Assembly (NCBI GenBank): GCA_036676985.1
Contig: JAKFBU010000023.1
Coordinates: 224,001-288,000, forward strand
DNA: 64,000 nt
Direction of reading: 5' to 3'
Source of the DNA: Candidatus Sericytochromatia bacterium
Lineage (GTDB): Bacteria; Cyanobacteriota; Sericytochromatia; S15B-MN24; UBA4093
Shown: positions 1-64,000 of the stretch, piece after piece
How positions within the stretch are numbered: the first letter of the stretch is position 1
Layout: each line of letters starts with the position of its first letter
Notes under the pieces: generated by a model
Seen by the model: the letters and a program-made list of their open reading frames with translations, nothing else
The model's database searches: none
Told to the model about the DNA's origin: nothing
Position numbers and translations under genes: made by a program

Positions 1-880
1 GCTCTTGATGGGCGCCATCGCCGGCACCACCGATCCCGCCGCGACCATCGTCGTGATCCGGGAGCTGCGCGCGCGCGGCGAGCTGGTAAAGACCCTCATG
101 GCCGTCGTCGCCCTCAACACCCTGGTGGAGATGATCCTCTTCAACGCCTTGATGCCCCTGGTCGAGCTCTTGCAGTCGGGCGGTCAGAGCGTCTCCTGGC
201 AGAGCGCCCTCCATGGCCTCTTCTGGGAGATTGGCGGCTCGGCCATGTTGGGCCTTGGCCTGGCCTTCGTCCTGCGGGGCTGGACCATGCTCCCCTTCGG
301 CCGGAGCAACCTGAAACTCCCGACCATCGGCCTCATCCTGCTGGGAGCAGGCGCGAGCGAGGCCCTGCACCTGTCCCCCCTGCTCGTCATGCTGCTCTTC
401 GGGGCCGGCGTCGCCAACGCGGTGCCCGTGAAGGTGGCGGTCTTCGATCTCGCCAAGGCCATGGAAGGCCCCCTGCTCGTGATGTTCTTCACCCTCTCGG
501 GGGCGTCCCTCCACGTGGCCGGCCTCGCGGCCGTCGGCAGCGTCGGACTGGCCTACATCGGCGGCCGGATCGTCGGCAAGGTCGTCGGCGGCTCCCTGGG
601 GGCCTCGGTGGCGGGGGCTGCCCCGGCGTGCCGGCGCTACCTCGGCGCCTGCCTCGTGTCACAGGCCAGCGTGGCCCTCGGCCTGGCCTACCTCGTCCAG
701 GAGCGCTTCCCGGACATCGCGGGTCCCATCATGCCCGTGACGCTCGGCGCTGTGGTCGTGTTCGAGGTGATCGGGCCGCTCCTGACCCGCTACGCGCTCA
801 TCCGCTCGGGAGAGGTGGCCATCGCCGCCCCCGCCGGGGTCCGGACGCCCATCCTGCCCGTGCCGAAGCTCGCCCCCTGA
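1..880 (+). CDS. Cation:proton antiporter (Na+/H+ exchanger family), 5'-truncated by window edge
   Basis: Multi-TM protein with TDPAAT, FFTLSGA, GRIVGKVVG and SQASVALGLA motifs; frame open to window start. Confidence 0.85.
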   Translation, partial: LLMGAIAGTTDPAATIVVIRELRARGELVKTLMAVVALNTLVEMILFNALMPLVELLQSGGQSVSWQSALHGLFWEIGGSAMLGLGLAFVLRGWTMLPFGRSNLKLPTIGLILLGAGASEALHLSPLLVMLLFGAGVANAVPVKVAVFDLAKAMEGPLLVMFFTLSGASLHVAGLAAVGSVGLAYIGGRIVGKVVGGSLGASVAGAAPACRRYLGACLVSQASVALGLAYLVQERFPDIAGPIMPVTLGAVVVFEVIGPLLTRYALIRSGEVAIAAPAGVRTPILPVPKLAP

Positions 881-890
881 CGCCGACAGC

Positions 891-920
891 AAAAAGCCCC
901 ACCGAACGGTGGGGCTTTTT
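891..920. terminator. Bidirectional intrinsic terminator
   Basis: AAAAAGCCCCACCG-AA-CGGTGGGGCTTTTT between convergent genes. Confidence 0.85.
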
Positions 921-926
921 GAACTC

Positions 927-2039
927 CTAGCGGCCGTCGAGGTAGATGGCGCTCACGAGGGCCTGCAGCTTGAACTGGGTGATGCTGCCGTCCATGCGGC
1001 CCCAGACGTAGCCCGCGTCCTGGGGCACGTCGATCACCTGGCTCCACTGCTTGCCCGAGACCTTGATCTGGGCGAGGCGGCCCGCCTTCGTGAAGACCTG
1101 GATGCTCTGGCCGTCCGCGTTCTCGGCGCGCAGACGCAGCTTCATGGGCTTCTTCAGCTTGACCGAGTCGCCGGGCACCCCGATGAACGTGCCGTCGCCG
1201 TTCAGGTCGGCCTCCAGGTAGAGGCGAGCCGAGCGGGGGCTGCGCACACCCATGGTCCGGCCCTCGCGGATGGCCTTGACGAGCGACTTCTCGGACTTGT
1301 CCGGCGCGTACACGAGCGTGCAGGGCTCCGTGACCTTCTGGGGCCAGCGGTGGTAGTCGGAGGCGGCGGTGATGGGGATCTTGACGCCGTCCCTCATGAG
1401 GCCGTCCCACCACTTGATGCCCGTCTCGGCCGCGATGCCGACCTTGCGCTGGTTGTCCTCGGTCAGGTAGGCCTGGGCCTGCTGCTCCTCGTCCAGGTCC
1501 GGCACGAAGTAGTGGCCGCTCCAGACCTCGAGGGCGTTGAGGCGCGGGTCGTACCCGCCCTTCCAGTGGCTCGAGCCCGGCGCGAACGGGTGGTGCACGA
1601 TCATGGTGGCGCCCTGCGCGTAGCCCTGGGCGATCGCCTCGGCGGGGGACTTGTCGAGGGAGATGGTGCCCGCCCAGTTCGCGAGGCTGGGGCCATGCAT
1701 GCCGATGTGGCCGTTCTTGGAGGTCCACTCGGTCGAGTGCAGCAGCGTGAGGTCCTGCTCCTGCTGGAAGGTGGGCTTGGTGAACTGCTCGAGGCTGTCG
1801 TGCTCGGTCAGGGCGAGAGCGTCCGCGCCCTCGGCCTTCGCCATCTTGATGATCTCCTCGATCGTGTTCTTGCCGTCCTTGATCGTGCTGTGGGTGTGCA
1901 GCTCGACGACGTACCACTTGCCGGCGCGGGCCTTGGCGGTGGTCTTGTCGGCGGATCCGCCGCCCATCAGGCCGGGCGACAGGCCGCAGCCCGCGAGGGC
2001 GACGACGAGGGCAAAAGCGGACAGGCGAGTGACGTTCAA
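927..2039 (-). CDS. PHP-domain (CehA/McbA-like) metallohydrolase lipoprotein
   Basis: Lipobox LAGC; ELHTHS, ALTEHD, GHIG, HHPF, SDYH motifs; AGGAGG before TTG start. Confidence 0.8.
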   Translation of the reverse strand: MNVTRLSAFALVVALAGCGLSPGLMGGGSADKTTAKARAGKWYVVELHTHSTIKDGKNTIEEIIKMAKAEGADALALTEHDSLEQFTKPTFQQEQDLTLLHSTEWTSKNGHIGMHGPSLANWAGTISLDKSPAEAIAQGYAQGATMIVHHPFAPGSSHWKGGYDPRLNALEVWSGHYFVPDLDEEQQAQAYLTEDNQRKVGIAAETGIKWWDGLMRDGVKIPITAASDYHRWPQKVTEPCTLVYAPDKSEKSLVKAIREGRTMGVRSPRSARLYLEADLNGDGTFIGVPGDSVKLKKPMKLRLRAENADGQSIQVFTKAGRLAQIKVSGKQWSQVIDVPQDAGYVWGRMDGSITQFKLQALVSAIYLDGR

Positions 2040-2077
2040 GCTTCAACCTCCTGTGAGGAACAGGCGAACGATACTAA

Positions 2078-2117
2078 CTTAACCTATCCTTAGCCTTCTG
2101 TAAACTAGCCTTAATCT
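2078..2117. promoter_or_regulatory. Tandem CTTAAYCT-type boxes with 10-11 bp period
   Basis: CTTAACCT(2078) CTTAGCCT(2089) TGTAAACT(2099) CTTAATCT(2110) upstream of the PHP gene. Confidence 0.6.
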
Positions 2118-2228
2118 AAGTTAGTGGCGACTAACCAGTCTCTTCAGCCTACCGCCTGGCTTCCCGGCATGAAAGTCGTGCGGAGCAACGCCCCTAGCAG
2201 CTTGGCGGCCGACCTGTGGGTGGACAGC

Positions 2229-2255
2229 AAAGAGCCCCCCTGTTTCCAGGGGGGC
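2229..2255 (-). terminator. aspS terminator
   Basis: GCCCCCCTG-GAAA-CAGGGGGGC followed by TCTTT on the minus strand. Confidence 0.75.
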
Positions 2256-2268
2256 GAGGCGGGGGCGT

Positions 2269-4041
2269 CTAGCCCTTGACCTGGATGTGCAGCTCGCGCA
2301 GCTGCTTGGTGTCCACCGGGCTCGGGCAGTTGGCCATGAGGTCCTTGGCCGACTGGGTCTTGGGGAACGCGATGACGTCGCGGATGTTGTCGCGGCCGAT
2401 GAGGATCATGATGATCCGGTCCAGGCCGAGGGCCAGGCCGCCGTGGGGCGGGGTGCCGTAGTCGAAGGCCGACAGGAGGAAGCCGAACTTTTGCTGGATC
2501 TCCTCCTCGTTGAGGCCCAAGAGGCGGAAGACCCGCTCCTGGACGTCGCGCTGGAAGATTCGGAGGCTGCCGCCGCCGATCTCGTAGCCGTTGAGCACGA
2601 TGTCGTAGGCGAGCGCCTTGACGGCCTCGGGATCCGACTCGAGCTGGTCGAGGTCCTCGTCGCGCGGACGGGTGAACGGGTGGTGCATGGAGTAGTAGCG
2701 CCCGTCGGTCTCGTCGTACTCGAACATGGGGAAGTCCGTGACCCACAGGAGGTCGAAGCGGCCTTCGGGGATGAGCTTGAGGTCCTCGCCCAGCTTGAGG
2801 CGCAGGCGGCCGAGCACGTCGGCCACGTTCTTGGGCTTGTCCGCCCCGAAGAAGATGAGGTCCCCGGGCTTGGCGCCCATGGCCGCGACCACCTTCTCGA
2901 TCTCCTCGGGCGCGAGGTTCTTGGCGACCGGACCCGACGCCTCGCCGACCTTGATGTAGGCCAGGCCCTTGGCGCCGAAGCCGCGCACGAACTCGGTGAG
3001 GGCATCGATCTGCGAGCGCGAGATCTTGGTGGAGCCTTCGGGCACGCAGATGCCCTTGACCTGGGGCGCCTCGGAGAAGACCTTGAAGCTCGAGCCGCGC
3101 AGCGTCTCGGTCAGGTCCACGAGCTCCAGGCCGAAGCGGGTGTCGGGCTTGTCGGAGCCGTAGCGGCTCATGGCCTCCTCGTAGGTGAGACGCGGCACGG
3201 TGCCGATGTCGGCGCCCGCGATCTCCTTGACCAGCTGCTTGACCAGGGTCTCGATGATGCCGAGGATCTGGTCCTGGCTGGGGAAGCTCATCTCGACGTC
3301 GAGCTGCGTGAACTCGGGCTGGCGGTCGGCGCGCAGGTCCTCGTCACGGAAGCAGCGGGCGATCTGGAAGTAGCGATCGTAGCCCGAGACCATCAGGAGC
3401 TGCTTGAAGATCTGCGGCGACTGGGGCAGGGCGAAGAACTCGCCCGGGTGGACCCGCGAGGGCACCAGGTAGTCGCGCGCGCCCTCGGGCGTGCTCTTGG
3501 TGAGGATGGGCGTCTCGAACTCGATGAAGCCCTGGTCGTCCATGTAGCGGCGCACGAGCTGGTTCATGCGGTGGCGCTTGATCATGGCCTCCTGCATGAA
3601 GGGCTGGCGCAGGTCCAGGTAGCGGTGCTTGAGGCGGCTGGTCTCATCGACCTCGGGCTTGCCGGACACCATCTGGAAGGGCAGGGGCTTGGACGCGTTC
3701 CAGATGACGAGGTTGTCCGCGAAGACCTCGACCTCGCCGGTGGCCATGCGCGGGTTGGCCATGCCCTCGGCGCGGGCCCGCACCGTGCCGGTCACGCCGA
3801 TGACGAACTCGTTGCGCAGCCGGTCGGCCAGCTCGTGGGACTCCTTGGAGACCTCGGGGCTGAAGACCACCTGGACCAGGCCGTCGCGATCGCGCAGGTC
3901 GACGAAGATGACGCCGCCGTGATCGCGACGCGAATCGACCCATCCGTAGAGGGTCACGGTCTGGCCAATCTCGCTGGCACGGAGTTGGCCGCAGTAGTGG
4001 CTGCGTTCGCCGAGGCGGATCTGGGGCATGGCGGTCTTCAC
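2269..4041 (-). CDS. aspS: Aspartate--tRNA ligase, probably non-discriminating (Asp/Asn)
   Basis: RRDHGGVIF, TPEGARDYLVPSR, FRDEDLRADRQPEFTQLD, PPHGGLALGLDR; GTG start after CAGGAG. Confidence 0.97.
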   Translation of the reverse strand: MKTAMPQIRLGERSHYCGQLRASEIGQTVTLYGWVDSRRDHGGVIFVDLRDRDGLVQVVFSPEVSKESHELADRLRNEFVIGVTGTVRARAEGMANPRMATGEVEVFADNLVIWNASKPLPFQMVSGKPEVDETSRLKHRYLDLRQPFMQEAMIKRHRMNQLVRRYMDDQGFIEFETPILTKSTPEGARDYLVPSRVHPGEFFALPQSPQIFKQLLMVSGYDRYFQIARCFRDEDLRADRQPEFTQLDVEMSFPSQDQILGIIETLVKQLVKEIAGADIGTVPRLTYEEAMSRYGSDKPDTRFGLELVDLTETLRGSSFKVFSEAPQVKGICVPEGSTKISRSQIDALTEFVRGFGAKGLAYIKVGEASGPVAKNLAPEEIEKVVAAMGAKPGDLIFFGADKPKNVADVLGRLRLKLGEDLKLIPEGRFDLLWVTDFPMFEYDETDGRYYSMHHPFTRPRDEDLDQLESDPEAVKALAYDIVLNGYEIGGGSLRIFQRDVQERVFRLLGLNEEEIQQKFGFLLSAFDYGTPPHGGLALGLDRIIMILIGRDNIRDVIAFPKTQSAKDLMANCPSPVDTKQLRELHIQVKG

Positions 4042-4206
4042 AATCGGCTCCTGGTCGAGGGGGGGCGATGGCACGCCCCGATCCTGGCGGAACCACGAAC
4101 GGGGCGAGAGTAAGCTATAATGTATTTTTAACCTCTGCTATTCTAACCCAGCTAGCACCGATCCACAATCTTCCCCGAATCGGTGCGTTCGGAAGGAAAA
4201 CCAACC

Positions 4207-5523
4207 GTGACTGAGACCGCCACTCGCCGCACGGCGAAAATCTCCCACCTCAAGGACTACGCCGACCAGGAAGTCACCATCCAGGGTTGGCTCTACAACA
4301 AGCGCTCCAAGGGCAAGCTGCAGTTCCTGCAGGTTCGCGACGGCTCGGGCATCGTGCAGGCCGTCGTCGTTCGCGGCCAGGTCTCGGACGAGAGCTGGGA
4401 AGCGGCCGACAAGCTCACGCAAGAGGCCTCGGTCCGGGTGACGGGCACCGTGCGCGCCGACGAGCGCGCCCAGGGCGGCTACGAGCTGACGGCGACCGGC
4501 GTCGAGCTGGTCCAGCTGCCCCTCGGCGAGTACCCCATCTCGCCCAAGGAGCACGGCGTCGACTTCCTCATGAACCACCGGCACCTCTGGATCCGCTCCA
4601 AGCGCCAGCATGCGATCCTGCGCATCCGCTCGACCATCGAGGCGGCCATGCACGAGTTCTTCGAGAGCCGCGAGTTCCTGCGCTTCGACACGCCGATCCT
4701 GACGCCCGCCGCCTGCGAGGGCACCACCACCCTGTTCGAGACGGACTACCACGGCGACCCCGCCTTCCTCGCCCAGTCGGGCCAGCTCTACCTCGAAGCG
4801 GGTGCCATGGCCTTCGGCAACGTCTACTGCTTCGGGCCGACCTTCCGCGCCGAGAAGTCCAAGACGCGCCGCCACCTGATGGAGTTCTGGATGGTCGAGG
4901 CCGAGATGGCCTACGTGGAGCTCAAGGAGAACATCCAGGTCCAGGAGGACTTCGTCGCCCACGTGGTGCGCCGCGTGCTCGAGAAGAACGCCAGCGACCT
5001 CGCGGTGCTCGAGCGCGACCTGACGAAGCTCGAGAAGACCACCCAGGGCAACTTCCCGCGCATCACCTACGACGAGGCCGTCGAGCGCCTGCAGAAGGCC
5101 GGCTCGGACATCAATTGGGGCGAGGACTTCGGCAACGACGACGAGGACATCCTCGCCAACCAGTTCGACACGCCCTTCTTCGTCACGCACTACCCGACGG
5201 AGATCAAGGCCTTCTACATGCAGCCCGACCCGAACCGGCCCGAGGTGGCCCTGTGCGCGGACATGCTCGCCCCCGAGGGCTACGGCGAGATCATCGGCGG
5301 CAGCCAGCGCATCGCGGACTACGACCTGTTCACCCAGCGCATGCAGGAGCACGACCTGTCCGAGGAGGCCTACGGCTGGTACCTTGATCTGAGGAAATAC
5401 GGCTCGGTGCCGCACAGCGGCTTCGGCCTGGGCATCGAGCGGACCATCCGCTGGGTCTGCGGGCTGGAGCACATTCGCGAGTGCATCCCGTTCCCGCGCC
5501 TCTTGACCCGCATCTACCCCTAG
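4207..5523 (+). CDS. asnS: Asparagine--tRNA ligase
   Basis: [48 protein letters not shown]. Confidence 0.96.
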
Positions 5524-5530
5524 GCCCCAA

Positions 5531-5567
5531 GCAAAGCGCCCCGCCGGATACCGGCGGGGCGCTTCGC
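5531..5567. terminator. Hairpin terminator between asnS and the HMA gene
   Basis: AAGCGCCCCGCCGG-ATA-CCGGCGGGGCGCTT. Confidence 0.7.
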
Positions 5568-5580
5568 GTAGGGTGGAAGG

Positions 5581-6012
5581 CTACTTGGTCTTGGGAGCCG
5601 CGGCGGCGACCTTGGCGTCGAAGCCGGCCTTCTTGACCGCCTCGACGATGGCCTTGGTGTCCGAGATGGCGTGCGAGCAGTAGTCGACCGAGGCCAGACC
5701 CTTCTCGAGGTCGACCGTCACGGCCTCGACGCCCTTGACGTTCTTGAGCTCCGAGGTGACCTTGTCGACGCAGCTCTGGCACTCCATGCCCAGGACCTCG
5801 AACTTGGCCGAGAGCATGCAGGCTTCCTTCTTGGCAGCAGGCTTGGCCGCCGCGGGCTTGACGGCCGCGGCCTTGGCATGGCCGCCGCCGGCCTTGACCT
5901 TGTGATCCGCGCAGGACACCTTGCAGGCGGCCATGTCGCTGCCGCAGGCAAAGGCCTGGGTGCCCGACAGGCTCACGGCCAGGGCCGCGATCACGATGGC
6001 AAACTTCTTCAT
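5581..6012 (-). CDS. Exported heavy-metal-associated (HMA) domain protein
   Basis: Signal peptide ending AFA; GMECQSC motif; AVKKAGFDA C-terminus. Confidence 0.85.
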   Translation of the reverse strand: MKKFAIVIAALAVSLSGTQAFACGSDMAACKVSCADHKVKAGGGHAKAAAVKPAAAKPAAKKEACMLSAKFEVLGMECQSCVDKVTSELKNVKGVEAVTVDLEKGLASVDYCSHAISDTKAIVEAVKKAGFDAKVAAAAPKTK

Positions 6013-6098
6013 CCGAGCATCTCCTCTAACGTCGGGCGCGTGCCCTGGTTGGTTCGTTGCTCAGATTATATCAGTGCTGGCCTGATTTGGGGGTAGGG

Positions 6099-6890
6099 TC
6101 AAGCGGTCAACGGAGTTTGGAGCCGCGGCTTGATCGCGGTGACGGGCTGATGGAGCACCTCGGCCTTCTGGGTCGCGGGCAGGCCCTTCCAGAAGGTCTC
6201 GAACTCCTGGATGTACTTCAGCTTGGCCTTTTGGCCGCCCTCGTGGAAGCCGAAGGAGCGCAGCTCGGCGATCGCCTTGTTGGAATCCCAGCCGTCGCGG
6301 GCAATCCGGATGGCCGCCGCCATGGTGCCCGTGCGATCGACCCCGTGGTAGCAGTGGAAGAAGACCTTGCCGTTCTCGGGATCGAGCGCCGTCTTGAGGA
6401 ACTTGAGCGTATCGGCATGCGTGGGCGCGTCGAGGGGCGGCTGGGGCAGGAAGACGGCCTTCATGCCGAGCTTCTCGACCACCTCGCGCTCGACGTTGCG
6501 CTCGGGACGCAGGTTGATGACGGTCTTGACGCCCTGCTTGGCGAGCTCCTCGAAGCCCGCATCCGAGGGCTGAGCGCCGCGCAGGATCTTGGGGCCCAGG
6601 GCGCCGAGCTTGTCGAGCGGAGCATCGACGTTGCGGCCCATGAAGCCGTAGATCTTGTGGCCGATCTTGGTGAAAGCGGGGTGCACGTCGCCGAGCCAGA
6701 TGAGAGCGGCGGCACCAGCGTCCGCGGCGCGTTCCTTGAGGCTGAGCTTGGCAGCCTCCTGGACCTCGGTCTTGAGCTGAGTGCGAGCGGTCTGGGCCAC
6801 CTCGTTCGCGGCCGACCGTATGACCGAACGCTCGGCTTGCGCCGCGCGGCGCACGGTCTGTTGGGCGATCTGCTGGGCGGCTACGCGCAT
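6099..6890 (-). CDS. Cys-dependent protein-tyrosine/dual-specificity phosphatase with Ala/Gln-rich N-terminal extension
   Basis: RGAQP, KTVINLR, FHCYHGVDRTG (CX5R) motif; GGAGG RBS. Confidence 0.85.
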   Translation of the reverse strand: MRVAAQQIAQQTVRRAAQAERSVIRSAANEVAQTARTQLKTEVQEAAKLSLKERAADAGAAALIWLGDVHPAFTKIGHKIYGFMGRNVDAPLDKLGALGPKILRGAQPSDAGFEELAKQGVKTVINLRPERNVEREVVEKLGMKAVFLPQPPLDAPTHADTLKFLKTALDPENGKVFFHCYHGVDRTGTMAAAIRIARDGWDSNKAIAELRSFGFHEGGQKAKLKYIQEFETFWKGLPATQKAEVLHQPVTAIKPRLQTPLTA

Positions 6891-6923
6891 GGGCACCTCC
6901 GTCGTTCAACAACTGTTAAGGAG

Positions 6924-6951
6924 GTTGTCCGACGCGGGCGGGGGGAACTTG
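6924..6951 (-). promoter_or_regulatory. Putative sigma28-like promoter
   Basis: CAAG-N15-TCGGACAA on the minus strand, similar to TAAA-N15-GCCGATAA. Confidence 0.4.
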
Positions 6952-6990
6952 CGGCAGTGGGGTAAAGGCCTGGCTAAATTTTGGCCAAGC

Positions 6991-7020
6991 AACAGGGGAG
7001 CCCCTTTGAGGGCTCCCCTG
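6991..7020 (-). terminator. Hairpin terminator downstream of hisS
   Basis: CAGGGGAGCCC-loop-GGGCTCCCCTG-TT. Confidence 0.65.
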
Positions 7021-7032
7021 CGTCACGTTGGA

Positions 7033-7135
7033 GGGATCGGGTGTCGGCGTCACCCCGGCGAAAGCCGGGGTCCAGGGCCTGCGCCCGTTGAGCCGACCCT
7101 GGATCCCGGCCTTCGCTGGGATGACGGGCGATCCC
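7033..7135. repeat. REP-like composite palindrome (GTCAY...RTGAC type), copy 1
   Basis: CGTCACCCCGGCGAAAGCCGGGGTCCAG ... CTGGATCCCGGCCTTCGCTGGGATGACG, flanked by GATCG/CGATC; second copy at 48361-48477. Confidence 0.85.
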
Positions 7136-7153
7136 CGTAGGTTCCTGAACTCC

Positions 7154-8461
7154 CTAGGGCGAGGCGACCGGGGCCGGCGCGGCCTGGGCGATGGCCTGCG
7201 CGATCGCCTGGGCGTCCATGGCCACGTTCAGGCTCTCGCGCGTATCGGAGCGCTTTAGCTGAACCTGGCCCGTCGCAACCTCATCGTCACCCATAATAAC
7301 GAGCCATTTGGCATTGAGCTTTTCTGCCAACTCCAATTGCTTCTTGAGCTTTCGCGCGCCAAAGCTTACCTCGACTTGCCTATTATAAAGCCGATTCGAT
7401 AGCATGAAGTGGCGCAAATCGTGCGCGAGCTTAAAGCCAGCCACTTCAGCGGCCGCGCCAAGTGTCGCGATGAAAATGTCCACTTCATCGCGAGGCTTCT
7501 GCTTATCCAAGAGGATTGCAAGTCGCTCCTCACCGAAGGCCCAGCCCACCGCCGGGGTGGGAGGACCGCCCAGCTCCTCGACGAGCTTGTCATAACGGCC
7601 GCCCGCGCACACCGTGTCCTGGCTGCCGAGACCGCTCTCGGCCACGATCTCGAACACCGTGCGGGTGTAGTAGTCGAGCCCGCGCACCAGGCGCGGGTTG
7701 AGGCGGCTCTGGACGCCCACCGCGTCCAGGTAGGCGAGCAGGCTCGCCTGGTGGGTCCGGCACTCCGCGCAGAGCACGTCCTGCAGGCTCGGCGCCCCCT
7801 GGTTGACGTCCTTGCAGGCGGGCACCTTGCAGTCGAGCACCCGCAGGGGGTTGGTGTCCATGCGCTCCAGGCAGGTCTCGCAGTAGTCGGCCTGCTTCTC
7901 CTGGAAGTAGGCGACGAGGCGATCGCGGTACGCCGGCCGGCAGACCTCGCAGCCGAGGCTGTTGAGCTCCACGCGCAGGTTGGGGACCTCGAGGGCGGCG
8001 AAGATGTCCAGCGCGAGGGTGATGGCCTCGGCGTCCGCCTTGGGATCCGCCGAGCCCAACAGCTCGATGCCGATCTGGTTGAACTGGCGCTGGCGCCCTG
8101 CCTGGGGGCGCTCGTAGCGGAACATGGGCCCGCCGTACCAAAACTTGACCGGAGCCGGCATGGTCGCGTACAGCTTGCCCTGCACGTAGGCCCGCACCAC
8201 GCCCGCGGTCCCCTCGGGGCGCAGGGTGATGGAGCGATCGCCGCGGTCGGAGAAGGTGTACATCTCCTTGCTGACGATGTCGGTGGCGTCCCCGATGCCG
8301 CGCGCAAAGAGCTCCGTCGCCTCGAAGATGGGCGTGCGGATCTCGTGGTAGTGGTAGCGGTGGAAGAGCCGCCGCGCCGCGTCCTCGATCCGATTCCACA
8401 AGAGCGACTCGGGCGGCAGGACGTCGCGCGTCCCGCGCTGGGCGCTGATCATGTTGGCCAC
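7154..8461 (-). CDS. hisS: Histidine--tRNA ligase
   Basis: RGTRD, LRPEGTA, FRYERPQAGRQRQFNQ, LVRGLDYY, AGGRYD. Confidence 0.97.
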   Translation of the reverse strand: MANMISAQRGTRDVLPPESLLWNRIEDAARRLFHRYHYHEIRTPIFEATELFARGIGDATDIVSKEMYTFSDRGDRSITLRPEGTAGVVRAYVQGKLYATMPAPVKFWYGGPMFRYERPQAGRQRQFNQIGIELLGSADPKADAEAITLALDIFAALEVPNLRVELNSLGCEVCRPAYRDRLVAYFQEKQADYCETCLERMDTNPLRVLDCKVPACKDVNQGAPSLQDVLCAECRTHQASLLAYLDAVGVQSRLNPRLVRGLDYYTRTVFEIVAESGLGSQDTVCAGGRYDKLVEELGGPPTPAVGWAFGEERLAILLDKQKPRDEVDIFIATLGAAAEVAGFKLAHDLRHFMLSNRLYNRQVEVSFGARKLKKQLELAEKLNAKWLVIMGDDEVATGQVQLKRSDTRESLNVAMDAQAIAQAIAQAAPAPVASP

Positions 8462-8567
8462 GCCAGACCTCTTTCTACGTTGCGTCTCAAACAAACGCCC
8501 TCACCCCGAGCGCCTGCGGCTCTTCCGTAGGGGAGTGAGGGTGTGACTCCTGATGGGGGTAGGGTGG

Positions 8568-8741
8568 CTACTCCTCGAACATGCGCTTGAGGTACCAGCC
8601 GCACCAGAACAGGATGAGCCCCATGAAGAACGTGCTCATCTCGGGGCCCATGCCCTGGGTGACCCCCAGGTAGAGCGCGAACGGCATGTGCATCATGCCG
8701 ATCAGCATGAGCCCGTTCGAGATAACCTGCTTGCCACCCAT
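8568..8741 (-). CDS. Small two-TM membrane protein (57 aa)
   Basis: MGGKQVISNGLMLIGMMHMPFALYLG...FFMGLILFWCGWYLKRMFEE; GGGAGGG RBS; GC3-rich codons. Confidence 0.65.
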   Translation of the reverse strand: MGGKQVISNGLMLIGMMHMPFALYLGVTQGMGPEMSTFFMGLILFWCGWYLKRMFEE

Positions 8742-8816
8742 GGCGCATCCCCTCCCGCGCATGATCCCGGAAACCGCGACGGGGGCAACCGATGGTCGCC
8801 CCCGATCGACAGTATT

Positions 8817-9578
8817 CTACGGCTTTTGCAGGAAACCGAAAATCCCCTGCACCGTCGTATCCCGCTTGAGGGCCGCGAGGGACTCCGTGAGCGGGATGCC
8901 CTTGGGGCAGGACCGGACGCAGTTCTGCGAGTTGCCGCAGTCATTGACGCCGCCCATGCCCATCAGGGACTCCACGCGCTCGGCCTTGTGCATCTTGCCG
9001 GACGGGTGGAGGTTGAAGAGGCGCGCCTGGCTCACGGCCATCGGACCGATGAACGGCGAGCGATCGTTGACGTTGGGGCAGACCTCGAGGCAGATGCCGC
9101 AGCTCATGCAGCGCGAGAGGTTGTAGGCCACCTCCTGCACCTCGGGGCTCTGGCGCGGGCCAGGGCCGAGGTCGTGGCTGCCGTCGATGTCGATCCACGC
9201 ATGCACCTGCTTCAGCGAGTCGAAGAGGCGCGTGCGGTCCACGATCAGGTCGCGGACGATCGGGAAGGTGCTCATGGGCTCGAGCGTGATGGGCTCGCCG
9301 TTGGGAGCGAGGTTCTTGATCAGCGCCGAGCAGGCCGACATGGGCTTGCCGTTGATGACCATCTGGCAGGTGCCGCACACCTGCTCGAGGCAGGACGCCT
9401 CCCAGATGGCCGGGGTGGTCTTCTCACCCTTGGCGTTGACCGGGTTCCGCTGGACCTCCATGAGCGCCATGATGACGTTCATGCCCTCCGAGTAAGGAAC
9501 CTTGAACTCCTCCCAGGTGGACGGCTTGTCGGGGCCGTCCTGGCGCTTGATGCGAAGCGTGACGGTGGACGGAGGCAT
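8817..9578 (-). CDS. sdhB: Succinate dehydrogenase iron-sulfur subunit
   Basis: CLEQVCGTC, CMSCGICLEVCP, CGNSQNCVRSCP Cys clusters; Bacillus-type. Confidence 0.95.
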   Translation of the reverse strand: MPPSTVTLRIKRQDGPDKPSTWEEFKVPYSEGMNVIMALMEVQRNPVNAKGEKTTPAIWEASCLEQVCGTCQMVINGKPMSACSALIKNLAPNGEPITLEPMSTFPIVRDLIVDRTRLFDSLKQVHAWIDIDGSHDLGPGPRQSPEVQEVAYNLSRCMSCGICLEVCPNVNDRSPFIGPMAVSQARLFNLHPSGKMHKAERVESLMGMGGVNDCGNSQNCVRSCPKGIPLTESLAALKRDTTVQGIFGFLQKP

Positions 9579-11440
9579 TACTTCGACTCCTCTCTGGTCT
9601 TGCGGTCCTCGGTGTGCATCCCGACGGCCGAGGTCTGGGCCTCGACGGAGCCGGGCGCGGGCGTGGTCGCAGAGGCCTGCTTATCGACGTCGTACTTGCG
9701 GGGGCGCGGCTTGATGAGGCTCACGTCCACGTCCGCGTAAGTGATCTCGGGGCCGTTCGGCGTCCACTTGGCCATGGTGGTCTTGAGGAAGTTGGCGTCG
9801 TCGCGCTCCGGGAAATCGGGCTTGTAGTGGGCGCCGCGGCTCTCGTTGCGGAGGAGCGCGCCCTTGGTGATGACCTTGGCGAGCTCGATCATGTTCCAGA
9901 GCTGACGGGTGAAGGGCACCGCCTGGTTGGTCCAGGGACCGACGTCGTCGATGTTCACCTTCTTCCAGCGCTCGGAGAGCGTGTCGAGGTGCGCGAGGGT
10001 CTTCTCGAGCTTGTCGTTGTAGCGGACGACCGTGACGTTGTCCGTCATCCACTCGCCCAGCTCCTTGTGCAGGAGGTAGGGGTTCTCCGTGCCGCGCATG
10101 GCGAGGATCTGGTTGTACTTGTCCTGCTCACGCTTGACGGCCGCGTCCACCACCGAGCTCTTGACCTCGGTCTTGGCCGCGTTCTTCATGAACTTGGCGG
10201 AGGCGGGGCCCGCCACCATGCCGGCGTAGACCGTCGACAGGAGCGAGTTGGCGCCCAGGCGGTTGCCGCCATGGATCGAGTAGTCGGCCTCACCGACCGC
10301 GAACAGGCCGGGGATGTTGGTCATCTGGTCGTAGTCGACCCACAGGCCGCCCATGGTGTAGTGCATGCCGGGGAAGATCTTCATGGGGACGCGCTTGGGG
10401 TCGTCGCCGACGAACATCTCGTAGATCTCGAGCACACCGCCCAGCTTGCGCTCGAGCATGTGCGGGTCGAGGTGGCTGACGTCCAGGTAGACCTGGTTCT
10501 CGCCGTTGACGCCGAGCTTCATCTCGACGCAGACCTTGAAGATGGCGCGGGTCGCGATGTCGCGGGGCACCAGGTTGCCGTAGGCGGGATACATGGTCTC
10601 GAGGAAGTACCAGGGCTCGCCCTTGGGGGGACGCCCGTCGTTGCCGTCCGAAGGCACCCACACCCGGCCGCCCTCGCCGCGGATCGACTCGGACATGAGG
10701 CGCAGCTTGTCGCCGCCCGGGATCGACGTCGGGTGGACCTGGATGAACTCGCCGTTGGCGTAGGTGGCGCCCTGCTGGTAGACCGCGCCCTGCGCCGTAC
10801 CGGTGTTGATAAGCGAGTTGGTGCTCTTGCCGAAGATCATGCCGATGCCGCCGGTGGCGAGCACGGTCGCGCCCGCGGTGAAGGCCTTGATCTCCATGGT
10901 CTTCAGGTGCTGGCAGACGACGCCGCGGCAGATGCCCTCGTCGTCGAGGATGGCCGAGAGGAACTCCCAGCCCTCGTACTTGTTGACCTTGCCGGCCACT
11001 TCCCAGCGGCGCACCTGCTCGTCCAGGGCGTAGAGGAGCTGCTGACCGGTGGTCGCGCCCGCGAACGCCGTGCGGTGGTGCTTGGTGCCGCCGAAGCGAC
11101 GGAAGTCGAGGAGGCCTTCCGGGGTGCGGTTGAAGGGCACGCCCATCCGGTCGAAGAGGTAGATGATGCCGGGAGCGGCCTCGCACATGGCCTTGACGGG
11201 GGGCTGGTTGGCGAGGAAGTCACCGCCGTAGACGGTGTCGTCGAAGTGCTCCCAGGGGCTGTCGCCCTCGCCCTTGGTGTTGACCGCGCCGTTGATGCCG
11301 CCCTGCGCGCACACCGAGTGCGAGCGCTTGACCGGCACCAGGCTGAAGAGGTCGACGTTGACGCCGGCCTCGGCGGCCTTGATGACGGTCATCAGACCGG
11401 CAAGACCGCCGCCGACGACGATGATCCGATTAGCGTCCAT
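9578..11440 (-). CDS. sdhA: Succinate dehydrogenase flavoprotein
   Basis: GGGLAG, RSHSVCAQGG (covalent-FAD His), HYTMGG, HGGNRLGANSL, ESRGAH. Confidence 0.97.
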   Translation of the reverse strand: MDANRIIVVGGGLAGLMTVIKAAEAGVNVDLFSLVPVKRSHSVCAQGGINGAVNTKGEGDSPWEHFDDTVYGGDFLANQPPVKAMCEAAPGIIYLFDRMGVPFNRTPEGLLDFRRFGGTKHHRTAFAGATTGQQLLYALDEQVRRWEVAGKVNKYEGWEFLSAILDDEGICRGVVCQHLKTMEIKAFTAGATVLATGGIGMIFGKSTNSLINTGTAQGAVYQQGATYANGEFIQVHPTSIPGGDKLRLMSESIRGEGGRVWVPSDGNDGRPPKGEPWYFLETMYPAYGNLVPRDIATRAIFKVCVEMKLGVNGENQVYLDVSHLDPHMLERKLGGVLEIYEMFVGDDPKRVPMKIFPGMHYTMGGLWVDYDQMTNIPGLFAVGEADYSIHGGNRLGANSLLSTVYAGMVAGPASAKFMKNAAKTEVKSSVVDAAVKREQDKYNQILAMRGTENPYLLHKELGEWMTDNVTVVRYNDKLEKTLAHLDTLSERWKKVNIDDVGPWTNQAVPFTRQLWNMIELAKVITKGALLRNESRGAHYKPDFPERDDANFLKTTMAKWTPNGPEITYADVDVSLIKPRPRKYDVDKQASATTPAPGSVEAQTSAVGMHTEDRKTREESK

Positions 11441-12161
11441 TCGCTACCTCTTTCTGGATGACGAGCGTTGCAGCTTGATTCTGGTGGACGGCGCCGTGGC
11501 CGGCATCCGGGGTGACCGGGTTGCGGAAGGCGATGAGTGCCGAGATGCCGAGAGCCGAAACGCCGAGCCACACGACGATCATGGCGATCGACGACACCTG
11601 CTGGGCCTTCATGCTGACGGTGAAGCCCCAGTCGATGAGGAACTCCCACAGGCCGTTGGCAAAGTGGTAGGCGCTCGCAATGACGCCGATGGCGTAGAAG
11701 ACGGCCATGGCAGGCTCCTGAAGGTGCATCACGACCTTGCCGAAGCCCGAGCCTGCAAATCCATACTTCTCAATGGTATAGCCGATGGGCGTGCCCTGGA
11801 AGCGCATGAACCACGAATGGTAGGCAAGGAAGACCAGCATGAACAAGCCCGACAAGCGCTGAAGCGTGAAGTTCCAGTTGCGCGCGTAGGGGAACTTGAA
11901 GGGGTTGTTCTTGGCGATGAAGCCGACCCAGACGCCGAAGACCGAGTGGTAGATCAAAGGCAGGTAGATAAGGCCGAACTCCCAAACCCAAAGGTGGGGT
12001 AGCGTCTCCACGAGCTCGACTTTGGCCTCGAAGGCCGGCGCGCCCTGAATGGCATACGCGTTGATCATCAAGTGGACGATCATGTAGAAGCCGAGCGGCA
12101 TGACGCCCGTAAACTGGTGCAGCTTCCTTAGGAGGAAGTAATTCTTGTTCGACACGCCCAT
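11430..12161 (-). CDS. sdhC: Succinate dehydrogenase cytochrome b558 subunit
   Basis: RKLHQFTG, LQRLSG, YHFANGLW heme-ligand His pattern; 5 TM. Confidence 0.93.
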   Translation of the reverse strand: MGVSNKNYFLLRKLHQFTGVMPLGFYMIVHLMINAYAIQGAPAFEAKVELVETLPHLWVWEFGLIYLPLIYHSVFGVWVGFIAKNNPFKFPYARNWNFTLQRLSGLFMLVFLAYHSWFMRFQGTPIGYTIEKYGFAGSGFGKVVMHLQEPAMAVFYAIGVIASAYHFANGLWEFLIDWGFTVSMKAQQVSSIAMIVVWLGVSALGISALIAFRNPVTPDAGHGAVHQNQAATLVIQKEVANGR

Positions 12162-12391
12162 CGAAGTTTCAAACTCCTTTCGACTGCGCTCGGAGTCGAT
12201 CGGAAATCGCTCGAAGCGGCTCGGGGCCTGGTTGGGGCACTGGTGCGGGATCTAAAACGAAGATTAAGGGTCAGTTTAATCCTAGCAAATCGGCTGGCGA
12301 TCGTCACGTCACTGAAACAAAACTATGGGCTCGGCCCCAAGACAGCAGCCGCGGCGATCGCCGCGGCTGCAAAGGGCATGATGAAGGGATT

Positions 12392-13867
12392 CTAACGGGT
12401 CCAGACCGCGTTGAAGGGGCCCCAGTTACCCTGGGCGTCCCGGGCATGGACCAGCGCCAGACGCTTGGAGCCGCCGGCCGGAAGCGTGAAGCCCTGGGCG
12501 GTCTTCTGGAGCGCCGTGCCGCTGCCGGGCGCACCCGCCTTGCCGTAGAACACCTCGGCAGCCACGGCGTCGGGGGCCTGGAAGGTCGAGCTCTCGCTGA
12601 TGGAGGGCTTGAGCTCGGGGCCGAAGACATCGGCCGGGTTGTCGGCCGTCTTCAGGAGGTACATGGCCCCGGGCAGGTTCTCCTTCCAGAACTGGCCGAT
12701 CTTGGCATAGGGAGGATCGAAGCCGTCCTGGTAGGTCCCGATCTCCGCGGTGTAGCAAAGGATGCCGAGCTCGCCGAAGGCCCAGTCGTTGGTGGTACCG
12801 CCGTGAACGTAGAGCCCGGCCGACTGCTTGGCGCCGTAGCCCGCGAACTGCGCGAGCTTCTTGCCGATGGCGGGCAGGCGCTTGTCGGGAGGAGCCTCGT
12901 GCGTGTAGCCCCAGGGCCACAGGATCACGTTGCTGAAGGAGTGGTAGCTCAGGGCGTAGACGAACTTACGGCTGGTCAGCAGAGCCTTCATGGCCTGGGT
13001 CTCGGGCTCCGAGAAGGGAGCCGACCCGCGGAAGGTGGCGTCATCCGGATTCTTGGAGCTGCCGGCCGGGGCCTTGTCCCACGAGTAGCCGTAGTTGCGG
13101 TTGAGGTCGACGCCAGGACCCTCGGGACCGTAGCCGAAGTTGCTCAGGCCGTACGAGGTGTCCGTGTTCTTGCGCCAATCCTTGCCCTGCTCGGCGAGCA
13201 CGTGGCCGTCCGGGTTGACCATGGGCACCACCCAGATCTCGCGGTTGTCCACGGCGAAGGTGGCCTCGGCGTCCTTGCCGTAGTTGGCGAGCAGGTGCTC
13301 GGCAAGCATGTAGGAGATCTCGGAGGTCACGAGCTCGCGGGCATGGTGCTCGCCCAAGAAGGCCACGCCAGGCTTGCTGGCGAGGTCTCCGGTGCCGATG
13401 CGCAGGCCCCAGATGTCCCGGTCGGCCTTGCCCTTGGTCTTCTCCCAAGAGTCTCCGAGGTCGACGAGCTTGCAAAGGTTGGGGTACTTGGCGGCGAGGG
13501 CCTTCATGTCCTGTACCATCTTCTCGTAGGTCCGGTACTTGGGATCATAGCTGTTCTCGTCGCGCAGGTCGGCCCGGTACTTGACCGTGAGGCCGAGCTC
13601 CTTGGCCGCCTCGAGCGTGCGCTTGTCACCGGTGCCGTAAGCCACGTCGTCCGTGACGCCCCACAGGTCCAGCCCGCTGTTGACGAGCTTGGTCAGCTGC
13701 TCGGAGGTCTTGTAGGGAATGGCCACCGGCACGCTGCGCTTCTTCTCCAGGGCCTGCAGCATCGCGCGCTCATTGCCGTTGGAGGGGGCCGCCATCGGCA
13801 GGCCGCAGCCCGTCAGGAAGGCCAGGGCCAGAAGGCCCGTCAAGAGGCGCGTGCGGGACTTGAGCAT
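12392..13867 (-). CDS. M14 zinc carboxypeptidase (carboxypeptidase T-like) lipoprotein
   Basis: Lipobox LTGC; HHARE, NPDG, WRKN, GVDLNRN, SEPET, SYHSF motifs. Confidence 0.9.
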   Translation of the reverse strand: MLKSRTRLLTGLLALAFLTGCGLPMAAPSNGNERAMLQALEKKRSVPVAIPYKTSEQLTKLVNSGLDLWGVTDDVAYGTGDKRTLEAAKELGLTVKYRADLRDENSYDPKYRTYEKMVQDMKALAAKYPNLCKLVDLGDSWEKTKGKADRDIWGLRIGTGDLASKPGVAFLGEHHARELVTSEISYMLAEHLLANYGKDAEATFAVDNREIWVVPMVNPDGHVLAEQGKDWRKNTDTSYGLSNFGYGPEGPGVDLNRNYGYSWDKAPAGSSKNPDDATFRGSAPFSEPETQAMKALLTSRKFVYALSYHSFSNVILWPWGYTHEAPPDKRLPAIGKKLAQFAGYGAKQSAGLYVHGGTTNDWAFGELGILCYTAEIGTYQDGFDPPYAKIGQFWKENLPGAMYLLKTADNPADVFGPELKPSISESSTFQAPDAVAAEVFYGKAGAPGSGTALQKTAQGFTLPAGGSKRLALVHARDAQGNWGPFNAVWTR

Positions 13868-13890
13868 CGAGGGCGTTCTCCTTCAAACAA

Positions 13891-13916
13891 TTAATGGTTC
13901 GTGAAATCCATTTTAA
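13891..13916. promoter_or_regulatory. 11-bp phased TTAA/TGAA/TTAA boxes
   Basis: TTAA 13891, TGAA 13902, TTAA 13913; AAATCCATTTT shared with the S8 gene upstream region. Confidence 0.45.
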
Positions 13917-14008
13917 ACCCACGTTTGCTTTTTATCGTGCCGCCCCCCTCAAACTTGCGCATGAAAAAGAGGGGGCGACGCCCCCTCCGGATGTTCGCTC
14001 ATTCGCCC

Positions 14009-14512
14009 CTAGAGGATCTGCTCGACCTGCTCGACGCTGGGCAGCTGGTGGCCCTGGTAGCGGATGGCCCCCGTCTTGTCGATGAGGACGATGTTGGGAA
14101 TGCCCCGGACGCCGTATTGGTTGGAGACCGCCCCGTCGGTATCGAGGACCGTCGAGTAGGTGACGCCCTTTTCCTGGACGAAGCTCGTGACCTTGTCCGG
14201 GGACTCCTGGATGTTGACCCCGATCAGATCGACCGGCTTGCCCTGCAGGGACTGCGCGAGCTGGTTGGCGCGAGGAACCTCCTCACGACAGGCCCCTCAC
14301 CACGAGGCCCAGAAGATCAACACCTTGCTCCGCTTGTCGACGGTCGGATCGACCGTGACGTTCTGGCCGGTGGGCGTCGCGAGCGTGAAGGAGTGGGCCT
14401 GCTGGTCGCCGCCCGACTTGGCGCAGGCCACCAGGACCATCGCCAGTCCCAGGACCGTGCCCACGCGAGCGCGCATGGAGCGCCCGCGGCTCGAGAAATT
14501 CGCATCGTGCAT
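14009..14512 (-). CDS. TlpA/ResA-like thiol-disulfide oxidoreductase lipoprotein with UxxC (probable selenoprotein)
   Basis: AAGGAGG RBS; lipobox LVAC; LIFWASW-TGA-GAC-REEVP continues in frame through VLDTDGAVSNQYGVRGIPNIVLID to TAG at 14009. Confidence 0.85.
14269..14287 (-). promoter_or_regulatory. Bacterial SECIS-like hairpin
   Basis: CGTGAGGA-GGT-TCCTCGCG; apical loop starts 17 nt after the TGA at 14299-14297. Confidence 0.75.
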
Positions 14513-14704
14513 AGCAGCCTCCTTGTATGGGCCGCGCGCTGCCGCTTGCGCGCTTTTGGGGATCTTAGCACAAAACCCGGTCTCCCCCGACCTACTCTCC
14601 AAGGGATCGATCCTGTTTAGTTAGCGAAGTCTCGTTGTGATGTCCGCTTGCCTGAGACACTGAGCAGGCAAGGGGCAGCCGAGAGTTAACAGGAGGAAAC
14701 CTGC

Positions 14705-15415
14705 ATGCCTAGGCTTTACCGTTGGACCCTTGCCGGTACGCTTGCGCTCGCCCTGCCCGCGCTGGTGGGCTTCGAGGGCAACCCGCCCCAGGCCGTCGAG
14801 CCTCCCACCCCCACGCTCGAGGTCTTGCAGCAGGCGCTCTTGGCGCGGGACTACTTCTTCCCGTCCTCGGCGACCATGCGCGCCGTCTACAGCTTCAGCG
14901 AGTCGACGCAGGTGCCCTCGCAGGCGGCCCAGCAGATGTCCGGCACCTTGACCGTCACGGTCGTGAGCTACAGCCCGACCCAGGCGGTGGTCCGCACCAC
15001 CAGCACGTCGACCGGCGAAGGCGGACAGCCCAGCACCCAGACCGCCGACACCACGCTCACCATCGAAGCGGACGGCACCGTGGTCTCGAGCGCCACCTCC
15101 CAGCGCCGATCCAACGACATCTTCACGAGCGGCGGGGGCGTGGTGGCTCCGGCCTCGGGCTCCGAGATTCCCGAGATCCGCGCGCGCATGGTGGGCACCG
15201 AGACCGTCACCGTGCCCGCGGGCACCTACCAGACCGTCCGCCTGCAGGAGGGACTGGCCGCCCAGGGCGCTCCGCAGTATGACGTGTGGGTGGCCAGGGG
15301 CGTGGGCATCGTGCGCAAGCGCATGGACGCCACCTACCCCGTGCCGACCGGGCAGAACCAGACGGCGCAGGCTCGAACCACCTACGAGATGAGGCTCGAC
15401 AGCTTCACGCCCTAG
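14705..15415 (+). CDS. Exported beta-rich protein with ETVTVPAGTY motif (DUF3108/TapB-like)
   Basis: Signal peptide; VPAGT and WVARGVGIV motifs; AGGAGG RBS. Confidence 0.7.
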   Translation: MPRLYRWTLAGTLALALPALVGFEGNPPQAVEPPTPTLEVLQQALLARDYFFPSSATMRAVYSFSESTQVPSQAAQQMSGTLTVTVVSYSPTQAVVRTTSTSTGEGGQPSTQTADTTLTIEADGTVVSSATSQRRSNDIFTSGGGVVAPASGSEIPEIRARMVGTETVTVPAGTYQTVRLQEGLAAQGAPQYDVWVARGVGIVRKRMDATYPVPTGQNQTAQARTTYEMRLDSFTP

Positions 15416-15513
15416 GCGACCTCTCCATTCATACAACTTTATGACGTTTTGTGTATCATGTCGGAAGCTTGTCCTCCAAGCCCTCCCTCTACCGCCCAGA
15501 CAAGGAGAACGAC

Positions 15514-16251
15514 GTGACACGAAGCATGACGTGGCCCACGGCCGGCGGCTCCCTCTTGATGGGGGCCGCCCTGGTTCTAGCCGGTTGCCCCATGGACGGC
15601 CACCCCCCCTCTCACACTCCGACCACCGCGCCGGGTGACGTCTCCGCGACGGAGTACCAGCCGCGCGACTACTTCTATCCGGCGTCGGCGACCCAGCGCA
15701 ACGTCCTCCTCTTGACCTCGACGGTCGACCTCCCCGGGACGATGACGGACGAGGTGGCCACCGCGAGCCTCACCTCCGAGGTCACGGCCTATGGGGCCAA
15801 CACCGCCGAGGTGCGGTCGACCAACTCCTTCACCCTGCCGGGCACCGGCGGCTCGAGCCCCGTGGCTTCCAGCTCGGTCTCGACGGCCTCCTTCCGCGTC
15901 GAGGCCGACGGGACGGTCTTGGTCACCATGGACGAGGGCATCGAGCGCTACCCGCGGGGCGTGTTCACCAGTGCCGGAGCGATCATCGGGGGCCAGGGCG
16001 GCGGAGTCATCCGCATGTCGCTCGAAGGCGGACCGGAGGCGGTCCAGGTCCCGGCCGGGCCGTTCAGCGCCCTGCGCTTCACCATCCGGACCATCGACGG
16101 CGACTACCGGTCCTGGTATGCCCGCCAGGTGGGCTCCGTGCGCACGGACAGCACGGGCACCTTCTCGGTGGTGGTCGGCACGCCGCCCGCGACCTCGAGT
16201 GCGGTGGCGACCGTGAGCACCCGCGTCGAGCTCGTCTCGCGCACGCCGTAA
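15514..16251 (+). CDS. Lipoprotein paralog of the upstream gene (VPAG motif)
   Basis: Lipobox LAGC; DYFYPASATQR, EADGTV, VQVPAGPF, WYARQVG align with the 14705 protein. Confidence 0.7.
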   Translation: MTRSMTWPTAGGSLLMGAALVLAGCPMDGHPPSHTPTTAPGDVSATEYQPRDYFYPASATQRNVLLLTSTVDLPGTMTDEVATASLTSEVTAYGANTAEVRSTNSFTLPGTGGSSPVASSSVSTASFRVEADGTVLVTMDEGIERYPRGVFTSAGAIIGGQGGGVIRMSLEGGPEAVQVPAGPFSALRFTIRTIDGDYRSWYARQVGSVRTDSTGTFSVVVGTPPATSSAVATVSTRVELVSRTP

Positions 16252-16288
16252 CGGCGAGGGGGCCGCGGAAATCCGCGGCCCCCTCGGC

Positions 16289-17062
16289 CTACAGGTTGTA
16301 GAGGCGGATGAGCTTCTTGTCCGTCTCGCCCTCGATGGTGGCCTCGACCTCCAGGTAGCCTTCGATGCCGCTGCTCTTGAGCTTGTGCTTGAGCAGCTCG
16401 TCGAGCTGGTAGATGCCCGCCGAGTTGTTCATCGTGATCTCGATGAGCACCGGCTTGGACTCTCCCTTCTTGAGGTGCACGGACTCGATGGCCATGGCCG
16501 AGACGGAGTGGATGTTGACCTTGCCGGCCTCGAAGGGAATGCGCGATCGCCCCTGCGAGATGTCCAGGGCGTTCGCCACCTTGACCACGCCCGCCTCGAT
16601 GGTCAGGCACTGCTCGTCGGGCTTGTGGGCGATGATCGCATGCAGCACCTCCGAGGAGATGGTGAGCTGATCGGCCGGCTCGTAGATCCCCGCGAGCAGC
16701 TTGGGCAGCTGGCGATTGGCGATGAAGAGGCTGTAGGTTTCGTGGCGATCGCGATGCACCGCCATGCCCAGGTCGTGCAGCAAGGAGCCGAGCACCACCA
16801 CCACCTCGGCGTCGTCGGGCGTGAGGCCGTGGTCCTTGACCACGCTCGGCTCGATGCCCGCGTCCACCAGGAGGCGCATGAGCTTGAGGGCCATGTTGGC
16901 GACGATCTTGACGTGCACGTAGCCGTGGTCGCTCATCTTCATGCGATCGACGGCGTTGATGTTCGCACAGCGCCAGTACTGGGCGAGCTCGGCGTCGTGG
17001 TCGACGCGCGCGAGCACCTGCTCCAGGCGCTGGTTCTGCTTGACGGGAATGTTGATCGGCAT
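16289..17062 (-). CDS. HD-domain phosphohydrolase family protein
   Basis: DHGYVH, LLHDLG, IIAH, GRSRIPF, IHSVSA motifs. Confidence 0.85.
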   Translation of the reverse strand: MPINIPVKQNQRLEQVLARVDHDAELAQYWRCANINAVDRMKMSDHGYVHVKIVANMALKLMRLLVDAGIEPSVVKDHGLTPDDAEVVVVLGSLLHDLGMAVHRDRHETYSLFIANRQLPKLLAGIYEPADQLTISSEVLHAIIAHKPDEQCLTIEAGVVKVANALDISQGRSRIPFEAGKVNIHSVSAMAIESVHLKKGESKPVLIEITMNNSAGIYQLDELLKHKLKSSGIEGYLEVEATIEGETDKKLIRLYNL

Positions 17063-17173
17063 CGATCCTGGCTTTCTAGTTCGGGGCGGCGTCATGCCAG
17101 TATACCCAGCCGACCCCGGGCCCATCCATGGGCAAAGGCCGGGCTGAGCCCGGCCTTTGCTGGGACCTGCGGC

Positions 17174-17818
17174 CTACTTGGCGCCGAGCGCGGCGACCAC
17201 CATGTCGATGTAGAGGTCTTCGAACTCGCCCTGGCTGAGCTTGCCGTCGCCCGTCTTGTCCGCTCCCGCGTACAGCTCGTCGGTGACCGTCACGAGCGTG
17301 GTCGTGATGTTGAGCGTCGGGTACCGGAAGCCCATGCCCACCTTGGCCACCCGCGCATCCGCGAGCTCCTCGCGGGTCAAGAAGCCGTCGCCCCGGCTGA
17401 ACATGCCGCCCGTGGGCAGATCGAGCTTGGTGAACGCCGTGCCGAGGTAGTCGCGCATGCGCACGAAGAACTTGTCCTCGGAGTCGGCCCCGGTGAAGAA
17501 GCCCCCCGCCGTGGCGAACTGCACGAACTGCGCCTCGGAGATCTTGCCGTCGGCGTTGCGATCGAGCTTGGTGAAGAGGTTGAGGGGGATGGTGGGGCCG
17601 GCCTCGTACTCGTCGATGTGGCCGTCGTGGTTGGCGTCGAGGTTGCCGAAGATGGCCTTGTGGATACGGCCGAAGCCGGCCTTGAGGGCGGCCGTCGCGC
17701 TCGCGGACACCTTGGTCGACGAAGCGGACGTGGTGCCGGCGGTGGGCACGCCGCAGCCCGCGAGGCCAAGGAGCGCCAGGCCCAGGGCCGCGCTCACCAG
17801 TCGGTTGTTATGAATCAT
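17174..17818 (-). CDS. EF-hand calcium-binding lipoprotein
   Basis: Lipobox LAGC; DANHDGHIDEYE, DRNADGKISEAQ, DKTGDGKLSQGE loops. Confidence 0.85.
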   Translation of the reverse strand: MIHNNRLVSAALGLALLGLAGCGVPTAGTTSASSTKVSASATAALKAGFGRIHKAIFGNLDANHDGHIDEYEAGPTIPLNLFTKLDRNADGKISEAQFVQFATAGGFFTGADSEDKFFVRMRDYLGTAFTKLDLPTGGMFSRGDGFLTREELADARVAKVGMGFRYPTLNITTTLVTVTDELYAGADKTGDGKLSQGEFEDLYIDMVVAALGAK

Positions 17819-17832
17819 GGAAGGTCTCCTGT

Positions 17833-17869
17833 TTAATGCGTCCTTAACGTATCTTTATTTTGACCATAA
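17833..17869. promoter_or_regulatory. 11-bp phased TTAA boxes
   Basis: TTAA 17833, TTAA 17844, TTAT 17855, ATAA 17866 upstream of the EF-hand gene. Confidence 0.5.
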
Positions 17870-17914
17870 AACTTCCAGACGGCAAGGGGTCCCCTCCTCC
17901 GGTAGAATGACTCC

Positions 17915-18634
17915 ATGACGAACGTGATCGCCCAGGGCCAAGCGGCCCGAGACCTCCTCGCCACCGAACGTTACGGCATCCTCTCGACCCACTCGGTCGA
18001 CGTGGCGGGCTATCCGTTCGGATCCGTGACCCCCTACGCCTTGGATCATCGCGGGGAGCCCCTGATCCTCATCAGCACGCTCGCCCAGCACACCAAGAAC
18101 ATCCAGGCGGATCCGCGCGTCTCCCTGACGGTGCACCGTCCCGCAGAGGGGGATCCCCAGGCCGGCGAGCGCCTGACGTGGCTGGCGGACGCCTCACCCG
18201 TCGATCCGGCGGACGAGGCCGCTCAAACCCGCTACCTGGCCTTCCAGCCGCAGGCCGCGGACTACTTCGGCGTCCACGACTTCGGCCTCTACCGGCTCCG
18301 CCTCCAGCGGGCGCGCTACATCGGCGGGTTCGGGCGCATCTTCTGGGTCCGGACCGAGGATCTCGTGCGCGCTAACCCGTTCGCCGAGACCGAGCGCGGC
18401 ATCCTCGCGCACATGAACGCGGACCACCGCCACAACCTGCTCGCGTACTGCCGGGCCTTCAAGGGGCTGGACCCCCAGCATGCGTCCATGGTGGGCCTCG
18501 ATGCGCAGGGCTTCCACGTGCTCGCCGACGACGAGCTCGTGCGGTTCGCCTTCGAGGCCCCCATCGGCACGCCGGAAGAGGCAAGGCAGGCCCTCGTGGC
18601 CCTGGCCCGCCAGGCGGCCCAGATCGCGGGCTAA
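17915..18634 (+). CDS. HugZ-family split-barrel + DUF2470 (heme/flavin-binding) protein
   Basis: GYPFGS, LISTLAQHTKN, RYIGGFG, ILAHMNADH. Confidence 0.85.
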   Translation: MTNVIAQGQAARDLLATERYGILSTHSVDVAGYPFGSVTPYALDHRGEPLILISTLAQHTKNIQADPRVSLTVHRPAEGDPQAGERLTWLADASPVDPADEAAQTRYLAFQPQAADYFGVHDFGLYRLRLQRARYIGGFGRIFWVRTEDLVRANPFAETERGILAHMNADHRHNLLAYCRAFKGLDPQHASMVGLDAQGFHVLADDELVRFAFEAPIGTPEEARQALVALARQAAQIAG

Positions 18635-18684
18635 AAAGCCGAACGGGCCGCCCAAAGGCGGCCCGTCTCGTTTCGAGTGGAAGC

Positions 18685-19371
18685 TTAGCGCCGGGAGTCG
18701 GCCTGCCGCACGCTCGCGACCGCCAGCGTCGTCTGCACCCCCTCGAGGAAGCGCGACCAGCTGAAGTTGGCGGCGGGATCCTTCTTATGCTCCGGCTTGA
18801 GCGTGATGTCCTTGTGGCCGACGATCCGGTCCATGGGGATGGCGTGGGCGTTGACCAGGTAGGACACCAGTCGGATGAGCGAGCGGTACTGGGCGTTGGT
18901 GAACGGATCGGAGCCCGTCTGGGCGTTGACCAGCTCGATGCCGATGGAGCGATCGTTGAGGTGATCCTCGCCCATGTAGTAGCTCTCGCCCGTGTGCCAG
19001 GCGCGCAGCTCGTCGGGCACGCACTGCACGATCTCGCCGGACTTGCCGATGATGTAGTGCGCGCTGACCTTGCTGTCGGGGTTGGCGAAGTGGCGCCAGA
19101 TCGTGCGGGCATCCCGCACGCCCGGGGTCTCCGTGTCGTGGATGACGATCATGTCGATGCCCGCGCCCTCGGGCCGGGCGTCGTAGTTGGCCGCCAGGAG
19201 CCACGTCACGTCGGGCTTGTCGACCGCACGCGTCGGGACGCGATCGATCTCCAGGTGGGTCCAATCGTCGCTCTGCGCCTTGGCAGGAAAGCCGGTTTCG
19301 GTCACCAGCAAGACCATGCCGGCCAGCAGGAGGCCTGCGAGGAAGCGTACTCTACCCTGAAAGCGATCCAT
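18685..19371 (-). CDS. N-acetylmuramoyl-L-alanine amidase (Amidase_2)
   Basis: IVIHDT, VSAHY, RAWHTG, SIGIEL, IVGHKD, KKDP; N-terminal signal/TM. Confidence 0.9.
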   Translation of the reverse strand: MDRFQGRVRFLAGLLLAGMVLLVTETGFPAKAQSDDWTHLEIDRVPTRAVDKPDVTWLLAANYDARPEGAGIDMIVIHDTETPGVRDARTIWRHFANPDSKVSAHYIIGKSGEIVQCVPDELRAWHTGESYYMGEDHLNDRSIGIELVNAQTGSDPFTNAQYRSLIRLVSYLVNAHAIPMDRIVGHKDITLKPEHKKDPAANFSWSRFLEGVQTTLAVASVRQADSRR

Positions 19372-19620
19372 CGTCCGGGTCTCCGTTCGAGTAGCGGCGG
19401 GTCTCTCGTGATGCCTTCCGTCAGGCGGCCATTTCCTTGGTCCTACGGGGATTATACCGATCTGCGACAGCAAATTAACGGACGGAGATCACAGTCTTGT
19501 TTCGCCGAAGTTACCGAATGGTTGCATGGTCGCCGCACTTGCCGCCAAGCCCCTGCTTGCCTATGATTGAGGCAAGCTTTTCGACCCCATCGATCCACAC
19601 AGAGGAGATCCGACCACACC

Positions 19621-20037
19621 ATGACGACCACCGAAGACCGCTACCAGGCAGGCCTCAAGCGCTACGAGGACGGCGCCCCCCTCGAGGAGGTGCTCACCTC
19701 GTTCCAGGATCTCTACAAGGACGCGCCGAACGACATCCGGGTCATCGTGAGCCTGAGCTGGCTGCACACCCTCCTTGGCAACAAGGAGCCCGCCCTGCGC
19801 TTCGCGAAGCTCGCCAAGGGCACTCCGCAGGGCCGCTACAACCACGCGCTGGCGCTGTTGACCTTCAAGGAGAAGGGCGTCCGCGAGAAGCTCGAAGAGG
19901 CGATCAACATGGGCGGCCACGAGGGCATGCACGACGCCATGGAGAACCTCGAGGACGCCATCCAGCGCAAGGGCGGCTCCTTCCCGGCCGCCGAGAAGCT
20001 GCTCGGCTGGATCAAGGAAATGCATCCGGCGCACTAA
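19621..20037 (+). CDS. TPR-like conserved hypothetical protein
   Basis: GAGGAG RBS; helical protein with LSWL, NHALALL, KGVRE resembling a cyanobacterial TPR family (from memory). Confidence 0.65.
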   Translation: MTTTEDRYQAGLKRYEDGAPLEEVLTSFQDLYKDAPNDIRVIVSLSWLHTLLGNKEPALRFAKLAKGTPQGRYNHALALLTFKEKGVREKLEEAINMGGHEGMHDAMENLEDAIQRKGGSFPAAEKLLGWIKEMHPAH

Positions 20038-20042
20038 GCGTC

Positions 20043-20067
20043 AGGGGGGCCGAAAGGCCCCCCTTTT
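20043..20067. terminator. Intrinsic terminator
   Basis: AGGGGGGCC-GAAA-GGCCCCCCT-TTT. Confidence 0.8.
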
Positions 20068-20930
20068 CATTGCTTGGCTTCCTCGTCGGCCGCTGCTTCC
20101 ATGGCCTTGCGCACCAGGCGGCCCCGCTGGAATTCGAGCACCAGGACGCAGTCAAGGGCGTCGCCATGGTCGTCGGTCGCGTTGAGCGGGTAGCGCCACC
20201 GCTCGCCGTCCTCGCCGAGCTTGCTCACATGCCCGGGCAAGCCGTAGAGACCCTGGATTTCCGAGGCCTCGAGGCCGAGCGTCAGGCTTCCAAGATCGAT
20301 GGCGCGGTACTCGACGCCCTCGTCATCGTCGTCGGCCTCCACTTCCACCGGGCTCCGATGGGTGACGGAGAGCTCCTCCGGCTCCTCGACCGGGGGCAGG
20401 GTCAACTCCGGGTCTTCCTTTTCCTTGACCCACGGCTCGTCGAAGGTCGTCTCTTCCTTCTCTCGGATCCAGGGCTCGCTCGGCTCAGCGGCCTCACGCT
20501 CCTTGATCCATGGCTCACTGGCCTCGGCGGACTCACGCTCCTTGATCCAGGTCTCGCCAGCCTCGGTGGCCTCTCGCTCCTTGATCCAGGGCGCGTCCGG
20601 CCCCTGATCCGAGGTCTCGGCTTCAACGGGCGGAGGAAGCTCCCCGGGTTCGTCCGGCTGCGCAGGCGACGGAGCGGCCAAACGATCGTCCGTCGTTGCC
20701 GCGGACTCCGGCGCGGGCGTCTCGGGGGCCGGGGCGCCCGTGGCCGACTCTTCGAGGCCGGGATCGGCGATCGCAGGCGCCGGCTCGGCGGGCCTGGGGG
20801 TCGCGACCAGAACGGGCACGGGCTCCACGGCCATGCGCGCCAAGGCGATCCGCAAGAGGAACACCAGGCCGTAGGCCGAAACCAACCACAACAGTACCCA
20901 GGCCCAAAGCGGCCCCATGTGCACCCCCAT
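20067..20930 (-). CDS. Membrane-anchored acidic Pro/Glu-rich protein with 13-aa repeats
   Basis: N-terminal TM; five PWIKERE-type repeats; small C-terminal globular domain. Confidence 0.7.
   Translation of the reverse strand: MGVHMGPLWAWVLLWLVSAYGLVFLLRIALARMAVEPVPVLVATPRPAEPAPAIADPGLEESATGAPAPETPAPESAATTDDRLAAPSPAQPDEPGELPPPVEAETSDQGPDAPWIKEREATEAGETWIKERESAEASEPWIKEREAAEPSEPWIREKEETTFDEPWVKEKEDPELTLPPVEEPEELSVTHRSPVEVEADDDDEGVEYRAIDLGSLTLGLEASEIQGLYGLPGHVSKLGEDGERWRYPLNATDDHGDALDCVLVLEFQRGRLVRKAMEAAADEEAKQ
20408..20600 (-). repeat. 39-bp coding tandem repeat x5
   Basis: APWIKEREATEAG / ETWIKERESAEAS / EPWIKEREAAEPS / EPWIREKEETTFD / EPWVKEKEDPEL. Confidence 0.85.
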
Positions 20931-21087
20931 GACCTCGCGGATCCGTTCGATGGCCTTATACCCGCCCATCCGACGGGCAAGCGACGGGCCAACCAACCTT
21001 TACCAAGTTTAACAGGGGCGGGACCGGCATGGCCCGGATCCTCCCCCACCCGCCTTTTGGTCGGATATTAAATGTCGTTTAAAGTGA

Positions 21088-21114
21088 CAAGGAAGGGTCT
21101 TCCGGGAAAGATAA
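21088..21114 (+). promoter_or_regulatory. Putative sigma28-like promoter
   Basis: CAAG-N15-AAAGATAA followed by CCTTAACA, as upstream of the phosphatase gene. Confidence 0.4.
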
Positions 21115-21152
21115 CCTTAACAACCCGTCTCAGGTTGAAAGGAGTAGCGCTC

Positions 21153-23429
21153 ATGGTCAGAGCGGCCGATAGCACCGGGGGTCCTCGCCCCACGGTCCAG
21201 AACTCACCGGCTCAGGCAGCCTCCCAGCAGCCTGGTCGGACGGAGTCCATCATTGCCGCCGGCCTCACCGAGGCTACGCCCCCGGCCGCCACCACGCCCG
21301 CCAAGCCCAGCACCCCGGCCGACAGCCGCTCTGCCCTGCCCGAGACCATCACGGTCAAGAAGGGCGACTCCCTGAGCATGATCGCCGCCCGCAACCACGT
21401 CAGCCTCGAGCAGCTCAAGGCCCACAACCCCGAGCTGTTCCTGGACGGGCCGGACAAATCCGGCAAGAAGCGCGCGGTCGACGGCCGACTCATCTACCCG
21501 GGCGACACGGTGAAGCTGCGGGCCCCCGATGCCAAGCCCATCGACCCTGCGCGCACCACCACGGCCTCCAACAAGGTCGTCAAGGCCGCCAAGGACTACA
21601 TCGACACGGCCAGCATCCTCGCGCCGGACGCCGCGGGCGGCAAGGGCAAGGAAGTCTCCCAGCGCGTCGTCGACTCCGCGCGCAAGATGCTCGCGCTCAT
21701 TCCGGCGAGCGATCCGGACCGCAAGACCTACGAGCACAAGGTCGAGAAGATCTTAGGGGAGTTCCTGGCCCAGTACCCCACGACCGCTCCGGACGTGCAG
21801 CGGCGCTTCACCGACGCCAGCAACTCCTTCAACCTCGCCCTGCGCGCCTACCAGGACGCCAAGAAGGTGGCCAACGTGCTGCCGACCGAGGACATCCACG
21901 CCTTCCAGCGCGATACCGCCCAGCGGGCCCTGGACGCCTTCACCGAGGCCCATGCCGCCGTGCGTGCGCTCCCGGAGGGCCAGGACCGCGTGCAGGCCCA
22001 GGAACAGCTGGAGATGATGGAATACGCGCTCAGCCAGATGAGCGTGCCCGACGACCAGGTCCAGGCCGCCAAGGAAAAGCGCACCGTCCTGCCCGCGGAC
22101 ATGCCGATCACGGACACCTCGGGCCCCGAGGAGGTCGCCTACAACGCGCCGTTGCGCGGAGCCGAGGGCATCATCGCCGCGGCGGACGTGATGGCGGGCG
22201 GTGAGACCGGCACCCAGCAGGCCATCGGCGCTCTGCCCGGAGCTCCGGCCGCCACCCCTCCTGCGACCCCGGCCCCGGTCGCCAACGCACCGGTCGCACA
22301 GCCCATCGCGCAGCCTCCCGCCGGGACGCAGCAGCCCATCGGGACCATTGGACAGGCGCAGCCCGCCGCCTATCCGCCGGGCTACAACCCGGCCGTGCAG
22401 CCCATGCCCGGCTACCCTGCCGCCGGTCAGCCCGTGGCCGGGTATCCCGTGCCGGGTCAGCCCGTGGCCGGCTATCCCGTGCCGGGTCAACCCGTGGCCG
22501 GCTATCCGGTGCCGGGTCAGCCCTACGTGATGGGTCCGAACGGTCAGCCGATGTATCCGGCAGGCTACGCGCCCGCCGTGCAGATGCCGGCCGCCCAACC
22601 CACCGGTCCCCGGCAGTACGTGCCGGGCCCCGGCGAAATGGCCATGTTCCAGGCCGAGGACGTCAAGCCCACCACGCCCAACTACGGCAACGGCGGCATC
22701 GAGCGCCCCAATCCGACTAACGGCAACAACGGCACGAACGGGACCAACGGCAACAACGGGACGAATGGCACGAACGGGACCAACGGCAACAACGGCACCA
22801 ACGGGACGGACGGCACCAACACCGACGGCCGCCCCCAGAAGGATCCGAACGACCCCAAGGTGCAGCAGATCTGGCAGTACCTCAAGACCGGGGACCACAA
22901 GGCCGTCCGGGACCTGATCAACAACTTCGACCTCTTCTACGCGTCTCTGCCCGAGCAGAAGGCCCTGATGATCAAGATCCTGCTCGACGGCCGGACCAAC
23001 GGCGAGGACCAGGCGGCGATCGCCTCGGTGGTCGACATGGCGCGCCAGCAGGGCGAGTCGGACAAGATGATGCCCGAGCTCGACCGGCTGCTCGGTGGCG
23101 CCGGCCAGGGCATCGCGCGCATGTTCGAGGATCTCAAGAAGGGGGCACGCCAGCAGGTCCTGCAGGCGCTCTTCGGCGATCCGCCGCGCGACGTCACGTT
23201 CAACCCGACCTACTACACCAACCTGGTCGCGTCCCTCGACAAGAAGGACATCCAGTACCTCTGCGAGACCCTGGGCACGACGCCGGGCTCCGCCTGGCTG
23301 AACCGCATCCCCAACCAGGCCAAGCAGGGCATGATCGACAAGCTCAAGAGCTGGTGGCCGTTTAGCGGGGGCCTCAAGCGCCTGCGCGAAGCCCTCGCCT
23401 CGTCCATGGCCACCACGCCGGCCGCCTAG
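21153..23429 (+). CDS. LysM-domain protein with Pro-rich and Gly-X-Y repeats and a helical C-terminal domain
   Basis: ITVKKGDSLSMIAARNHVSLEQLKAHNP...LIYPGDTV LysM; AAGGAG RBS; no signal peptide. Confidence 0.8.
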   Translation: MVRAADSTGGPRPTVQNSPAQAASQQPGRTESIIAAGLTEATPPAATTPAKPSTPADSRSALPETITVKKGDSLSMIAARNHVSLEQLKAHNPELFLDGPDKSGKKRAVDGRLIYPGDTVKLRAPDAKPIDPARTTTASNKVVKAAKDYIDTASILAPDAAGGKGKEVSQRVVDSARKMLALIPASDPDRKTYEHKVEKILGEFLAQYPTTAPDVQRRFTDASNSFNLALRAYQDAKKVANVLPTEDIHAFQRDTAQRALDAFTEAHAAVRALPEGQDRVQAQEQLEMMEYALSQMSVPDDQVQAAKEKRTVLPADMPITDTSGPEEVAYNAPLRGAEGIIAAADVMAGGETGTQQAIGALPGAPAATPPATPAPVANAPVAQPIAQPPAGTQQPIGTIGQAQPAAYPPGYNPAVQPMPGYPAAGQPVAGYPVPGQPVAGYPVPGQPVAGYPVPGQPYVMGPNGQPMYPAGYAPAVQMPAAQPTGPRQYVPGPGEMAMFQAEDVKPTTPNYGNGGIERPNPTNGNNGTNGTNGNNGTNGTNGTNGNNGTNGTDGTNTDGRPQKDPNDPKVQQIWQYLKTGDHKAVRDLINNFDLFYASLPEQKALMIKILLDGRTNGEDQAAIASVVDMARQQGESDKMMPELDRLLGGAGQGIARMFEDLKKGARQQVLQALFGDPPRDVTFNPTYYTNLVASLDKKDIQYLCETLGTTPGSAWLNRIPNQAKQGMIDKLKSWWPFSGGLKRLREALASSMATTPAA
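22408..22522 (+). repeat. 30-bp coding repeat (PGQPVAGYPV) x about 4
   Basis: CCCGTGGCCGG(G/C)TATCC(C/G)GTGCCGGGTCA(G/A) units. Confidence 0.85.
22716..22829 (+). repeat. 9-bp coding repeat encoding (T/N)NG triplets
   Basis: TNGNNGTNGTNGNNGTNGTNGTNGNNGTNGTDG. Confidence 0.85.
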
Positions 23430-23493
23430 TCGCACCAGGCGCCCCGTTCCCCGGAATTTGATATATTTCGGCAAAAGGGGAATAATATAATCA

Positions 23494-23562
23494 CCAGTTC
23501 TTAGTTCACCTCTCTGAGCTGGAGGGGCCCGTCGTTCACACACCCGGCGGGCCCCACTCTTT
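23494..23562 (+). ncRNA. Candidate small RNA
   Basis: TTGATA-N17-AATAAT/TATAAT promoter, hairpin with ACCTC loop, GC-rich hairpin followed by ACTCTTT. Confidence 0.45.
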
Positions 23563-23844
23563 CGACCACGGGCGCCGGCTTATCGGCGCCCGTGGCTCAT
23601 TTCAGGCCCTCCGTGCCGCGCTTAGCGGCCAGTGGCCCGTAACACGCCAAAGCGCCGTTACGTTCCGAGAGATTTCTTTACTATCCTTTGAGGACGGCGC
23701 TTTCGGAAAGGGCGTCCGTGTTTCCGCTCGCTTGTCTGGTGGAACGGGGTGACACACGCAGACTTCCCGGAAGGTTAAGGCCCAAATGGGGTCTACGCGA
23801 CCCTAAGCGCGGTTCGCTTCACAATGTAAGTGATTGTAATCATC

Positions 23845-23872
23845 TTGGCAGGGAACATTTCGCCTCTATAAT
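23845..23872 (+). promoter_or_regulatory. sigma70-type promoter
   Basis: TTGGCA-N16-TATAAT upstream of the 23926 ORF. Confidence 0.6.
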
Positions 23873-23925
23873 CGTCTTATACGATAAATCGACCAATATT
23901 TCGGCGATTACTGGAGGTGTAAGCC

Positions 23926-24252
23926 ATGGAAAAACGGAAGCCCACCAAGACGTCCCGGACCCCCGGCTCGGAGTCGACGCCCACCGTGCGGCGCCGCAAG
24001 AAGGCCGAACCCTCCAACCAGGCCACGTTCCGGCACGGGAGCGAGGTGCAGGAGCTCAACCCGGGACAGATCCACCTGCTCCACGCCCTGGCCCAGGAGT
24101 TTCCCGGCGACCTGCAGGGCAAGATGGAGCCGGACGCGGAGCTCGTGCTCGAAAGCGAGAAGCCGGGCCTGGGCGACTTCTTCCTGTTCAAGCTCAACCA
24201 CCTGCGTGACCAGCAGCAGCGACTCGAAGCGCTCCTGTCCCTCGACGCCTAG
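23926..24252 (+). CDS. Hypothetical protein with basic N-terminus
   Basis: GGAGGT RBS, GC3-rich codons, downstream hairpin. Confidence 0.7.
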   Translation: MEKRKPTKTSRTPGSESTPTVRRRKKAEPSNQATFRHGSEVQELNPGQIHLLHALAQEFPGDLQGKMEPDAELVLESEKPGLGDFFLFKLNHLRDQQQRLEALLSLDA

Positions 24253-24320
24253 CAGGTGTTCCAACGCATCGCGGGGGTGGGCCAGTGGCCCACCCCCGCG
24301 TTGCGACTCCCGGGCGACGC

Positions 24321-24920
24321 TCAGATCTCCTGGAGCGCGACCAGGACCAGCTCGGGGAACATGCCGATCTCGGCTTCTTCTTCCGGAATGGCCTCCTGGG
24401 AATAGAAGAAGACGTCGTCCATGGTCTCCATGCGCTCGATGATGTCCTCTTCGCCCGTGCGGCAGAGCTCGGGGTCGCTCAGGGAGAAGTGATGGCGGCA
24501 GATCAAGGGGCGCGCCGCGTACATGCTGCAGCTTCCCGCCTGCAAGAAGGGGCAGGGAATGCGCTGGGCCCAGTACTCGGTCGCAAGACCGTCCACGAGG
24601 GTCTCGAGCTCCGCGTCCGCTCCCTCCTGGAGGCGACGGCGCAGCACCTCCGTCGCCTCGAGCCACTGCTCGAGGGAGACCGCCAGGCGCTCTTGCTCCG
24701 GCACGGGCTGCGAGCGGATCCAGCGGGCCGCCTCGCGGGCCTCGGCCATGGTCGTCATCACCAGCTGGTGGCAGCAGGCATCGCAGCCCTTCCGGCAGGT
24801 CGGCGCGTGGCCCTCGGCGGCGTAGGTGTCCAGCACGACCGCCAGGTTCCGTTCGACGTCGCGGTAGAAGTCGGCCATGGAGGCATAGGGGGGAGTCAGT
24901 TCGATTTCGGGTTCCGACAC
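24321..24920 (-). CDS. YkgJ-family cysteine cluster protein
   Basis: CRKGCDACC, CPFL, CSMYAARPLICR. Confidence 0.85.
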   Translation of the reverse strand: MSEPEIELTPPYASMADFYRDVERNLAVVLDTYAAEGHAPTCRKGCDACCHQLVMTTMAEAREAARWIRSQPVPEQERLAVSLEQWLEATEVLRRRLQEGADAELETLVDGLATEYWAQRIPCPFLQAGSCSMYAARPLICRHHFSLSDPELCRTGEEDIIERMETMDDVFFYSQEAIPEEEAEIGMFPELVLVALQEI

Positions 24921-24931
24921 GCGGGGTCCTT

Positions 24932-25585
24932 TCAGGCCTTGAGGTGCATGCGATCGCGCGCCTCGCTCATGAGCTCGGAGGCCCCGAGCATGATGGCGCG
25001 ACCGTCCACCAGGTGATCGAGCAGGAAGTTGAGGGAGAAGCTCTCGAACTCGCCGAGGGCGTCGTCGAGCTGGCGCAGGCCCTGCTCGTAGAGGGCGATC
25101 GCACCGTACCAGGCATCCGGCGCCGAGGCGGCCGCCAGCCCGCGCGTGAGCTCGCCGAGCGTTTCACGGGCGGACGAGACGACCTCCTCGAACGCCTCGG
25201 AGAGCCGCTCGTCGTAGGGATCCCCCGACAGGTCGTCGAGCTGGTCGAAGAGACGTTCCATGAGCAGCTGGATGCGCGCATCGAGGGGGCCGAAGACCTT
25301 TTGATAAAAGAGCTTGGCATCCACCCCGCCGCGCGCGGGTCGGGCCGGACGGGTCGGGAGGCGCTGGGGGCCGCGCTGCGTCGCGTCGTAACGAGCACGC
25401 CGGTCCGCGTTGCCGAGGGTCTCGTACGCCTCGTTGAGGCGGGCCATCTGGCGGACGTTGCCGCCTACCCGGTCGGGGTGAGCCAGCTTCGCCTTGGTGC
25501 GATAGGCAGACCGGATCTCGTCCTCGGTCGCGGTCCGGGTCACACCCAGCAGATCATAGAAGTTGGGGGGTGCTTGCTGCCTCAT
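24932..25585 (-). CDS. J-domain protein (class C DnaJ-like)
   Basis: NFYDLLGV, AHPDR, LNEAYETL, RARYD. Confidence 0.88.
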   Translation of the reverse strand: MRQQAPPNFYDLLGVTRTATEDEIRSAYRTKAKLAHPDRVGGNVRQMARLNEAYETLGNADRRARYDATQRGPQRLPTRPARPARGGVDAKLFYQKVFGPLDARIQLLMERLFDQLDDLSGDPYDERLSEAFEEVVSSARETLGELTRGLAAASAPDAWYGAIALYEQGLRQLDDALGEFESFSLNFLLDHLVDGRAIMLGASELMSEARDRMHLKA

Positions 25586-25659
25586 CGGGCGCGGGCCTCT
25601 CTTTCCACAGCTCCCATTCTATCGGGGAGCCGGTCCGGAGGCCAACCGCCGCCGCTCGG

Positions 25660-25900
25660 ACATCACGTCGCCATCAAGCCACCACATCACGCGCATGACG
25701 TGACGACTCTGACATCACGCCAACCGATCGAACTCAGGACCCCTCACGCATCGGCATCCAAGTCATCGACTACCACGTTACGTCGTTACCGCGCTGTCGT
25801 CATGATCACTCAAGCAACCCATCACCCGACGCACGTTCTCACCTTAGCGACTTTTCGCTCGTAACATCTTATCCGTGACGCGATAGACGGACATGACCCG
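25660..25900. repeat. Non-coding array of ACATCACG-like motifs
   Basis: ACATCACG at 25660, 25684, 25712 plus many CATSAC/CGTGAC/GTTAC variants. Confidence 0.5.
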
Positions 25901-25908
25901 CAACAAGC

Positions 25909-26082
25909 CTAAGCCCCGAGCATCGCCGCCAGAATGAAGCAACAAGCCAACAGCGTGACCTTGAAGCCATAGAGCTCCCGGGGGTCCATGAAGCGGGCCA
26001 GCCAGGTGCGGCGCACGCGCCGCAGGACCCGCAGGCGCGGACGACCGGGAAGGGGACGAGCAGGAAGGGTACGAATCGCCAT
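25909..26082 (-). CDS. 57-aa basic single-TM protein downstream of lexA (candidate SOS effector)
   Basis: GGAGG RBS within the 14-nt gap after the lexA stop; MAIRTLPARPLPGRPRLRVLRRVRRTWLARFMDPRELYGFKVTLLACCFILAAMLGA. Confidence 0.7.
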   Translation of the reverse strand: MAIRTLPARPLPGRPRLRVLRRVRRTWLARFMDPRELYGFKVTLLACCFILAAMLGA

Positions 26083-26096
26083 CGATGGCCTCCGTT

Positions 26097-26696
26097 CTAT
26101 TGCATGCGACGAATGACGGCCACGACCCGACCCTGGATGGTGACCGCTGGGACCCGGATGGGCTCCATGCTGGAATTGGCGGGCTGCAGCCGGATGTGGT
26201 CCGCCTCGCGGTACAGGCGCTTGAGGGTGGCCTCCCCATCCGGCAAGAGGGCCACGACGATCTCGCCGTTGCGGGCGGTGGCCTGGGGACGGACCACGAC
26301 GTAGTCGCCGTCGGCGATGTGGTCCTCGATCATGCTCTCCCCTTTGACCCGCAAGAGAAAGGTGCCGGCCAGCTGCAGGTCCTCGGCGAGTTGCAGGGAT
26401 TCCCTCGACTCGATGGCTTCGATGGGCCGACCCGCGGCGATGCGTCCCATCACGGGGAGCCGGTAGGGGTCGGGCCGCTCGACCTTGTCGGTGAGGCGCA
26501 GGTTGCGGCTCACGCCCGGCTCCCGATCCAGGTAACCCTTGCGCTCGAGGGCACGCAGGTGGTCCTGGATGGTGCCCGGCGCCTTGACGCCCAGGGCGGC
26601 CGCCAGCTCCCGAACGGTCGGGACCTGCCCGTGGCGCTCATGGTGCTCGACGATGCGATCGAGCAGCTCGCGCTGACGGGCCGTCAAGTCGTCCAT
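26097..26696 (-). CDS. lexA: SOS repressor LexA
   Basis: LTARQREL, PTVREL wHTH; IAAGRP cleavage site; GESM Ser and TLKR Lys dyad. Confidence 0.96.
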   Translation of the reverse strand: MDDLTARQRELLDRIVEHHERHGQVPTVRELAAALGVKAPGTIQDHLRALERKGYLDREPGVSRNLRLTDKVERPDPYRLPVMGRIAAGRPIEAIESRESLQLAEDLQLAGTFLLRVKGESMIEDHIADGDYVVVRPQATARNGEIVVALLPDGEATLKRLYREADHIRLQPANSSMEPIRVPAVTIQGRVVAVIRRMQ

Positions 26697-26780
26697 TCAC
26701 CCTCCCCCGCGCCGCATCCGGCATCGATCGGCCTGCCAAATGCCTTCGAAAGCCCGTTTCATGCGGCGACTTGCATGAAC

Positions 26781-26820
26781 CATACACTTGTATGGTAAGG
26801 TAGAACAAACGTTCCGTCAA
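26781..26820 (-). promoter_or_regulatory. lexA promoter with SOS box(es)
   Basis: TTGACG-N17-TACCAT; GAAC-N4-GTTC (26803-26814) in the spacer; second palindrome CATAC-N4-GTATG (26781-26794). Confidence 0.85.
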
Positions 26821-26901
26821 GGGCTTGCCCAGGGAATAGGCAGACACGAATTGTTATGCTATAGTTTTAAGATGTGTTAAGCACTCAGGGAGGCAATTGC
26901 C

Positions 26902-27081
26902 ATGAACGGGCTCGAACAAACCGGACACAAGGTCGGACTGCTCACCCTGCTTACGGTCTGCCACTCGTTGAGCCGTGCGCCCAAGCGGCAGCACGAGGCG
27001 CTCGCCCATTTCACGCGGCGCTCTCAGGGGCTGGGGCTCGGCTTCATGCTGTCCTGGTCGGCCCGTCCGCGCCGGCGCTAA
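26902..27081 (+). CDS. 59-aa hypothetical protein divergent from lexA
   Basis: GGGAGG RBS; extended -10 TGnTATAGT at 26857-26865; MNGLEQTGHKVGLLTLLTVCHSLSRAPKRQHEALAHFTRRSQGLGLGFMLSWSARPRRR. Confidence 0.5.
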   Translation: MNGLEQTGHKVGLLTLLTVCHSLSRAPKRQHEALAHFTRRSQGLGLGFMLSWSARPRRR

Positions 27082-27118
27082 CCCCCCAACTCACGCGAAA
27101 ACCACGCCGGGGTGTCGG

Positions 27119-27147
27119 TTGCACCCCGGCTTTTGGGTTGATATACT
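27119..27147 (+). promoter_or_regulatory. rnpB promoter
   Basis: TTGCAC-N17-TATACT. Confidence 0.75.
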
Positions 27148-27154
27148 GACATGG

Positions 27155-27604
27155 TCAGTGGGACGGGCGATCGCGGGATCTGGAGGACCCCTCCAGGACC
27201 TGAGGAAAGTCCGAGCTCCATAGGGTAGGACGCTGGGTAACGCCCAGTGGGGGAAACCCCGAGGATAGTGCCACAGAAAGATACCGCCCGACGCATTCGT
27301 CGCACCATTGCCGCGCTCCAACGCGTCATGATATGGCCGAACGGCTACCGAACCGAACGCGGCTGTGCAGGTGCCTGGATCCACTAGGTGTCGGGTAAGG
27401 GTGCAAAGGTGGGGTAAGAGCCCACCAGCAGCCGGGTGACCGGCTGGCTAGGTAAACCCCGTCCGGAGCAAGACCAAACAGGGGAAGTTGACGCGACCCG
27501 CCGATTCCCCGGGTTAGGTCGCTCGAGGCGATGGGCAACCATCGTCCCAGATAGATGATCGCCCCCTCCGCGGGGGGACAGAACTCGGCTTACAGGCCCA
27601 CTGA
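27155..27604 (+). ncRNA. rnpB: RNase P RNA, bacterial class A
   Basis: GAGGAAAGTCC, AGTGCCACAGAAA, GGTAAGAG, GGTAAACCCC, GAGCAAGACC, ACAGAACTCGGCTTA; P1 TCAGTGGG/CCCACTGA. Confidence 0.97.
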
Positions 27605-27688
27605 CACGGGGCGAGACCGCGGTCTCGCCCCTTCTTTACTCCAGCCTGTGCGCATGGTCACAGCAGTTACGAGAGGGGATGGCCTAGC

Positions 27689-28615
27689 GTGGTGGAGGCC
27701 AATTATCATCTGCCGGTGCTGCCCGACGAGGTCCTGGCGGCCTTGGCGCCCGAAAAGGGGGGCAAGGTGCTGGACGGCACGCTCGGAGGCGGAGGCCATG
27801 CGGCCCTCCTCTTTCAGGCGGTGGGTCCCGAGGGCTTCCTCTACGGCATCGACCAGGACCCCCGGGCCCTGCAAGAAGCCGAGGCACGACTGGCGGCGAT
27901 TGGCCCCAACTTCGAACTGAGGCGCGGCAACTTCGGAGAGGTCCTCCAGTCGTGGCCGCCCGAGCCCTTGGACGGCATCCTGCTCGACATCGGGGTCTCG
28001 AGCCACCAGCTGGACACCCCGGAGCGCGGATTCTCGTTTTGGCGGGAGGGACCCCTCGACATGCGGATGGATCCGAACGCCCCGACCACCGCGGCGGATC
28101 TGGTCAACCAGCTCGACGAGCGGTCCCTCGCGGACCTGTTGTTCCGCTACGGCGAGGAGCGTCTCTCGCGCCCCGTCGCCCGGGCCATCGTGGCGCGCCG
28201 CCAGCAAAAGCCCTTCGAAACCACCACCGAGCTCTCGGACGTCGTCAGCCGGGTGGTCCCCCGCAGCAAGGACGGCATCCATCCCGCCACGCGCACCTTC
28301 CAGGGCCTGCGCATCGCCGTCAACGACGAGCTGGGCGTCCTGGAGCGGGCCCTGCCCGCGGCCGTCCAGCGCCTCAAGCCGGGCGGCCGGCTCGCGGTGA
28401 TCACCTTCCACTCGCTCGAGGACCGGATCGTCAAGCAGTTCATGCGCGCCGAGGAGAAGGGCTGCGTCTGCCCGCCCCGCATCCCCATGTGCGTCTGCGG
28501 CAAGGCCCCGACCGTGGAGGTCGAGACGTCCAAGCCCATCATCGCCACGGCCGAGGAGACCGACCGGAACCCGCGCGCGCGGTCGGCCAAGCTCCGCGTC
28601 GCCAGGAGGATCTGA
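27689..28615 (+). CDS. rsmH: 16S rRNA m4C1402 methyltransferase
   Basis: HLPVL, DGTLGGGGH, DIGVSS, PLDMRM, FHSLEDR, NPRARSAKLR. Confidence 0.96.
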   Translation: MVEANYHLPVLPDEVLAALAPEKGGKVLDGTLGGGGHAALLFQAVGPEGFLYGIDQDPRALQEAEARLAAIGPNFELRRGNFGEVLQSWPPEPLDGILLDIGVSSHQLDTPERGFSFWREGPLDMRMDPNAPTTAADLVNQLDERSLADLLFRYGEERLSRPVARAIVARRQQKPFETTTELSDVVSRVVPRSKDGIHPATRTFQGLRIAVNDELGVLERALPAAVQRLKPGGRLAVITFHSLEDRIVKQFMRAEEKGCVCPPRIPMCVCGKAPTVEVETSKPIIATAEETDRNPRARSAKLRVARRI

Positions 28616-28616
28616 C

Positions 28617-29024
28617 ATGCCGGTGGCCTCTCCCAACGCCCGGGCCCTGCCCGCCCTGCGCACGCCCCCCACGCGCCGACCCGGCTGGAACGTGCTAATG
28701 CCGCGCCGCGCGGGTACGTCATGGCTGACGATCGCCCTGTCGGGGCTGCTTGCGGCCAACGTCGGCCTCTACGTCGTGACCGTCATCCAGGAGGCCGGTC
28801 TCAACCGCACCCAGGCGGACCTGCTCGCCAAGCGCCGTGAGAACGTGCGCCTACGGGCCGAGCGAGCCTCGGCGGAGGCACCGGATCGGATCGAGGCCCG
28901 TGCGGTCGCCGAGTTGCACCTGGAGCCCGGCAAGAGCCCCTGGCTGCTGCCCGCGCCGCCCGCGCTCCCCGAGAGCCCGGTACGCCTGGCCAAGCCGACC
29001 TTTGGAGTACCCGAGGCCTATTAA
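28617..29024 (+). CDS. ftsL: FtsL-like cell division protein
   Basis: Single TM + coiled coil + RIEARA..L; position between rsmH and PBP. Confidence 0.65.
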   Translation: MPVASPNARALPALRTPPTRRPGWNVLMPRRAGTSWLTIALSGLLAANVGLYVVTVIQEAGLNRTQADLLAKRRENVRLRAERASAEAPDRIEARAVAELHLEPGKSPWLLPAPPALPESPVRLAKPTFGVPEAY

Positions 29025-29026
29025 GA

Positions 29027-30760
29027 ATGGCGCGCCACCAAACCATTCGCGCCCGTAGCAGCTGGATCTACGGCACCCTCGCGCTCGGCGCCCTGGCCCT
29101 CTGCGGCCGCATGGTCTTCCTCCAGGTCTTCCAGGCCCCCCACCTGACGTCCTTGGCGCGCGAGCAGCGCACCCGCGAAGTGGACCTCGCCTCGGTGCGC
29201 GGCGAGATCGTCGATCGCAACGGTAGGGAGCTCGCCGTCTCGGTGGACGCGGCCTCCGTCTACGCGCAGCCCGTCGACTTCGAGCTCGAGCCCGCCCAGA
29301 TCGCCGCCCGCCTCGCCCCGGTGCTCAAGCGGGACGCCGCCGAGCTCGAGAAGGGCCTCCAGGGACGCCACTGGCGCTGGCTCCTGCGGCAGCAGGACCA
29401 GGAGGTGGGCAAGGCCGTCAAGGCCCTCAAGATCTCGGGCATCGGCGTCATCCGCGAGTCCAAGCGCCTGTATCCCAAAGAGACGCTCGCCGCCGCCCTG
29501 ATCGGCTTCGTCGGCGTGGACAACCAGGGCCTCGCGGGCATCGAGCGCTACTTCGACCACGTCCTGCGCGGCGGCTCCCAGAAGCTCCTGGTGCAGGTGG
29601 ACGCCCGGGGCCGCGAGATCCTGCGCGAGAACAGCGGCTCGCCCCTGCGGACGCTGCTCACGGACGGCGCCCGGGTGGTCCTGACCCTCGACGAGACCAT
29701 CCAGCACATCGCCCAGCGCGAGCTCGCGCTCGCCATCGAGAAGCTGAAGGCCAAGCGAGGGGCCGTGCTCGTCATGAACGCCAAGACGGGCGACCTCTTG
29801 GCCTATGCGACCTTGCCGTCGTACGACCCGAACCACTACCGCGAGGCCGACTGGAGCCTCATCAAGAACTGGGTGGCGCAGGACGTCTACGAGCCGGGCT
29901 CCACCATCAAGATCTTCACGGTGGCGAGCGCCCTCCAGGCGGGGGTCGTCACGACCTCGACCCGCTTTCCCTGCGGCCCCACCATCAAGATCGGCAAGCA
30001 CACCATCTCGGACCACGACGCCCCGGCGGGCATCCGGCAGCTCGACCTCGAGCAGATCCTGGAACACTCGTCGAACGTCGGGTCCCTGCAGGTGGGCCTG
30101 CGGATGCCCGAGGCCTTCCACCGGTCCATGCTGACCCGCTTCGGCTTCGGCGCGGTCACGCAGTCGGGCATCGGAGGCGAGAGCAAGGGCCTGTTGCCGC
30201 CCTTGCCCTGGCCGACCATGCGGCAAGGCTCCATCTCCTTCGGCTACGGCCTCTCCGTGACGCCCCTGCAGATCGTCACGGCCGCCACGGCCATCGCGGA
30301 CGAGGGACGGCTGCACCCGCCGCGGCTCATCGACAAGGTGGTGAGCCCGGACGGCAAGGTCCTGCAGGAGTTCCCGCAGGCCACCGCGAGCCAGGTCATC
30401 TCGCCGGAGGTCTCGCGCCAGATGCTCTCGATGCTGCAGCAGGTCGTGGACACCGGAACCGGGACAGCGGCGAAGGTCCCGGGGTATAATGTGGCGGGCA
30501 AGACGGGCACGGCGAACAAGTCCCGCGAGTCGGGCGGCGGCTACACTTCCGACGTCATTGCCTCTTTTTTGGGTTTCGCGCCGGCAGAAAAGCCGCAACT
30601 CGTCGTGCTCGCGTTGCTAGACAGCCCTCAGAATGCCCACTATGCGAGCTTGACCGCCGTGCCCTTGTTCCAGGCAGTCGTCAGGCAGACGCTTCCCTAC
30701 CTGGGCATCATGCCGTACGTTCCGATCGAGCAGAAAGTGACGTCCCATGCAACTCGCTGA
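29027..30760 (+). CDS. ftsI: Class B penicillin-binding protein (FtsI/PBP3)
   Basis: RGEIVDRNG, EPGSTIK (SxxK), SSNVG, AGKTGTA. Confidence 0.9.
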   Translation: MARHQTIRARSSWIYGTLALGALALCGRMVFLQVFQAPHLTSLAREQRTREVDLASVRGEIVDRNGRELAVSVDAASVYAQPVDFELEPAQIAARLAPVLKRDAAELEKGLQGRHWRWLLRQQDQEVGKAVKALKISGIGVIRESKRLYPKETLAAALIGFVGVDNQGLAGIERYFDHVLRGGSQKLLVQVDARGREILRENSGSPLRTLLTDGARVVLTLDETIQHIAQRELALAIEKLKAKRGAVLVMNAKTGDLLAYATLPSYDPNHYREADWSLIKNWVAQDVYEPGSTIKIFTVASALQAGVVTTSTRFPCGPTIKIGKHTISDHDAPAGIRQLDLEQILEHSSNVGSLQVGLRMPEAFHRSMLTRFGFGAVTQSGIGGESKGLLPPLPWPTMRQGSISFGYGLSVTPLQIVTAATAIADEGRLHPPRLIDKVVSPDGKVLQEFPQATASQVISPEVSRQMLSMLQQVVDTGTGTAAKVPGYNVAGKTGTANKSRESGGGYTSDVIASFLGFAPAEKPQLVVLALLDSPQNAHYASLTAVPLFQAVVRQTLPYLGIMPYVPIEQKVTSHATR

Positions 30761-32219
30761 GCTGATGGCAGGATTCCGGGAGGCCTCGGGCCGCCCGCTT
30801 TCGGGTGAGGCCGCCGGGGTCGCCTACGACTCGCGCCGCGTCGAGCCGGGTGCCGTCTTCGTGGCCCTCAAGGGCGCCCGCGTGGACGCCCACGATCGCC
30901 TGGACGAGGTGATCGCCAAGGGCGCCTCCGCCGTGGTGGTCGACGCGGCCTGGTACGCGCGCGCGGGCCGCGACCTCGGCCTGCCCACCTTCCCGGTGTC
31001 GGACGGCCGGCAGGTGCTCGCCCAGCTCGCCGACCGCTTCTTCGGGCATCCGTCGGGCGCTCTGGCCGTGGTCGGCGTGACGGGCACCAACGGCAAGACC
31101 ACCACCACCCACCTGATCGAGGCCATCCTCCAGGATGCCGGTCAGACGACGGGCCTCATCGGCACCCTCGGCAGCCGCTTCTCGGGGGGCACCATCGAGA
31201 CGGGCCACACGACGCCGCAGGCCCTCGAGCTGCAGGGCATCTTCGCCCAGATGCGCCGCGCCGGCGTGCAGTCGGTGGTCATGGAGGTGAGCTCGCACGC
31301 GCTCGACCAGGCCCGCGTGGCCTGCACCTCCTTCAAGGTCGGCGTCTTCACCAACCTGACGGTCGATCACCTGGACTACCACGGGACCATGGAGGCCTAC
31401 GGCGCCGCCAAGGCCAAGCTCTTCGAGGGCCTGCCGCCGGAGGGTCGGGCGGTCATCAACCGCGACGATCCCGAGTCCGAGCGCTTCATCCAGGCGAGTG
31501 CGGCCCCCGTGCTCACCTACTCGGCCATGGGTCAGCCCGCCGACGTGCACGCCGAGGCCCTCGACATGCACCCGGGCGGCAGCAACTTCACGCTCGTGAC
31601 GCCCGCGGGCAGCGTGCCGGTCTCCCTGCGCCTGCCGGGCCTCTTCAACGTCTCCAACGCGCTCGCGGCCGCCGGAGCCGCCCTCGCCCTCGGCGTCGAC
31701 CTGCCGTCCATCGCCCGCGGCCTCGGCCGCATGCGCGGCGTGCCCGGCCGGGTCGAGGTCGTCACGACCCCGGACAACCCCTTCACCGTCCTCGTGGACT
31801 ACGCCCACACCCCGGACGGCCTCGAGAACGTCCTCAAGACGGCCCGCGCCTTCACCCGGGGCGAGCTCATCGTCGTCTTCGGCTGTGGGGGCGATCGCGA
31901 CGCCACCAAGCGCCCGCAGATGGGGGCCATCGCGTCCAACCTGGCCGATCGGGTCTTTCTGACCTCGGACAACCCGCGCTCGGAGGACCCCCAGGAGATC
32001 ATGCGCCAGGTCGCAGCCGGCATCACGGGCCCCTTCGAGGCCGTCGTCGACCGCGCCGAGGCCATCCGCCGGGCCATCGAGGCCGCCAAGCCCCAGGACG
32101 TGGTCGTCATCGCGGGCAAGGGCCACGAGACCTACCAGATCATCGGCGATCGGACGTTGCCCTTCGACGACCGCGAGGTGGCCAGGGCCGCGATCCAGAC
32201 GAGGACGGTGGCGCCATGA
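30747..32219 (+). CDS. murE: UDP-MurNAc-dipeptide--meso-DAP ligase
   Basis: GVTGTNGKTT, DYAHTPD, DNPR (DAP-type), AGKGHE. Confidence 0.95.
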   Translation: MQLAELMAGFREASGRPLSGEAAGVAYDSRRVEPGAVFVALKGARVDAHDRLDEVIAKGASAVVVDAAWYARAGRDLGLPTFPVSDGRQVLAQLADRFFGHPSGALAVVGVTGTNGKTTTTHLIEAILQDAGQTTGLIGTLGSRFSGGTIETGHTTPQALELQGIFAQMRRAGVQSVVMEVSSHALDQARVACTSFKVGVFTNLTVDHLDYHGTMEAYGAAKAKLFEGLPPEGRAVINRDDPESERFIQASAAPVLTYSAMGQPADVHAEALDMHPGGSNFTLVTPAGSVPVSLRLPGLFNVSNALAAAGAALALGVDLPSIARGLGRMRGVPGRVEVVTTPDNPFTVLVDYAHTPDGLENVLKTARAFTRGELIVVFGCGGDRDATKRPQMGAIASNLADRVFLTSDNPRSEDPQEIMRQVAAGITGPFEAVVDRAEAIRRAIEAAKPQDVVVIAGKGHETYQIIGDRTLPFDDREVARAAIQTRTVAP

Positions 32220-33586
32220 GCCTGACGCTCGACGCCGTCCTCCGGGCCACCGGCGGCAAGCTGCTCGCGGGGAGTGCCGACCTCGCCCTCAAGGGCGTCA
32301 CGACCGACACGCGGGCCATCGAGCCGGGCACCCTCTTCATCCCCCTCAAGGGCGAGCGCTTCGACGGGCACCAGTTCATCGATCAGGCGGCCGAGAAGGG
32401 TGCCAGCGCCTTTCTGATCGGCCGGGACGACGTGGCCCTGCCCGCGGGGCGCGCGGCCGTGCGGGTCGAGGATACGCTCGCGGCCTACGGGGACATCGCC
32501 CGCCACTGGCGCGAGCACCTGGGACTGGCCGTCATCGCCGTGACGGGCTCCTCGGGCAAGACCTCGACCAAGGAGATGATCGCGGCGGTGCTCGGGCGCT
32601 TCTTGCGGGTGGGCAAGAGCCACGCCAACTTCAACAACGAGGTGGGCGTCCCCAAGACCCTGCTCTCCATGGTCCCCGGCGACGAGGCCTGCATCGTCGA
32701 GATGGGCATGCGCGGCCCCGGCGAGATCGCCTACCTCGCCTCGGTGGCGCGCCCCACCATCGGCGTCATCACCAACGTGGGCACGGCCCACATCGAGCGG
32801 CTCGGCACCCAGGAGGCGATCGCCAAGGCCAAGGGCGAGCTGTTGCGGGTGGGCGGCCCCACCATGACGGCCGTGCTCAACGGCGACGATCCCCTGGTCA
32901 TGAAGGAGGGCCTGGACCATCTGGGCCCGGTCACGACCTTCAGCCTGCGCGACCCCAAGGCCACGGTGTGGGCCGAGGGCGCGGGCCGCACCTTCGTCGC
33001 CCACTGGCTGGGCAGCGAGCTGGTGCCCGCGGGATCGACCCGGATCACCCTGCCCCATGCGGGCCCCCACCACCAGCAGAACGCGCTGGCGGCCATCGCC
33101 GTCGCCCGGCTACTGGGCTTCACGCTGCCCCTTGAGGTGGACCTCGAGCCCGAGGAGCTGCCCGGCCGCGCCCGGGTGGTGCGCCTGGGGGACCTGGAGG
33201 TCGTGGACGAGACCTACAACGCCAACCCCGAGTCCATGCGGGCGTCGCTCGCTGGCTTCTGCCTCGAGCCCTGCCGGGGCCGTCGGGTGGCCGTCCTCGG
33301 CGACATGGGCGAGCTCGGCAACTACGCCGAGGTGGGCCACCGGGCCGTGGGCGACGCCGTGCGCGACGCGGACATCCACCGGCTCTTCACGGTGGGCGAG
33401 AAGGCGCGCTGGATCGCCGAGCAGGCTCCCGAGAAGGCGGAGCATTTCGACACCAAGGAGGCCCTCGCCGAGGCCCTCCTCGACTACCTGTTGCCCGGCG
33501 ATCGCGTGTTCCTCAAGGGCTCGCGCTCGTCACGCATGGAAGACATCCTGAAAGCCCTCGAAGCCCGCCTGGGAGAACACGCTTGA
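32216..33586 (+). CDS. murF: UDP-MurNAc-tripeptide--D-Ala-D-Ala ligase
   Basis: TGSSGKTSTKE, NNEVG, YNANPES, GDMGELG, KGSR. Confidence 0.95.
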   Translation: MSLTLDAVLRATGGKLLAGSADLALKGVTTDTRAIEPGTLFIPLKGERFDGHQFIDQAAEKGASAFLIGRDDVALPAGRAAVRVEDTLAAYGDIARHWREHLGLAVIAVTGSSGKTSTKEMIAAVLGRFLRVGKSHANFNNEVGVPKTLLSMVPGDEACIVEMGMRGPGEIAYLASVARPTIGVITNVGTAHIERLGTQEAIAKAKGELLRVGGPTMTAVLNGDDPLVMKEGLDHLGPVTTFSLRDPKATVWAEGAGRTFVAHWLGSELVPAGSTRITLPHAGPHHQQNALAAIAVARLLGFTLPLEVDLEPEELPGRARVVRLGDLEVVDETYNANPESMRASLAGFCLEPCRGRRVAVLGDMGELGNYAEVGHRAVGDAVRDADIHRLFTVGEKARWIAEQAPEKAEHFDTKEALAEALLDYLLPGDRVFLKGSRSSRMEDILKALEARLGEHA

Positions 33587-34560
33587 CCCACCTGCCGCTC
33601 GCCCTCACCGTGGCCATCAGCATGGTCCTCGCCATCCTGATGGGCAATCCCTTCATCGAGTACCTGCGCCGCTGGAAGGTGGGGCAGTCCATCCGGGAAG
33701 AGGGTCCCCAGTCCCACCACGCCAAGGCGGGCACGCCCACCATGGGCGGCTGGATCATCGTGGTCCCGGCCGTCGTCACGGCCCTCGGGGTCGGCGCCCT
33801 CCAGGGCGGCGTCCACCCCGACATGCTGGCCGTCATCGGCGTCATCCTGGGCTGCGGCTTCTTCGGGTGGCTGGACGACTACCTCATCATCAAGCGCAAG
33901 TCGAACAAGGGCCTCTCCGCCCGCCAGAAGATGGGCGGCGTGATCCTGGTCGGCGTGCTCTTCTCGGTGTACCTCGCCATGACCGGCCACGGCACGGCGA
34001 TCATGGTGCCCGTCACCCACGCCATGTGGGACCTGGGCTGGGCCTACTACCCCTTGCTCGTGCTCGTCATCGCCGGCACCACCAACGCCGTCAACCTCAC
34101 GGACGGCCTGGACGGACTCGCGGCGGGCACCATGGCGATCGCGCTCGCGGCCTTCGCCTTCATGCTAAGCCAGTACGCCACCTTCGACTCGTTGGGCAGC
34201 ATCATGGTGCTCGTGCTCGCGGTCATCGGCGGGTGCCTGGGCTTCCTCTGGTACAACTCGCACCCGGCGCAGGTGTTCATGGGCGACACGGGCAGCCTGG
34301 CCCTGGGCGGGGCCATCGCGGCCTGCGCCGTGATGGGCCGGCTCGAGCTCTACCTCATTCCCATCGGGGCCATCTTCGTGGCCGAGACGCTCTCGGTCAT
34401 CATCCAGGTGACCTCCTTCAAGACCACCGGCAAGCGGGTCTTCAAGATGAGCCCCCTGCACCACCACTTCGAACTCTCGGGCTGGAAGGAGACGAAAGTC
34501 GTCCAGCGCTTCTACCTCATCGGACTCCTCATGGCGATCCTCACGATCGCCCTGCTTTAA
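33583..34560 (+). CDS. mraY: Phospho-MurNAc-pentapeptide transferase
   Basis: KAGTPTMGG, NAVNLTDGLDGL, FMGDTGS, PLHHHFE. Confidence 0.96.
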   Translation: MTHLPLALTVAISMVLAILMGNPFIEYLRRWKVGQSIREEGPQSHHAKAGTPTMGGWIIVVPAVVTALGVGALQGGVHPDMLAVIGVILGCGFFGWLDDYLIIKRKSNKGLSARQKMGGVILVGVLFSVYLAMTGHGTAIMVPVTHAMWDLGWAYYPLLVLVIAGTTNAVNLTDGLDGLAAGTMAIALAAFAFMLSQYATFDSLGSIMVLVLAVIGGCLGFLWYNSHPAQVFMGDTGSLALGGAIAACAVMGRLELYLIPIGAIFVAETLSVIIQVTSFKTTGKRVFKMSPLHHHFELSGWKETKVVQRFYLIGLLMAILTIALL

Positions 34561-34569
34561 GGAAACGTC

Positions 34570-35946
34570 ATGACCGACTGGCAGGACAAGAAAATCGCCA
34601 TCCTCGGCATCGCGCGCTCGGGCCTCGCCTGTGCGGCGGTGCTCAAGGGCCTCGGGGCCGAGGTCATCCTGAGCGACGTGCGCTCGGCGGAGGACCTCGC
34701 GGAGATCCTCAAGACGGCCCCCGAAGGCGTGCAGATCGAGACGGGCGGCCACTCCAGCGCCTGCCTGGACGCCGACGTCATCATCGTGAGCCCGGGCGTG
34801 CCCAAGAACCTCGCCATCCTCCAGGCCGCCGAAGCAGACGGCGTCGAGGTGATCGGCGAGATCGAGCTCGCCTACCGCTTGACGTCGGCCCCCATCGTGG
34901 CCATCACGGGCACCAACGGGAAGACGACCACCACCACGCTGATCGGCGAGATTCTCGCGGCCGCGGGCAAGCATGCCCCGGTCGGCGGCAACATCGGCAT
35001 CCCCTTGGTCTCCTTGGCCCAGGAGCCCTCGGACTACCTGGTGGCCGAGGTCTCGAGCTTCCAGATGGAGACGGTCTCGGACTTCAAGCCCCACGTGGCG
35101 CTCTGGATCAACTTCTCGGACGACCACCTCAACCGCCACGGCTCGCGCGAGGCCTACTGGGAAGCCAAGAAGCGCCTGTTCGCGAAGCAAGGCCCCGAGG
35201 ACTGGGCCATCCTGAACGCCGACGACCCGGCCATCCAGCCCCTCATCGGGGCGCTTACCGCCCGGACGCTGGCCTTCTCGCGGCGCGGGGAGCTCGCAGA
35301 GGGCGTGATCCTGGCCGACGGCCAGATCGTCCACCGCACGCCGGCCGGCGACACGCCCATCGTGAGCGTCGCGGAGATCCCCCTGCGCGGGGCCCACAAC
35401 CTCGAGAACTGCCTCGCGGCCTCGGCGGTGGGCGTCGCCCTCGGCCTGGAGCCTGCGGCGATCGCCCGCGCCATCCGGGAGTTCAAGGCCGTCGAGCACC
35501 GCATCGAGCCGGTCCTGACCCTCGAGGGCGTGCAGTACTTCAACGACTCCAAGGGCACCAACTACGACTCGACCATCAAGGCCATCGAGAGCTTCGAGGA
35601 GCCCCTGGTGCTCATCGCCGGCGGCCGCGACAAGGGCGGCGCCATCGACCCCCTGGTGACGGCCATCAGCGGGCGGGTCGCTCACGTGGTGCTCCTGGGC
35701 GAGGCGGCCCCGTACTTCGAGCGCGTGCTCCGGGCGGGCGGCTACCAGGAGATCACCATGGCCACCGACCTCGCGGGCGCCATTCGCGAGGCCCACGCCC
35801 ACGCGACCCAGGGCGGGGTGGTGCTCTTCAGCCCGGCCTGCACCAGTTTCGACATGTTCAACAACTACGAGGAGCGAGGCCGCGCGTTCAAGGCCCTGGT
35901 CCATGACCTGGCCGCCGAGCGAGCGGGCGATGTCGTCGGAGCGTAG
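34570..35946 (+). CDS. murD: UDP-MurNAc-L-Ala--D-Glu ligase
   Basis: SPG, ITGTNGKTTTT, EVSSFQ, NDSKGTN, SPACTSFD. Confidence 0.96.
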   Translation: MTDWQDKKIAILGIARSGLACAAVLKGLGAEVILSDVRSAEDLAEILKTAPEGVQIETGGHSSACLDADVIIVSPGVPKNLAILQAAEADGVEVIGEIELAYRLTSAPIVAITGTNGKTTTTTLIGEILAAAGKHAPVGGNIGIPLVSLAQEPSDYLVAEVSSFQMETVSDFKPHVALWINFSDDHLNRHGSREAYWEAKKRLFAKQGPEDWAILNADDPAIQPLIGALTARTLAFSRRGELAEGVILADGQIVHRTPAGDTPIVSVAEIPLRGAHNLENCLAASAVGVALGLEPAAIARAIREFKAVEHRIEPVLTLEGVQYFNDSKGTNYDSTIKAIESFEEPLVLIAGGRDKGGAIDPLVTAISGRVAHVVLLGEAAPYFERVLRAGGYQEITMATDLAGAIREAHAHATQGGVVLFSPACTSFDMFNNYEERGRAFKALVHDLAAERAGDVVGA

Positions 35947-37084
35947 CGCCCTCGGCTGGCGCAGCCGGCCCGACCTGTCCCTGCTCATCATCACGATCGC
36001 CCTCATGCTCATCGGCTTCGTGATGATCCTCTCGGCGAGCGCGCCCGCCGCCCAGATCCAGATGCGCGACAGCCTGTTCTTCGTCAAGAAGCAGGTCGCA
36101 TGGGGCCTGCTCGGCCTGGTCGCCATGGGGATCGGCATGACCCTGCCCCTGGACCGGGTCCGCACCTGGGCCAAGCCCGCCATGATCGGGACGGCGGTCA
36201 TGTGCCTCGCCATCCACATCCCGGGCGTCGGCATGACGGTCTACGGCGCCACCCGCTGGCTCAAGCTGGGCCCCTTCTCCGTGCAGCCCTCGGAGCTCGC
36301 GAAGCTGGCGCTCATCCTCTTCGTCGCGGACTTCCTCGCGCGCCACCCCGACGCGGGCTGGCGGCTCAAGGAGCACCGCCAGGTGCTCTTGCCCATCGGG
36401 GGCATGATCGCGCTCATCCTCTTCCAGCCGGACCTGGGCACCACGCTCATGTGCGCGACGGCCTGCTTCGCGCTGTTCCTGGCCAACGGCACCAAGGTCT
36501 GGAAGCTCGGCGTCTGGATGACCACGGGCATCGTGGCCGTCATGGCCATCTCCCTGACCACGCCCTACCAGCGCCTGCGCTGGCTCGCCTTCATGGACCC
36601 GTGGAAGTACCCGCGCGACATCGGCTTCCAGCTCATCCAGTCGCTCTTGGCCATCGGGTCGGGCGGCATCTTCGGCACGGGCTGGGGCCAGGGCAAGCAG
36701 AAGCTCTTCTACCTGCCCATCCAGCACGCGGACTTCATCTTCGCGGTCCTGGCCGAGGAGTTCGGCCTCATGGGGACGCTCGGCCTCGTGCTGCTGTTCC
36801 TGCTCTTCGCCCAGCGCGGCTTCGCCATCGCCAAGCGCTCGCAGAACCCCTTCCACCAGCTCCTGTGCATCGGGCTGACGACCCTCATCGTCGTGCAGGC
36901 CTTCGTCAACATCGGGGTGGTCTCGGCGGCCCTGCCCACCACGGGCATCCCGCTGCCGTTCCTGTCCGCCGGCGGCACGAGCCTCATGATCACGCTCTTC
37001 GCCGTGGGCATCATCCTCAACGTGAGCCGCCAGACCCAGGTCCAGCTGCGGCTCCTGAAGCTGGGAGACAAGGGTCAATGGTAG
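35930..37084 (+). CDS. ftsW: SEDS-family peptidoglycan polymerase FtsW
   Basis: GATRW, QPSELAK, QPDLGT, DFIFAVLAEE, GIPLPFLSAGGTS. Confidence 0.93.
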   Translation: MSSERSALGWRSRPDLSLLIITIALMLIGFVMILSASAPAAQIQMRDSLFFVKKQVAWGLLGLVAMGIGMTLPLDRVRTWAKPAMIGTAVMCLAIHIPGVGMTVYGATRWLKLGPFSVQPSELAKLALILFVADFLARHPDAGWRLKEHRQVLLPIGGMIALILFQPDLGTTLMCATACFALFLANGTKVWKLGVWMTTGIVAVMAISLTTPYQRLRWLAFMDPWKYPRDIGFQLIQSLLAIGSGGIFGTGWGQGKQKLFYLPIQHADFIFAVLAEEFGLMGTLGLVLLFLLFAQRGFAIAKRSQNPFHQLLCIGLTTLIVVQAFVNIGVVSAALPTTGIPLPFLSAGGTSLMITLFAVGIILNVSRQTQVQLRLLKLGDKGQW

Positions 37085-38166
37085 TCCTCTTCGCGGGTGG
37101 CGGCACGGGCGGCCACCTCTATCCGGCTCTCGCCCTCGCCGAGGAGCTCAAGGCGCGTGATCCCGGCGCCACCCTCGCCTTCATGGGCACGCCCAACCGC
37201 CTCGAGGCCACGCTCGTGCCCGAGAAGGGCTACCCCTTCTACCCGGTGGACGTACGCGGCATGCCCCGCAAGCTGGGTCCGGAGCTCGTGGGCTTCTTCA
37301 AGGCCCTCGCGGGCTCCCTGGGGGCCGCTCGCCGGGTCATCCGCGAGCTCCTGCCGGACGTGGTGGTGGGCACCGGCGGCTACGTGAGCGCGCCCGCCAT
37401 CCTCGCGGCGGCGAGCATGGGCCGGCCGGTCGTCATCTGCGAGCAGAACGTCTTTCCGGGCATCGCCAACCGGGTGCTCTCGCGCTTCGCCACCGAGGTC
37501 GTCACGACTTTCCCCGAGAGCGATCGCTACTTCCCGAAGGGCAAGGCCAGAAACCTCGGAAACCCCATCCGCTCCGAGGTCTACACCCTGAGCCGCGAGG
37601 CGGCCCGCGAGAAGCTTGGCTTCCCCAAGGCCGAACACCTCCTGCTCGTGACGGGCGGCAGCCTCGGGGCTCGCTCCATCAACCGGGCCCTGGTCTCGGC
37701 CCTGCCGGAGCTGTTGCAGGCCGAGGACTGGGGCATCCTGCACGTGGCGGGAAAGGGTGACTTCGGCGAGGTCGAGGCCCAGACGGCCGACCTGAGACTG
37801 GGCGATCGCTACCGCCTGGTGCCGTACCTGGAGGACCTGCCGGTGGCGATCGCCGCCTCCGACCTGGTGCTCTCGCGGGCGGGCGCCACCACCGTCGCGG
37901 AGCTCACGGCCGCCGCCAAGCCCATGGTGCTCGTGCCCTTCCAGTACGGCGGCAAGGACCAGCCCGCCAACGCGCGGGCCCTCTCGGAGGCAGGAGCGGC
38001 GATCGCCCTCGACGACCGGGACCTCACGGGCCTCGGGCCCGCGGTGGCGGAGCTCATGCAGGATGCCAAGCGTCGGGCGGCCATGGCCGAGGCGAGCCGC
38101 GGCTTCGGGCGGCCGGACGCGGCCGCCCGGATCGCCGACCGGATCCAGGAGCTCGCGCGCCGCTAA
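37078..38166 (+). CDS. murG: Lipid II GlcNAc transferase
   Basis: GGGTGGH, GGYVS, EQN, GNPIR, GGSLGA, RAGATT; ATG at 37078. Confidence 0.95.
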   Translation: MVVLFAGGGTGGHLYPALALAEELKARDPGATLAFMGTPNRLEATLVPEKGYPFYPVDVRGMPRKLGPELVGFFKALAGSLGAARRVIRELLPDVVVGTGGYVSAPAILAAASMGRPVVICEQNVFPGIANRVLSRFATEVVTTFPESDRYFPKGKARNLGNPIRSEVYTLSREAAREKLGFPKAEHLLLVTGGSLGARSINRALVSALPELLQAEDWGILHVAGKGDFGEVEAQTADLRLGDRYRLVPYLEDLPVAIAASDLVLSRAGATTVAELTAAAKPMVLVPFQYGGKDQPANARALSEAGAAIALDDRDLTGLGPAVAELMQDAKRRAAMAEASRGFGRPDAAARIADRIQELARR

Positions 38167-38420
38167 GGGCCCCGCCTCCAGACGTCACGAAGTCGTAACC
38201 GTCGCCTCATGCGGGCGCAACTCGGGCCCGCGAAGCTGGAGCTTGGGGGCGCTCCGAGCCCGGGCGAGTCGGGGCTCGCGGGCCGCCCTCTGACCCAAAG
38301 TCAGCTTCGGCCCGGTTCTGCGCTTCACGATTTCCCCATAACCGTTGTAAGCTAGGTTATGAGTCGCCCGAGGGCGCGTATAGTCTTCAAAGGGAATCCC
38401 CCTGTCATCGAGGAACCACC

Positions 38421-39800
38421 GTGAACAACACCCCTGCCCACCACTTCATCGGGATCGGCGGCGTCGGAATGAGCGCCATCGCCCAGGTCCTGCATGAACA
38501 AGGGGTGACGGTCACGGGATCGGACCAGGCGGCCTCCTCGACCTCGCGCCGCCTCGCCGACCTGGGGGTCTCCATCCACATCGGGCATGCCGCCGAGAAC
38601 GTGGCCGCGGCCGACGTGGTGGTGGTCTCGACGGCCGTCGGCCCCGAGAACCCCGAACTCAAGGCTGCCCAGGAGCGGGGCCTCGTCGTCAAGCACCGCT
38701 CGGAGGTCCTCGCCGAGCTCATGGCCCGCCACCGCTCCATCGCCGTCTCCGGCACTCACGGCAAGACGACCACCACCGGCATGGTGGCGAGCATCCTCCT
38801 GGGCGCCGACCAGGACCCCACGGTGCTCGTCGGCGGCGAGCTGCCCCTCATCGGCGGCACGGCCCGCACCGGCAAGAGCCCCTTCCTGGTCGCCGAGGCC
38901 GACGAGTCCGACAAATCCATCCGCCGCCTCACCGCCGAGATCGTCATCCTGACCAACCTCGAGGGCGACCACCTCGAGCACTACCGCGACCTCGACGAGA
39001 TCTACGAGGTCATGCTCGCCTTCTTCGCGAGCCTGCCCGAGCATGCGCAGGTCGTGGCCTGCGTGGACGACCCCGGCGTGCGCGCCATCCTCGCGCGCAT
39101 CCCCCGCCAGGTCCACACCTACGGCTTTTCGCCCGAGGCGGACTACCGCATCGAGGGCGAGGTGCTCGAGGGCACTGGCGGCTGCTTCGCCCTCAACGAG
39201 GTCCCCTTCCGCACCTCGGTGCCGGGCCGCCACAACGTCTCCAACGCCAGCGCCGCCATCGTGGCCGCCTACCTGCTCGGCCTGGACGCCAACGCCGTCC
39301 GCCCGGGCCTGGAGGCCTTCACGGGCGTGGGCCGGCGCTTCCAGATCAAGGGCACCGAGGCGGGTGTGACGGTGGTGGACGACTACGCCCACCATCCCAC
39401 CGAGATCAAGGCCACCCTCCAGGCGGCCCATCTGTTGAACCGCCCCGTCTGGGTCGTCTTCCAGCCCCACCGCTACACCCGCACCCTGGCCCTCTTCGAG
39501 GACTTCGCCGACTCCTTCGGCGCCGTGCGCGGCGTGGGCGTCATGGACGTCTACAGCGCGGGCGAGGCCCCCAACGGCGTCACGACGGCACAGCTGGTCG
39601 AGCGCATGCGGGCCAAACACCCGGAGCTCGCCGTTCACCACTGGCCCGATCACGCCGCCGCCGAAGAGGGCCTGCTCGCCCAGGTGCAGGAGGGCGACCT
39701 CGTGCTCCTGATGGGTGCCGGCAACGTCTTCAAGCTCGCCGATCCCCTCTTGGCTCGGCTGCGCACCCGCCTGGCCGCGCCCACCGGGAGCCCCGCCTAG
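38421..39800 (+). CDS. murC: UDP-MurNAc--L-Ala ligase
   Basis: GIGGVGMS, GTHGKTTT, EADESD, DDYAHHPTE, FQPHRY. Confidence 0.96.
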   Translation: MNNTPAHHFIGIGGVGMSAIAQVLHEQGVTVTGSDQAASSTSRRLADLGVSIHIGHAAENVAAADVVVVSTAVGPENPELKAAQERGLVVKHRSEVLAELMARHRSIAVSGTHGKTTTTGMVASILLGADQDPTVLVGGELPLIGGTARTGKSPFLVAEADESDKSIRRLTAEIVILTNLEGDHLEHYRDLDEIYEVMLAFFASLPEHAQVVACVDDPGVRAILARIPRQVHTYGFSPEADYRIEGEVLEGTGGCFALNEVPFRTSVPGRHNVSNASAAIVAAYLLGLDANAVRPGLEAFTGVGRRFQIKGTEAGVTVVDDYAHHPTEIKATLQAAHLLNRPVWVVFQPHRYTRTLALFEDFADSFGAVRGVGVMDVYSAGEAPNGVTTAQLVERMRAKHPELAVHHWPDHAAAEEGLLAQVQEGDLVLLMGAGNVFKLADPLLARLRTRLAAPTGSPA

Positions 39801-40700
39801 ATGCTCACCGCGCTCGAGATCCGCGAGGGCGTTCCCCTCGCCCCCTTCACGTCCTGGCGCGTCGGGGGGCCCGCCCGCTACTACCTGGAGCCGGGCTCGG
39901 TCGCCGAGCTGGAGATGGCCCTCGCCTGGGCCCGGGACAAGGGCCTGCCGCACTTCGTGCTCGGCAAGGGCAGTAACTTGCTCATCGCGGACGCCGGCTT
40001 CGACGGCCTGGTGCTGCGCATGACCAGCCGCATGGGTGCTTTCCTCGTGGAGGACGACCTGGTCACGGCCGAGGCCGGCTGCGCCAACAGCGCGCTCGTC
40101 AAGGCGGCCGCCGAGCAGGACCGGGGCGGCCTCGAGTTCCTCACGACCATCCCGGGCACGGTCGGCGGCGCGGTCTTCATGAACGCGGGCGCCCACGGGG
40201 CCTCGGTCTCGGACGTGCTCGTCTCGGCCCAGGTGCTCCTTCCGGACGGACGCCTGCTCACCCAGACGGGCGAGGAGCTCGCCTACCGTTACCGCTACTC
40301 CAACCTCGCGGAGCGGGGCGGCATCGTCGTCGGCGCCACCCTGCGCACGGTCGCCAAGCCCCAGGCCGAGGTCCAGGCCGAGGTCGCGGCCCTCTCCAAG
40401 TGGCGGCGCGAGCGCCAGCCGCAGGGCCTTTCGGCGGGCTCGGTCTTCACCAACCCCCCGGGCACCAGCGCCGGCCGGCTCATCGAGGACACGGGCTGCA
40501 AGGGCCTGACCGTCGGCCGCGCCCAGGTCTCGCCGGTCCATGCCAACTTCTTCGTGAACCTGGGCGGCGCCACCGAGGCCGACCTGAACGGCCTCATCCG
40601 CGAGGTCCAGGTGCGGGTCCATGACAAGCACGGGCTCTGGCTGCATCCCGAAGTGCGTGGCGTCGGCTGCCACGTCGGCCTGGAGGTGGCCCGGTCTTGA
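39801..40700 (+). CDS. murB: UDP-N-acetylenolpyruvoylglucosamine reductase
   Basis: GKGSNLL, IPGTVGGAVFMNAGA, SAGSVF, HANF. Confidence 0.95.
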   Translation: MLTALEIREGVPLAPFTSWRVGGPARYYLEPGSVAELEMALAWARDKGLPHFVLGKGSNLLIADAGFDGLVLRMTSRMGAFLVEDDLVTAEAGCANSALVKAAAEQDRGGLEFLTTIPGTVGGAVFMNAGAHGASVSDVLVSAQVLLPDGRLLTQTGEELAYRYRYSNLAERGGIVVGATLRTVAKPQAEVQAEVAALSKWRRERQPQGLSAGSVFTNPPGTSAGRLIEDTGCKGLTVGRAQVSPVHANFFVNLGGATEADLNGLIREVQVRVHDKHGLWLHPEVRGVGCHVGLEVARS

Positions 40701-41410
40701 GCGATCGCCCGGCCGCCCTGTTTCCCGCCCACGGACCCTGGGGCTTCATCCAGGCGTTCGTGCTCGGTGGGGCGCTCGTCGCCCTCTGGCTCATGCCCCA
40801 GTGGAACTGGGCGGGCGAGCTGCGCATCGCGGGCAACCAGCGCCTCACCCATGACAAGGTGGCCAAGGCCGTCAAGGGCCTGGAGGGCAAGCCTCTCTTC
40901 CTGATCGACCCCGCGGCCATCCGCGCGCGGGTCAAGGGCCTGGACGGCGTGGAGGACGTGAAGGTCCGCCGCTGGCTGTTGCCCGCTCGCATCGAGGTCA
41001 CGGTCAAGGAGCGATCGCCGGTGCTCCGGGTGGCGGGCGGGTCCGCCTACCTGGACGCGACGGGGGTGGCCTTCCGCCTTCCCGCCGGTGCCGACCAGGC
41101 GGCGATCCCCATCGAAGCGCTGGTCGCCTCGCGCTCGTTCCTCCCCACCGAGCAGGCCGCCCTCAAGGTGCTCCTCGCCAACTGGCCCCAAGGCGCTCGC
41201 GGCACGCTCGACGTGCGGAATCCGGCCGCATGGGGGGCCACCATCGACGGAGTGCAGATCATGCTGGGCGCTCCCGAGCAGATGGCGGAGAAACTTCGGC
41301 TCTATTCCCACCTCCTCCCCCTAGCGCGCAAGAGTGGGAAGGCGATAAGATATATGGACCTGCGATTCCCCGAATCCCCCACCGTCCGGACCTCCGAGGC
41401 CTCTCCATGA
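40697..41410 (+). CDS. ftsQ: FtsQ/DivIB cell division protein
   Basis: TM + POTRA (IAGNQRL...VKER) + YMDLRF. Confidence 0.8.
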   Translation: MSDRPAALFPAHGPWGFIQAFVLGGALVALWLMPQWNWAGELRIAGNQRLTHDKVAKAVKGLEGKPLFLIDPAAIRARVKGLDGVEDVKVRRWLLPARIEVTVKERSPVLRVAGGSAYLDATGVAFRLPAGADQAAIPIEALVASRSFLPTEQAALKVLLANWPQGARGTLDVRNPAAWGATIDGVQIMLGAPEQMAEKLRLYSHLLPLARKSGKAIRYMDLRFPESPTVRTSEASP

Positions 41411-42093
41411 AGAACAACTGGCTCATCCCCGTCGGAGTCGTCTCCATCGTGATGGGCTTCCTCCTCTCCACCCAGATCCGCAACCAGATGGACTACAAGC
41501 AGTCCCTGCCGAGTCGTCGCGTCGAGGACCTGATGGTGCTGCTCAAGAACGCCGAGGAGGCCAAGGCCGGCCTCGAGAAGGAGGTGCAGGTCCTGCGCCA
41601 GGCCAAGGGCGGCGCCAGCCGCCGCTCGGACGCCACGGACCTCGCGGCGGGCCTCGTCGCGGTCCAGGGCCCGGGCCTCGAGGTGGTGGTCTCGGACTCG
41701 GCCAAGCCGCTGCAGAAGGGCGAGGACCCCAACATCGCCATCGTCCACAACGACGACCTCTTGCGCCTGGTCAACGAGCTGAGGGCAGGCGGAGCCGAGG
41801 CCGTCGCGATCAACGACCAGCGATTGGTCGATACCAGCGAGATCACCTGCGCCGGTTCTACCATCCTGGTTAATCAGTCGCGCATCACCCCGCCCTTTGT
41901 CATCCGCGGGGTCGGAAACCCAGAGACCATGAGCGCTGCGCTGGCCTTGCGGGGCGGAATCATCGAATACTTGCAATTCTACGGAATCCAAGTTAGTATT
42001 TCTAAGAAAACCGAGGTCCTGATCCCGATGTACAGCGGCGGGAGCCAGTATCGCTACGCCAAGCCCGTGAAGCTACCGGAGAACCCGTCATGA
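41407..42093 (+). CDS. DUF881 (YlxX/YlxW-like) protein
   Basis: AGLVAVQGPGLEV, VHNDDL, NELRAGGAEAVAINDQR, PPFVIRGVG. Confidence 0.88.
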   Translation: MKNNWLIPVGVVSIVMGFLLSTQIRNQMDYKQSLPSRRVEDLMVLLKNAEEAKAGLEKEVQVLRQAKGGASRRSDATDLAAGLVAVQGPGLEVVVSDSAKPLQKGEDPNIAIVHNDDLLRLVNELRAGGAEAVAINDQRLVDTSEITCAGSTILVNQSRITPPFVIRGVGNPETMSAALALRGGIIEYLQFYGIQVSISKKTEVLIPMYSGGSQYRYAKPVKLPENPS

Positions 42094-42440
42094 TGGGCGC
42101 CATCGTTACACTGGGCGGGCTGATCGTCGGTATCCTGCTCGGCGCGTTCTTCCCACTGAGCATCCCCCAGTACCTGTCCAAGTACTTCGCGGTCGCCATC
42201 CTCGCGGCCTTGGACACCGGGTTCGGAGGCATTCGCTCCAGCTTGGAGGAGCGGTTCGGCCTCACGGTGTTCATCAGCGGGTTCGTCGCGAACACGCTGT
42301 TCGCCGCAGGGCTCGCCTATCTCGGCGATCAGCTCGGCATCGACCTGTACCTCGCGGCGATCGTGGTCTTCGGGGTGCGAATCTTCGAGAACCTGGCCAA
42401 GATTCGCCGCCTCATTCTCGGTCGTTTCTGGACATTTTAA
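42090..42440 (+). CDS. sbp: Small basic protein (DUF1290, Sbp-like)
   Basis: AILAALDTGFGG, SGFVAN, LYLAAIVVFGVRIFENLAKIRR. Confidence 0.88.
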   Translation: MMGAIVTLGGLIVGILLGAFFPLSIPQYLSKYFAVAILAALDTGFGGIRSSLEERFGLTVFISGFVANTLFAAGLAYLGDQLGIDLYLAAIVVFGVRIFENLAKIRRLILGRFWTF

Positions 42441-42461
42441 GGAAGGCTTAGGAAGAACACC

Positions 42462-43610
<1,149 letters not shown>

Positions 43611-43623
43611 GCGATCGCACTCT

Positions 43624-43657
43624 CGAAAGGGGTCCCCGGTTCCGGGGGCCCCTTTCG
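43624..43657 (+). terminator. dcw/ftsZ terminator
   Basis: CGAAAGGGGTCCCCGG-TT-CCGGGGGCCCCTTTCG. Confidence 0.7.
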
Positions 43658-43753
43658 CCGCAAGGGGCGCCGATCCTTTGCTTAGCGCGCCGCATGCCGT
43701 AGAATAGGGAAGTTTGCGGCCTTGCCGCCCGAGCACCCTGGATTGAGGTCACC

Positions 43754-46576
43754 GTGGATTACAAAGAGACAGTCAACCTTCCGACGACGGACTTTCCCAT
43801 GCGCGCCAACTCGGCCCAGCGCGAGCCCGAGATCCAGGCCAAGTGGCTAGCCGACCAGGTCTACGAGCAGATGCTCGCGCGCCGCCAGGACGCGCCCAGC
43901 TACATCCTCCACGACGGCCCTCCCTACTCGAGCTCGGGGGCGATCCACATCGGGCATGCCCTCAACAAGACGCTCAAGGACATCGTCGTCAAGTACAAGT
44001 CGCTGTCGGGCTTCCGCGCGCCCTTCGTGCCGGGTTACGACACCCACGGCCTGCCGACCGAGCTTGCGGCCCTCAAGGAGCTCAAGGCCAAGCACCAGGA
44101 CCTGAGCCCCATCGACGTGCGGCGCCTGAGCAAGGAGTTCGCCCTCAAGTCGATCGCCAGCCAGAAGCAGCACTTCATGCGGCTGGGCGGCTTCGGTGAC
44201 TGGGACCATCCCTACGTGACCCTGGATCCCGCCTACGAGGCCCAGCAGATCCGGGTCTTCGGCGAGATGGCCCACAAGGGCTACATCTACAAGGGCCTCA
44301 AGCCCGTCTACTGGTGCTCGTTCGACGTGACGGCCCTGGCCGAGGCCGAGGTCGAGTACGCCGACCACGTGAGCCCGAGCATCTACGTGCGCTTCCCGCT
44401 GACGGAGGTCCCCGAGTCGGCGGGCCTCGTGAAGGGCCTCCTGGACCAGGGCAAGCCCGTCAGCATGGCCATCTGGACCACGACCCCCTGGACCCTGCCC
44501 GCCAACCTGGCCGTCGCGCTCGGTCCGGACATCGAGTACGTGGTGCTGGACACCCAGGAGCACGGCTACCTGGTGGTGGCGACCGACCTGGTCGACGCCT
44601 TCCTCGCCGAGACGGGCCTGTCGGCCAAGCGCCTGGACGGCGCGTTCTTCGGCAAGGCGCTCGAGGGCGCCCGCTACCGGCACGTCTTCCTGGACCGCGT
44701 GAGCCCCCTCATCCTGGGCGAGCACGTGACGACCGAGACCGGTACGGGGGCCGTCCACACCGCGCCCGGCCACGGCGTCGAGGACTACGAGGTCGGCCAG
44801 AAGTACGGCCTGGACGTGCTCGCGCCCCTCAACGACCGCGGCATCTTCGTCGAGGCGGCGGGTCCTTTGGTGGCGGGCCAGCACTACTCCAAGGCCAACG
44901 CCGTCATCATCGAGGAGCTGGGCCGGCTCGGCGTGCTCCTCGGCCACAAGGAGTTCAGCCACTCCTACCCGCACTGCTGGCGCTGCAAGCACCCGGTCAT
45001 CTTCCGGGCCACCGAGCAGTGGTTCGCGTCGGTGGACGGCTTCCGCCAGCAGGCCCTCGAGGCCATCAAGGGCGTGAACTGGATCCCCGCCTTCGGCGAG
45101 GTGCGCATCGCCAACATGGTCGCCGACCGCTCGGACTGGTGCATCTCGCGCCAGCGCAGCTGGGGCGTGCCCATCCCCGTCTTCTACTGCACCAAGGACA
45201 ACGAGCCCCTCATCACGCCCGAGACCATCGAGGCGGTGGCGAGCCGCTTCGCCTTGGAGGGTGCGGATGCCTGGTGGATCCGCGAGGACCATGAGCTCCT
45301 GCCCGCGGGCACGGCCTGCCCCCGGTGCGGCGGGACCGAGTTCCGCAAGGAAAAGGACATCATGGACGTCTGGTTCGACTCGGGCTCGTCCTGGTCGTCG
45401 GTCGTCGAGGCGCGTCCCGAGCTCTCCTACCCGGCGGACCTCTACCTGGAGGGCGCCGACCAGTACCGCGGCTGGTTCCAGTCGTCCCTGCTGACGTCGG
45501 TCGCGACCCGCGGCCGCGCGCCCTACCGGACGGTGCTGACCCACGGCTTCGTCATGGACGGCCAGGGCCGCAAGATGTCCAAGAGCCTCGGCAACGTGGT
45601 CGAACCCCTGGAGGTCATCAAGCAGTACGGCGCCGACGTCCTCCGGCTCTACGTCTCGAGCGTGGACTACATGAGCGACATGCGCATCTCGGAGGTCATC
45701 CTCAAGCAGCTCTCCGAGGTCTACCGCAAGATCCGCAACACCGCGCGCTACCTGATGAGCAACCTCGCGGACTTCGAGCCCGCGCGCCACGCGGTGCCCT
45801 TCGCGGAGCTGGGCGAGCTGGATCGCTACGCCATGCACCGCCTCCAGGAGATGATCTCCGAGGTGACGGGCGCGTTCGAGCGCTTCGAGTTCTTCCGCTT
45901 CTACCAGCTCATCCAGAACTACTGCGTGGTGGACCTGTCGAGCTTCTACCTGGACGTCCTCAAGGATCGCCTCTACGCCTCGAGCCCCAACGCGACGGAT
46001 CGCCGGGCCGCCCAGACGGTCATGTACGAGATCCTCTCGGCCCTGATGCGCATGGTCTCGCCCGTGCTCTCGCACCTGGCGGAGGACATCCACACCTACC
46101 TGCCCGCGAGCCAGAAGGGCTCGGAGGCGAGCGTCTTCATGCTCGACTGGCCCAAGGTCCAGGAGGCGTACCGGGACGAGGCGCTCGCCAAGCGCTGGGA
46201 GCGGATCATCGCCCTGCGCGAGATGGTCAACAAGGCCCTCGAGAACGCCCGCCAGGCCAAGGTCATCGGCGGCAGCCTCGAGGCGAGCGTGACGCTGGTG
46301 CCCAAGACGCCCGAGGTGCACGACCTGCTCCTCAGCCTGGGCGCCAACCTCGCCAAGGTGCTGATCGTCTCGGAGGCCATCGTGACCTCGGCCGGCGCCG
46401 AGCCCCCCGAGGGGGCCGTCGTCGAACCGGACCTCGCGGTCAAGGTGGCCAAGGCGCCCGGTGAAAAATGTGAGCGCTGCTGGGTCTATTCGCCGGCGGT
46501 CGGCGAGAGCCGGGAGCATGCCACGCTGTGCGATCGCTGCGTGGGAGTGGTGAGCGAGTTGGTCGGCACGCGCTAG
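43754..46576 (+). CDS. ileS: Isoleucine--tRNA ligase (type 1)
   Basis: HIGH, KMSKS, WCISRQR, C-terminal CERCW...CDRC Zn finger. Confidence 0.97.
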   Translation: MDYKETVNLPTTDFPMRANSAQREPEIQAKWLADQVYEQMLARRQDAPSYILHDGPPYSSSGAIHIGHALNKTLKDIVVKYKSLSGFRAPFVPGYDTHGLPTELAALKELKAKHQDLSPIDVRRLSKEFALKSIASQKQHFMRLGGFGDWDHPYVTLDPAYEAQQIRVFGEMAHKGYIYKGLKPVYWCSFDVTALAEAEVEYADHVSPSIYVRFPLTEVPESAGLVKGLLDQGKPVSMAIWTTTPWTLPANLAVALGPDIEYVVLDTQEHGYLVVATDLVDAFLAETGLSAKRLDGAFFGKALEGARYRHVFLDRVSPLILGEHVTTETGTGAVHTAPGHGVEDYEVGQKYGLDVLAPLNDRGIFVEAAGPLVAGQHYSKANAVIIEELGRLGVLLGHKEFSHSYPHCWRCKHPVIFRATEQWFASVDGFRQQALEAIKGVNWIPAFGEVRIANMVADRSDWCISRQRSWGVPIPVFYCTKDNEPLITPETIEAVASRFALEGADAWWIREDHELLPAGTACPRCGGTEFRKEKDIMDVWFDSGSSWSSVVEARPELSYPADLYLEGADQYRGWFQSSLLTSVATRGRAPYRTVLTHGFVMDGQGRKMSKSLGNVVEPLEVIKQYGADVLRLYVSSVDYMSDMRISEVILKQLSEVYRKIRNTARYLMSNLADFEPARHAVPFAELGELDRYAMHRLQEMISEVTGAFERFEFFRFYQLIQNYCVVDLSSFYLDVLKDRLYASSPNATDRRAAQTVMYEILSALMRMVSPVLSHLAEDIHTYLPASQKGSEASVFMLDWPKVQEAYRDEALAKRWERIIALREMVNKALENARQAKVIGGSLEASVTLVPKTPEVHDLLLSLGANLAKVLIVSEAIVTSAGAEPPEGAVVEPDLAVKVAKAPGEKCERCWVYSPAVGESREHATLCDRCVGVVSELVGTR

Positions 46577-46614
46577 GCCGATTTCACAGGGACGAGGACG
46601 TCCGAGGAGGTTCA

Positions 46615-47577
46615 ATGGAGACCCTTACTCAGCCCGGGACCGGCGAGGTCCGCATCCGCAAGTTCGAGATCGGGGACCTGCCCCAGGTGGCCGAGATCCG
46701 CAACGCCTCGATCGCGATCTCGACGGACTTCTACTCGATGACCGTCGATCGGATCCGGCCGCCCTCCGAGACCTCGGATCTGGAGCTCACCAGCGAGATC
46801 CTGGTGGCGGACATCGGCGGCAAGGTGCGCGGCTACGTCCACATCTACACCGACCCGTCCCTGATGGCCCACGGCCGCATCAACATCGACGGGCTGCACG
46901 TGCACCCGGACCACCAGCGCGACGGCATCGGCGCCATGCTGCTCGAAGCCGCGACGGCCAAGGCCACCGAGTGGGGCGGCCGCTACCTGAGCATCGCGAT
47001 TCCCGCCGGCGTCGTGAGCTCGCAGACCTTCCTGCTCAAGCACGAGTTCCAGCTGGTCCGCTACTTCTGGAAGCTGCGCCACACGACCCTCGCGGAGCTG
47101 CCGGCGCCCAGCCTGCCCGAGGGCTACTCGTTCCGCAGCTTCCGCCAGGGCATCGACGAGTACGCCTTCCTCGAGCTGCTCAATACCTCGTTTGCCGACA
47201 ACTGGGACTTCGCCCCGGTGAGCAAGGAGGAGCTGGAGCGCTGGAAGTTGCGCCCGGACTTCAACCCCAAGGGCTGCTTCTTTGTCTCGCACGGAGAGGT
47301 GGACGTGGCGGTCGCGACCGTGCTCCTGGATCGCCAGCAGGACGCCGAGACCATGGACGGCGCGGCGCGCATCTTCGAGTTCGGTGTGCTGCCCCAGTAC
47401 CGCGGCAAGGGGATCGGCTACGGCATCCTGCTCAAGGCAGCGGAGTTCGCCCGCGCCAACGAGCTGCCGGTGCTGGAGCTCGTGGTCGACGGCCATGACG
47501 ACCATGCCAAGGCCATGTACGAGCGGGTGGGCTTCCAGGAGAAGCGCGCCATCCTCGTCTTCCACAAGGTCCTCTAG
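46615..47577 (+). CDS. Tandem GNAT-domain acetyltransferase
   Basis: VHPDHQRDGIG and VLPQYRGKGIG motif-A repeats; GGAGG RBS. Confidence 0.85.
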   Translation: METLTQPGTGEVRIRKFEIGDLPQVAEIRNASIAISTDFYSMTVDRIRPPSETSDLELTSEILVADIGGKVRGYVHIYTDPSLMAHGRINIDGLHVHPDHQRDGIGAMLLEAATAKATEWGGRYLSIAIPAGVVSSQTFLLKHEFQLVRYFWKLRHTTLAELPAPSLPEGYSFRSFRQGIDEYAFLELLNTSFADNWDFAPVSKEELERWKLRPDFNPKGCFFVSHGEVDVAVATVLLDRQQDAETMDGAARIFEFGVLPQYRGKGIGYGILLKAAEFARANELPVLELVVDGHDDHAKAMYERVGFQEKRAILVFHKVL

Positions 47578-47580
47578 GCC

Positions 47581-48336
47581 ATGGGCTTCGAGATCGTCGC
47601 CCGCAACGGTCTCAAGCTCGTGCAGTGCTCGGCGCTCACGAGCCGGCATGCCTTTTCCACCCGGCCCGGCGGCGTGAGCGAGGGAGTCTACGGCTCCTTG
47701 AACCTCGGCCTGTCCAGCGGCGACGAGCGCGAGCGGGTGCTCGAGAACCGGGAGCGCTTCTACACGTCAGCCGGGTTCTCGGGCCCCTTGCACGTGGGGC
47801 ACCAGATCCACGGGGCGGTCGTCAACGAGGCCCCCATGGAGCCCGGCACCAAGGGCGACGCCCTCGTCACGGACCGGCCGGGCGTGCCCATCGGCGTGTT
47901 CGTGGCGGACTGTGTGCCGATCCTGCTCGAGGATCGCCAGACGGGCGCGGTGGCGGCCGTGCACTCGGGCTGGCGCGGCACGGCCCAGAAGGCCGTGGTG
48001 GCGGCCATCGAGGCCATGGGCGCGCGCTACGGCACCCGTCCGGAGGATCTGGTGGTGGCCATCGGGCCCTCCATCAAGGGTTGCTGCTATCAGGTGGGCT
48101 CGGAGGTCGTGGAGGCCCTGAGCCAGTTCCCGGAGCCCGCGGCCTTCGTCCGGAAAGTGAATGGACACCACTACCTGGACCTGCAGGAGGCAAACCGGCA
48201 GCTCCTGGCGGAGGTCGGTGTAGGCGAGGTGCACGTGAGCGGCATGTGCACCCATTGCGACGCGGATCTCTTCTTCTCCTACCGGCGCGACGGCGAGAAG
48301 TCGGGCCGGATGCTCGGGGCGATCGAGCGGGTCTAG
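47581..48336 (+). CDS. pgeF: Peptidoglycan editing factor / purine nucleoside phosphorylase (YfiH family)
   Basis: QIHG, ADCVPIL, HSGWRG, FFSYRR. Confidence 0.92.
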   Translation: MGFEIVARNGLKLVQCSALTSRHAFSTRPGGVSEGVYGSLNLGLSSGDERERVLENRERFYTSAGFSGPLHVGHQIHGAVVNEAPMEPGTKGDALVTDRPGVPIGVFVADCVPILLEDRQTGAVAAVHSGWRGTAQKAVVAAIEAMGARYGTRPEDLVVAIGPSIKGCCYQVGSEVVEALSQFPEPAAFVRKVNGHHYLDLQEANRQLLAEVGVGEVHVSGMCTHCDADLFFSYRRDGEKSGRMLGAIERV

Positions 48337-48360
48337 GCCACTCGAGCGTCCGCTCGGCAT

Positions 48361-48477
48361 GATCGACCGCTCCCGTCACCCTCGCGCAAGCGGGGGTCCA
48401 GCGCAGCCCTAAACGGCAGTTACTGCGAGCCCCGACCCTGGATTCCCGCTTTCGCGGGAATGACGGGAGGGCCGATC
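48361..48477. repeat. REP-like composite palindrome, copy 2
   Basis: CGTCACCCTCGCGCAAGCGGGGGTCCAG ... CTGGATTCCCGCTTTCGCGGGAATGACG flanked by GATCG/CGATC. Confidence 0.85.
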
Positions 48478-48569
48478 CCGCCACCAACAGCCTACCCGCG
48501 TCTGTCGTCACAATGGCTGAGGCCCGCTCACCGATGCTCGGTGAGCGGGCCGTCGCCTTGTGAGGCGGG

Positions 48570-49034
48570 TTACATGGTGGGAAGGTAAGCCGCCAGTTTC
48601 TCGAGCGTCTGCATCCCGAGCTCCACGGCGCCGAACTTGATGACCTCCGCGCGCTGCTCGGCCGTGTTGAAGACCGAGGTCTGCGTGACGCGGGTCTTGC
48701 CGCCCTCGTCCTCGAAGGTGATCGTCACGTGGAACGTGCCCTCATCATGCTCGTCCGCGCCATGGTCGTAGACCAGGCGCTCGGGCCGGACGACCTCCCG
48801 GTACACGATCAGGTTGGGGAAGGTCCCGTACTCGGCATGGGTCATGGTGAACCGCCAAACGCCGCCCGGCCGCACATCCATCTCATGCGTCGTGGTCGAG
48901 AAGCCGTTGGGCCCCCACCACCTGGAAACGTGCTGCGGCTCGGTGTAGGCCGTGAAGACCAGGTCGCGCGGGGCCTCGACGACCCGCGTCAGGACGATTT
49001 CGCGCTCAGCGGCGCTCTGCGTGGCTTGAGTCAT
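48570..49034 (-). CDS. SRPBCC/AHSA1-domain protein
   Basis: APRDLVF, RWWGP, DVRPGG, PERLVY. Confidence 0.9.
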   Translation of the reverse strand: MTQATQSAAEREIVLTRVVEAPRDLVFTAYTEPQHVSRWWGPNGFSTTTHEMDVRPGGVWRFTMTHAEYGTFPNLIVYREVVRPERLVYDHGADEHDEGTFHVTITFEDEGGKTRVTQTSVFNTAEQRAEVIKFGAVELGMQTLEKLAAYLPTM

Positions 49035-49377
49035 GGTTCCTCTCTTCTCTCGAATTGGACTGCACGCTCGCGAGGTAGTCCTCCAGGCGATCCATGCTCT
49101 CTTCCCAGTAGCGGCGGTACTCGTCCACCCACCGGGCGACCTCCTGGAGGGGCTGGGGCTCTAGCCGGCAAGGGCGCCACTGCGCCTCCTTGGCCCGCGA
49201 GATGAGGCCCGCCCGCTCGAGGACCTTGAGGTGCTTGGTGATGGCGGGAAGGGTCATGTCGAAGGGCTTGGCGAGCTCCGTCACCGTCGCCTCGCCCCCG
49301 GCGAGGCGCTTGAGGATGGCGCGGCGCGTGGGATCTGCCAGGGCCATGAAGAGGACGTCGAGTCGCTCGGCGGACAT
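49006..49377 (-). CDS. ArsR/SmtB-family transcriptional regulator
   Basis: ALADPTRRAIL, TKHLKVLERAGLI. Confidence 0.92.
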   Translation of the reverse strand: MSAERLDVLFMALADPTRRAILKRLAGGEATVTELAKPFDMTLPAITKHLKVLERAGLISRAKEAQWRPCRLEPQPLQEVARWVDEYRRYWEESMDRLEDYLASVQSNSREERNHDSSHAERR

Positions 49378-49379
49378 AC

Positions 49380-49411
49380 TTAACCTCCTGGTTACTTAAC
49401 CAGTTAGTAAA
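49380..49411. promoter_or_regulatory. Probable ArsR autoregulatory operator
   Basis: TTAACC-N4-GGTTAC and TTAACC-N4-AGTAAA overlapping the RBS and start site; TTGACA-N18-TAGTTT promoter on the minus strand. Confidence 0.6.
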
Positions 49412-49444
49412 CTACACGCAGTGACGCTCGGGTGTCAAGCCATG

Positions 49445-49472
49445 AAAAAAGCGCCGGCAGATGCCGGCGCTT
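49445..49472 (-). terminator. Intrinsic terminator
   Basis: AAGCGCCGGCA-TC-TGCCGGCGC-TTTTTT. Confidence 0.8.
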
Positions 49473-49486
49473 CCGGAAGCGTTGGG

Positions 49487-50281
49487 TTACTTGCCGAGCA
49501 TCTTGGCGGCAGCACCGACCTTCGAGAGCTGCATGACGCCGGTCTCGACCTTGCCGTCGTCCGAGTCGGTGACGCTGTACTTGACCACGCCGCCCGGCAC
49601 CTCGTCCGAGAGCCACCAATCCACCGAGCCGCCGCCCGACGCGTAGCGGACGTGGCGAGTCTTGAAGGTGCCGGCCGGGACCTTGACCGTCTCGGTGCCG
49701 ACGGTCGCCCCCTTGAGGCTCTCGGCCGTCAGGCGCGCCGAGGGACGCAAGGTCCACGAGCCCTTGTTCTCTTCGGTGATGGGCACCTCGGAGAGCGCGT
49801 CCTGGCCGGGGAACTTGGCGCGCATGCGCACGATCTGCTGGACTCCCGACTTGTCCGGCACCGAGAAGAGGGCCTCGACGACGGCTTCTTCGGAGCCATC
49901 CTTCTTGGAGGAGCGCACGCGCCACCACTCCTTGCCGTCGGCCTCCTTCTTCAGGAAGGCCTTCTCGAAGCGCTCGCCCTGCGAGAGGTCCGAGCCCTCC
50001 CAGAGGGTGAATTCGCCTGGCTTGTAGGCCTTGCCCTGCCAGGTGTAGCCGCCGTAGTAGTAGAGCATCGAGAAGAGGCCCATGGCGTAGGCCTGCGTGA
50101 GCTCGGGGGTCATGTAGTAGCGGGTGGCGGAGCCGGCGATGGCCGAGCCGACGCGATCGCCGATCATCGAGCCGGCCTTGTTGCCCGCCGAGTTCATGGC
50201 GCTGTCCAGGAAGGACGAGAACAACGCGCAGCCGCTCACCAGGGAGGGCACGACGAGGGACAGGACCAGGACACGCTTCAT
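49487..50281 (-). CDS. Lipoprotein with ETVKVPAGTF motif
   Basis: Lipobox VSGC; VPAGTF and WWLSDEVPGGVVKY C-terminal beta domain. Confidence 0.75.
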   Translation of the reverse strand: MKRVLVLSLVVPSLVSGCALFSSFLDSAMNSAGNKAGSMIGDRVGSAIAGSATRYYMTPELTQAYAMGLFSMLYYYGGYTWQGKAYKPGEFTLWEGSDLSQGERFEKAFLKKEADGKEWWRVRSSKKDGSEEAVVEALFSVPDKSGVQQIVRMRAKFPGQDALSEVPITEENKGSWTLRPSARLTAESLKGATVGTETVKVPAGTFKTRHVRYASGGGSVDWWLSDEVPGGVVKYSVTDSDDGKVETGVMQLSKVGAAAKMLGK

Positions 50282-50491
50282 GGCTACTCCTCTTGGGCGA
50301 CGGGCCCGGATCGTTCCGGGGGAAGGGACGGATTCTAAGTACCCGAAAGCTTGCTCGTCTATTAGCCTTCCGGGCGGCACGCATCGGTTCGTCCGTGTAG
50401 CCGCCCTTGACATCTATAAGCAAGCGAGGGATGGTCTTGGTATCAAACGTACCACTGTAGGGCCTGCCCCTACTCAAGGAGGACTACCACT

Positions 50492-51262
50492 ATGCGGTCA
50501 TCATCTTGTCTCATTGCCCTGGCGCTTGTCATGACGAGCGTGAGCCCGGCCTTCGCCCAGATGCGCACCAGCGCCCCCAAGGGCACCGCCGCCGCCACCC
50601 CGGCCACGGGCGGTGTGGCGACTGGCGACGACCAGTTCCGTCCTACCCGAATCCTCGGCGTTGAGCGCGCCCAGGTGCTCGCGGACGGCAACGCCCACAT
50701 GGGCTTCGGCGGCCTCAGCGTCGCCATGGGCCTCGGCAACAACATGGAAGTCGGCGGTGGCGCGGGCCTGAACCTCGGCCTGACCCCCTTCAGCCTGGGC
50801 ATCCCCGTTGCCGTCTACGGCAAGATGCTTTTGCCCATGCTCAACCTGATGCCCAACATGACGGCGGCCCTGGGCGCCCAGGCGAACGTCAACGTCGCCA
50901 GCACCGGCCTCGGCTTCGGCGCGGGCGTCTTCCTGCCCCTGTCCTTCTGGCGCCTGGGCCCCGGCAACCTGCACATCGTGCCGGGCATCGGCACCACCGC
51001 GGGCCTGGGTATCGGTTACGAGCTGCCCCTGATGCCCAAGTGGTCGCTGCTCATCGCCAACAACTCGACGGTGACCTTCGGCCCCACGACGGCCGTCTCG
51101 AACGGTCTGTCGGTCGGCAGCCGCGTGGCGCTGACGCCGAACCTCACGGCGGATGTCGGCAGCATCTCCCTGACGGGGACCAACCTCACGGTCAACCTGT
51201 TCGCCATCGGCGGCACCTTCGGCGGCCGCGTGGGCGACCTGCGCTCGGCCTGGGGCCTCTAG
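50492..51262 (+). CDS. Probable outer-membrane beta-barrel protein
   Basis: Signal peptide ending AFA; Gly-rich alternating hydrophobic strands; AAGGAGG RBS. Confidence 0.6.
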   Translation: MRSSSCLIALALVMTSVSPAFAQMRTSAPKGTAAATPATGGVATGDDQFRPTRILGVERAQVLADGNAHMGFGGLSVAMGLGNNMEVGGGAGLNLGLTPFSLGIPVAVYGKMLLPMLNLMPNMTAALGAQANVNVASTGLGFGAGVFLPLSFWRLGPGNLHIVPGIGTTAGLGIGYELPLMPKWSLLIANNSTVTFGPTTAVSNGLSVGSRVALTPNLTADVGSISLTGTNLTVNLFAIGGTFGGRVGDLRSAWGL

Positions 51263-51273
51263 GCCTTAACCTG

Positions 51274-51308
51274 AAAGCCCCGGGACCTCACGGTCCCGGG
51301 GCTTTTTC
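51274..51308 (+). terminator. Intrinsic terminator
   Basis: AAAGCCCCGGGACC-TCAC-GGTCCCGGGGCTTTTT. Confidence 0.85.
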
Positions 51309-51490
51309 GTTGCGTGGCTCCAAGATCCCACCAAGCAACCTTGCCCCCACCTGGCCATGATCTTCCCCCCCTCTAGAGGGGGGGAAGCCTCCGAGCGGGG
51401 AAATGCCAGGGCCAGGGTCTGTTGACTTGCATGGGCCCCCAAAAGGGAAGCGGGGGCTCCGTTCGGAGCCCCCGCTGGGATGAATCCCGA

Positions 51491-52672
51491 TTACTTGTTG
51501 ACCGCCTGCAGCGCGTCGACGCGGCCGTGGCCGAAGTACTTGTCGAAGCCCTTGTCGCCCAGGTCGGCGACGCTCGCCTCGAGGGCCTTGCGAACCTGCT
51601 CGCGGTTCCACTCGGGGTGCTGGCTGCGGATGAGGCCCGCGACGCCGGCCGCGAAGGGCGAAGCCATCGAGGTGCCGCTCATCGTCTTGTAGCCGCCGGG
51701 AACGGTCGAGAGGATGTTCACGCCAGGGGCCGCGACCGAGACCGTGGTGCCCCAGTTCGAGAAGGAAGCCTTCTTGTCCTGGTTGTCGGTGGCCGCCACC
51801 TCGATCACGCCGGGGTAGGTCGAGGGGAGGTGCGGGGCGGTCGTGGGGTCGTTCTGGGCGTTGTTGTTGCCGGCCGAGGCGACCAGGACGATGTCCTTGT
51901 CGAGGGCGTACTGGAGGGCATCCTCCACGACCTTCGACTTCTTGTAGAGGCCGAGGCTCATGGTCATGACCTTGGCGCCGTTGTCGGCCGCCCAGACGAT
52001 GCCGTCGGCGATCGACTGCTCGCTGCCGCCGCCATTGGAGTCGAGCACCTGGACCATCATGAGGCCGCAGTTGGGGGCCACGCCGGCGACACCCTCACCG
52101 TTGCCCACGGCCGCCGCGGCGATACCCGAGCAGTGCGTGCCGTGACCCTGCATGTCCTTGACGTCGGCCGACTTGGTGAAGACGTTCCAGGTCTTGACGA
52201 GCTTGCTCTTGAGGTCGGGGTGGTTCATGTCGACGCCGGTGTCGATGACGGCGATGACGGTCTTCATGTCACCCTTGGAGACGTCCCAGGCCTTGATGGC
52301 GTTGGTGATGTTGAGCGAGTACTGCTCCTTGAGACGCGGATCGTTGTAGTCGTCGAGCACCACGCGGCTGTTGGTCGACGCGTAGCGGACCGAGTACTTG
52401 CCCTTGATGTCTGAGACGACCTGCTCGGGGGTCATGTCCGAGGGAACCGCCAGGACGGTCGCGTTGATGCCGCGGATGGTCTTCTTGACCTTGTACTTCA
52501 GGCCGCTGGGCTGCTGGTTGAAGCCGACCACGACCTCGGTCCGCGAGACGCCGTCCGCCCGGAACTCGTTGTCGGCGGCGGTGCGGTTGATGGACGTGTT
52601 GGCGCCGGGGATGCCGCAACCGGCAAGCAGCGAGACGGCGAGCGTGCTGGCGACCAAGGACAACTTCTTCAT
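51491..52672 (-). CDS. S8 subtilisin-like serine protease lipoprotein
   Basis: Lipobox LAGC; IDTG, HGTHCSG, SGTSMA catalytic triad. Confidence 0.93.
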   Translation of the reverse strand: MKKLSLVASTLAVSLLAGCGIPGANTSINRTAADNEFRADGVSRTEVVVGFNQQPSGLKYKVKKTIRGINATVLAVPSDMTPEQVVSDIKGKYSVRYASTNSRVVLDDYNDPRLKEQYSLNITNAIKAWDVSKGDMKTVIAVIDTGVDMNHPDLKSKLVKTWNVFTKSADVKDMQGHGTHCSGIAAAAVGNGEGVAGVAPNCGLMMVQVLDSNGGGSEQSIADGIVWAADNGAKVMTMSLGLYKKSKVVEDALQYALDKDIVLVASAGNNNAQNDPTTAPHLPSTYPGVIEVAATDNQDKKASFSNWGTTVSVAAPGVNILSTVPGGYKTMSGTSMASPFAAGVAGLIRSQHPEWNREQVRKALEASVADLGDKGFDKYFGHGRVDALQAVNK

Positions 52673-52707
52673 CCGGGCATTCCTCTCTTGCAGGGGGGGA
52701 AGCGTTT

Positions 52708-52786
52708 GTTAAAAACATCCTAGCAAGGTTAAATCCATTTTGCAATCCCTTAATCCAGGATTAACGATTTAATTTTCTCTTAATCT
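52708..52786. promoter_or_regulatory. Phased TTAA array upstream of the S8 gene
   Basis: TTAA at 52709, 52729, 52750, 52761, 52769, 52780; includes CTTAATCC and CTTAATCT. Confidence 0.55.
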
Positions 52787-52843
52787 TCAGACCAAAGGCC
52801 CCCGGTCAGGCATAAGCCTGACCGGGGGCCGATCGTGGGGCGA

Positions 52844-54238
52844 TTACTGGATCAGCTGGCTCTTGTCGACGGTGACCACGGGCCCGTAGGGGGCCAGCAC
52901 CTTCTCCAGGGCCGCCGGGCGCCCCACGACCGTCACGAGCCGGTGCGCGGGGTCGTAGTACTTGCGCATGACCCGCTGCACGTCCTTGGCGGTGACGGCC
53001 TGGATGCGCTCGACGAAGCGGTCGAAGTAGTCCGCCGGCAGGCCGTAGAAGACGACGGCGCCCACCATGTTCGCGAGGTCCGAGTTGGCCTCGAGGTTCC
53101 GCGGGAAGCTGCCGAGGAAGTAGCGCTTGACGGCCGCGAGCTCGCCGGCCGAAACCGGGCGTTTGCGCATGTCGTCCACTTGAGCCAGGACGGTCTTGAG
53201 CGCCTGGGCGGCCGACTCCTCCTTGGTCTGGAGGCCGATCACGTTGACACCGGAGTCCAGGCGCAGCATGTTGGAGGCATGGACGCTGTAAGCGAGACCC
53301 TGCTCCTCGCGCACGTTCTTATAGAGGCGACTCAGGTAGCCGCCGCCTAGGATCTGGGTGGCCACCACGAGCGGAAAGTAATCCGGGTGGTTGCGCTTGA
53401 TGGACGGGAAGCCCACGCTGATGTTGGCCTGCGTGAGCTCCATGGGAACCAGGCGCGCGCCCTTCCAGCCCGTGGGCTTGGGGCTCTCCACCGCCTTGAG
53501 GGGGGCGCCCGCGGGGTTCTTCCAGTCCTGGAAGGGCTTTGCGAAGCGCGCCTTCACCTCGGCAGGCGTGATGTCCCCCACGACCACCATGAAGCTGTTG
53601 TCCGGGCGGTAGTGGGTCTGGTAGAAGCGCTGGACGGCGGACTGCTGAAGAGCCGACACGGCTGCTAGCCCCCCGTCGAGCGGGCGGCCGTAGGCCGATT
53701 GGCCGAACAGGCCCTGGCGGGCGGACATACCCGTCACCTCGCCCGGGTCGTCCAGGGCCGAGCGCAGGCCGGCCGTCTCGAGGGTCTTGCCCTTCTCCAG
53801 TTCGGCGGCCGGGAAGGTGGGATGGCTCACGACGTCGCCCATGAGATCCAGGCCCTTATCGAGGTCTCCCTTGAGGACGTTGAGCTCGACCTCGGACTTG
53901 TCGCTGTCGGCCCCGGCCCCCAGGCTCGCGCCCAAAGCGTCGATCTCGTCGGCGATCGCCTGAGCCGTGCGCCGCTGGGTGCCCTTGGTGAGGAGGGCGG
54001 CCGTCATGTGGGCGAGGCCGTGCTCGTTGGAGGCCTCATGGATGGCGCCCGAGCGGATGACGAGGTTGGCCGAGACGATGGGCAGGTCGTGCCGCTCGAC
54101 GACGTACACCGGCAGGCCGTTCGCCAACGTGAGGCGGGTCGGGCGCGGTGCGAGGCTCTTGGCCTCGGCGGGCTGAAGAGCCGCAGGCAGGGCGACGGCC
54201 GTCGCCACGGCCAGAGCGAGGATGGGACGGGCGATCAC
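52844..54238 (-). CDS. M16B peptidase, non-catalytic partner subunit (exported)
   Basis: Signal peptide; degenerate HxxEH (HMTAA); VREEQGLAYSV R/Y pair; GTG overlaps the upstream stop. Confidence 0.88.
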   Translation of the reverse strand: MIARPILALAVATAVALPAALQPAEAKSLAPRPTRLTLANGLPVYVVERHDLPIVSANLVIRSGAIHEASNEHGLAHMTAALLTKGTQRRTAQAIADEIDALGASLGAGADSDKSEVELNVLKGDLDKGLDLMGDVVSHPTFPAAELEKGKTLETAGLRSALDDPGEVTGMSARQGLFGQSAYGRPLDGGLAAVSALQQSAVQRFYQTHYRPDNSFMVVVGDITPAEVKARFAKPFQDWKNPAGAPLKAVESPKPTGWKGARLVPMELTQANISVGFPSIKRNHPDYFPLVVATQILGGGYLSRLYKNVREEQGLAYSVHASNMLRLDSGVNVIGLQTKEESAAQALKTVLAQVDDMRKRPVSAGELAAVKRYFLGSFPRNLEANSDLANMVGAVVFYGLPADYFDRFVERIQAVTAKDVQRVMRKYYDPAHRLVTVVGRPAALEKVLAPYGPVVTVDKSQLIQ

Positions 54239-55560
54239 TTCTGGGCCTCCTTCGGAACGAGCGTGACGACCGAGCGGTTGTCCTTCTGGAAGTAGGTCTT
54301 GGCGACCCGCTGGATATCCTGGGCCTTGACCCGGCGGATGTTGTCGACGTAGGTCAAGAGGAGGCGATGATCCTTGACCGTCTCGTAGAAGCCCAGCTGG
54401 AAGCCCAGGGAGCTTGCGCGCTGCTGCCCCATGATGAACTCCGACTCGATCTGCTTGCGGGCCTTGGCGAGCTCCTGCTCGGTCACGGGCTCGTGCTTCA
54501 GGCGATCCAGCTCCCGGTACATGGCCGTCTCGAGCTCGGCGGTGGTGTGCCCGGGCGTGGGCATGGCCGCCATGTAGAAGAGTCCGGGATCCTTGTTCTC
54601 GCCGGCCCAGGCCTGGACCGACTGGGCGATCTGGGTCTGGTCGACCATCGAGCGGTAGAGGCGCGAGGACTCGCCCCGGCTCAGGAGGTTGGCCGCCACG
54701 AGCAGGGGGTAGAGGTCCGGATTCCCCACCTGCGGAATCTTGAAGGCCGCCATGACCGCGGGCGTCTCGACTTCCTTGACGAGCTCCGTCCGGTGCTCGC
54801 CGTTCTGTTTCGGCTCGACGGTGCGGACCGGAGGCGGGGTGGGCCCCGCCTTGATGGGGCCGAAGTGCTTGCGGATGAGGCGCATGGCGTTCTTCGGGTC
54901 GAAGTCGCCGACCAGCACCAGGGTGGCGTTGTTGGGGTGGTAGTAGGTCTTGTGGAACTCGACCACGTCCTGGCGGGTCATGCCCAGGAGGTCGCTCATC
55001 CAGCCTACCACGGGCCAGTGGTACGGGTGAGCGATGTAGGCCGTCGCCCCGATGAGCTCGAACATCATGCCGATGGGCGAGTTCTCGGTTCGCAGGCGGC
55101 GCTCTTCCATGACCACCTGCTTCTCGGAGTCGAACTTGTTGGCCGGGAAGGTCAGGTTGGCGAGCGAGTCCGCCTCCAGATCGATGGCGCGCTCCAAGTG
55201 CTCGCTGGCCATCTCCACGTAGTAGTCCGTGAAGTCCTCGCTGGTGCTGGCGTTGTCCTCGCCGCCGTAGCTCTCGACCTCGCGGTCGTAGGCTCCGGTC
55301 GGGCGCTTCTTGGTGCCCAGATAATGCATGTGCTCCAGGAGGTGGGCGATACCCGTGATACCCGGGCGCTCGTTGCGCGAGCCGACCTTGTACCACATCT
55401 GGAGGCTGAACACCGGGACCTTGTGGTTTTCGACCATCAGGATCTTGAGGCCGTTGGGGAGCTTGGCCTCCTGGACCTTGATGGCGGGCGCCGCGTTGGC
55501 GGCGAGCGGCATCGAGAGCGCGAGCGTCAGCGCCAAGGCCGTGAACGTGCGTCGAATCAT
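54235..55560 (-). CDS. M16B zinc peptidase, catalytic subunit (exported)
   Basis: Signal peptide; HLLEH, NAST, EERRLR, HPYHWPVVG. Confidence 0.92.
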   Translation of the reverse strand: MIRRTFTALALTLALSMPLAANAAPAIKVQEAKLPNGLKILMVENHKVPVFSLQMWYKVGSRNERPGITGIAHLLEHMHYLGTKKRPTGAYDREVESYGGEDNASTSEDFTDYYVEMASEHLERAIDLEADSLANLTFPANKFDSEKQVVMEERRLRTENSPIGMMFELIGATAYIAHPYHWPVVGWMSDLLGMTRQDVVEFHKTYYHPNNATLVLVGDFDPKNAMRLIRKHFGPIKAGPTPPPVRTVEPKQNGEHRTELVKEVETPAVMAAFKIPQVGNPDLYPLLVAANLLSRGESSRLYRSMVDQTQIAQSVQAWAGENKDPGLFYMAAMPTPGHTTAELETAMYRELDRLKHEPVTEQELAKARKQIESEFIMGQQRASSLGFQLGFYETVKDHRLLLTYVDNIRRVKAQDIQRVAKTYFQKDNRSVVTLVPKEAQK

Positions 55561-55775
55561 GCGGACCTTCTTCGTGCGATGAACATGGATGACGCTACAT
55601 CCTACCTCCCGCTCCCCGCCCCTACCAGCGATCGCATGTCATCCCCCCGTCCGGCGGCTCGAACACGGGGCAGCGAGGCGGCTGCACCCCCCAATGCCGT
55701 GATATCCAACGAACCTTCCGTTGTGATACGCTACGCACAAGCACAGCGTGGTGTTTTCCCAACGGAGGTGACGCG

Positions 55776-57443
55776 ATGGAACAAGCAGTGGAACGGATCT
55801 GGCTCGAGCACTACCCGACCGGCATTTCCGCGACGATCGACGCCGACCGCCATGCCTCGATCCCGGCCGCCGTGGACGAGGCCGTCCAGCGGTTCGCGAC
55901 CCTTCCGGCCTTCGAGAACATGGGCAAGGTGCTCACCTATGCGGAAATGGACCGCCTCTCCAAGCAGTTCGCGTCCTATCTGCAGCACGTCGTCGGCCTG
56001 AAGAAGGGCGATCGCATCGCCCTCCAGATGCCGAACCTCCTCCAGTACCCGGTGGCCATGATGGGCGCCTTGCGGGCGGGACTCGTCGTCGTCAACACCA
56101 ACCCGCTCTACACGCCGCACGAGATGCGCCACCAGTTCAAGGACTCGGGCGCCAAGGCCATCGTCATCCTCGCGAACTTCGCCAAGCACCTGGAGACCAT
56201 CCTCCCCGAGACGGCCATCGAGACGGTGATCGTCACCGAGGTGGGCGACCTCCTGGGGTTCCCCAAGGCTGCCATCGTCAACCTCGCGGCCAAGCACCTC
56301 AAGAAGATGGTGCCCCCGTACCACCTGCCCAAGGCGGTGGCCTTCACCGACGCCCTCAAGCTCGGCGAGAGCCGCCCCTACCAGCCGGTGGAGCTCGGCG
56401 GCTCGGACATCGCCTTCCTGCAGTACACGGGCGGGACCACGGGTATTTCCAAGGGCGCCATCCTCACGCACCGCAACATCATCGCCAACCAGCTGCAGAT
56501 CGCCTCCTGGATGTCGCAGCTCTTGGTCGCGGGCAAGGAGATCATCGTCACCCCGCTGCCCCTCTACCACATCTTCTCCCTGACGGTGAACTGCCTGGCG
56601 TTCATGTCCTACGGCGCGCACAACGTGCTCATCACCAACCCCAAGGACCTGCCGGCCTTCATCAAGGAGCTGAAGAAGCATCGCTTCACGGTGCTGACGG
56701 GCGTCAACACCCTCTTCAACGGCCTCTTGAACCACCCCGACTTCAAGGAGGTGGACTTCAAGCCGGTGAAGGTGACGGTGGGCGGCGCCATGGCCGTCCA
56801 GCGCGCGGTCGCCGAGCGATGGAAACAGCTGACGGGCAACACGCTCATCGAGGGCTACGGCCTCACGGAGGCGTCCCCGGTCGTCTCGTGCAACCCCATC
56901 ACCGGCGGCGAGCGGATCGGCACCATCGGCATGCCGCTGCCCTCGACCGACGTGATCATCGTGGACGAGAACGGCGTCGAGGTCCCGCAGGGGCAGGAGG
57001 GCGAGCTCTGCGTGCGCGGCCCGCAGGTAATGCGCGGCTACTGGGAGCGGCCCGAGGAGACGGCCAAGGTTCTCAAGGAGGGCTGGCTGTACACGGGCGA
57101 CATGGCCATCTTCGAGCCCGACGGTTACCTCAGGATCGTGGACCGCAAGAAGGACATGATCCTGGTGTCGGGCTTCAACGTCTATCCCAACGAGGTCGAG
57201 GACGTGCTCGCCATGCACCCGAAGGTGCTGGAGTCGGCGGTCATCGGCGTGCCGGACGACGCCGCTGGTGAGGTGGTCAAGGCCTTCATCGTGAAGCGCG
57301 ACCCGTCGTTGACCGACGAGGAGGTCTTTGCCCACTGCCGCGAGTACCTCACGAACTACAAGCGGCCGAAGATCATCGAGTACCGTACGGAGCTGCCCAA
57401 GACCAACGTGGGCAAGGTATTACGCAGAGCCCTACGGGACTAG
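55776..57443 (+). CDS. fadD: Long-chain fatty acid--CoA ligase
   Basis: YTGGTTGISKG, EGYGLTE, TGD, DRKKDMILVSGFNVYPNEVE. Confidence 0.92.
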   Translation: MEQAVERIWLEHYPTGISATIDADRHASIPAAVDEAVQRFATLPAFENMGKVLTYAEMDRLSKQFASYLQHVVGLKKGDRIALQMPNLLQYPVAMMGALRAGLVVVNTNPLYTPHEMRHQFKDSGAKAIVILANFAKHLETILPETAIETVIVTEVGDLLGFPKAAIVNLAAKHLKKMVPPYHLPKAVAFTDALKLGESRPYQPVELGGSDIAFLQYTGGTTGISKGAILTHRNIIANQLQIASWMSQLLVAGKEIIVTPLPLYHIFSLTVNCLAFMSYGAHNVLITNPKDLPAFIKELKKHRFTVLTGVNTLFNGLLNHPDFKEVDFKPVKVTVGGAMAVQRAVAERWKQLTGNTLIEGYGLTEASPVVSCNPITGGERIGTIGMPLPSTDVIIVDENGVEVPQGQEGELCVRGPQVMRGYWERPEETAKVLKEGWLYTGDMAIFEPDGYLRIVDRKKDMILVSGFNVYPNEVEDVLAMHPKVLESAVIGVPDDAAGEVVKAFIVKRDPSLTDEEVFAHCREYLTNYKRPKIIEYRTELPKTNVGKVLRRALRD

Positions 57444-57625
57444 CTCGATCCCACCAGCTCGCGCCGGGCGGCCCTACGGGAAATTCCAAAGCCTCGCGAA
57501 GGCGATCGGTCGATTGGAATTTCCCTTCAGGCCACCCGGCGCTCGCCTTGTCACGCTCTCCGTCGACGCGTAGAGGAGCTAGCCTCGATTGGACTTTCAA
57601 GCCGTGATGACGCCATAATCGAGGC

Positions 57626-59371
57626 ATGCAGATCCAGGACAGCCTCACCGTCGCCGCCGTCGTCGCCGAACTCCGCCACCGACTCGTCGGCGCCCGCATC
57701 GAAAAGATCCACCTGCCCACTGCCCACGAGATGGTCTGGAACCTCCGCGGGGAGGGCCGCTCCGAGCGCCTGCTCTTCTCGATCCGGGGCAACTTCTCGC
57801 GCCTGCACCTGACATCCCGGCGCTACGAGAACCCGGCCCAGCCCCCCATGTTCTGCATGCTCTTGCGCAAGCATCTGGAGGGGACGCGAATCCTGCGCGT
57901 CGAGCAGCTGGAGCTGGAGCGCGTGGTCCAGATCGTGACCTCCGGCCGCGACGAGCTCGGCGACCCCACCGAGCGTGCCCTAATCGCCGAGATCACGGGC
58001 AAGCACGCGAACCTCATCCTGCTCGACAAGCCCTGGGGCACCATCATGGGCAGCCTGCGCACGGTCACGGCCGAGATCAGCCGCGAGCGCCAGATCATGC
58101 CGGGCCTGCCCTACGATCCGCCGCCCATCCCCAAGGGCAAGCGCGACCCGCGCGCGCTCACCGAAGAGGGCCTGTACGAGGTCCTCGCCGCGGGCGGCAC
58201 GGCCGAGCAAGCCCTGCTCAAGGGCGTTCACTCCCTGAGCCGGGGGGCGATCGCCCAGCTCCTCCACGCCGCAAACCTCGATCCCAAGGTCGCGGGCGAT
58301 TCGCTCGAGGCCGAGGCGCTTGCGCGACTCTGGGAGGTCTGGCGCCACACCATGGGTCTGGTCTCGGAGGGCCGCTTCTGCCCGGAGCTCCAGAAGGGCC
58401 CGAGCTGGGACTACCGGGTCATGTGCGTCGGTCGTGCTACCGAGGGCCCGGTGGAGATCAGCCCCATGCTCGACGCCTACTATGGGGGGCACGAGCTGGC
58501 CGACCGGATGGGCTCCCAGCGAGCGGCCCTGATGGGGCTGGTCAAGGAGCGCCAAGACAAGCTCACCTCCAAGATCCAGTCGCTCGAGGAAACGGTGCGC
58601 GTGGGCAAGGAGGCCGAAAGGCTGCGTCAGTGGGGCGAGCTCATCCAGGCCTACGGCTACGGGCTGCCGCCGCATGTCGACCACCTGGTGGCCGAGAACT
58701 ACTTCGAGGAGGACCTCCCCAGGGTCTCCATCCCGCTCGATCCGCAGCTGAGCCCCATCGAGAATGCCCAGCGGTACTTCCGTCGCTACCAGAAGGCCAA
58801 GACGAGCCTCGAGACGAGCGAGCGCTTCCTCAGTGAGGCCCGGGACGATCTCACCTACTGGCAGGGGGTGGCCTCGGCCATCCAGCTCAGCGAGACGCCT
58901 GCCGAGCTCGCCGAGATCAAGGCCGAGGTGCAGCCTGCCCCCGTGGGCAAGGTCCAGCCGGGCAAGGCCAAGGCCGTGGCCGTCAGCGAGCCGCTGCGCT
59001 ATCGGTCGAGCGACGGCTTCGAGATCCTGGTGGGCAAGAACAACCGCCAGAACGACCTGGTCACCATGAAGCTCGCACGCCCCGAGGACTGGTGGTTCCA
59101 CACCCAGAACATCCCGGGCTCGCACGTGGTGGTCAAGGCGGCGGGAGAGTTGCCCGAGCGTACCCGTGAAGAGGCTGCCATGCTCGCGGCCTACTTCAGC
59201 CAGGCGCGCGAGAGCAGCAAGGTGCCCGTCATCTACACCCAGCGCCGCTTCCTCAAGAAGCCGACCGGCGCCAAGCCGGGCTTCGTCCTCTACGAGCGGG
59301 AGAAGACGCTCTACGTCACCCCGGAGGCCGCTGCGATCGCCGAACTGGCCAGGGAATCCGAAAACGCCTGA
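57626..59371 (+). CDS. rqcH: NFACT family ribosome quality control protein (RqcH/Rqc2)
   Basis: PPMFCMLLRKHL, NAQRYFRRYQK, VGKNNRQND, GSHV, KPTGAKPG. Confidence 0.92.
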   Translation: MQIQDSLTVAAVVAELRHRLVGARIEKIHLPTAHEMVWNLRGEGRSERLLFSIRGNFSRLHLTSRRYENPAQPPMFCMLLRKHLEGTRILRVEQLELERVVQIVTSGRDELGDPTERALIAEITGKHANLILLDKPWGTIMGSLRTVTAEISRERQIMPGLPYDPPPIPKGKRDPRALTEEGLYEVLAAGGTAEQALLKGVHSLSRGAIAQLLHAANLDPKVAGDSLEAEALARLWEVWRHTMGLVSEGRFCPELQKGPSWDYRVMCVGRATEGPVEISPMLDAYYGGHELADRMGSQRAALMGLVKERQDKLTSKIQSLEETVRVGKEAERLRQWGELIQAYGYGLPPHVDHLVAENYFEEDLPRVSIPLDPQLSPIENAQRYFRRYQKAKTSLETSERFLSEARDDLTYWQGVASAIQLSETPAELAEIKAEVQPAPVGKVQPGKAKAVAVSEPLRYRSSDGFEILVGKNNRQNDLVTMKLARPEDWWFHTQNIPGSHVVVKAAGELPERTREEAAMLAAYFSQARESSKVPVIYTQRRFLKKPTGAKPGFVLYEREKTLYVTPEAAAIAELARESENA

Positions 59372-60391
59372 TTAGCGGGCCAGCCGCTCCAGTGGCAAGC
59401 GCGAGACGGCCGCGAGGTCGAGCCCCGATGTACGGCCCAGATGATAGAGCTCCGTGCCGAGGCCCGCGATCATGGCGGCATTGTCCGTGCACAGGGCCAT
59501 GGGCGGCGCCACGAAGCGCCAGCCGCGCTTCTCGGCCTCGGAGGTCAGGCGCTCGCGCAGCTCTCGGTTGGCGGCCACGCCGCCCGCCACCGTGATGGCC
59601 GTGATGCCCTCGGCCTCGGCCGCGGCCATGGTCTTGCCGACGAGCACGTCGACCACCGCCTTCTGGAAGCTCGCGCAGGCATCCGCCACGTTGACCTCTA
59701 TGCCGGCCTGCTGGCTACGCTCGAGCATCCGCAAGACCGCCGTCTTGAGGCCGCTGAACGAGAAGTCGTACGAGCCCTCGAGCCATGCGCGCGGGAAATC
59801 GTAGGCGCGGGGGTTGCCCTCCTTGGCGAGCCGGTCGATGGCGGGCCCGCCGGGATACCCCAGGCCCAGGAGGCGGGCGGTCTTGTCGTAGGCCTCGCCC
59901 GCCGCGTCGTCGCGCGTCTGGCCGAGGGTCTTGAAGGTCTCCGGACCGTCCACCCGCACGATGGCCGTGTGGCCGCCCGACACCAAGAGGCAGATGAAGG
60001 GCAGCTCGAGCTCCGGAGCGGCCATCTTGTTGGCCCAGATGTGAGCGGCCAGGTGATGCACCCCGATGAGCGGGATGCCGCGGGCCCACGCCACCCCCTT
60101 GGCGGCCATGAGGCCGACCAGGAGGGCCCCCTGCAGGCCGGGGCCAAAGGTGGTGGCCACCGCGTCGAGGTCCGACCAGGCGACCCCGGCCTCGGCCAGG
60201 GCCTCCTCCAGGAGGGGGCCGATGGCCTCCATGTGGGCCCGGGAGGCCACCTCGGGGACGACGCCCCCGTACTGGCGATGCAGGTCGATCTGGGAGGCGA
60301 TCAGGTTGGAGAGGACCTCGGTGCCGTCGCGAACGATCGCTGCCGAGGTCTCGTCACACGAGGTCTCGATGGCCAGGATGTGAGTGGTCAC
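59372..60391 (-). CDS. tsaD: tRNA N6-threonylcarbamoyltransferase
   Basis: IETSCDET, HHLAAH, VSGGHT, FSFSGLKT, GGVAAN, CTDNAAM. Confidence 0.96.
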   Translation of the reverse strand: MTTHILAIETSCDETSAAIVRDGTEVLSNLIASQIDLHRQYGGVVPEVASRAHMEAIGPLLEEALAEAGVAWSDLDAVATTFGPGLQGALLVGLMAAKGVAWARGIPLIGVHHLAAHIWANKMAAPELELPFICLLVSGGHTAIVRVDGPETFKTLGQTRDDAAGEAYDKTARLLGLGYPGGPAIDRLAKEGNPRAYDFPRAWLEGSYDFSFSGLKTAVLRMLERSQQAGIEVNVADACASFQKAVVDVLVGKTMAAAEAEGITAITVAGGVAANRELRERLTSEAEKRGWRFVAPPMALCTDNAAMIAGLGTELYHLGRTSGLDLAAVSRLPLERLAR

Positions 60392-60393
60392 GC

Positions 60394-61287
60394 CTAGACG
60401 CCCTGCACGGGGTCCTCGGTCTGGACCGGGTGCACGTGCTCCAGCTTCACCTGATGGGAGGGAGCGTTGCGCTTGAAGTACTCGATGGCCGCCTTGCCCA
60501 TGGCGAGCGTGCCCGAGTAGCCGATACCGCCGGCGATCGCCCAGCCCGCCCAGGGCACCACCTTCACGAACTGGCGCGAGATGGTGCGCATGGCGAGCCC
60601 GCCGCCCACCACCGCCAGGAGCTCCTTGGCACGCTCGACGTTGAGGGGCATGTCGAACATGGCCGCGATGCGCATCAGCATCTTGACCTGGTTGGCCGTC
60701 ATGATGGGCAGGTCCGCGCCCGGCAGGGGCAGGGCCCCGATGACGGCGTTCTGCTTGGCGGTCGCCTGGACCTCTTGCCAGCCCGCCTCGGACCGGAAGA
60801 TGGGGAACTGGCGCGAGAGCGGGATGACCATGTCCGGGAACCGCTCGAAGACCGCACGGGCGAAGGGCCCCGCCAGGTCCTTGAGCGACGTGACGGGCAC
60901 GACCTGGTCCGCCGACAGATCGAGCGTGTGCAGGACCTCGCGCTGACGCGTGGCCATCAGGTGCTCGGGGATGCCGACCAGGGCGACCATGAGCTTGGTG
61001 CGGTCGAGCCGGGCGAGGACCGGCAGCTCGCGCGTGATCATGCCCGTGTTGGTCGTGATGACGGCGATGTAGAGGTCCGCGAAGGCGGGAGACGGCTCGT
61101 CGGGATCGACGAGCTTGAGGCGCTCGGGGTCATGGCTGCCGATGAGCAGCGCGTCACGCCAGTGCTCGCGGTCAGGGGCCGTCGAGGCCACCAGGCCCAG
61201 GGTGATCGGCTGGGCGGCCTTGCCCTCGATCTCTCGCCAAACGCTCCAGAGCTCCTGTACGGGTCCAGGAAGCGACGCTAACGCCAT
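60394..61287 (-). CDS. DUF697/YcjF-like protein
   Basis: PLPGADLPIMTANQ, VPWAGWAIAGGI helical domain. Confidence 0.75.
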   Translation of the reverse strand: MALASLPGPVQELWSVWREIEGKAAQPITLGLVASTAPDREHWRDALLIGSHDPERLKLVDPDEPSPAFADLYIAVITTNTGMITRELPVLARLDRTKLMVALVGIPEHLMATRQREVLHTLDLSADQVVPVTSLKDLAGPFARAVFERFPDMVIPLSRQFPIFRSEAGWQEVQATAKQNAVIGALPLPGADLPIMTANQVKMLMRIAAMFDMPLNVERAKELLAVVGGGLAMRTISRQFVKVVPWAGWAIAGGIGYSGTLAMGKAAIEYFKRNAPSHQVKLEHVHPVQTEDPVQGV

Positions 61288-61592
61288 GTTCTCTCTCCTC
61301 CATCTCCCTCGGGAAGGCCTGCAACCGGCCGATCGGGGCGGATTTCCGCGCCATTATAACATGAGCCCTCGGGCGAGGCGGCGCTCGCCTGGCAGGCCTC
61401 GGAATGCGCGCGGTGCGCTTGCCAGGCCGGTTTCGACCGCGTAAGATTAACTGGCCCTCGTACGGGTAAAGAGCACCTAACAAAACCAGGCATTTGTTGC
61501 CTGTGGCCGCCTATCGGCGGCTAGAAGGAACAGTTTCGTTAGGCGCTCTAAGTCTAGTTGGCCCCACTCCAGGCGTTTGTGAGGAGATCATC

Positions 61593-63068
61593 GTGCGCAG
61601 ACTCGGCATTCTCGGTTTGGCTGCCTTCTTGATGGCGGGCTCCCCCGCATGGGCAGCGCCCATCGACCTGACCATCCTGCACACCAACGACACGCACGAT
61701 CACCTCACGCCCTACGACACCCGCGACGGCAAGGAGCTCGGCGGCGTGGCGCGCCGCGCGACCCTCATCGCCAAGCTCAAGAAGGACGCCGCGCGCGTGC
61801 TCGTGCTCGACGCGGGCGACACCTTCCAGGGCACGCCCCTCTTCAACTTCTTCTCGGGCGAGCCGGACTACAAGACCATGGATCAGGCCGGCTACGACGC
61901 CACCACCATCGGCAACCACGACCTGGACCTCGGCCTCGAGAACCTCAAGGCGCAGGCCGCCGGTCGCGGCTTCAAGCTCATCTCGACCAACGTGCTCGAT
62001 CCCAAGACGGGCAAGCCCATCTTCGTGGGCACGCACGTCTTCGAGCGCCAGGGCCTCAAGATCGGCGTCTTCGGCGTGCTGGGCGACGCCGCCCTCCTGG
62101 CGGTCGCCGAGAAGTACCGCAAGGACATCAAGTTCGTCTCGCCCTACGCCATCGCCCAGAAGACGGCCGACAGCCTCCGCAAGCAGTCCGACCTCGTCGT
62201 GATGCTCTCGCACAGCGGTCTGGCCGAGGACACGGATCTGGCGACCAAGGTGAAGGGCATCGACGTCATCGTGGGCGGGCACTCGCACACCAAGCTCGAG
62301 CAGCCCAGGGAAGTCGCCAACGGCGACTGGAAGACGCTGGTCGTCCAGGGGTTCCAGTGGGGCGAGTACCTCGGCAAGCTGGACCTCAAGATCGAGAACG
62401 GCAAGGTCGTCTCCTACGTGGGCAAGCTCCTGCCCATCACCAAGGACATCGCCGAGGACAAGACGGTCGCGGCCACCGTCGCCCAGTACAACGACAAGAT
62501 CGAGAAGCAGATGGCGGTCGTCATCGGCAACGCCCCCAAGGGCCTCTCGACCGAGGGCAAGTACGTGCGCGACTGCGAGCTCGGCAACTGGGCAGCCGAC
62601 ATGATGCGGGCCCGCGGTCAGGCGGACATCGGCGCCATGAACTCGGGCGGCCTGCGGGCGGCCCTGCAGCCCGGCGACGTCACGGTCGGCGAGATCTACA
62701 CCATCTTCCCGTTCGACAACGCCGTGGTCACGGTGGACCTCGACGGCCAGACCCTGCAGGAGATCCTGGACAAGGCCGCCGGCACCCCCGGCCGAAACGG
62801 CACCCTCCAGTACTCGGGCGTGACCTTCCGGGTGGAGCAGGGCCGTGCGGTGGACGTGATGGTCAACGGCCAGCCCCTCGACCTCAAGAAGTCCTACAAG
62901 CTCGCGACCATCGACTACATCGCCCAGGGTAACGACGGCCATCAGCTCTTCACCCGCGGCAAGAACTACAAGGCGCTCGGCGTCCTGCTGCGCGACGCGG
63001 CCCTCGAGGCCATCAAGGCCAGCCCGACGGTCCAGCCGCCGGCGGTCGGTCGCATCAAGAACCAGTAA
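61593..63068 (+). CDS. Exported 5'-nucleotidase/metallophosphoesterase
   Basis: LHTNDTH, DAGD, GNHD, LSHSG, GGHSH, NSGGLR, FPFDN. Confidence 0.93.
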   Translation: MRRLGILGLAAFLMAGSPAWAAPIDLTILHTNDTHDHLTPYDTRDGKELGGVARRATLIAKLKKDAARVLVLDAGDTFQGTPLFNFFSGEPDYKTMDQAGYDATTIGNHDLDLGLENLKAQAAGRGFKLISTNVLDPKTGKPIFVGTHVFERQGLKIGVFGVLGDAALLAVAEKYRKDIKFVSPYAIAQKTADSLRKQSDLVVMLSHSGLAEDTDLATKVKGIDVIVGGHSHTKLEQPREVANGDWKTLVVQGFQWGEYLGKLDLKIENGKVVSYVGKLLPITKDIAEDKTVAATVAQYNDKIEKQMAVVIGNAPKGLSTEGKYVRDCELGNWAADMMRARGQADIGAMNSGGLRAALQPGDVTVGEIYTIFPFDNAVVTVDLDGQTLQEILDKAAGTPGRNGTLQYSGVTFRVEQGRAVDVMVNGQPLDLKKSYKLATIDYIAQGNDGHQLFTRGKNYKALGVLLRDAALEAIKASPTVQPPAVGRIKNQ

Positions 63069-63134
63069 CGGCTCCAACGGCCAGAACGACGCGGCGCCCG
63101 GGATTTCCCGGGCGCCGCGTGTGGTAGGTGTCGG

Positions 63135-63680
63135 TCAGCGCGCCGACGGCGGCGAGCCCAGCTGGATGATGACGGCCGCCTGGCCTGTCTTGCCGCGCCC
63201 GACGCCATAGAGGCGGTACTCGGTGGTTCCGACGGCCTCGTAGCAGAGGGCGCCCAGGGTGTTGGGGCTCCGGATCACCTGCTCGACCTGCGCGGGACCG
63301 AGGTCTCCGCGCATGACCACTGAGACGGGCAGCATGGAAGGCTGCTGGCCGCCCCAGGGCGAGGCGGGCAGCTTGTTGCCCGGCAAATAGCCGCCCTGCA
63401 GGATCTCGCGGTCGAAGGCCGCGGCGTCCGGGGGCACTTGGCCCCCGTGATCCTTGGCATAGGTCTCGATGGCCTGCTGGACCGTGAACGTCTGTTGGAT
63501 CATCTCGGCGTTGTGGTCGACCTCGGCCTCCTTGGAGGAAACAGGGGCCTGGCTGGCGTGCTGCGGTCGGACGAACATCCAGATGCCAGCCACCACGACG
63601 ATTCCGAACAGCGCCGCCACCAGCATGGCGCGCCGCCTGCGCATTTGAGCCTGACGTTTGGTCGGTTTGCGTGTCGCCAT
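63135..63680 (-). CDS. Single-TM hypothetical protein with pseudopilin-like domain
   Basis: Basic N-terminus, TM, VQQAIETYAKDHGGQVP, YRLYGVG. Confidence 0.55.
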   Translation of the reverse strand: MATRKPTKRQAQMRRRRAMLVAALFGIVVVAGIWMFVRPQHASQAPVSSKEAEVDHNAEMIQQTFTVQQAIETYAKDHGGQVPPDAAAFDREILQGGYLPGNKLPASPWGGQQPSMLPVSVVMRGDLGPAQVEQVIRSPNTLGALCYEAVGTTEYRLYGVGRGKTGQAAVIIQLGSPPSAR

Positions 63681-63719
63681 GCCCTCATCGTAGCATGCGA
63701 GCCTCCACCTGTCCCCGGC

Positions 63720-64000
63720 TCAAGGAAGGGCGATCGCGATGGTGTGGCTCGGTACGACGTCATCCAGGCCGACCTCGAACTCCCAGACGGACGGCTCCGG
63801 TGCCTCGCCCGCGGTGGGTCTGGCCTCCACCACAACGGTGTACCGGCCATCGGCTTGTAGATGCGAGAGCCGTAAGGGCCCCGGAACCTGGTTGGCGGGC
63901 ACTTCGAAGGTGGCAACGAGGTGGCCGGTGTCTTGGCCCTCCAGGGCGCGATAGAGGCTGACGACAAGGCTTTCGAGGCGGTCCACGTCGCCGGTGACGG
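63720..64000 (-). CDS. Hypothetical protein, 5'-truncated by window edge
   Basis: Frame open to window end. Confidence 0.45.
   Translation of the reverse strand, partial: VTGDVDRLESLVVSLYRALEGQDTGHLVATFEVPANQVPGPLRLSHLQADGRYTVVVEARPTAGEAPEPSVWEFEVGLDDVVPSHTIAIALP

Follow-up and report, generated by a model that had tools for sequence, protein, structure and literature searches.

A gene at positions 14009 to 14512 on the reverse strand of the window (the whole 64,000-nucleotide stretch of Candidatus Sericytochromatia DNA that was analysed) very probably encodes, as a single intact cistron, an exported thioredoxin-fold thiol-disulfide oxidoreductase like TlpA, ResA and CcmG, with a selenocysteine as its nucleophile and, in this genome, probably a lipid anchor. 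The TGA inside the frame almost certainly specifies an active-site selenocysteine, and the gene is therefore a real one that has been shortened by gene callers.

A thioredoxin-like gene interrupted by a TGA codon

The reading frame starts at an ATG at 14512, which is preceded at a distance of 5 nt by the Shine-Dalgarno sequence AAGGAGG (14518 to 14524, reverse strand), and it proceeds through ...KVLIFWASW to a TGA at 14297 to 14299. This is the only TGA in the frame, which continues with GAC (WUGAC) for a total of 95 further codons until a TAG at 14009 to 14011, giving 167 codons plus the stop when TGA is translated as U. Within the redox motif W-U-G-A-C the TGA (Sec72) stands for the nucleophile, i.e. 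the first Cys of W-C-x-x-C, as placed by alignment with orthologues and Cys homologues, and the resolving Cys75 of the UxxC motif, an invariant column, is encoded by a TGT at 14288 to 14290. These readings bear out what the earlier note had described, namely an ORF track halting at FWASW on a TGA placed at the first Cys of CxxC, a 95-codon continuation with a cis-Pro GIP and a strong ribosome-binding site. Past the TAG by 20 nt there is an intrinsic-terminator-like hairpin (13968 to 13988, reverse strand; nine pairs followed by TTTTCAT), which is located 3' of the full-length frame and not 3' of the TGA.

The recoded protein matches Redoxin (PF08534; 82.8 bits, 2.7e-23, Pfam gathering cut-off 26.6) and AhpC-TSA (PF00578; 77.3 bits, 1.2e-21, gathering cut-off 26), both over residues 37-156 and with the TGA inside the span. 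An AlphaFold model has a mean pLDDT of 87.5, with residues 41-167 at 92-98, and its top-ranked structure matches include ResA, CcmG and Etrx2 (probability 1.00), the superposition on ResA (1st9) having a TM score of 0.87-0.88 and an rmsd of 1.9 Å. Pro139 of the G-I-P loop (14096 to 14098), the cis-Pro loop of thioredoxin-fold proteins, aligns with GVP of the solved homologue 3kcm and GMP of 3gl3, and is retained in every one of the 15 sequences that extend to this alignment column.

GC3 is 0.93 upstream of the TGA and 0.91 downstream of it. The atypical T-ending codons to which the earlier note had drawn attention near the hairpin are indeed found there, 4 of the 11 in this gene falling within codons 75-80, in a genome in which T-ending codons account for 4.7% (TGT for 8.6% of Cys codons, CGT for 6.3% of Arg, GTT for 2.5% of Val and CCT for 4.6% of Pro). 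When the recoded protein was compared with protein sequences by shared words, there were 41 candidates, none at E <=1e-10, a scarcity of matches that is attributable to the word-sharing limit and to the truncation of selenocysteine forms by gene callers.

Probable export and membrane anchoring

Residues 1-30 (14423 to 14512, reverse strand) form a predicted N-terminal export signal, with an Arg-rich n-region, a hydrophobic core and a lipobox, L27-V28-A29-C30; the AlphaFold model has a helix at 12-28, at low confidence. The LVAC lipobox that had been noted earlier is thus present in this gene, but it is not conserved in the orthologous group. A hydrophobic N-terminus is found in all ten orthologues and a lipobox in three (L-V-A-C in G000 and G001, L-G-A-C in G017); G003, G006 and G009 have an A-x-A-like site without a lipobox, suggestive of a cleavable signal, and G011, G013, G019 and G025 a Cys-free hydrophobic N-terminal anchor. 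The seven orthologues without a lipobox lend some weight to the alternative that the protein is a true selenoprotein that is not a lipoprotein, either signal-anchored or soluble in the periplasm, the LVAC match being fortuitous. This appears unlikely, because the LVAC and LGAC motifs follow typical n- and h-regions, the genome encodes lgt and two lspA genes, lipoboxes occur in several of the closest Cys homologues and a structural neighbour, Etrx2 from S. pneumoniae, is described in its title as an exposed lipoprotein thioredoxin. In this genome the protein is probably anchored by a lipid.

Conservation of the in-frame TGA

When 41 related genomes were searched, the 10 best matches were each found to have exactly one in-frame TGA, and the weaker matches (paralogues, <=74 bits) to have none. 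The TGA lies at the same column in all ten of these closest orthologues, which come from ten genomes and are 34-66% identical, and they share the motif F[WF][AT]SWUxxCR. The earlier note had proposed to look for TGA or Cys at this site in orthologues, Cys throughout and no conserved hairpin being what a nonsense mutation or sequencing error would leave; all ten closest orthologues instead carry the TGA together with the hairpin described below. Cys does occupy the U72 column, as the first Cys of WCxxC, in the seven aligned Cys homologues as well as in solved relatives. These homologues are 38-45% identical (the best full-length Cys relatives do not exceed 45%), and several have lipoboxes, which amounts to the usual pairing of selenocysteine and Cys forms.

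The codons that follow the TGA are under purifying selection, as judged from the differences between pairs of orthologues: 14 synonymous versus 1 non-synonymous over 95 codons for G003/G006, and 17 versus 6 over 56 codons for G003/G009. Contigs from three further studies bridge the TGA with no difference listed there, and environmental contigs show a synonymous TGT>TGC change at Cys75 (14288 A>G on the forward strand).

As a separate observation, none of the X9 contigs extended for 31 letters to either side of the TGA, and one X9 contig, at depth 3.2, skips 14317-14415.

The SECIS-like hairpin

Downstream of the UGA by a 9-nt spacer there is a SECIS-like hairpin (14269 to 14287, reverse strand), supported by comparative evidence, with an 8-bp stem whose 5' arm CGTGAGGA (14287-14280) and 3' arm TCCTCGCG (14276-14269) flank a GGT loop (14279-14277; GGU in the RNA). 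The bSECISearch criterion is a stem-loop downstream of the UGA with an apical-loop G 16-37 nt from it, and here the distance from the TGA to a G-first loop, carried on an 8-bp stem, is 17 nt. The hairpin is thus as the earlier note had depicted it, and all ten closest orthologues have a hairpin of 8 bp at this same distance, its loop consisting of three nucleotides (GGU, GGC or GUC), of which the first is G. Its exact type occurs only once in the 4.68-Mb genome. Compared with the E. coli fdhF-type SECIS, this element is likewise an intragenic hairpin directly 3' of the UGA, with an apical G (and U) at a fixed distance, but its stem of 8 bp is perfect, its loop is only 3 nt long and it lacks a bulged U.

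Across the ten orthologues, 80 of 80 pair cells are standard pairs, and compensatory changes are seen in two stem pairs (AU/CG, 5:5; CG/UA/UG, 4:4:2). Covariation hence concerns two of the eight pairs, the other six being invariant, in relatives that are not independent of each other, and the AU/CG switch may be a single event since it tracks two taxonomic families. In a shuffle control, none of 500 shuffles equalled the observed values, and slid controls were 19-65% paired. The stem overlaps a conserved protein motif, C-R-x-E-x-P, which itself constrains the nucleotides. This objection is answered only in part by a control with Cys homologues, for which 80 distant Cys loci from the contig scan (patterns with Cys at the Sec site) were reused as negatives: a stem of at least 7 bp was found in 3 of 90 and the same geometry in 1 of 90, as against 10 of 10 selenocysteine forms, and the mean local free energy was -14.3 kcal/mol for the selenocysteine forms versus -6.2 kcal/mol for the Cys homologues. 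Support for the hairpin is comparative and not thermodynamic, because the 66-nt stretch of the window's own gene folds no better than its shuffles (z = -0.41; 71 of 200 equal); its minimum-energy fold has an alternative pairing with a repeated GUGAGG. A search of Rfam with positions 13900-14650, at E up to 10, gave no match. With its 9-nt spacer, 8-bp stem, G-first triloop and natural compensatory variants, the element is a clean and compact example of a putative SECIS on which SECIS predictors might be tried out.

Selenocysteine machinery and other predicted selenoproteins of the genome

The earlier note had suggested a search for the selenocysteine machinery, the absence of which would have told against recoding. 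All four components were found above curated cut-offs in the same genome: a tRNA-Sec with a tca anticodon (75.2 bits), selA (627 bits), selB (381 bits, its product covering 579 of 581 positions of the full-length model) and selD (387 bits), which has an in-frame TGA of its own. selA, selB and the tRNA-Sec gene lie within 10 kb on one contig (C62). Genome-wide reassignment of TGA is ruled out, because TGA terminates 456 of 1848 long ORFs; moreover, of the seven orthologues with a 3' end not cut off by the contig, four use TGA as the terminal stop of the gene itself.

A de novo scan of the genome for TGA read-through frames yielded 91 candidates, nine of which were followed by motif, and among these nine at least seven further TGA-containing genes match known selenoprotein families. 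In these seven the TGA is at a redox position and is followed by hairpins with G-containing loops. FdhA, SelD and Prx have classic selenocysteine sites, and a thioredoxin-like gene (LPGUAGC) has a 9-nt spacer, an 8-bp stem and a GGA loop, the same geometry as in the gene studied here. Two candidates (C1:101944 and C63:40291, both 'CUS') matched no Pfam family and were dropped. The earlier proposal that this lineage uses selenocysteine recoding is well sustained by these genes, by the TGA in selD and by the presence of selA in 22 of 41 genomes sampled from the class.

Two readings without selenocysteine have to be weighed against this. Downstream hairpins are able to stimulate read-through in general, and the UGA could in principle be read by near-cognate insertion of Trp or Cys, or by hairpin-aided programmed read-through. 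This is very improbable, since selA is present in nine of the ten genomes carrying the TGA form, and of the 19 genomes in the class sample that lack selA only one has the TGA form (G006, which is 81% complete and in which selA was not found). It is also at odds with the classic selenocysteine sites in the same genome, and Trp or Gly at this residue would be expected to kill a CxxC enzyme. Furthermore, the UGA coincides exactly with the nucleophilic Cys of CxxC, which is the selenocysteine position of known selenoproteins in published tables (PMC13188914, PMC2398784). The remaining alternative, a pseudogene or assembly error in which TGT or TGC became TGA by nonsense mutation or miscall, leaving a fragment of 71 residues at most, agrees with gene callers stopping there and can be dismissed as extremely improbable in view of the same TGA in ten divergent genomes and in the bridging contigs, the selection and GC3 downstream of it, the position of the terminator and the machinery in the genome.

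Relationship to known families

The ResA/CcmG/TlpA/StoA/Etrx family consists of reductases that act outside the cytoplasm and receive their electrons from CcdA or DsbD. The selenoprotein resembles ResA (B. subtilis), CcmG/DsbE, TlpA, StoA and Etrx in its fold, in a W-x-x-x-C following beta-1, in its cis-Pro loop and in a predicted N-terminal membrane tether, but it has selenocysteine where they have a nucleophilic Cys. As its scores are below the curated cut-offs for ResA (NF002854, 72.3 versus 170), DsbE/CcmG (TIGR00385, 67.4 versus 123.15) and TlpA (NF047696, 47.1 versus 230), it is only a family-level relative of these equivalogs. Its specific role may lie in cytochrome c maturation, the assembly of copper centres, the supply of Msr or defence against peroxide. 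Thioredoxin-fold, TlpA-like selenoproteins are also described by NCBIfam NF041054 and NF053656 and by the 'UGC-containing TlpA family' (cd02966); these differ in having UGC rather than the W-U-G-A-C (UxxC) seen here. With 49.3 against a cut-off of 300 for NF041054 (ResA-like WAxxUGC) and 17.5 against 100 for NF053656 (TUGYCR redoxin), the protein is a member of neither.

The gene falls into a class of selenoproteins that is known from bacteria. The existence of UxxC redoxins, which the earlier note had taken as known, is documented in published tables, where selenoproteins of the UxxC redoxin or Prx-like thiol:disulfide oxidoreductase kind appear from 2004-2008 onwards (PMC13188914, a 2026 review; PMC2398784, Table 2), and such families are also found in a table of PMC5029168. 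According to these three sets of tables, the 'Prx-like thiol:disulfide oxidoreductase' (PF00578, UxxC) goes back to Kryukov & Gladyshev 2004, while 'Prx-like 1', 'Prx-like 3' and 'Redoxin family protein' (PF08534, UxxC) come from the GOS survey and later censuses. As defined in the tables, these families resemble the protein studied here in belonging to the same Pfam families, in having selenocysteine first in UxxC and in being far outnumbered by Cys homologues. They differ in that the passages describing them mention no signal peptide or lipobox. A literature search for periplasmic selenoproteins found nothing, and among the papers listed for selenocysteine together with a lipobox none was relevant by its title.

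Proposed mechanism and genomic context

Judging by the machinery in the genome and by the comparison of orthologues, it may be proposed that at UGA72 the GGU-loop hairpin recruits SelB-GTP and Sec-tRNA(Sec), so that selenocysteine would be inserted instead of termination taking place. The lipobox suggests that the preprotein would then be exported via the Sec translocon and lipidated on Cys30 by Lgt and LspA. Outside the cytoplasm, the U72 selenolate would attack a substrate disulfide (or sulfenate), forming a selenenyl-sulfide that Cys75 would resolve, and the resulting U72-C75 bond might be re-reduced by a membrane electron carrier of the CcdA/DsbD type, the genome having one DsbD_TM gene, at G000:C41:141400-142050.

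The idea of an operon partner was rejected, since no adjacent redox partner is conserved among the orthologue neighbourhoods. None of the orthologue loci shows linkage to genes for cytochrome c maturation, Sco or Msr, and the flanking genes vary by family (EF-hand and sdhC in f1; DUF885 and a CrtC-lipocalin gene in f3). For the neighbouring ORF at 15451-16248, a protein search returned only 'hypothetical' and DUF3108-like leads.

Distribution and significance

The orthologous group was found in a single order only, in 10 of the 27 genomes sampled, and in none of about 374 genomes representing the remainder of the phylum. Across 401 sampled genomes of the phylum, selA was found in 23 of 47 from the window's non-photosynthetic class and in 0 of 354 elsewhere. 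A literature search for selenocysteine in Sericytochromatia found no report, and a broader selenium-related search listed two papers. Tentatively, and with rather less than even confidence, the group might be viewed as a selenocysteine-only, order-restricted set of surface-tethered TlpA-like reductases, without a Cys orthologue above 45% identity, in a selenoprotein-rich non-photosynthetic class of Cyanobacteriota.

The novelty is bounded by the fact that, going by the published tables, genome surveys have recorded selenocysteine in the UxxC of TlpA/Prx-like redoxins for some twenty years. The gene is nonetheless a concrete annotation error, the catalogued public protein being a 64-aa product that ends at the TGA with ...FWASW, and because public calls end there both an exported redox enzyme and a dependence of the envelope on selenium would be invisible in what the catalogues show of this lineage. 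The gene also fits in with a cyanobacterial class that is non-photosynthetic and rich in selenoproteins. If the restriction of selA holds, selenocysteine use would be a so far unreported trait separating basal lineages from oxygenic cyanobacteria, to which an enzyme with selenocysteine in the envelope would belong.

Reading frame, fold and protein family

The in-frame TGA of the minus-strand gene at 14512-14009 is very probably read as selenocysteine (Sec), a reading supported by the reading frame, the orthologues, the conserved hairpin and the genomic context considered below. The gene starts at an ATG at 14512, preceded by the strong ribosome-binding site that the earlier note had pointed out (AAGGAGG, 14524-14518), and its frame reads MHDANFSSRGRSMRARVGTVLGLAMVLVAC...KVLIFWASW up to a TGA at 14299-14297. 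As that note had claimed, the TGA occupies the place of the first Cys in a CxxC motif and the frame stays open beyond it, continuing as G-A-C-R-E-E-V-P... for 95 further codons to a TAG at 14011-14009, after which there is a terminator-like hairpin of 9 pairs with a T run (13988-13968, minus strand). GC3 in this frame is 0.93 upstream and 0.91 downstream of the TGA, with values of 0.36-0.67 in the remaining two frames. Contigs from three further studies (sequencing runs X5, X7 and X8) bridge 14297-14299, with no difference among those listed. The observation as first noted is confirmed.

Pfam matches to Redoxin (2.7e-23) and AhpC-TSA (1.2e-21) span residues 37-156, on either side of the TGA, and the closest solved sequences are a Geobacter thioredoxin-family protein (3kcm, 4.7e-17), Chlorobium DsbE (3gl3) and Bacillus subtilis ResA. 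An AlphaFold model built from a 17-sequence alignment has a mean pLDDT of 87.5, with 10-residue blocks averaging 92-98 from residue 41 to the end. It superposes on ResA with a TM-score of 0.87-0.88 and an rmsd of 1.9 Å, and also on CcmG, StoA, DsbF and the pneumococcal lipoprotein thioredoxin Etrx2. F67, W71, U/C72, C75 and P80 are invariant alignment columns and the cis-Pro loop G-I-P139 is retained in all 15 sequences that extend that far, in line with the cis-Pro GIP of the earlier note. The protein falls short of the curated cut-offs set for the equivalogs ResA, DsbE and TlpA and for two NCBIfam selenoprotein models, WAxxUGC and TUGYCR, so that it is a relative of all of these at the family level and a member of none.

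Orthologues and selection

The ten top-scoring matches in a sample of 41 related genomes (10 genomes from two families, 34-66% identical) each have exactly one in-frame TGA, at the active site F[WF][AT]SW-U-x-x-C-R in every case, whereas the weaker matches (at most 74 bits) are paralogues, none of which has an in-frame TGA. Downstream of the TGA, synonymous and non-synonymous codon differences number 14 and 1 between G003 and G006 (n=95), 17 and 6 between G003 and G009 (n=56), and 19 and 14 between G019 and G025 (n=95). Nine of the ten carriers of the TGA form have selA, the exception being G006 (81% complete); the TGA form occurs in none of the 18 remaining selA-less genomes and is absent from 13 selA-positive ones.

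HMMER, run exhaustively against 1.84 billion representatives, gave 77,427 relatives at E<=0.001. Among full-length single-domain relatives the best are Cys forms (WCPxC) at 38-45% identity, several of which have lipoboxes, and the sole close match (82% identity) is a 64-residue product terminating in ...FWASW, which by its sequence is a truncated gene call of a relative.

The SECIS-like hairpin

The 8-bp hairpin with a G-first loop that the earlier note had described was found at 14287-14269 on the minus strand (CGUGAGGA-GGU-UCCUCGCG), its loop starting 17 nt past the UGA. In a 75-column alignment of the ten Sec orthologues, all 80 pair cells of the stem hold standard pairs, although the stem overlaps a conserved C-R-x-E-x-P protein motif, which limits this evidence. 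Six of the eight pairs are invariant. At the first varying pair, five sequences have A-U and five have C-G, a switch that tracks the two families and hence may be a single event; the second is C-G in four, U-A in four and U-G in two. None of 500 shuffles matched the observed pairing or covariation score, and pairing falls to 19-65% when the partner is shifted by 1-3 columns. Among 90 Cys homologues used as a negative control (10 same-class paralogues and 80 from distant public genomes), a stem of at least 7 bp falls in the SECIS window in three, and the geometry is the same in one (L096). Local folding energy averages -14.3 kcal/mol in the Sec forms and -6.2 kcal/mol in the Cys forms. The 66-nt stretch taken from the window itself gains no stability over its shuffles (z = -0.41), and in its minimum-energy fold the 3' arm pairs with an upstream GUGAGG copy that includes the UGA; the conserved hairpin is present in the minimum-energy fold of nine of the ten sequences. 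An Rfam scan around the gene matched no family.

Codon usage at this site is unusual, as had been remarked of TGT, CGT, GTT and CCT. T-ending codons make up 4.7% of all codons in the 1848 long ORFs of the genome, where these four account for 8.6%, 6.3%, 2.5% and 4.6% of their respective codon families, and all four are present inside codons 75-80. The T's of GTT and CCT pair with A's of the stem, that of CGT forms a G-U pair, and that of TGT (Cys75) lies outside it. Immediately 5' of the stem, environmental contigs of two studies (X5 and X9) have G for A at 14288 (plus strand), a synonymous change of this Cys75 codon to TGC.

A weak stem of 4-8 bp, capped by a 3-nt loop at the same 17-nt offset, also occurs in four distant Cys homologues with C-R-x-E-I-P (L095, L096, L108 and L112). 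Codons spelling the C-R-x-E-x-P motif appear to be partly self-complementary in their own right, which could have eased SECIS evolution at this site.

Selenocysteine machinery and further selenoproteins

The genome (4.68 Mb, 79 contigs) contains the full machinery: selA (627 bits), selB (381 bits, model positions 1-579 of 581) and tRNA-Sec (75.2 bits; called tRNA-SeC with a tca anticodon by ARAGORN) lie inside 10 kb of contig C62, and selD (C26:280471-281394, minus strand, 387 bits) itself has one in-frame TGA (SGUASK). A genome-wide change in the meaning of TGA is ruled out, as 456 of the 1848 long ORFs end with it (TAG 928, TAA 464); TAG would not be expected to lead among the stops at the 67.3% G+C of this genome. 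TGA is also the terminal stop of the same gene in four of the seven orthologues whose 3' end is on the contig (L022, L023, L025 and L027, from G017, G011, G019 and G025), so that in one mRNA UGA would serve both as Sec, with the hairpin, and as terminator.

When the genome was scanned de novo for frames that continue through a TGA, 91 candidates emerged, and Pfam family checks bore out seven of these as further selenoprotein genes: FdhA (CARTUH), two rhodanese proteins (YCTUPNE), two AhpD-like/CMD proteins (CNYU and CPFU), a peroxiredoxin (TPGUT) and a Thioredoxin_7 protein (LPGUAGC). These genes, at C27:48025(+), C7:16946(-), C19:84536(-), C38:152168(+), C41:21565(+), C41:137981(-) and C77:83952(-) (positions on the named strand), have the TGA at a redox position, each with a G-containing hairpin loop 17-33 nt past the UGA. 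The SECIS geometry of the Thioredoxin_7 gene, a 9-nt spacer and an 8-bp stem with a GGA loop, matches that of the present gene. Counting the present gene and selD, the genome encodes at least nine selenoproteins, which substantiates the earlier proposal that this lineage uses Sec recoding.

Putative export and function

The protein begins with an Arg-rich stretch, followed by a hydrophobic core and, as claimed, an LVAC lipobox ending at Cys30; the genome has lgt and two copies of lspA. A lipobox is common to G001 (LVAC) and G017 (LGAC), the signal ends in A-x-A-Q in G003, G006 and G009, and G011, G013, G019 and G025 have a hydrophobic anchor without Cys. These N-termini suggest that extracytoplasmic location is conserved among the orthologues and that lipid anchoring is not. 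In this genome the protein is probably the envelope lipoprotein of the earlier note; a lipobox is not shared by all orthologues.

By homology, the protein would be an extracytoplasmic thiol-disulfide reductase in which Sec72 attacks and Cys75 resolves, and it might be recycled by a CcdA/DsbD-type carrier; a genome search located one DsbD_TM gene (C41:141400-142050).

Gene neighbourhood

In the window an M14 carboxypeptidase lipoprotein lies on one side of the gene and two DUF3108-like ORFs on the other; sdhC/sdhA and an EF-hand lipoprotein are found farther out. The two ORFs adjoin and are transcribed divergently from it: the first (14705-15412, plus strand) has weak DUF3108 matches (20-21 bits, below Pfam cut-offs), and the second (15451-16248, plus strand) has no Pfam match and a DUF3108-like protein-atlas lead (0.88). 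In G003 the order is EF-hand (L024, 729-1409, plus strand), selenoprotein gene, sdhC (2044-2772, plus strand), the two flanking the gene directly, which supports orthology by synteny. In the window the same flanks (17174-17818 and 11430-12161, both minus strand) stand at a distance, an M14 carboxypeptidase, an HD-domain gene and the two DUF3108-like ORFs being inserted between them. The EF-hand/sdhC flanks are conserved local synteny within the family; in the second family, DUF885 flanks the gene at three of four loci checked and a CrtC-lipocalin gene at two. Flanking genes at the window and orthologue loci examined indicate no substrate.

Known selenoprotein families and the lineage

The gene is mis-annotated, and the selenoprotein is of a kind already known. 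By sequence it fits published UxxC definitions: a 2026 review tabulates a 'Prx-like thiol:disulfide oxidoreductase' (PF00578, UxxC/UxxU), credited to Kryukov & Gladyshev 2004, and a 'Redoxin family protein' (PF08534, UxxC) (PMC13188914); Table 2 of the GOS survey has 225 'Prx-like 1' (pfam00578, UxxC) and 68 'Prx-like 3' (pfam08534, UxxC) selenoproteins, and thousands of Cys homologues (PMC2398784); and another table sets the figures 28 and 32 against 'Prx-like thiol:disulfide oxidoreductase' (PMC5029168). In their passages on these families, the three papers mention neither signal peptides nor lipoboxes. A literature search found nothing under 'periplasmic selenoprotein', nothing relevant by title for selenocysteine and lipobox, and no paper joining Sericytochromatia and selenocysteine.

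The window's order is the only one in which members of this orthologous group turned up (10 of its 27 genomes; at E<=1e-20, 9 of the 401 phylum genomes). Every one of the 23 phylum genomes with selA (of 401) belongs to the window's class. PF00124, the photosystem reaction centre family, matched 50 of 151 phylum genomes, Synechococcus being the only named control with a match, and none of 46 from this class. This identifies the phylum as Cyanobacteriota and the class as non-photosynthetic. Sec decoding thus appears confined, within the phylum, to one non-photosynthetic class of Cyanobacteriota. A 2005 survey recorded cyanobacteria with selD and ybbB and without Sec decoding (PMC1273633). The count of at least nine selenoproteins exceeds the six given as the threshold for a 'selenoprotein-rich' genome (PMC5029168). 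A defensible view of the lineage is that of a non-photosynthetic class of Cyanobacteriota which decodes Sec and is rich in selenoproteins, and in which one order has its own envelope selenoenzyme.

Follow-up and report, generated by a model that had tools for sequence, protein, structure and literature searches.

The 64,000-nucleotide stretch of Candidatus Sericytochromatia DNA analysed here (the window) carries on its minus strand a small gene for a protein of 57 aa (25909..26082; ATG start, MAIRT...AAMLGA), recognised as an open reading frame (ORF) and through its relatives. It lies directly behind lexA-B, which encodes a second LexA paralog of 199 aa and ends in a TAG stop (26097..26696, minus strand; TIGR00498, PF01726, PF00717). 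The 14 nt between this stop and the ATG of the small gene read AAC-GGAGG-CCATCG and include a directly read Shine-Dalgarno sequence, GGAGG (26089..26093, minus strand), 6 nt 5' of the start codon. On re-reading, the position, ATG, GGAGG-N6-ATG and 14-nt distance from the lexA stop given in an earlier note on this DNA all proved exact. A scan detected no terminator-like site between lexA-B and the small gene or after the small gene, and the 136 nt 3' of the small-gene stop folded like their shuffles (z 0.01). The promoter-like TTGACG-17-TACCAT of the operon was located by a scan at 26820..26792 (minus strand), with its -35 and -10 kept in the four lexA-B promoters. Beyond it lie rnpB, the gene for RNase P RNA (27155..27608, plus strand; RF00010, 289.6 bits), and rsmH (27689..28615, plus strand; Pfam), the first gene of the dcw cluster, which continues by Pfam assignment with an FtsL-like gene, ftsI, murE, murF, mraY, murD, ftsW (35903..37084, plus strand; PF01098, E 8e-108), murC, murB, ftsQ, DUF881 and ftsZ. 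Since rsmH begins at 27689, 1.6 kb from the start of the small ORF, the distance to the dcw cluster had also been given correctly.

Other features were observed in the neighbouring DNA. J-domain and CxxCxxCC genes follow the small gene in 4 of the 11 genomes that carry it (J-domain: G000, which is this genome; G001, the sister species of the same genus; G004 and G007). The J-domain gene of the window (24932-25585) has a promoter-like TTGGCC-18-TAGAAT (25645..25616, minus strand), and just upstream of this (G/C)ACATCACG occurs three times, at spacings of 24 and 28 nt (25659-25719, plus strand). With one mismatch allowed this motif is over-represented in the window (38 against 17.4 expected), and the copies may be regulator binding sites. 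Divergent from lexA-B, between its promoter and rnpB, is a conserved small ORF with a strong GGAGG (26902-27081, plus strand; 59 aa, MNGLEQTGHKVGLLTLL...RPRRR), whose relatives in G001, G004, G005 and G007 share V-G-L-L-T-L-L..V..S-L..A-P and a C-terminal R-R-R. A 201-nt contig of a soil RNA run is identical to 26897-27097 and spans this ORF; the segment could instead be part of the rnpB precursor transcript. An ORF antisense to the start of the small gene (25988..26116, plus strand) was read as a mirror of its Arg-rich region.

Conservation and layout of the small protein

ORFs of similar size are common in this DNA (65 of at least 30 aa in 7 kb, 67% G+C), so that the frame alone, like the box in its promoter (see below), is within chance, and it is conservation among relatives that lifts the finding above it. 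A search of 41 related genomes gave clear matches in nine others (E 5e-24 to 6e-6), and a profile of 10 copies located the gene in 11 of 47 genomes from the class, the remaining 36 giving no match. This survey used protein and profile searches of genomes; a locus search of genome contigs gave three loci. In public protein collections the relatives form 39 clusters at 90% identity and, when length was left unrestricted, 19 representatives at 50% identity. All are 50-96 aa long, hence no fused or longer form was seen, and all belong to Sericytochromatia-labelled records, some metagenome bins bearing cyanobacterial genus names. Frame, length, motif and start context are kept across six genera, with GGAGG or GAGG likewise 5' of the start in the relatives. 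In all eight pairs compared, dN/dS is 0.15-0.44 (Nei-Gojobori; GC3 0.75-0.93), and in a variant strain (run X7) third codon positions hold five of the seven listed differences within the ORF. The comparison of relatives, synteny and dN/dS that the earlier note had proposed thus found the ORF conserved. A chance ORF without product in G+C-rich DNA is scarcely credible against this conservation and these dN/dS values, which rule it out as far as sequence comparison can. By the same comparison, 25909..26082 is a real conserved gene for a predicted small membrane protein.

The exact 57-aa sequence is recorded as a predicted, nameless protein (NCBI, Logan) and its close relatives are filed as ‘hypothetical protein’. 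The small protein is therefore uncharacterised but not uncalled, and the term ‘unannotated’ does not hold in that second sense. No family was matched in Pfam (E up to 1) or NCBIfam, none of ten members of the small family had a match in PHROGs, a PDB profile search returned chance matches alone (E 0.76 or worse), and the best ESM Atlas look-alike scored 0.84, below the meaningful level. These empty searches agree with the earlier statement that the protein has no LysM and matches no family its reader recognised. A 64-68 aa ORF is also present beside rnpB in all four genomes of genus g7 (L091:1179-1382, minus strand, in G012; L095-L097). It has two LexA-A-type sites (11.2-21.3); by eye, it begins with M-A-I-R, includes P-R-L-x-V-L-x-G-G and turns hydrophobic near the C-terminus. 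Its assignment to the family as a homologue was unsupported (hhalign probability 2.6%).

In an alignment of 53 sequences, a variable Pro/Arg-rich start is followed by a P-R-L-R-V-L stretch and then by the conserved block R-R-x-W-x-x-R-F-W-D-P-x-E-L-F-x-L-K, in which W27, R30 and K41 are invariant and D33 nearly so. A hydrophobic stretch extends to the final one to three residues, and the membrane helix is less conserved than the W..RFWDP.ELF..K motif. AlphaFold2 left residues 1-26 disordered, placed a short helix at 27-31 and predicted with confidence a second helix that closes the protein (38-56), with a mean pLDDT of 66.5 and values of 87-89 in the last two blocks (41-57). The predicted helix and the 11 Arg within residues 1-35 bear out the Arg-rich N-terminus and single C-terminal transmembrane segment described earlier. 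Together with the positive-inside rule, this Arg content suggests that the N-terminus is cytoplasmic and the protein tail-anchored, with an Arg-rich part of 35-40 residues in the cytoplasm and a single C-terminal helix in the membrane. That the conserved part would be the cytoplasmic motif suggests a specific partner, and the three invariant residues of this short candidate are available for mutation.

LexA paralogs, operators and control of the small gene

LexA-B scored 209.8 bits against TIGR00498 (cut-off 110.95), also matched PF01726 and PF00717, and has intact self-cleavage residues (Ala88-Gly89, Ser121 and Lys159). It is 47-56% identical to LexA-A, the LexA of most relatives; the C-terminal domain is close to that of LexA-A, whereas the DNA-recognition helix is divergent. 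The lexA-A gene of this genome, encoding the main LexA (214 aa, 56% identical to LexA-B), lies outside the window on another contig (C47:29129-29749, minus strand) with GAACCTTTGTTT before its start. The lexA-A promoters of relatives carry CGAAC-N4-GTTC-type boxes (loci L005-L026; 13 with a perfect core and 9 with one mismatch). The lexA-B gene is present in four genomes (G000, G001, G002 and G010).

Further LexA- and RecA-like sequences were noted in this genome. A third, short frame resembling the LexA N-terminus (C27:272979-273191, plus strand) is 46% identical to residues 2-72, and the gene before it, judging from its end, may encode a DNA polymerase IV. About 4 kb upstream of this frame is the genome's top LexA-A-type site (26.9 bits, C27:268710), adjoining an HhH-GPD glycosylase gene. 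Two recA matches lie at contig ends (C10:6-791 and C17:18920-19504), together with two short C-terminal fragments; the double matches may stem from assembly breaks or the 5% contamination estimate rather than from two genes.

The putative LexA-B operator, ACCATAC-AAGT-GTATGGT (26779..26796, minus strand), overlaps the -10 and the point where transcription probably begins. All four lexA-B promoters have in common the -35 and, over the -10, the palindrome TACCATAC-N4-GTATGG, while the flanks diverge. Among the matches listed, a perfect CCATAC-N4-GTATGG occurs once each in G000, G001 and G002, at the lexA-B promoter, and the lexA-B promoter of G010 also holds a perfect copy. Counts with at most two mismatches (41, 27, 33 and 31) resemble those of a reversed-pattern control (39, 27, 53 and 33) and thus give no sign of further LexA-B sites. 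We infer that LexA-B binds CCATAC-N4-GTATGG, an operator not found in the literature searched, and that it arose by duplication as a repressor that can still be cleaved and has an operator of its own. The distant LexA proteins of family f6 (L028-L030, 35-36% identity) have promoters with GTATAC-N4-GTATAC-like palindromes, which resemble the LexA-B operator more than they do the GAAC box.

The spacer of the window promoter also contains, as the earlier note had seen, a perfect GAAC-N4-GTTC box. This LexA-A-type box, GAACGTTTGTTC (26803..26814, minus strand), is the only perfect match to GAACNNNNGTTC in the window. One perfect GAAC-N4-GTTC box compares with 0.78 expected in the window, at least one occurring in 55 of 100 shuffles, and the whole 67% G+C genome holds 28. 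Among the four lexA-B promoters, a LexA-A site is present in that of the window only (17.8 bits, against 0.4, 3.2 and -2.1), and the sister species keeps only the right half of the box. The earlier note had the small gene driven by the lexA promoter, marked by this box. The drive itself agrees with the gene order, the small gene following lexA-B at 13-40 nt in all four lexA-B genomes, but the GAAC box is that of the other LexA type and is absent from the three other lexA-B promoters.

A weight matrix built from 17 lexA-A promoter sites alone found 38 sites of at least 14 bits in this genome, among which the window box ranks 17th. Six of the 16 best sites outside the window adjoin repair or recombination genes: the HhH-GPD glycosylase gene (rank 1), lexA-A (2), recQ and an RNase D-like exonuclease gene (5), a topoisomerase gene (8), recA, 129 nt before the match (9), and ruvB (15). 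The other ten adjoin unrelated or unknown genes, or none. As the best sites adjoin recA, ruvB, recQ and lexA-A, the GAAC-N4-GTTC type appears to be the SOS box of the clade. In all seven genomes without lexA-B (G004, G005, G007, G008, G016, G018 and G022, from four genera), the small gene stands alone with its own TTGAC-type promoter, and the same matrix finds a site within 150 nt upstream of each copy. These sites score 27.3, 21.6, 16.1, 14.8, 14.4, 14.4 and 8.5, values that are not independent probabilities because the genomes are kin. In 3000 random 150-nt segments of G000, which are mostly coding DNA, the 99th percentile was 7.9 and the 99.9th was 11.9. Several of the stand-alone sites fall within the TTGAC-N17-(-10) spacer, and the promoter of G005, TTGACT-GAACGTTTGTTC-GAGGC-TATCAT, is nearly that of the window.

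Overall, the small protein is very probably a LexA-controlled small membrane protein, and the LexA control proposed earlier is borne out at the level of sequence by the lexA-B operon in four of four genomes and the LexA-A-type sites at seven of seven solo copies. An alternative explanation is that the gene is real but lies outside DNA-damage control, the boxes serving another regulator or LexA-B no longer responding to RecA. The window GAAC box taken alone is within chance, and LexA-B, with a single operator per genome among the matches listed, would not be a global SOS regulator. We nevertheless consider this alternative very unlikely, as a matrix derived from lexA-A promoters still finds recA, ruvB, recQ and every solo copy, and LexA-B retains the Ala-Gly, Ser and Lys residues as well as a C-terminal domain close to that of LexA-A. 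For expression, four sequencing runs were compared; of the 21 runs listed, one is on record as RNA. The RNA run X20 has no contig over the small gene or most of lexA-B, its sole long identical piece being 26897-27097, and a 396-nt contig of run X14 (labelled RNA, probably DNA) covers 25947-26342. The two runs show neither transcription of the small gene nor its absence.

rnpB adjoins the small gene in all 11 genomes. The retrieved flank includes rsmH at 8 of the 11 loci, and the window has it as well. Nearness to the dcw cluster may be passive synteny carried by rnpB. Genus g2 contains both states, the lexA-B operon and the solo gene. The simplest history would be that of an SOS-controlled small gene beside rnpB and dcw, with lexA-B later coming between promoter and gene in some lineages. 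The locus would then illustrate cleanly how regulation is rewired in nature, one gene in one place appearing to be under the global LexA in some genomes, under a private LexA paralog in others, and apparently under both in G000.

A candidate inhibitor of cell division

The small gene would be made only when LexA repression is lifted. In G000, where lexA-B and the small gene would form a two-gene operon in that order, the LexA-B operator over the -10 and the LexA-A box in the spacer would place both repressors on one promoter. As both LexA proteins retain their self-cleavage residues, DNA damage sensed by RecA should remove both and switch the operon on, after which LexA-B from the same transcript would re-repress it. 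In the reading that we favour, the induced protein would then delay division through contact with the late divisome inside the membrane, FtsW being the first candidate, a role equal to that of SidA, YneA or SosA in bacteria lacking SulA. Induction by DNA damage and action on division are both inferred here from sequence. To the reading of the small protein as a division inhibitor acting on the late divisome, which the earlier note had put forward, we give slightly less than an even chance.

SulA (PF03846) had no match for the small protein or across the genome, which is 100% marker-complete, in a search that found the E. coli control. According to PMC13689564, SulA-less bacteria use small (29-165 aa), lineage-restricted membrane inhibitors encoded beside the SOS repressor. 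The small protein shares these traits: it is 50-96 aa long across its family, has a predicted helix (38-56) and occurs in one lineage. Its gene also neighbours a repressor gene in 4 of 11 genomes, starting here 14 nt after lexA-B. The same source states that SidA binds FtsW and says the same of YneA and SosA (PMC13689564). A predicted complex of the small protein with FtsW scored 0.58 (runs 0.58, 0.63 and 0.58; alignments of 82 and 53 rows), against 0.00 for the best of three controls that may not be membrane helices. The runs agreed in at least 92% of contacts and the partner pLDDT was at least 70. In the calibration, 58 of 80 solved complexes attained the mark, as against 2 of 110 mismatched pairs; among scores of 0.60 or below, passes came from 7 of the 80 solved complexes and from both of those mismatches. 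On this calibration a score such as that for FtsW misleads in more cases than not, except for a pair already probable on other grounds, and the prediction lends weak support to an FtsW contact. Counted against the inhibitor reading are the presence of the family in just 11 of 47 genomes of the class, its absence beside rnpB in G003, and the loss of the window GAAC box in the sister species.

The main rival to a division inhibitor is an SOS membrane toxin or dormancy peptide of the TisB/DinQ kind, whose helix would lower the proton-motive force and halt growth generally. A small hydrophobic peptide under LexA control that, unlike YneA and SosA, exposes nothing outside the cell would suit such a role, and TisB is a known LexA-controlled membrane toxin (PMC11575346). 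However, the best conserved part of the small protein is the cytoplasmic motif, whose W27, R30 and K41 never vary among the 53 sequences, and the helix is less so. Nor was a repressing antisense RNA noticed in the general inspection of the locus. The strong ribosome-binding site, the shared operon with a repressor gene, the fixed place beside dcw and, weakly, the FtsW fold (0.58, controls 0.00) also speak against a toxin, which we consider rather improbable.

The conserved part being cytoplasmic and Arg-rich would equally suit an SOS membrane protein with another role, which tethers or modulates LexA-B, RecA or the J-domain protein, or takes part in envelope repair. A J-domain gene after the small gene in 4 of 11 genomes points in the same direction, and dual roles exist, since Acinetobacter DdrR is described as both a co-repressor and a division inhibitor (PMC13689564). 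A role on LexA-B is nonetheless unlikely because the small gene occurs in seven genomes without lexA-B, which is thus not needed. The J-domain gene has its own promoter-like site and, in G003, from a genus of the same family, abuts rnpB and persists with the small gene missing, which makes a J-domain role unlikely as well. On balance, we regard another role of this type as unlikely.

In the fullest form of the division-inhibitor reading, the locus would be a checkpoint cassette with a private LexA, in which a duplicated LexA with a new operator was inserted between an SOS promoter and its gene, and a tail-anchored inhibitor blocks FtsW via its conserved Arg/Trp motif, acting from the side of the cytoplasm and the membrane. 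This combination is possible, though we hold it to be doubtful. If it is true, the genomes show stages of a hand-over from global to private LexA, with the box only in G005, both elements in G000 and the private operator only in G001. The family would be a concrete, testable candidate for such a checkpoint.

Comparison with known systems

Sericytochromatia are a non-photosynthetic sister group of cyanobacteria, and full-text literature searches brought up none that, judged by title or abstract start, deals with the SOS response or the control of division in this group. To our knowledge, the inhibitors of SulA-less bacteria are unrelated between lineages, each new one holds the late divisome differently, and none is known for Sericytochromatia. 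In YneA and SosA the helix is N-terminal and the active part lies outside the cell, a layout unlike that of the small protein, which would have almost nothing outside the cell; we counted this against the inhibitor reading. In contrast to YneA, the small protein also has no LysM and its helix is C-terminal. ChiZ has an Arg-rich, disordered cytoplasmic N-terminus like that of the small protein but carries a LysM. As described in PMC13689564, YneA (Bacillus), SosA (Staphylococcus), DivS (Corynebacterium) and ChiZ (Mycobacterium) are likewise lineage-restricted, lexA-adjacent and SOS-induced. Their genes are divergent from lexA, whereas the small gene follows lexA-B on the same strand or occurs by itself. 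SidA of Caulobacter crescentus (29 aa) is described there as likewise small and LexA-controlled, essentially one helix without an extracellular domain (PMC13689564). The small protein differs in the Arg-rich part of 35-40 residues, predicted to be cytoplasmic, with a conserved motif before the helix, and in its place in an operon with a LexA paralog or beside rnpB; it was set apart from SidA by description.

The lexA-sulA operon of Pseudomonas places a LexA-controlled division inhibitor directly behind lexA. The small gene occupies the same place, but SulA, known also from E. coli, is soluble, measures about 160 aa and binds FtsZ, and PF03846 was not matched here. TisB and DinQ of E. coli are likewise small, hydrophobic, LexA-controlled peptides. 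They are shorter, almost wholly hydrophobic and controlled by small antisense RNAs, whereas the small protein has a conserved motif on its predicted cytoplasmic side and a canonical ribosome-binding site.

A second LexA that recognises a separate operator occurs as LexA2 in Pseudomonas putida and Xanthomonas. LexA2 of Leptospira interrogans (PMC3789691) is likewise a second LexA whose DNA-binding domain has diverged; it has an operator of its own and controls very few genes, its own among them. In these LexA2 systems the cargo is a mutagenesis cassette or prophage genes, whereas here it would be a small membrane protein. The kind of system is thus already known; judged on sequence, what appears to be new here is the protein family, its tail-anchored layout and its capture by a private LexA with an operator that we have not seen described.
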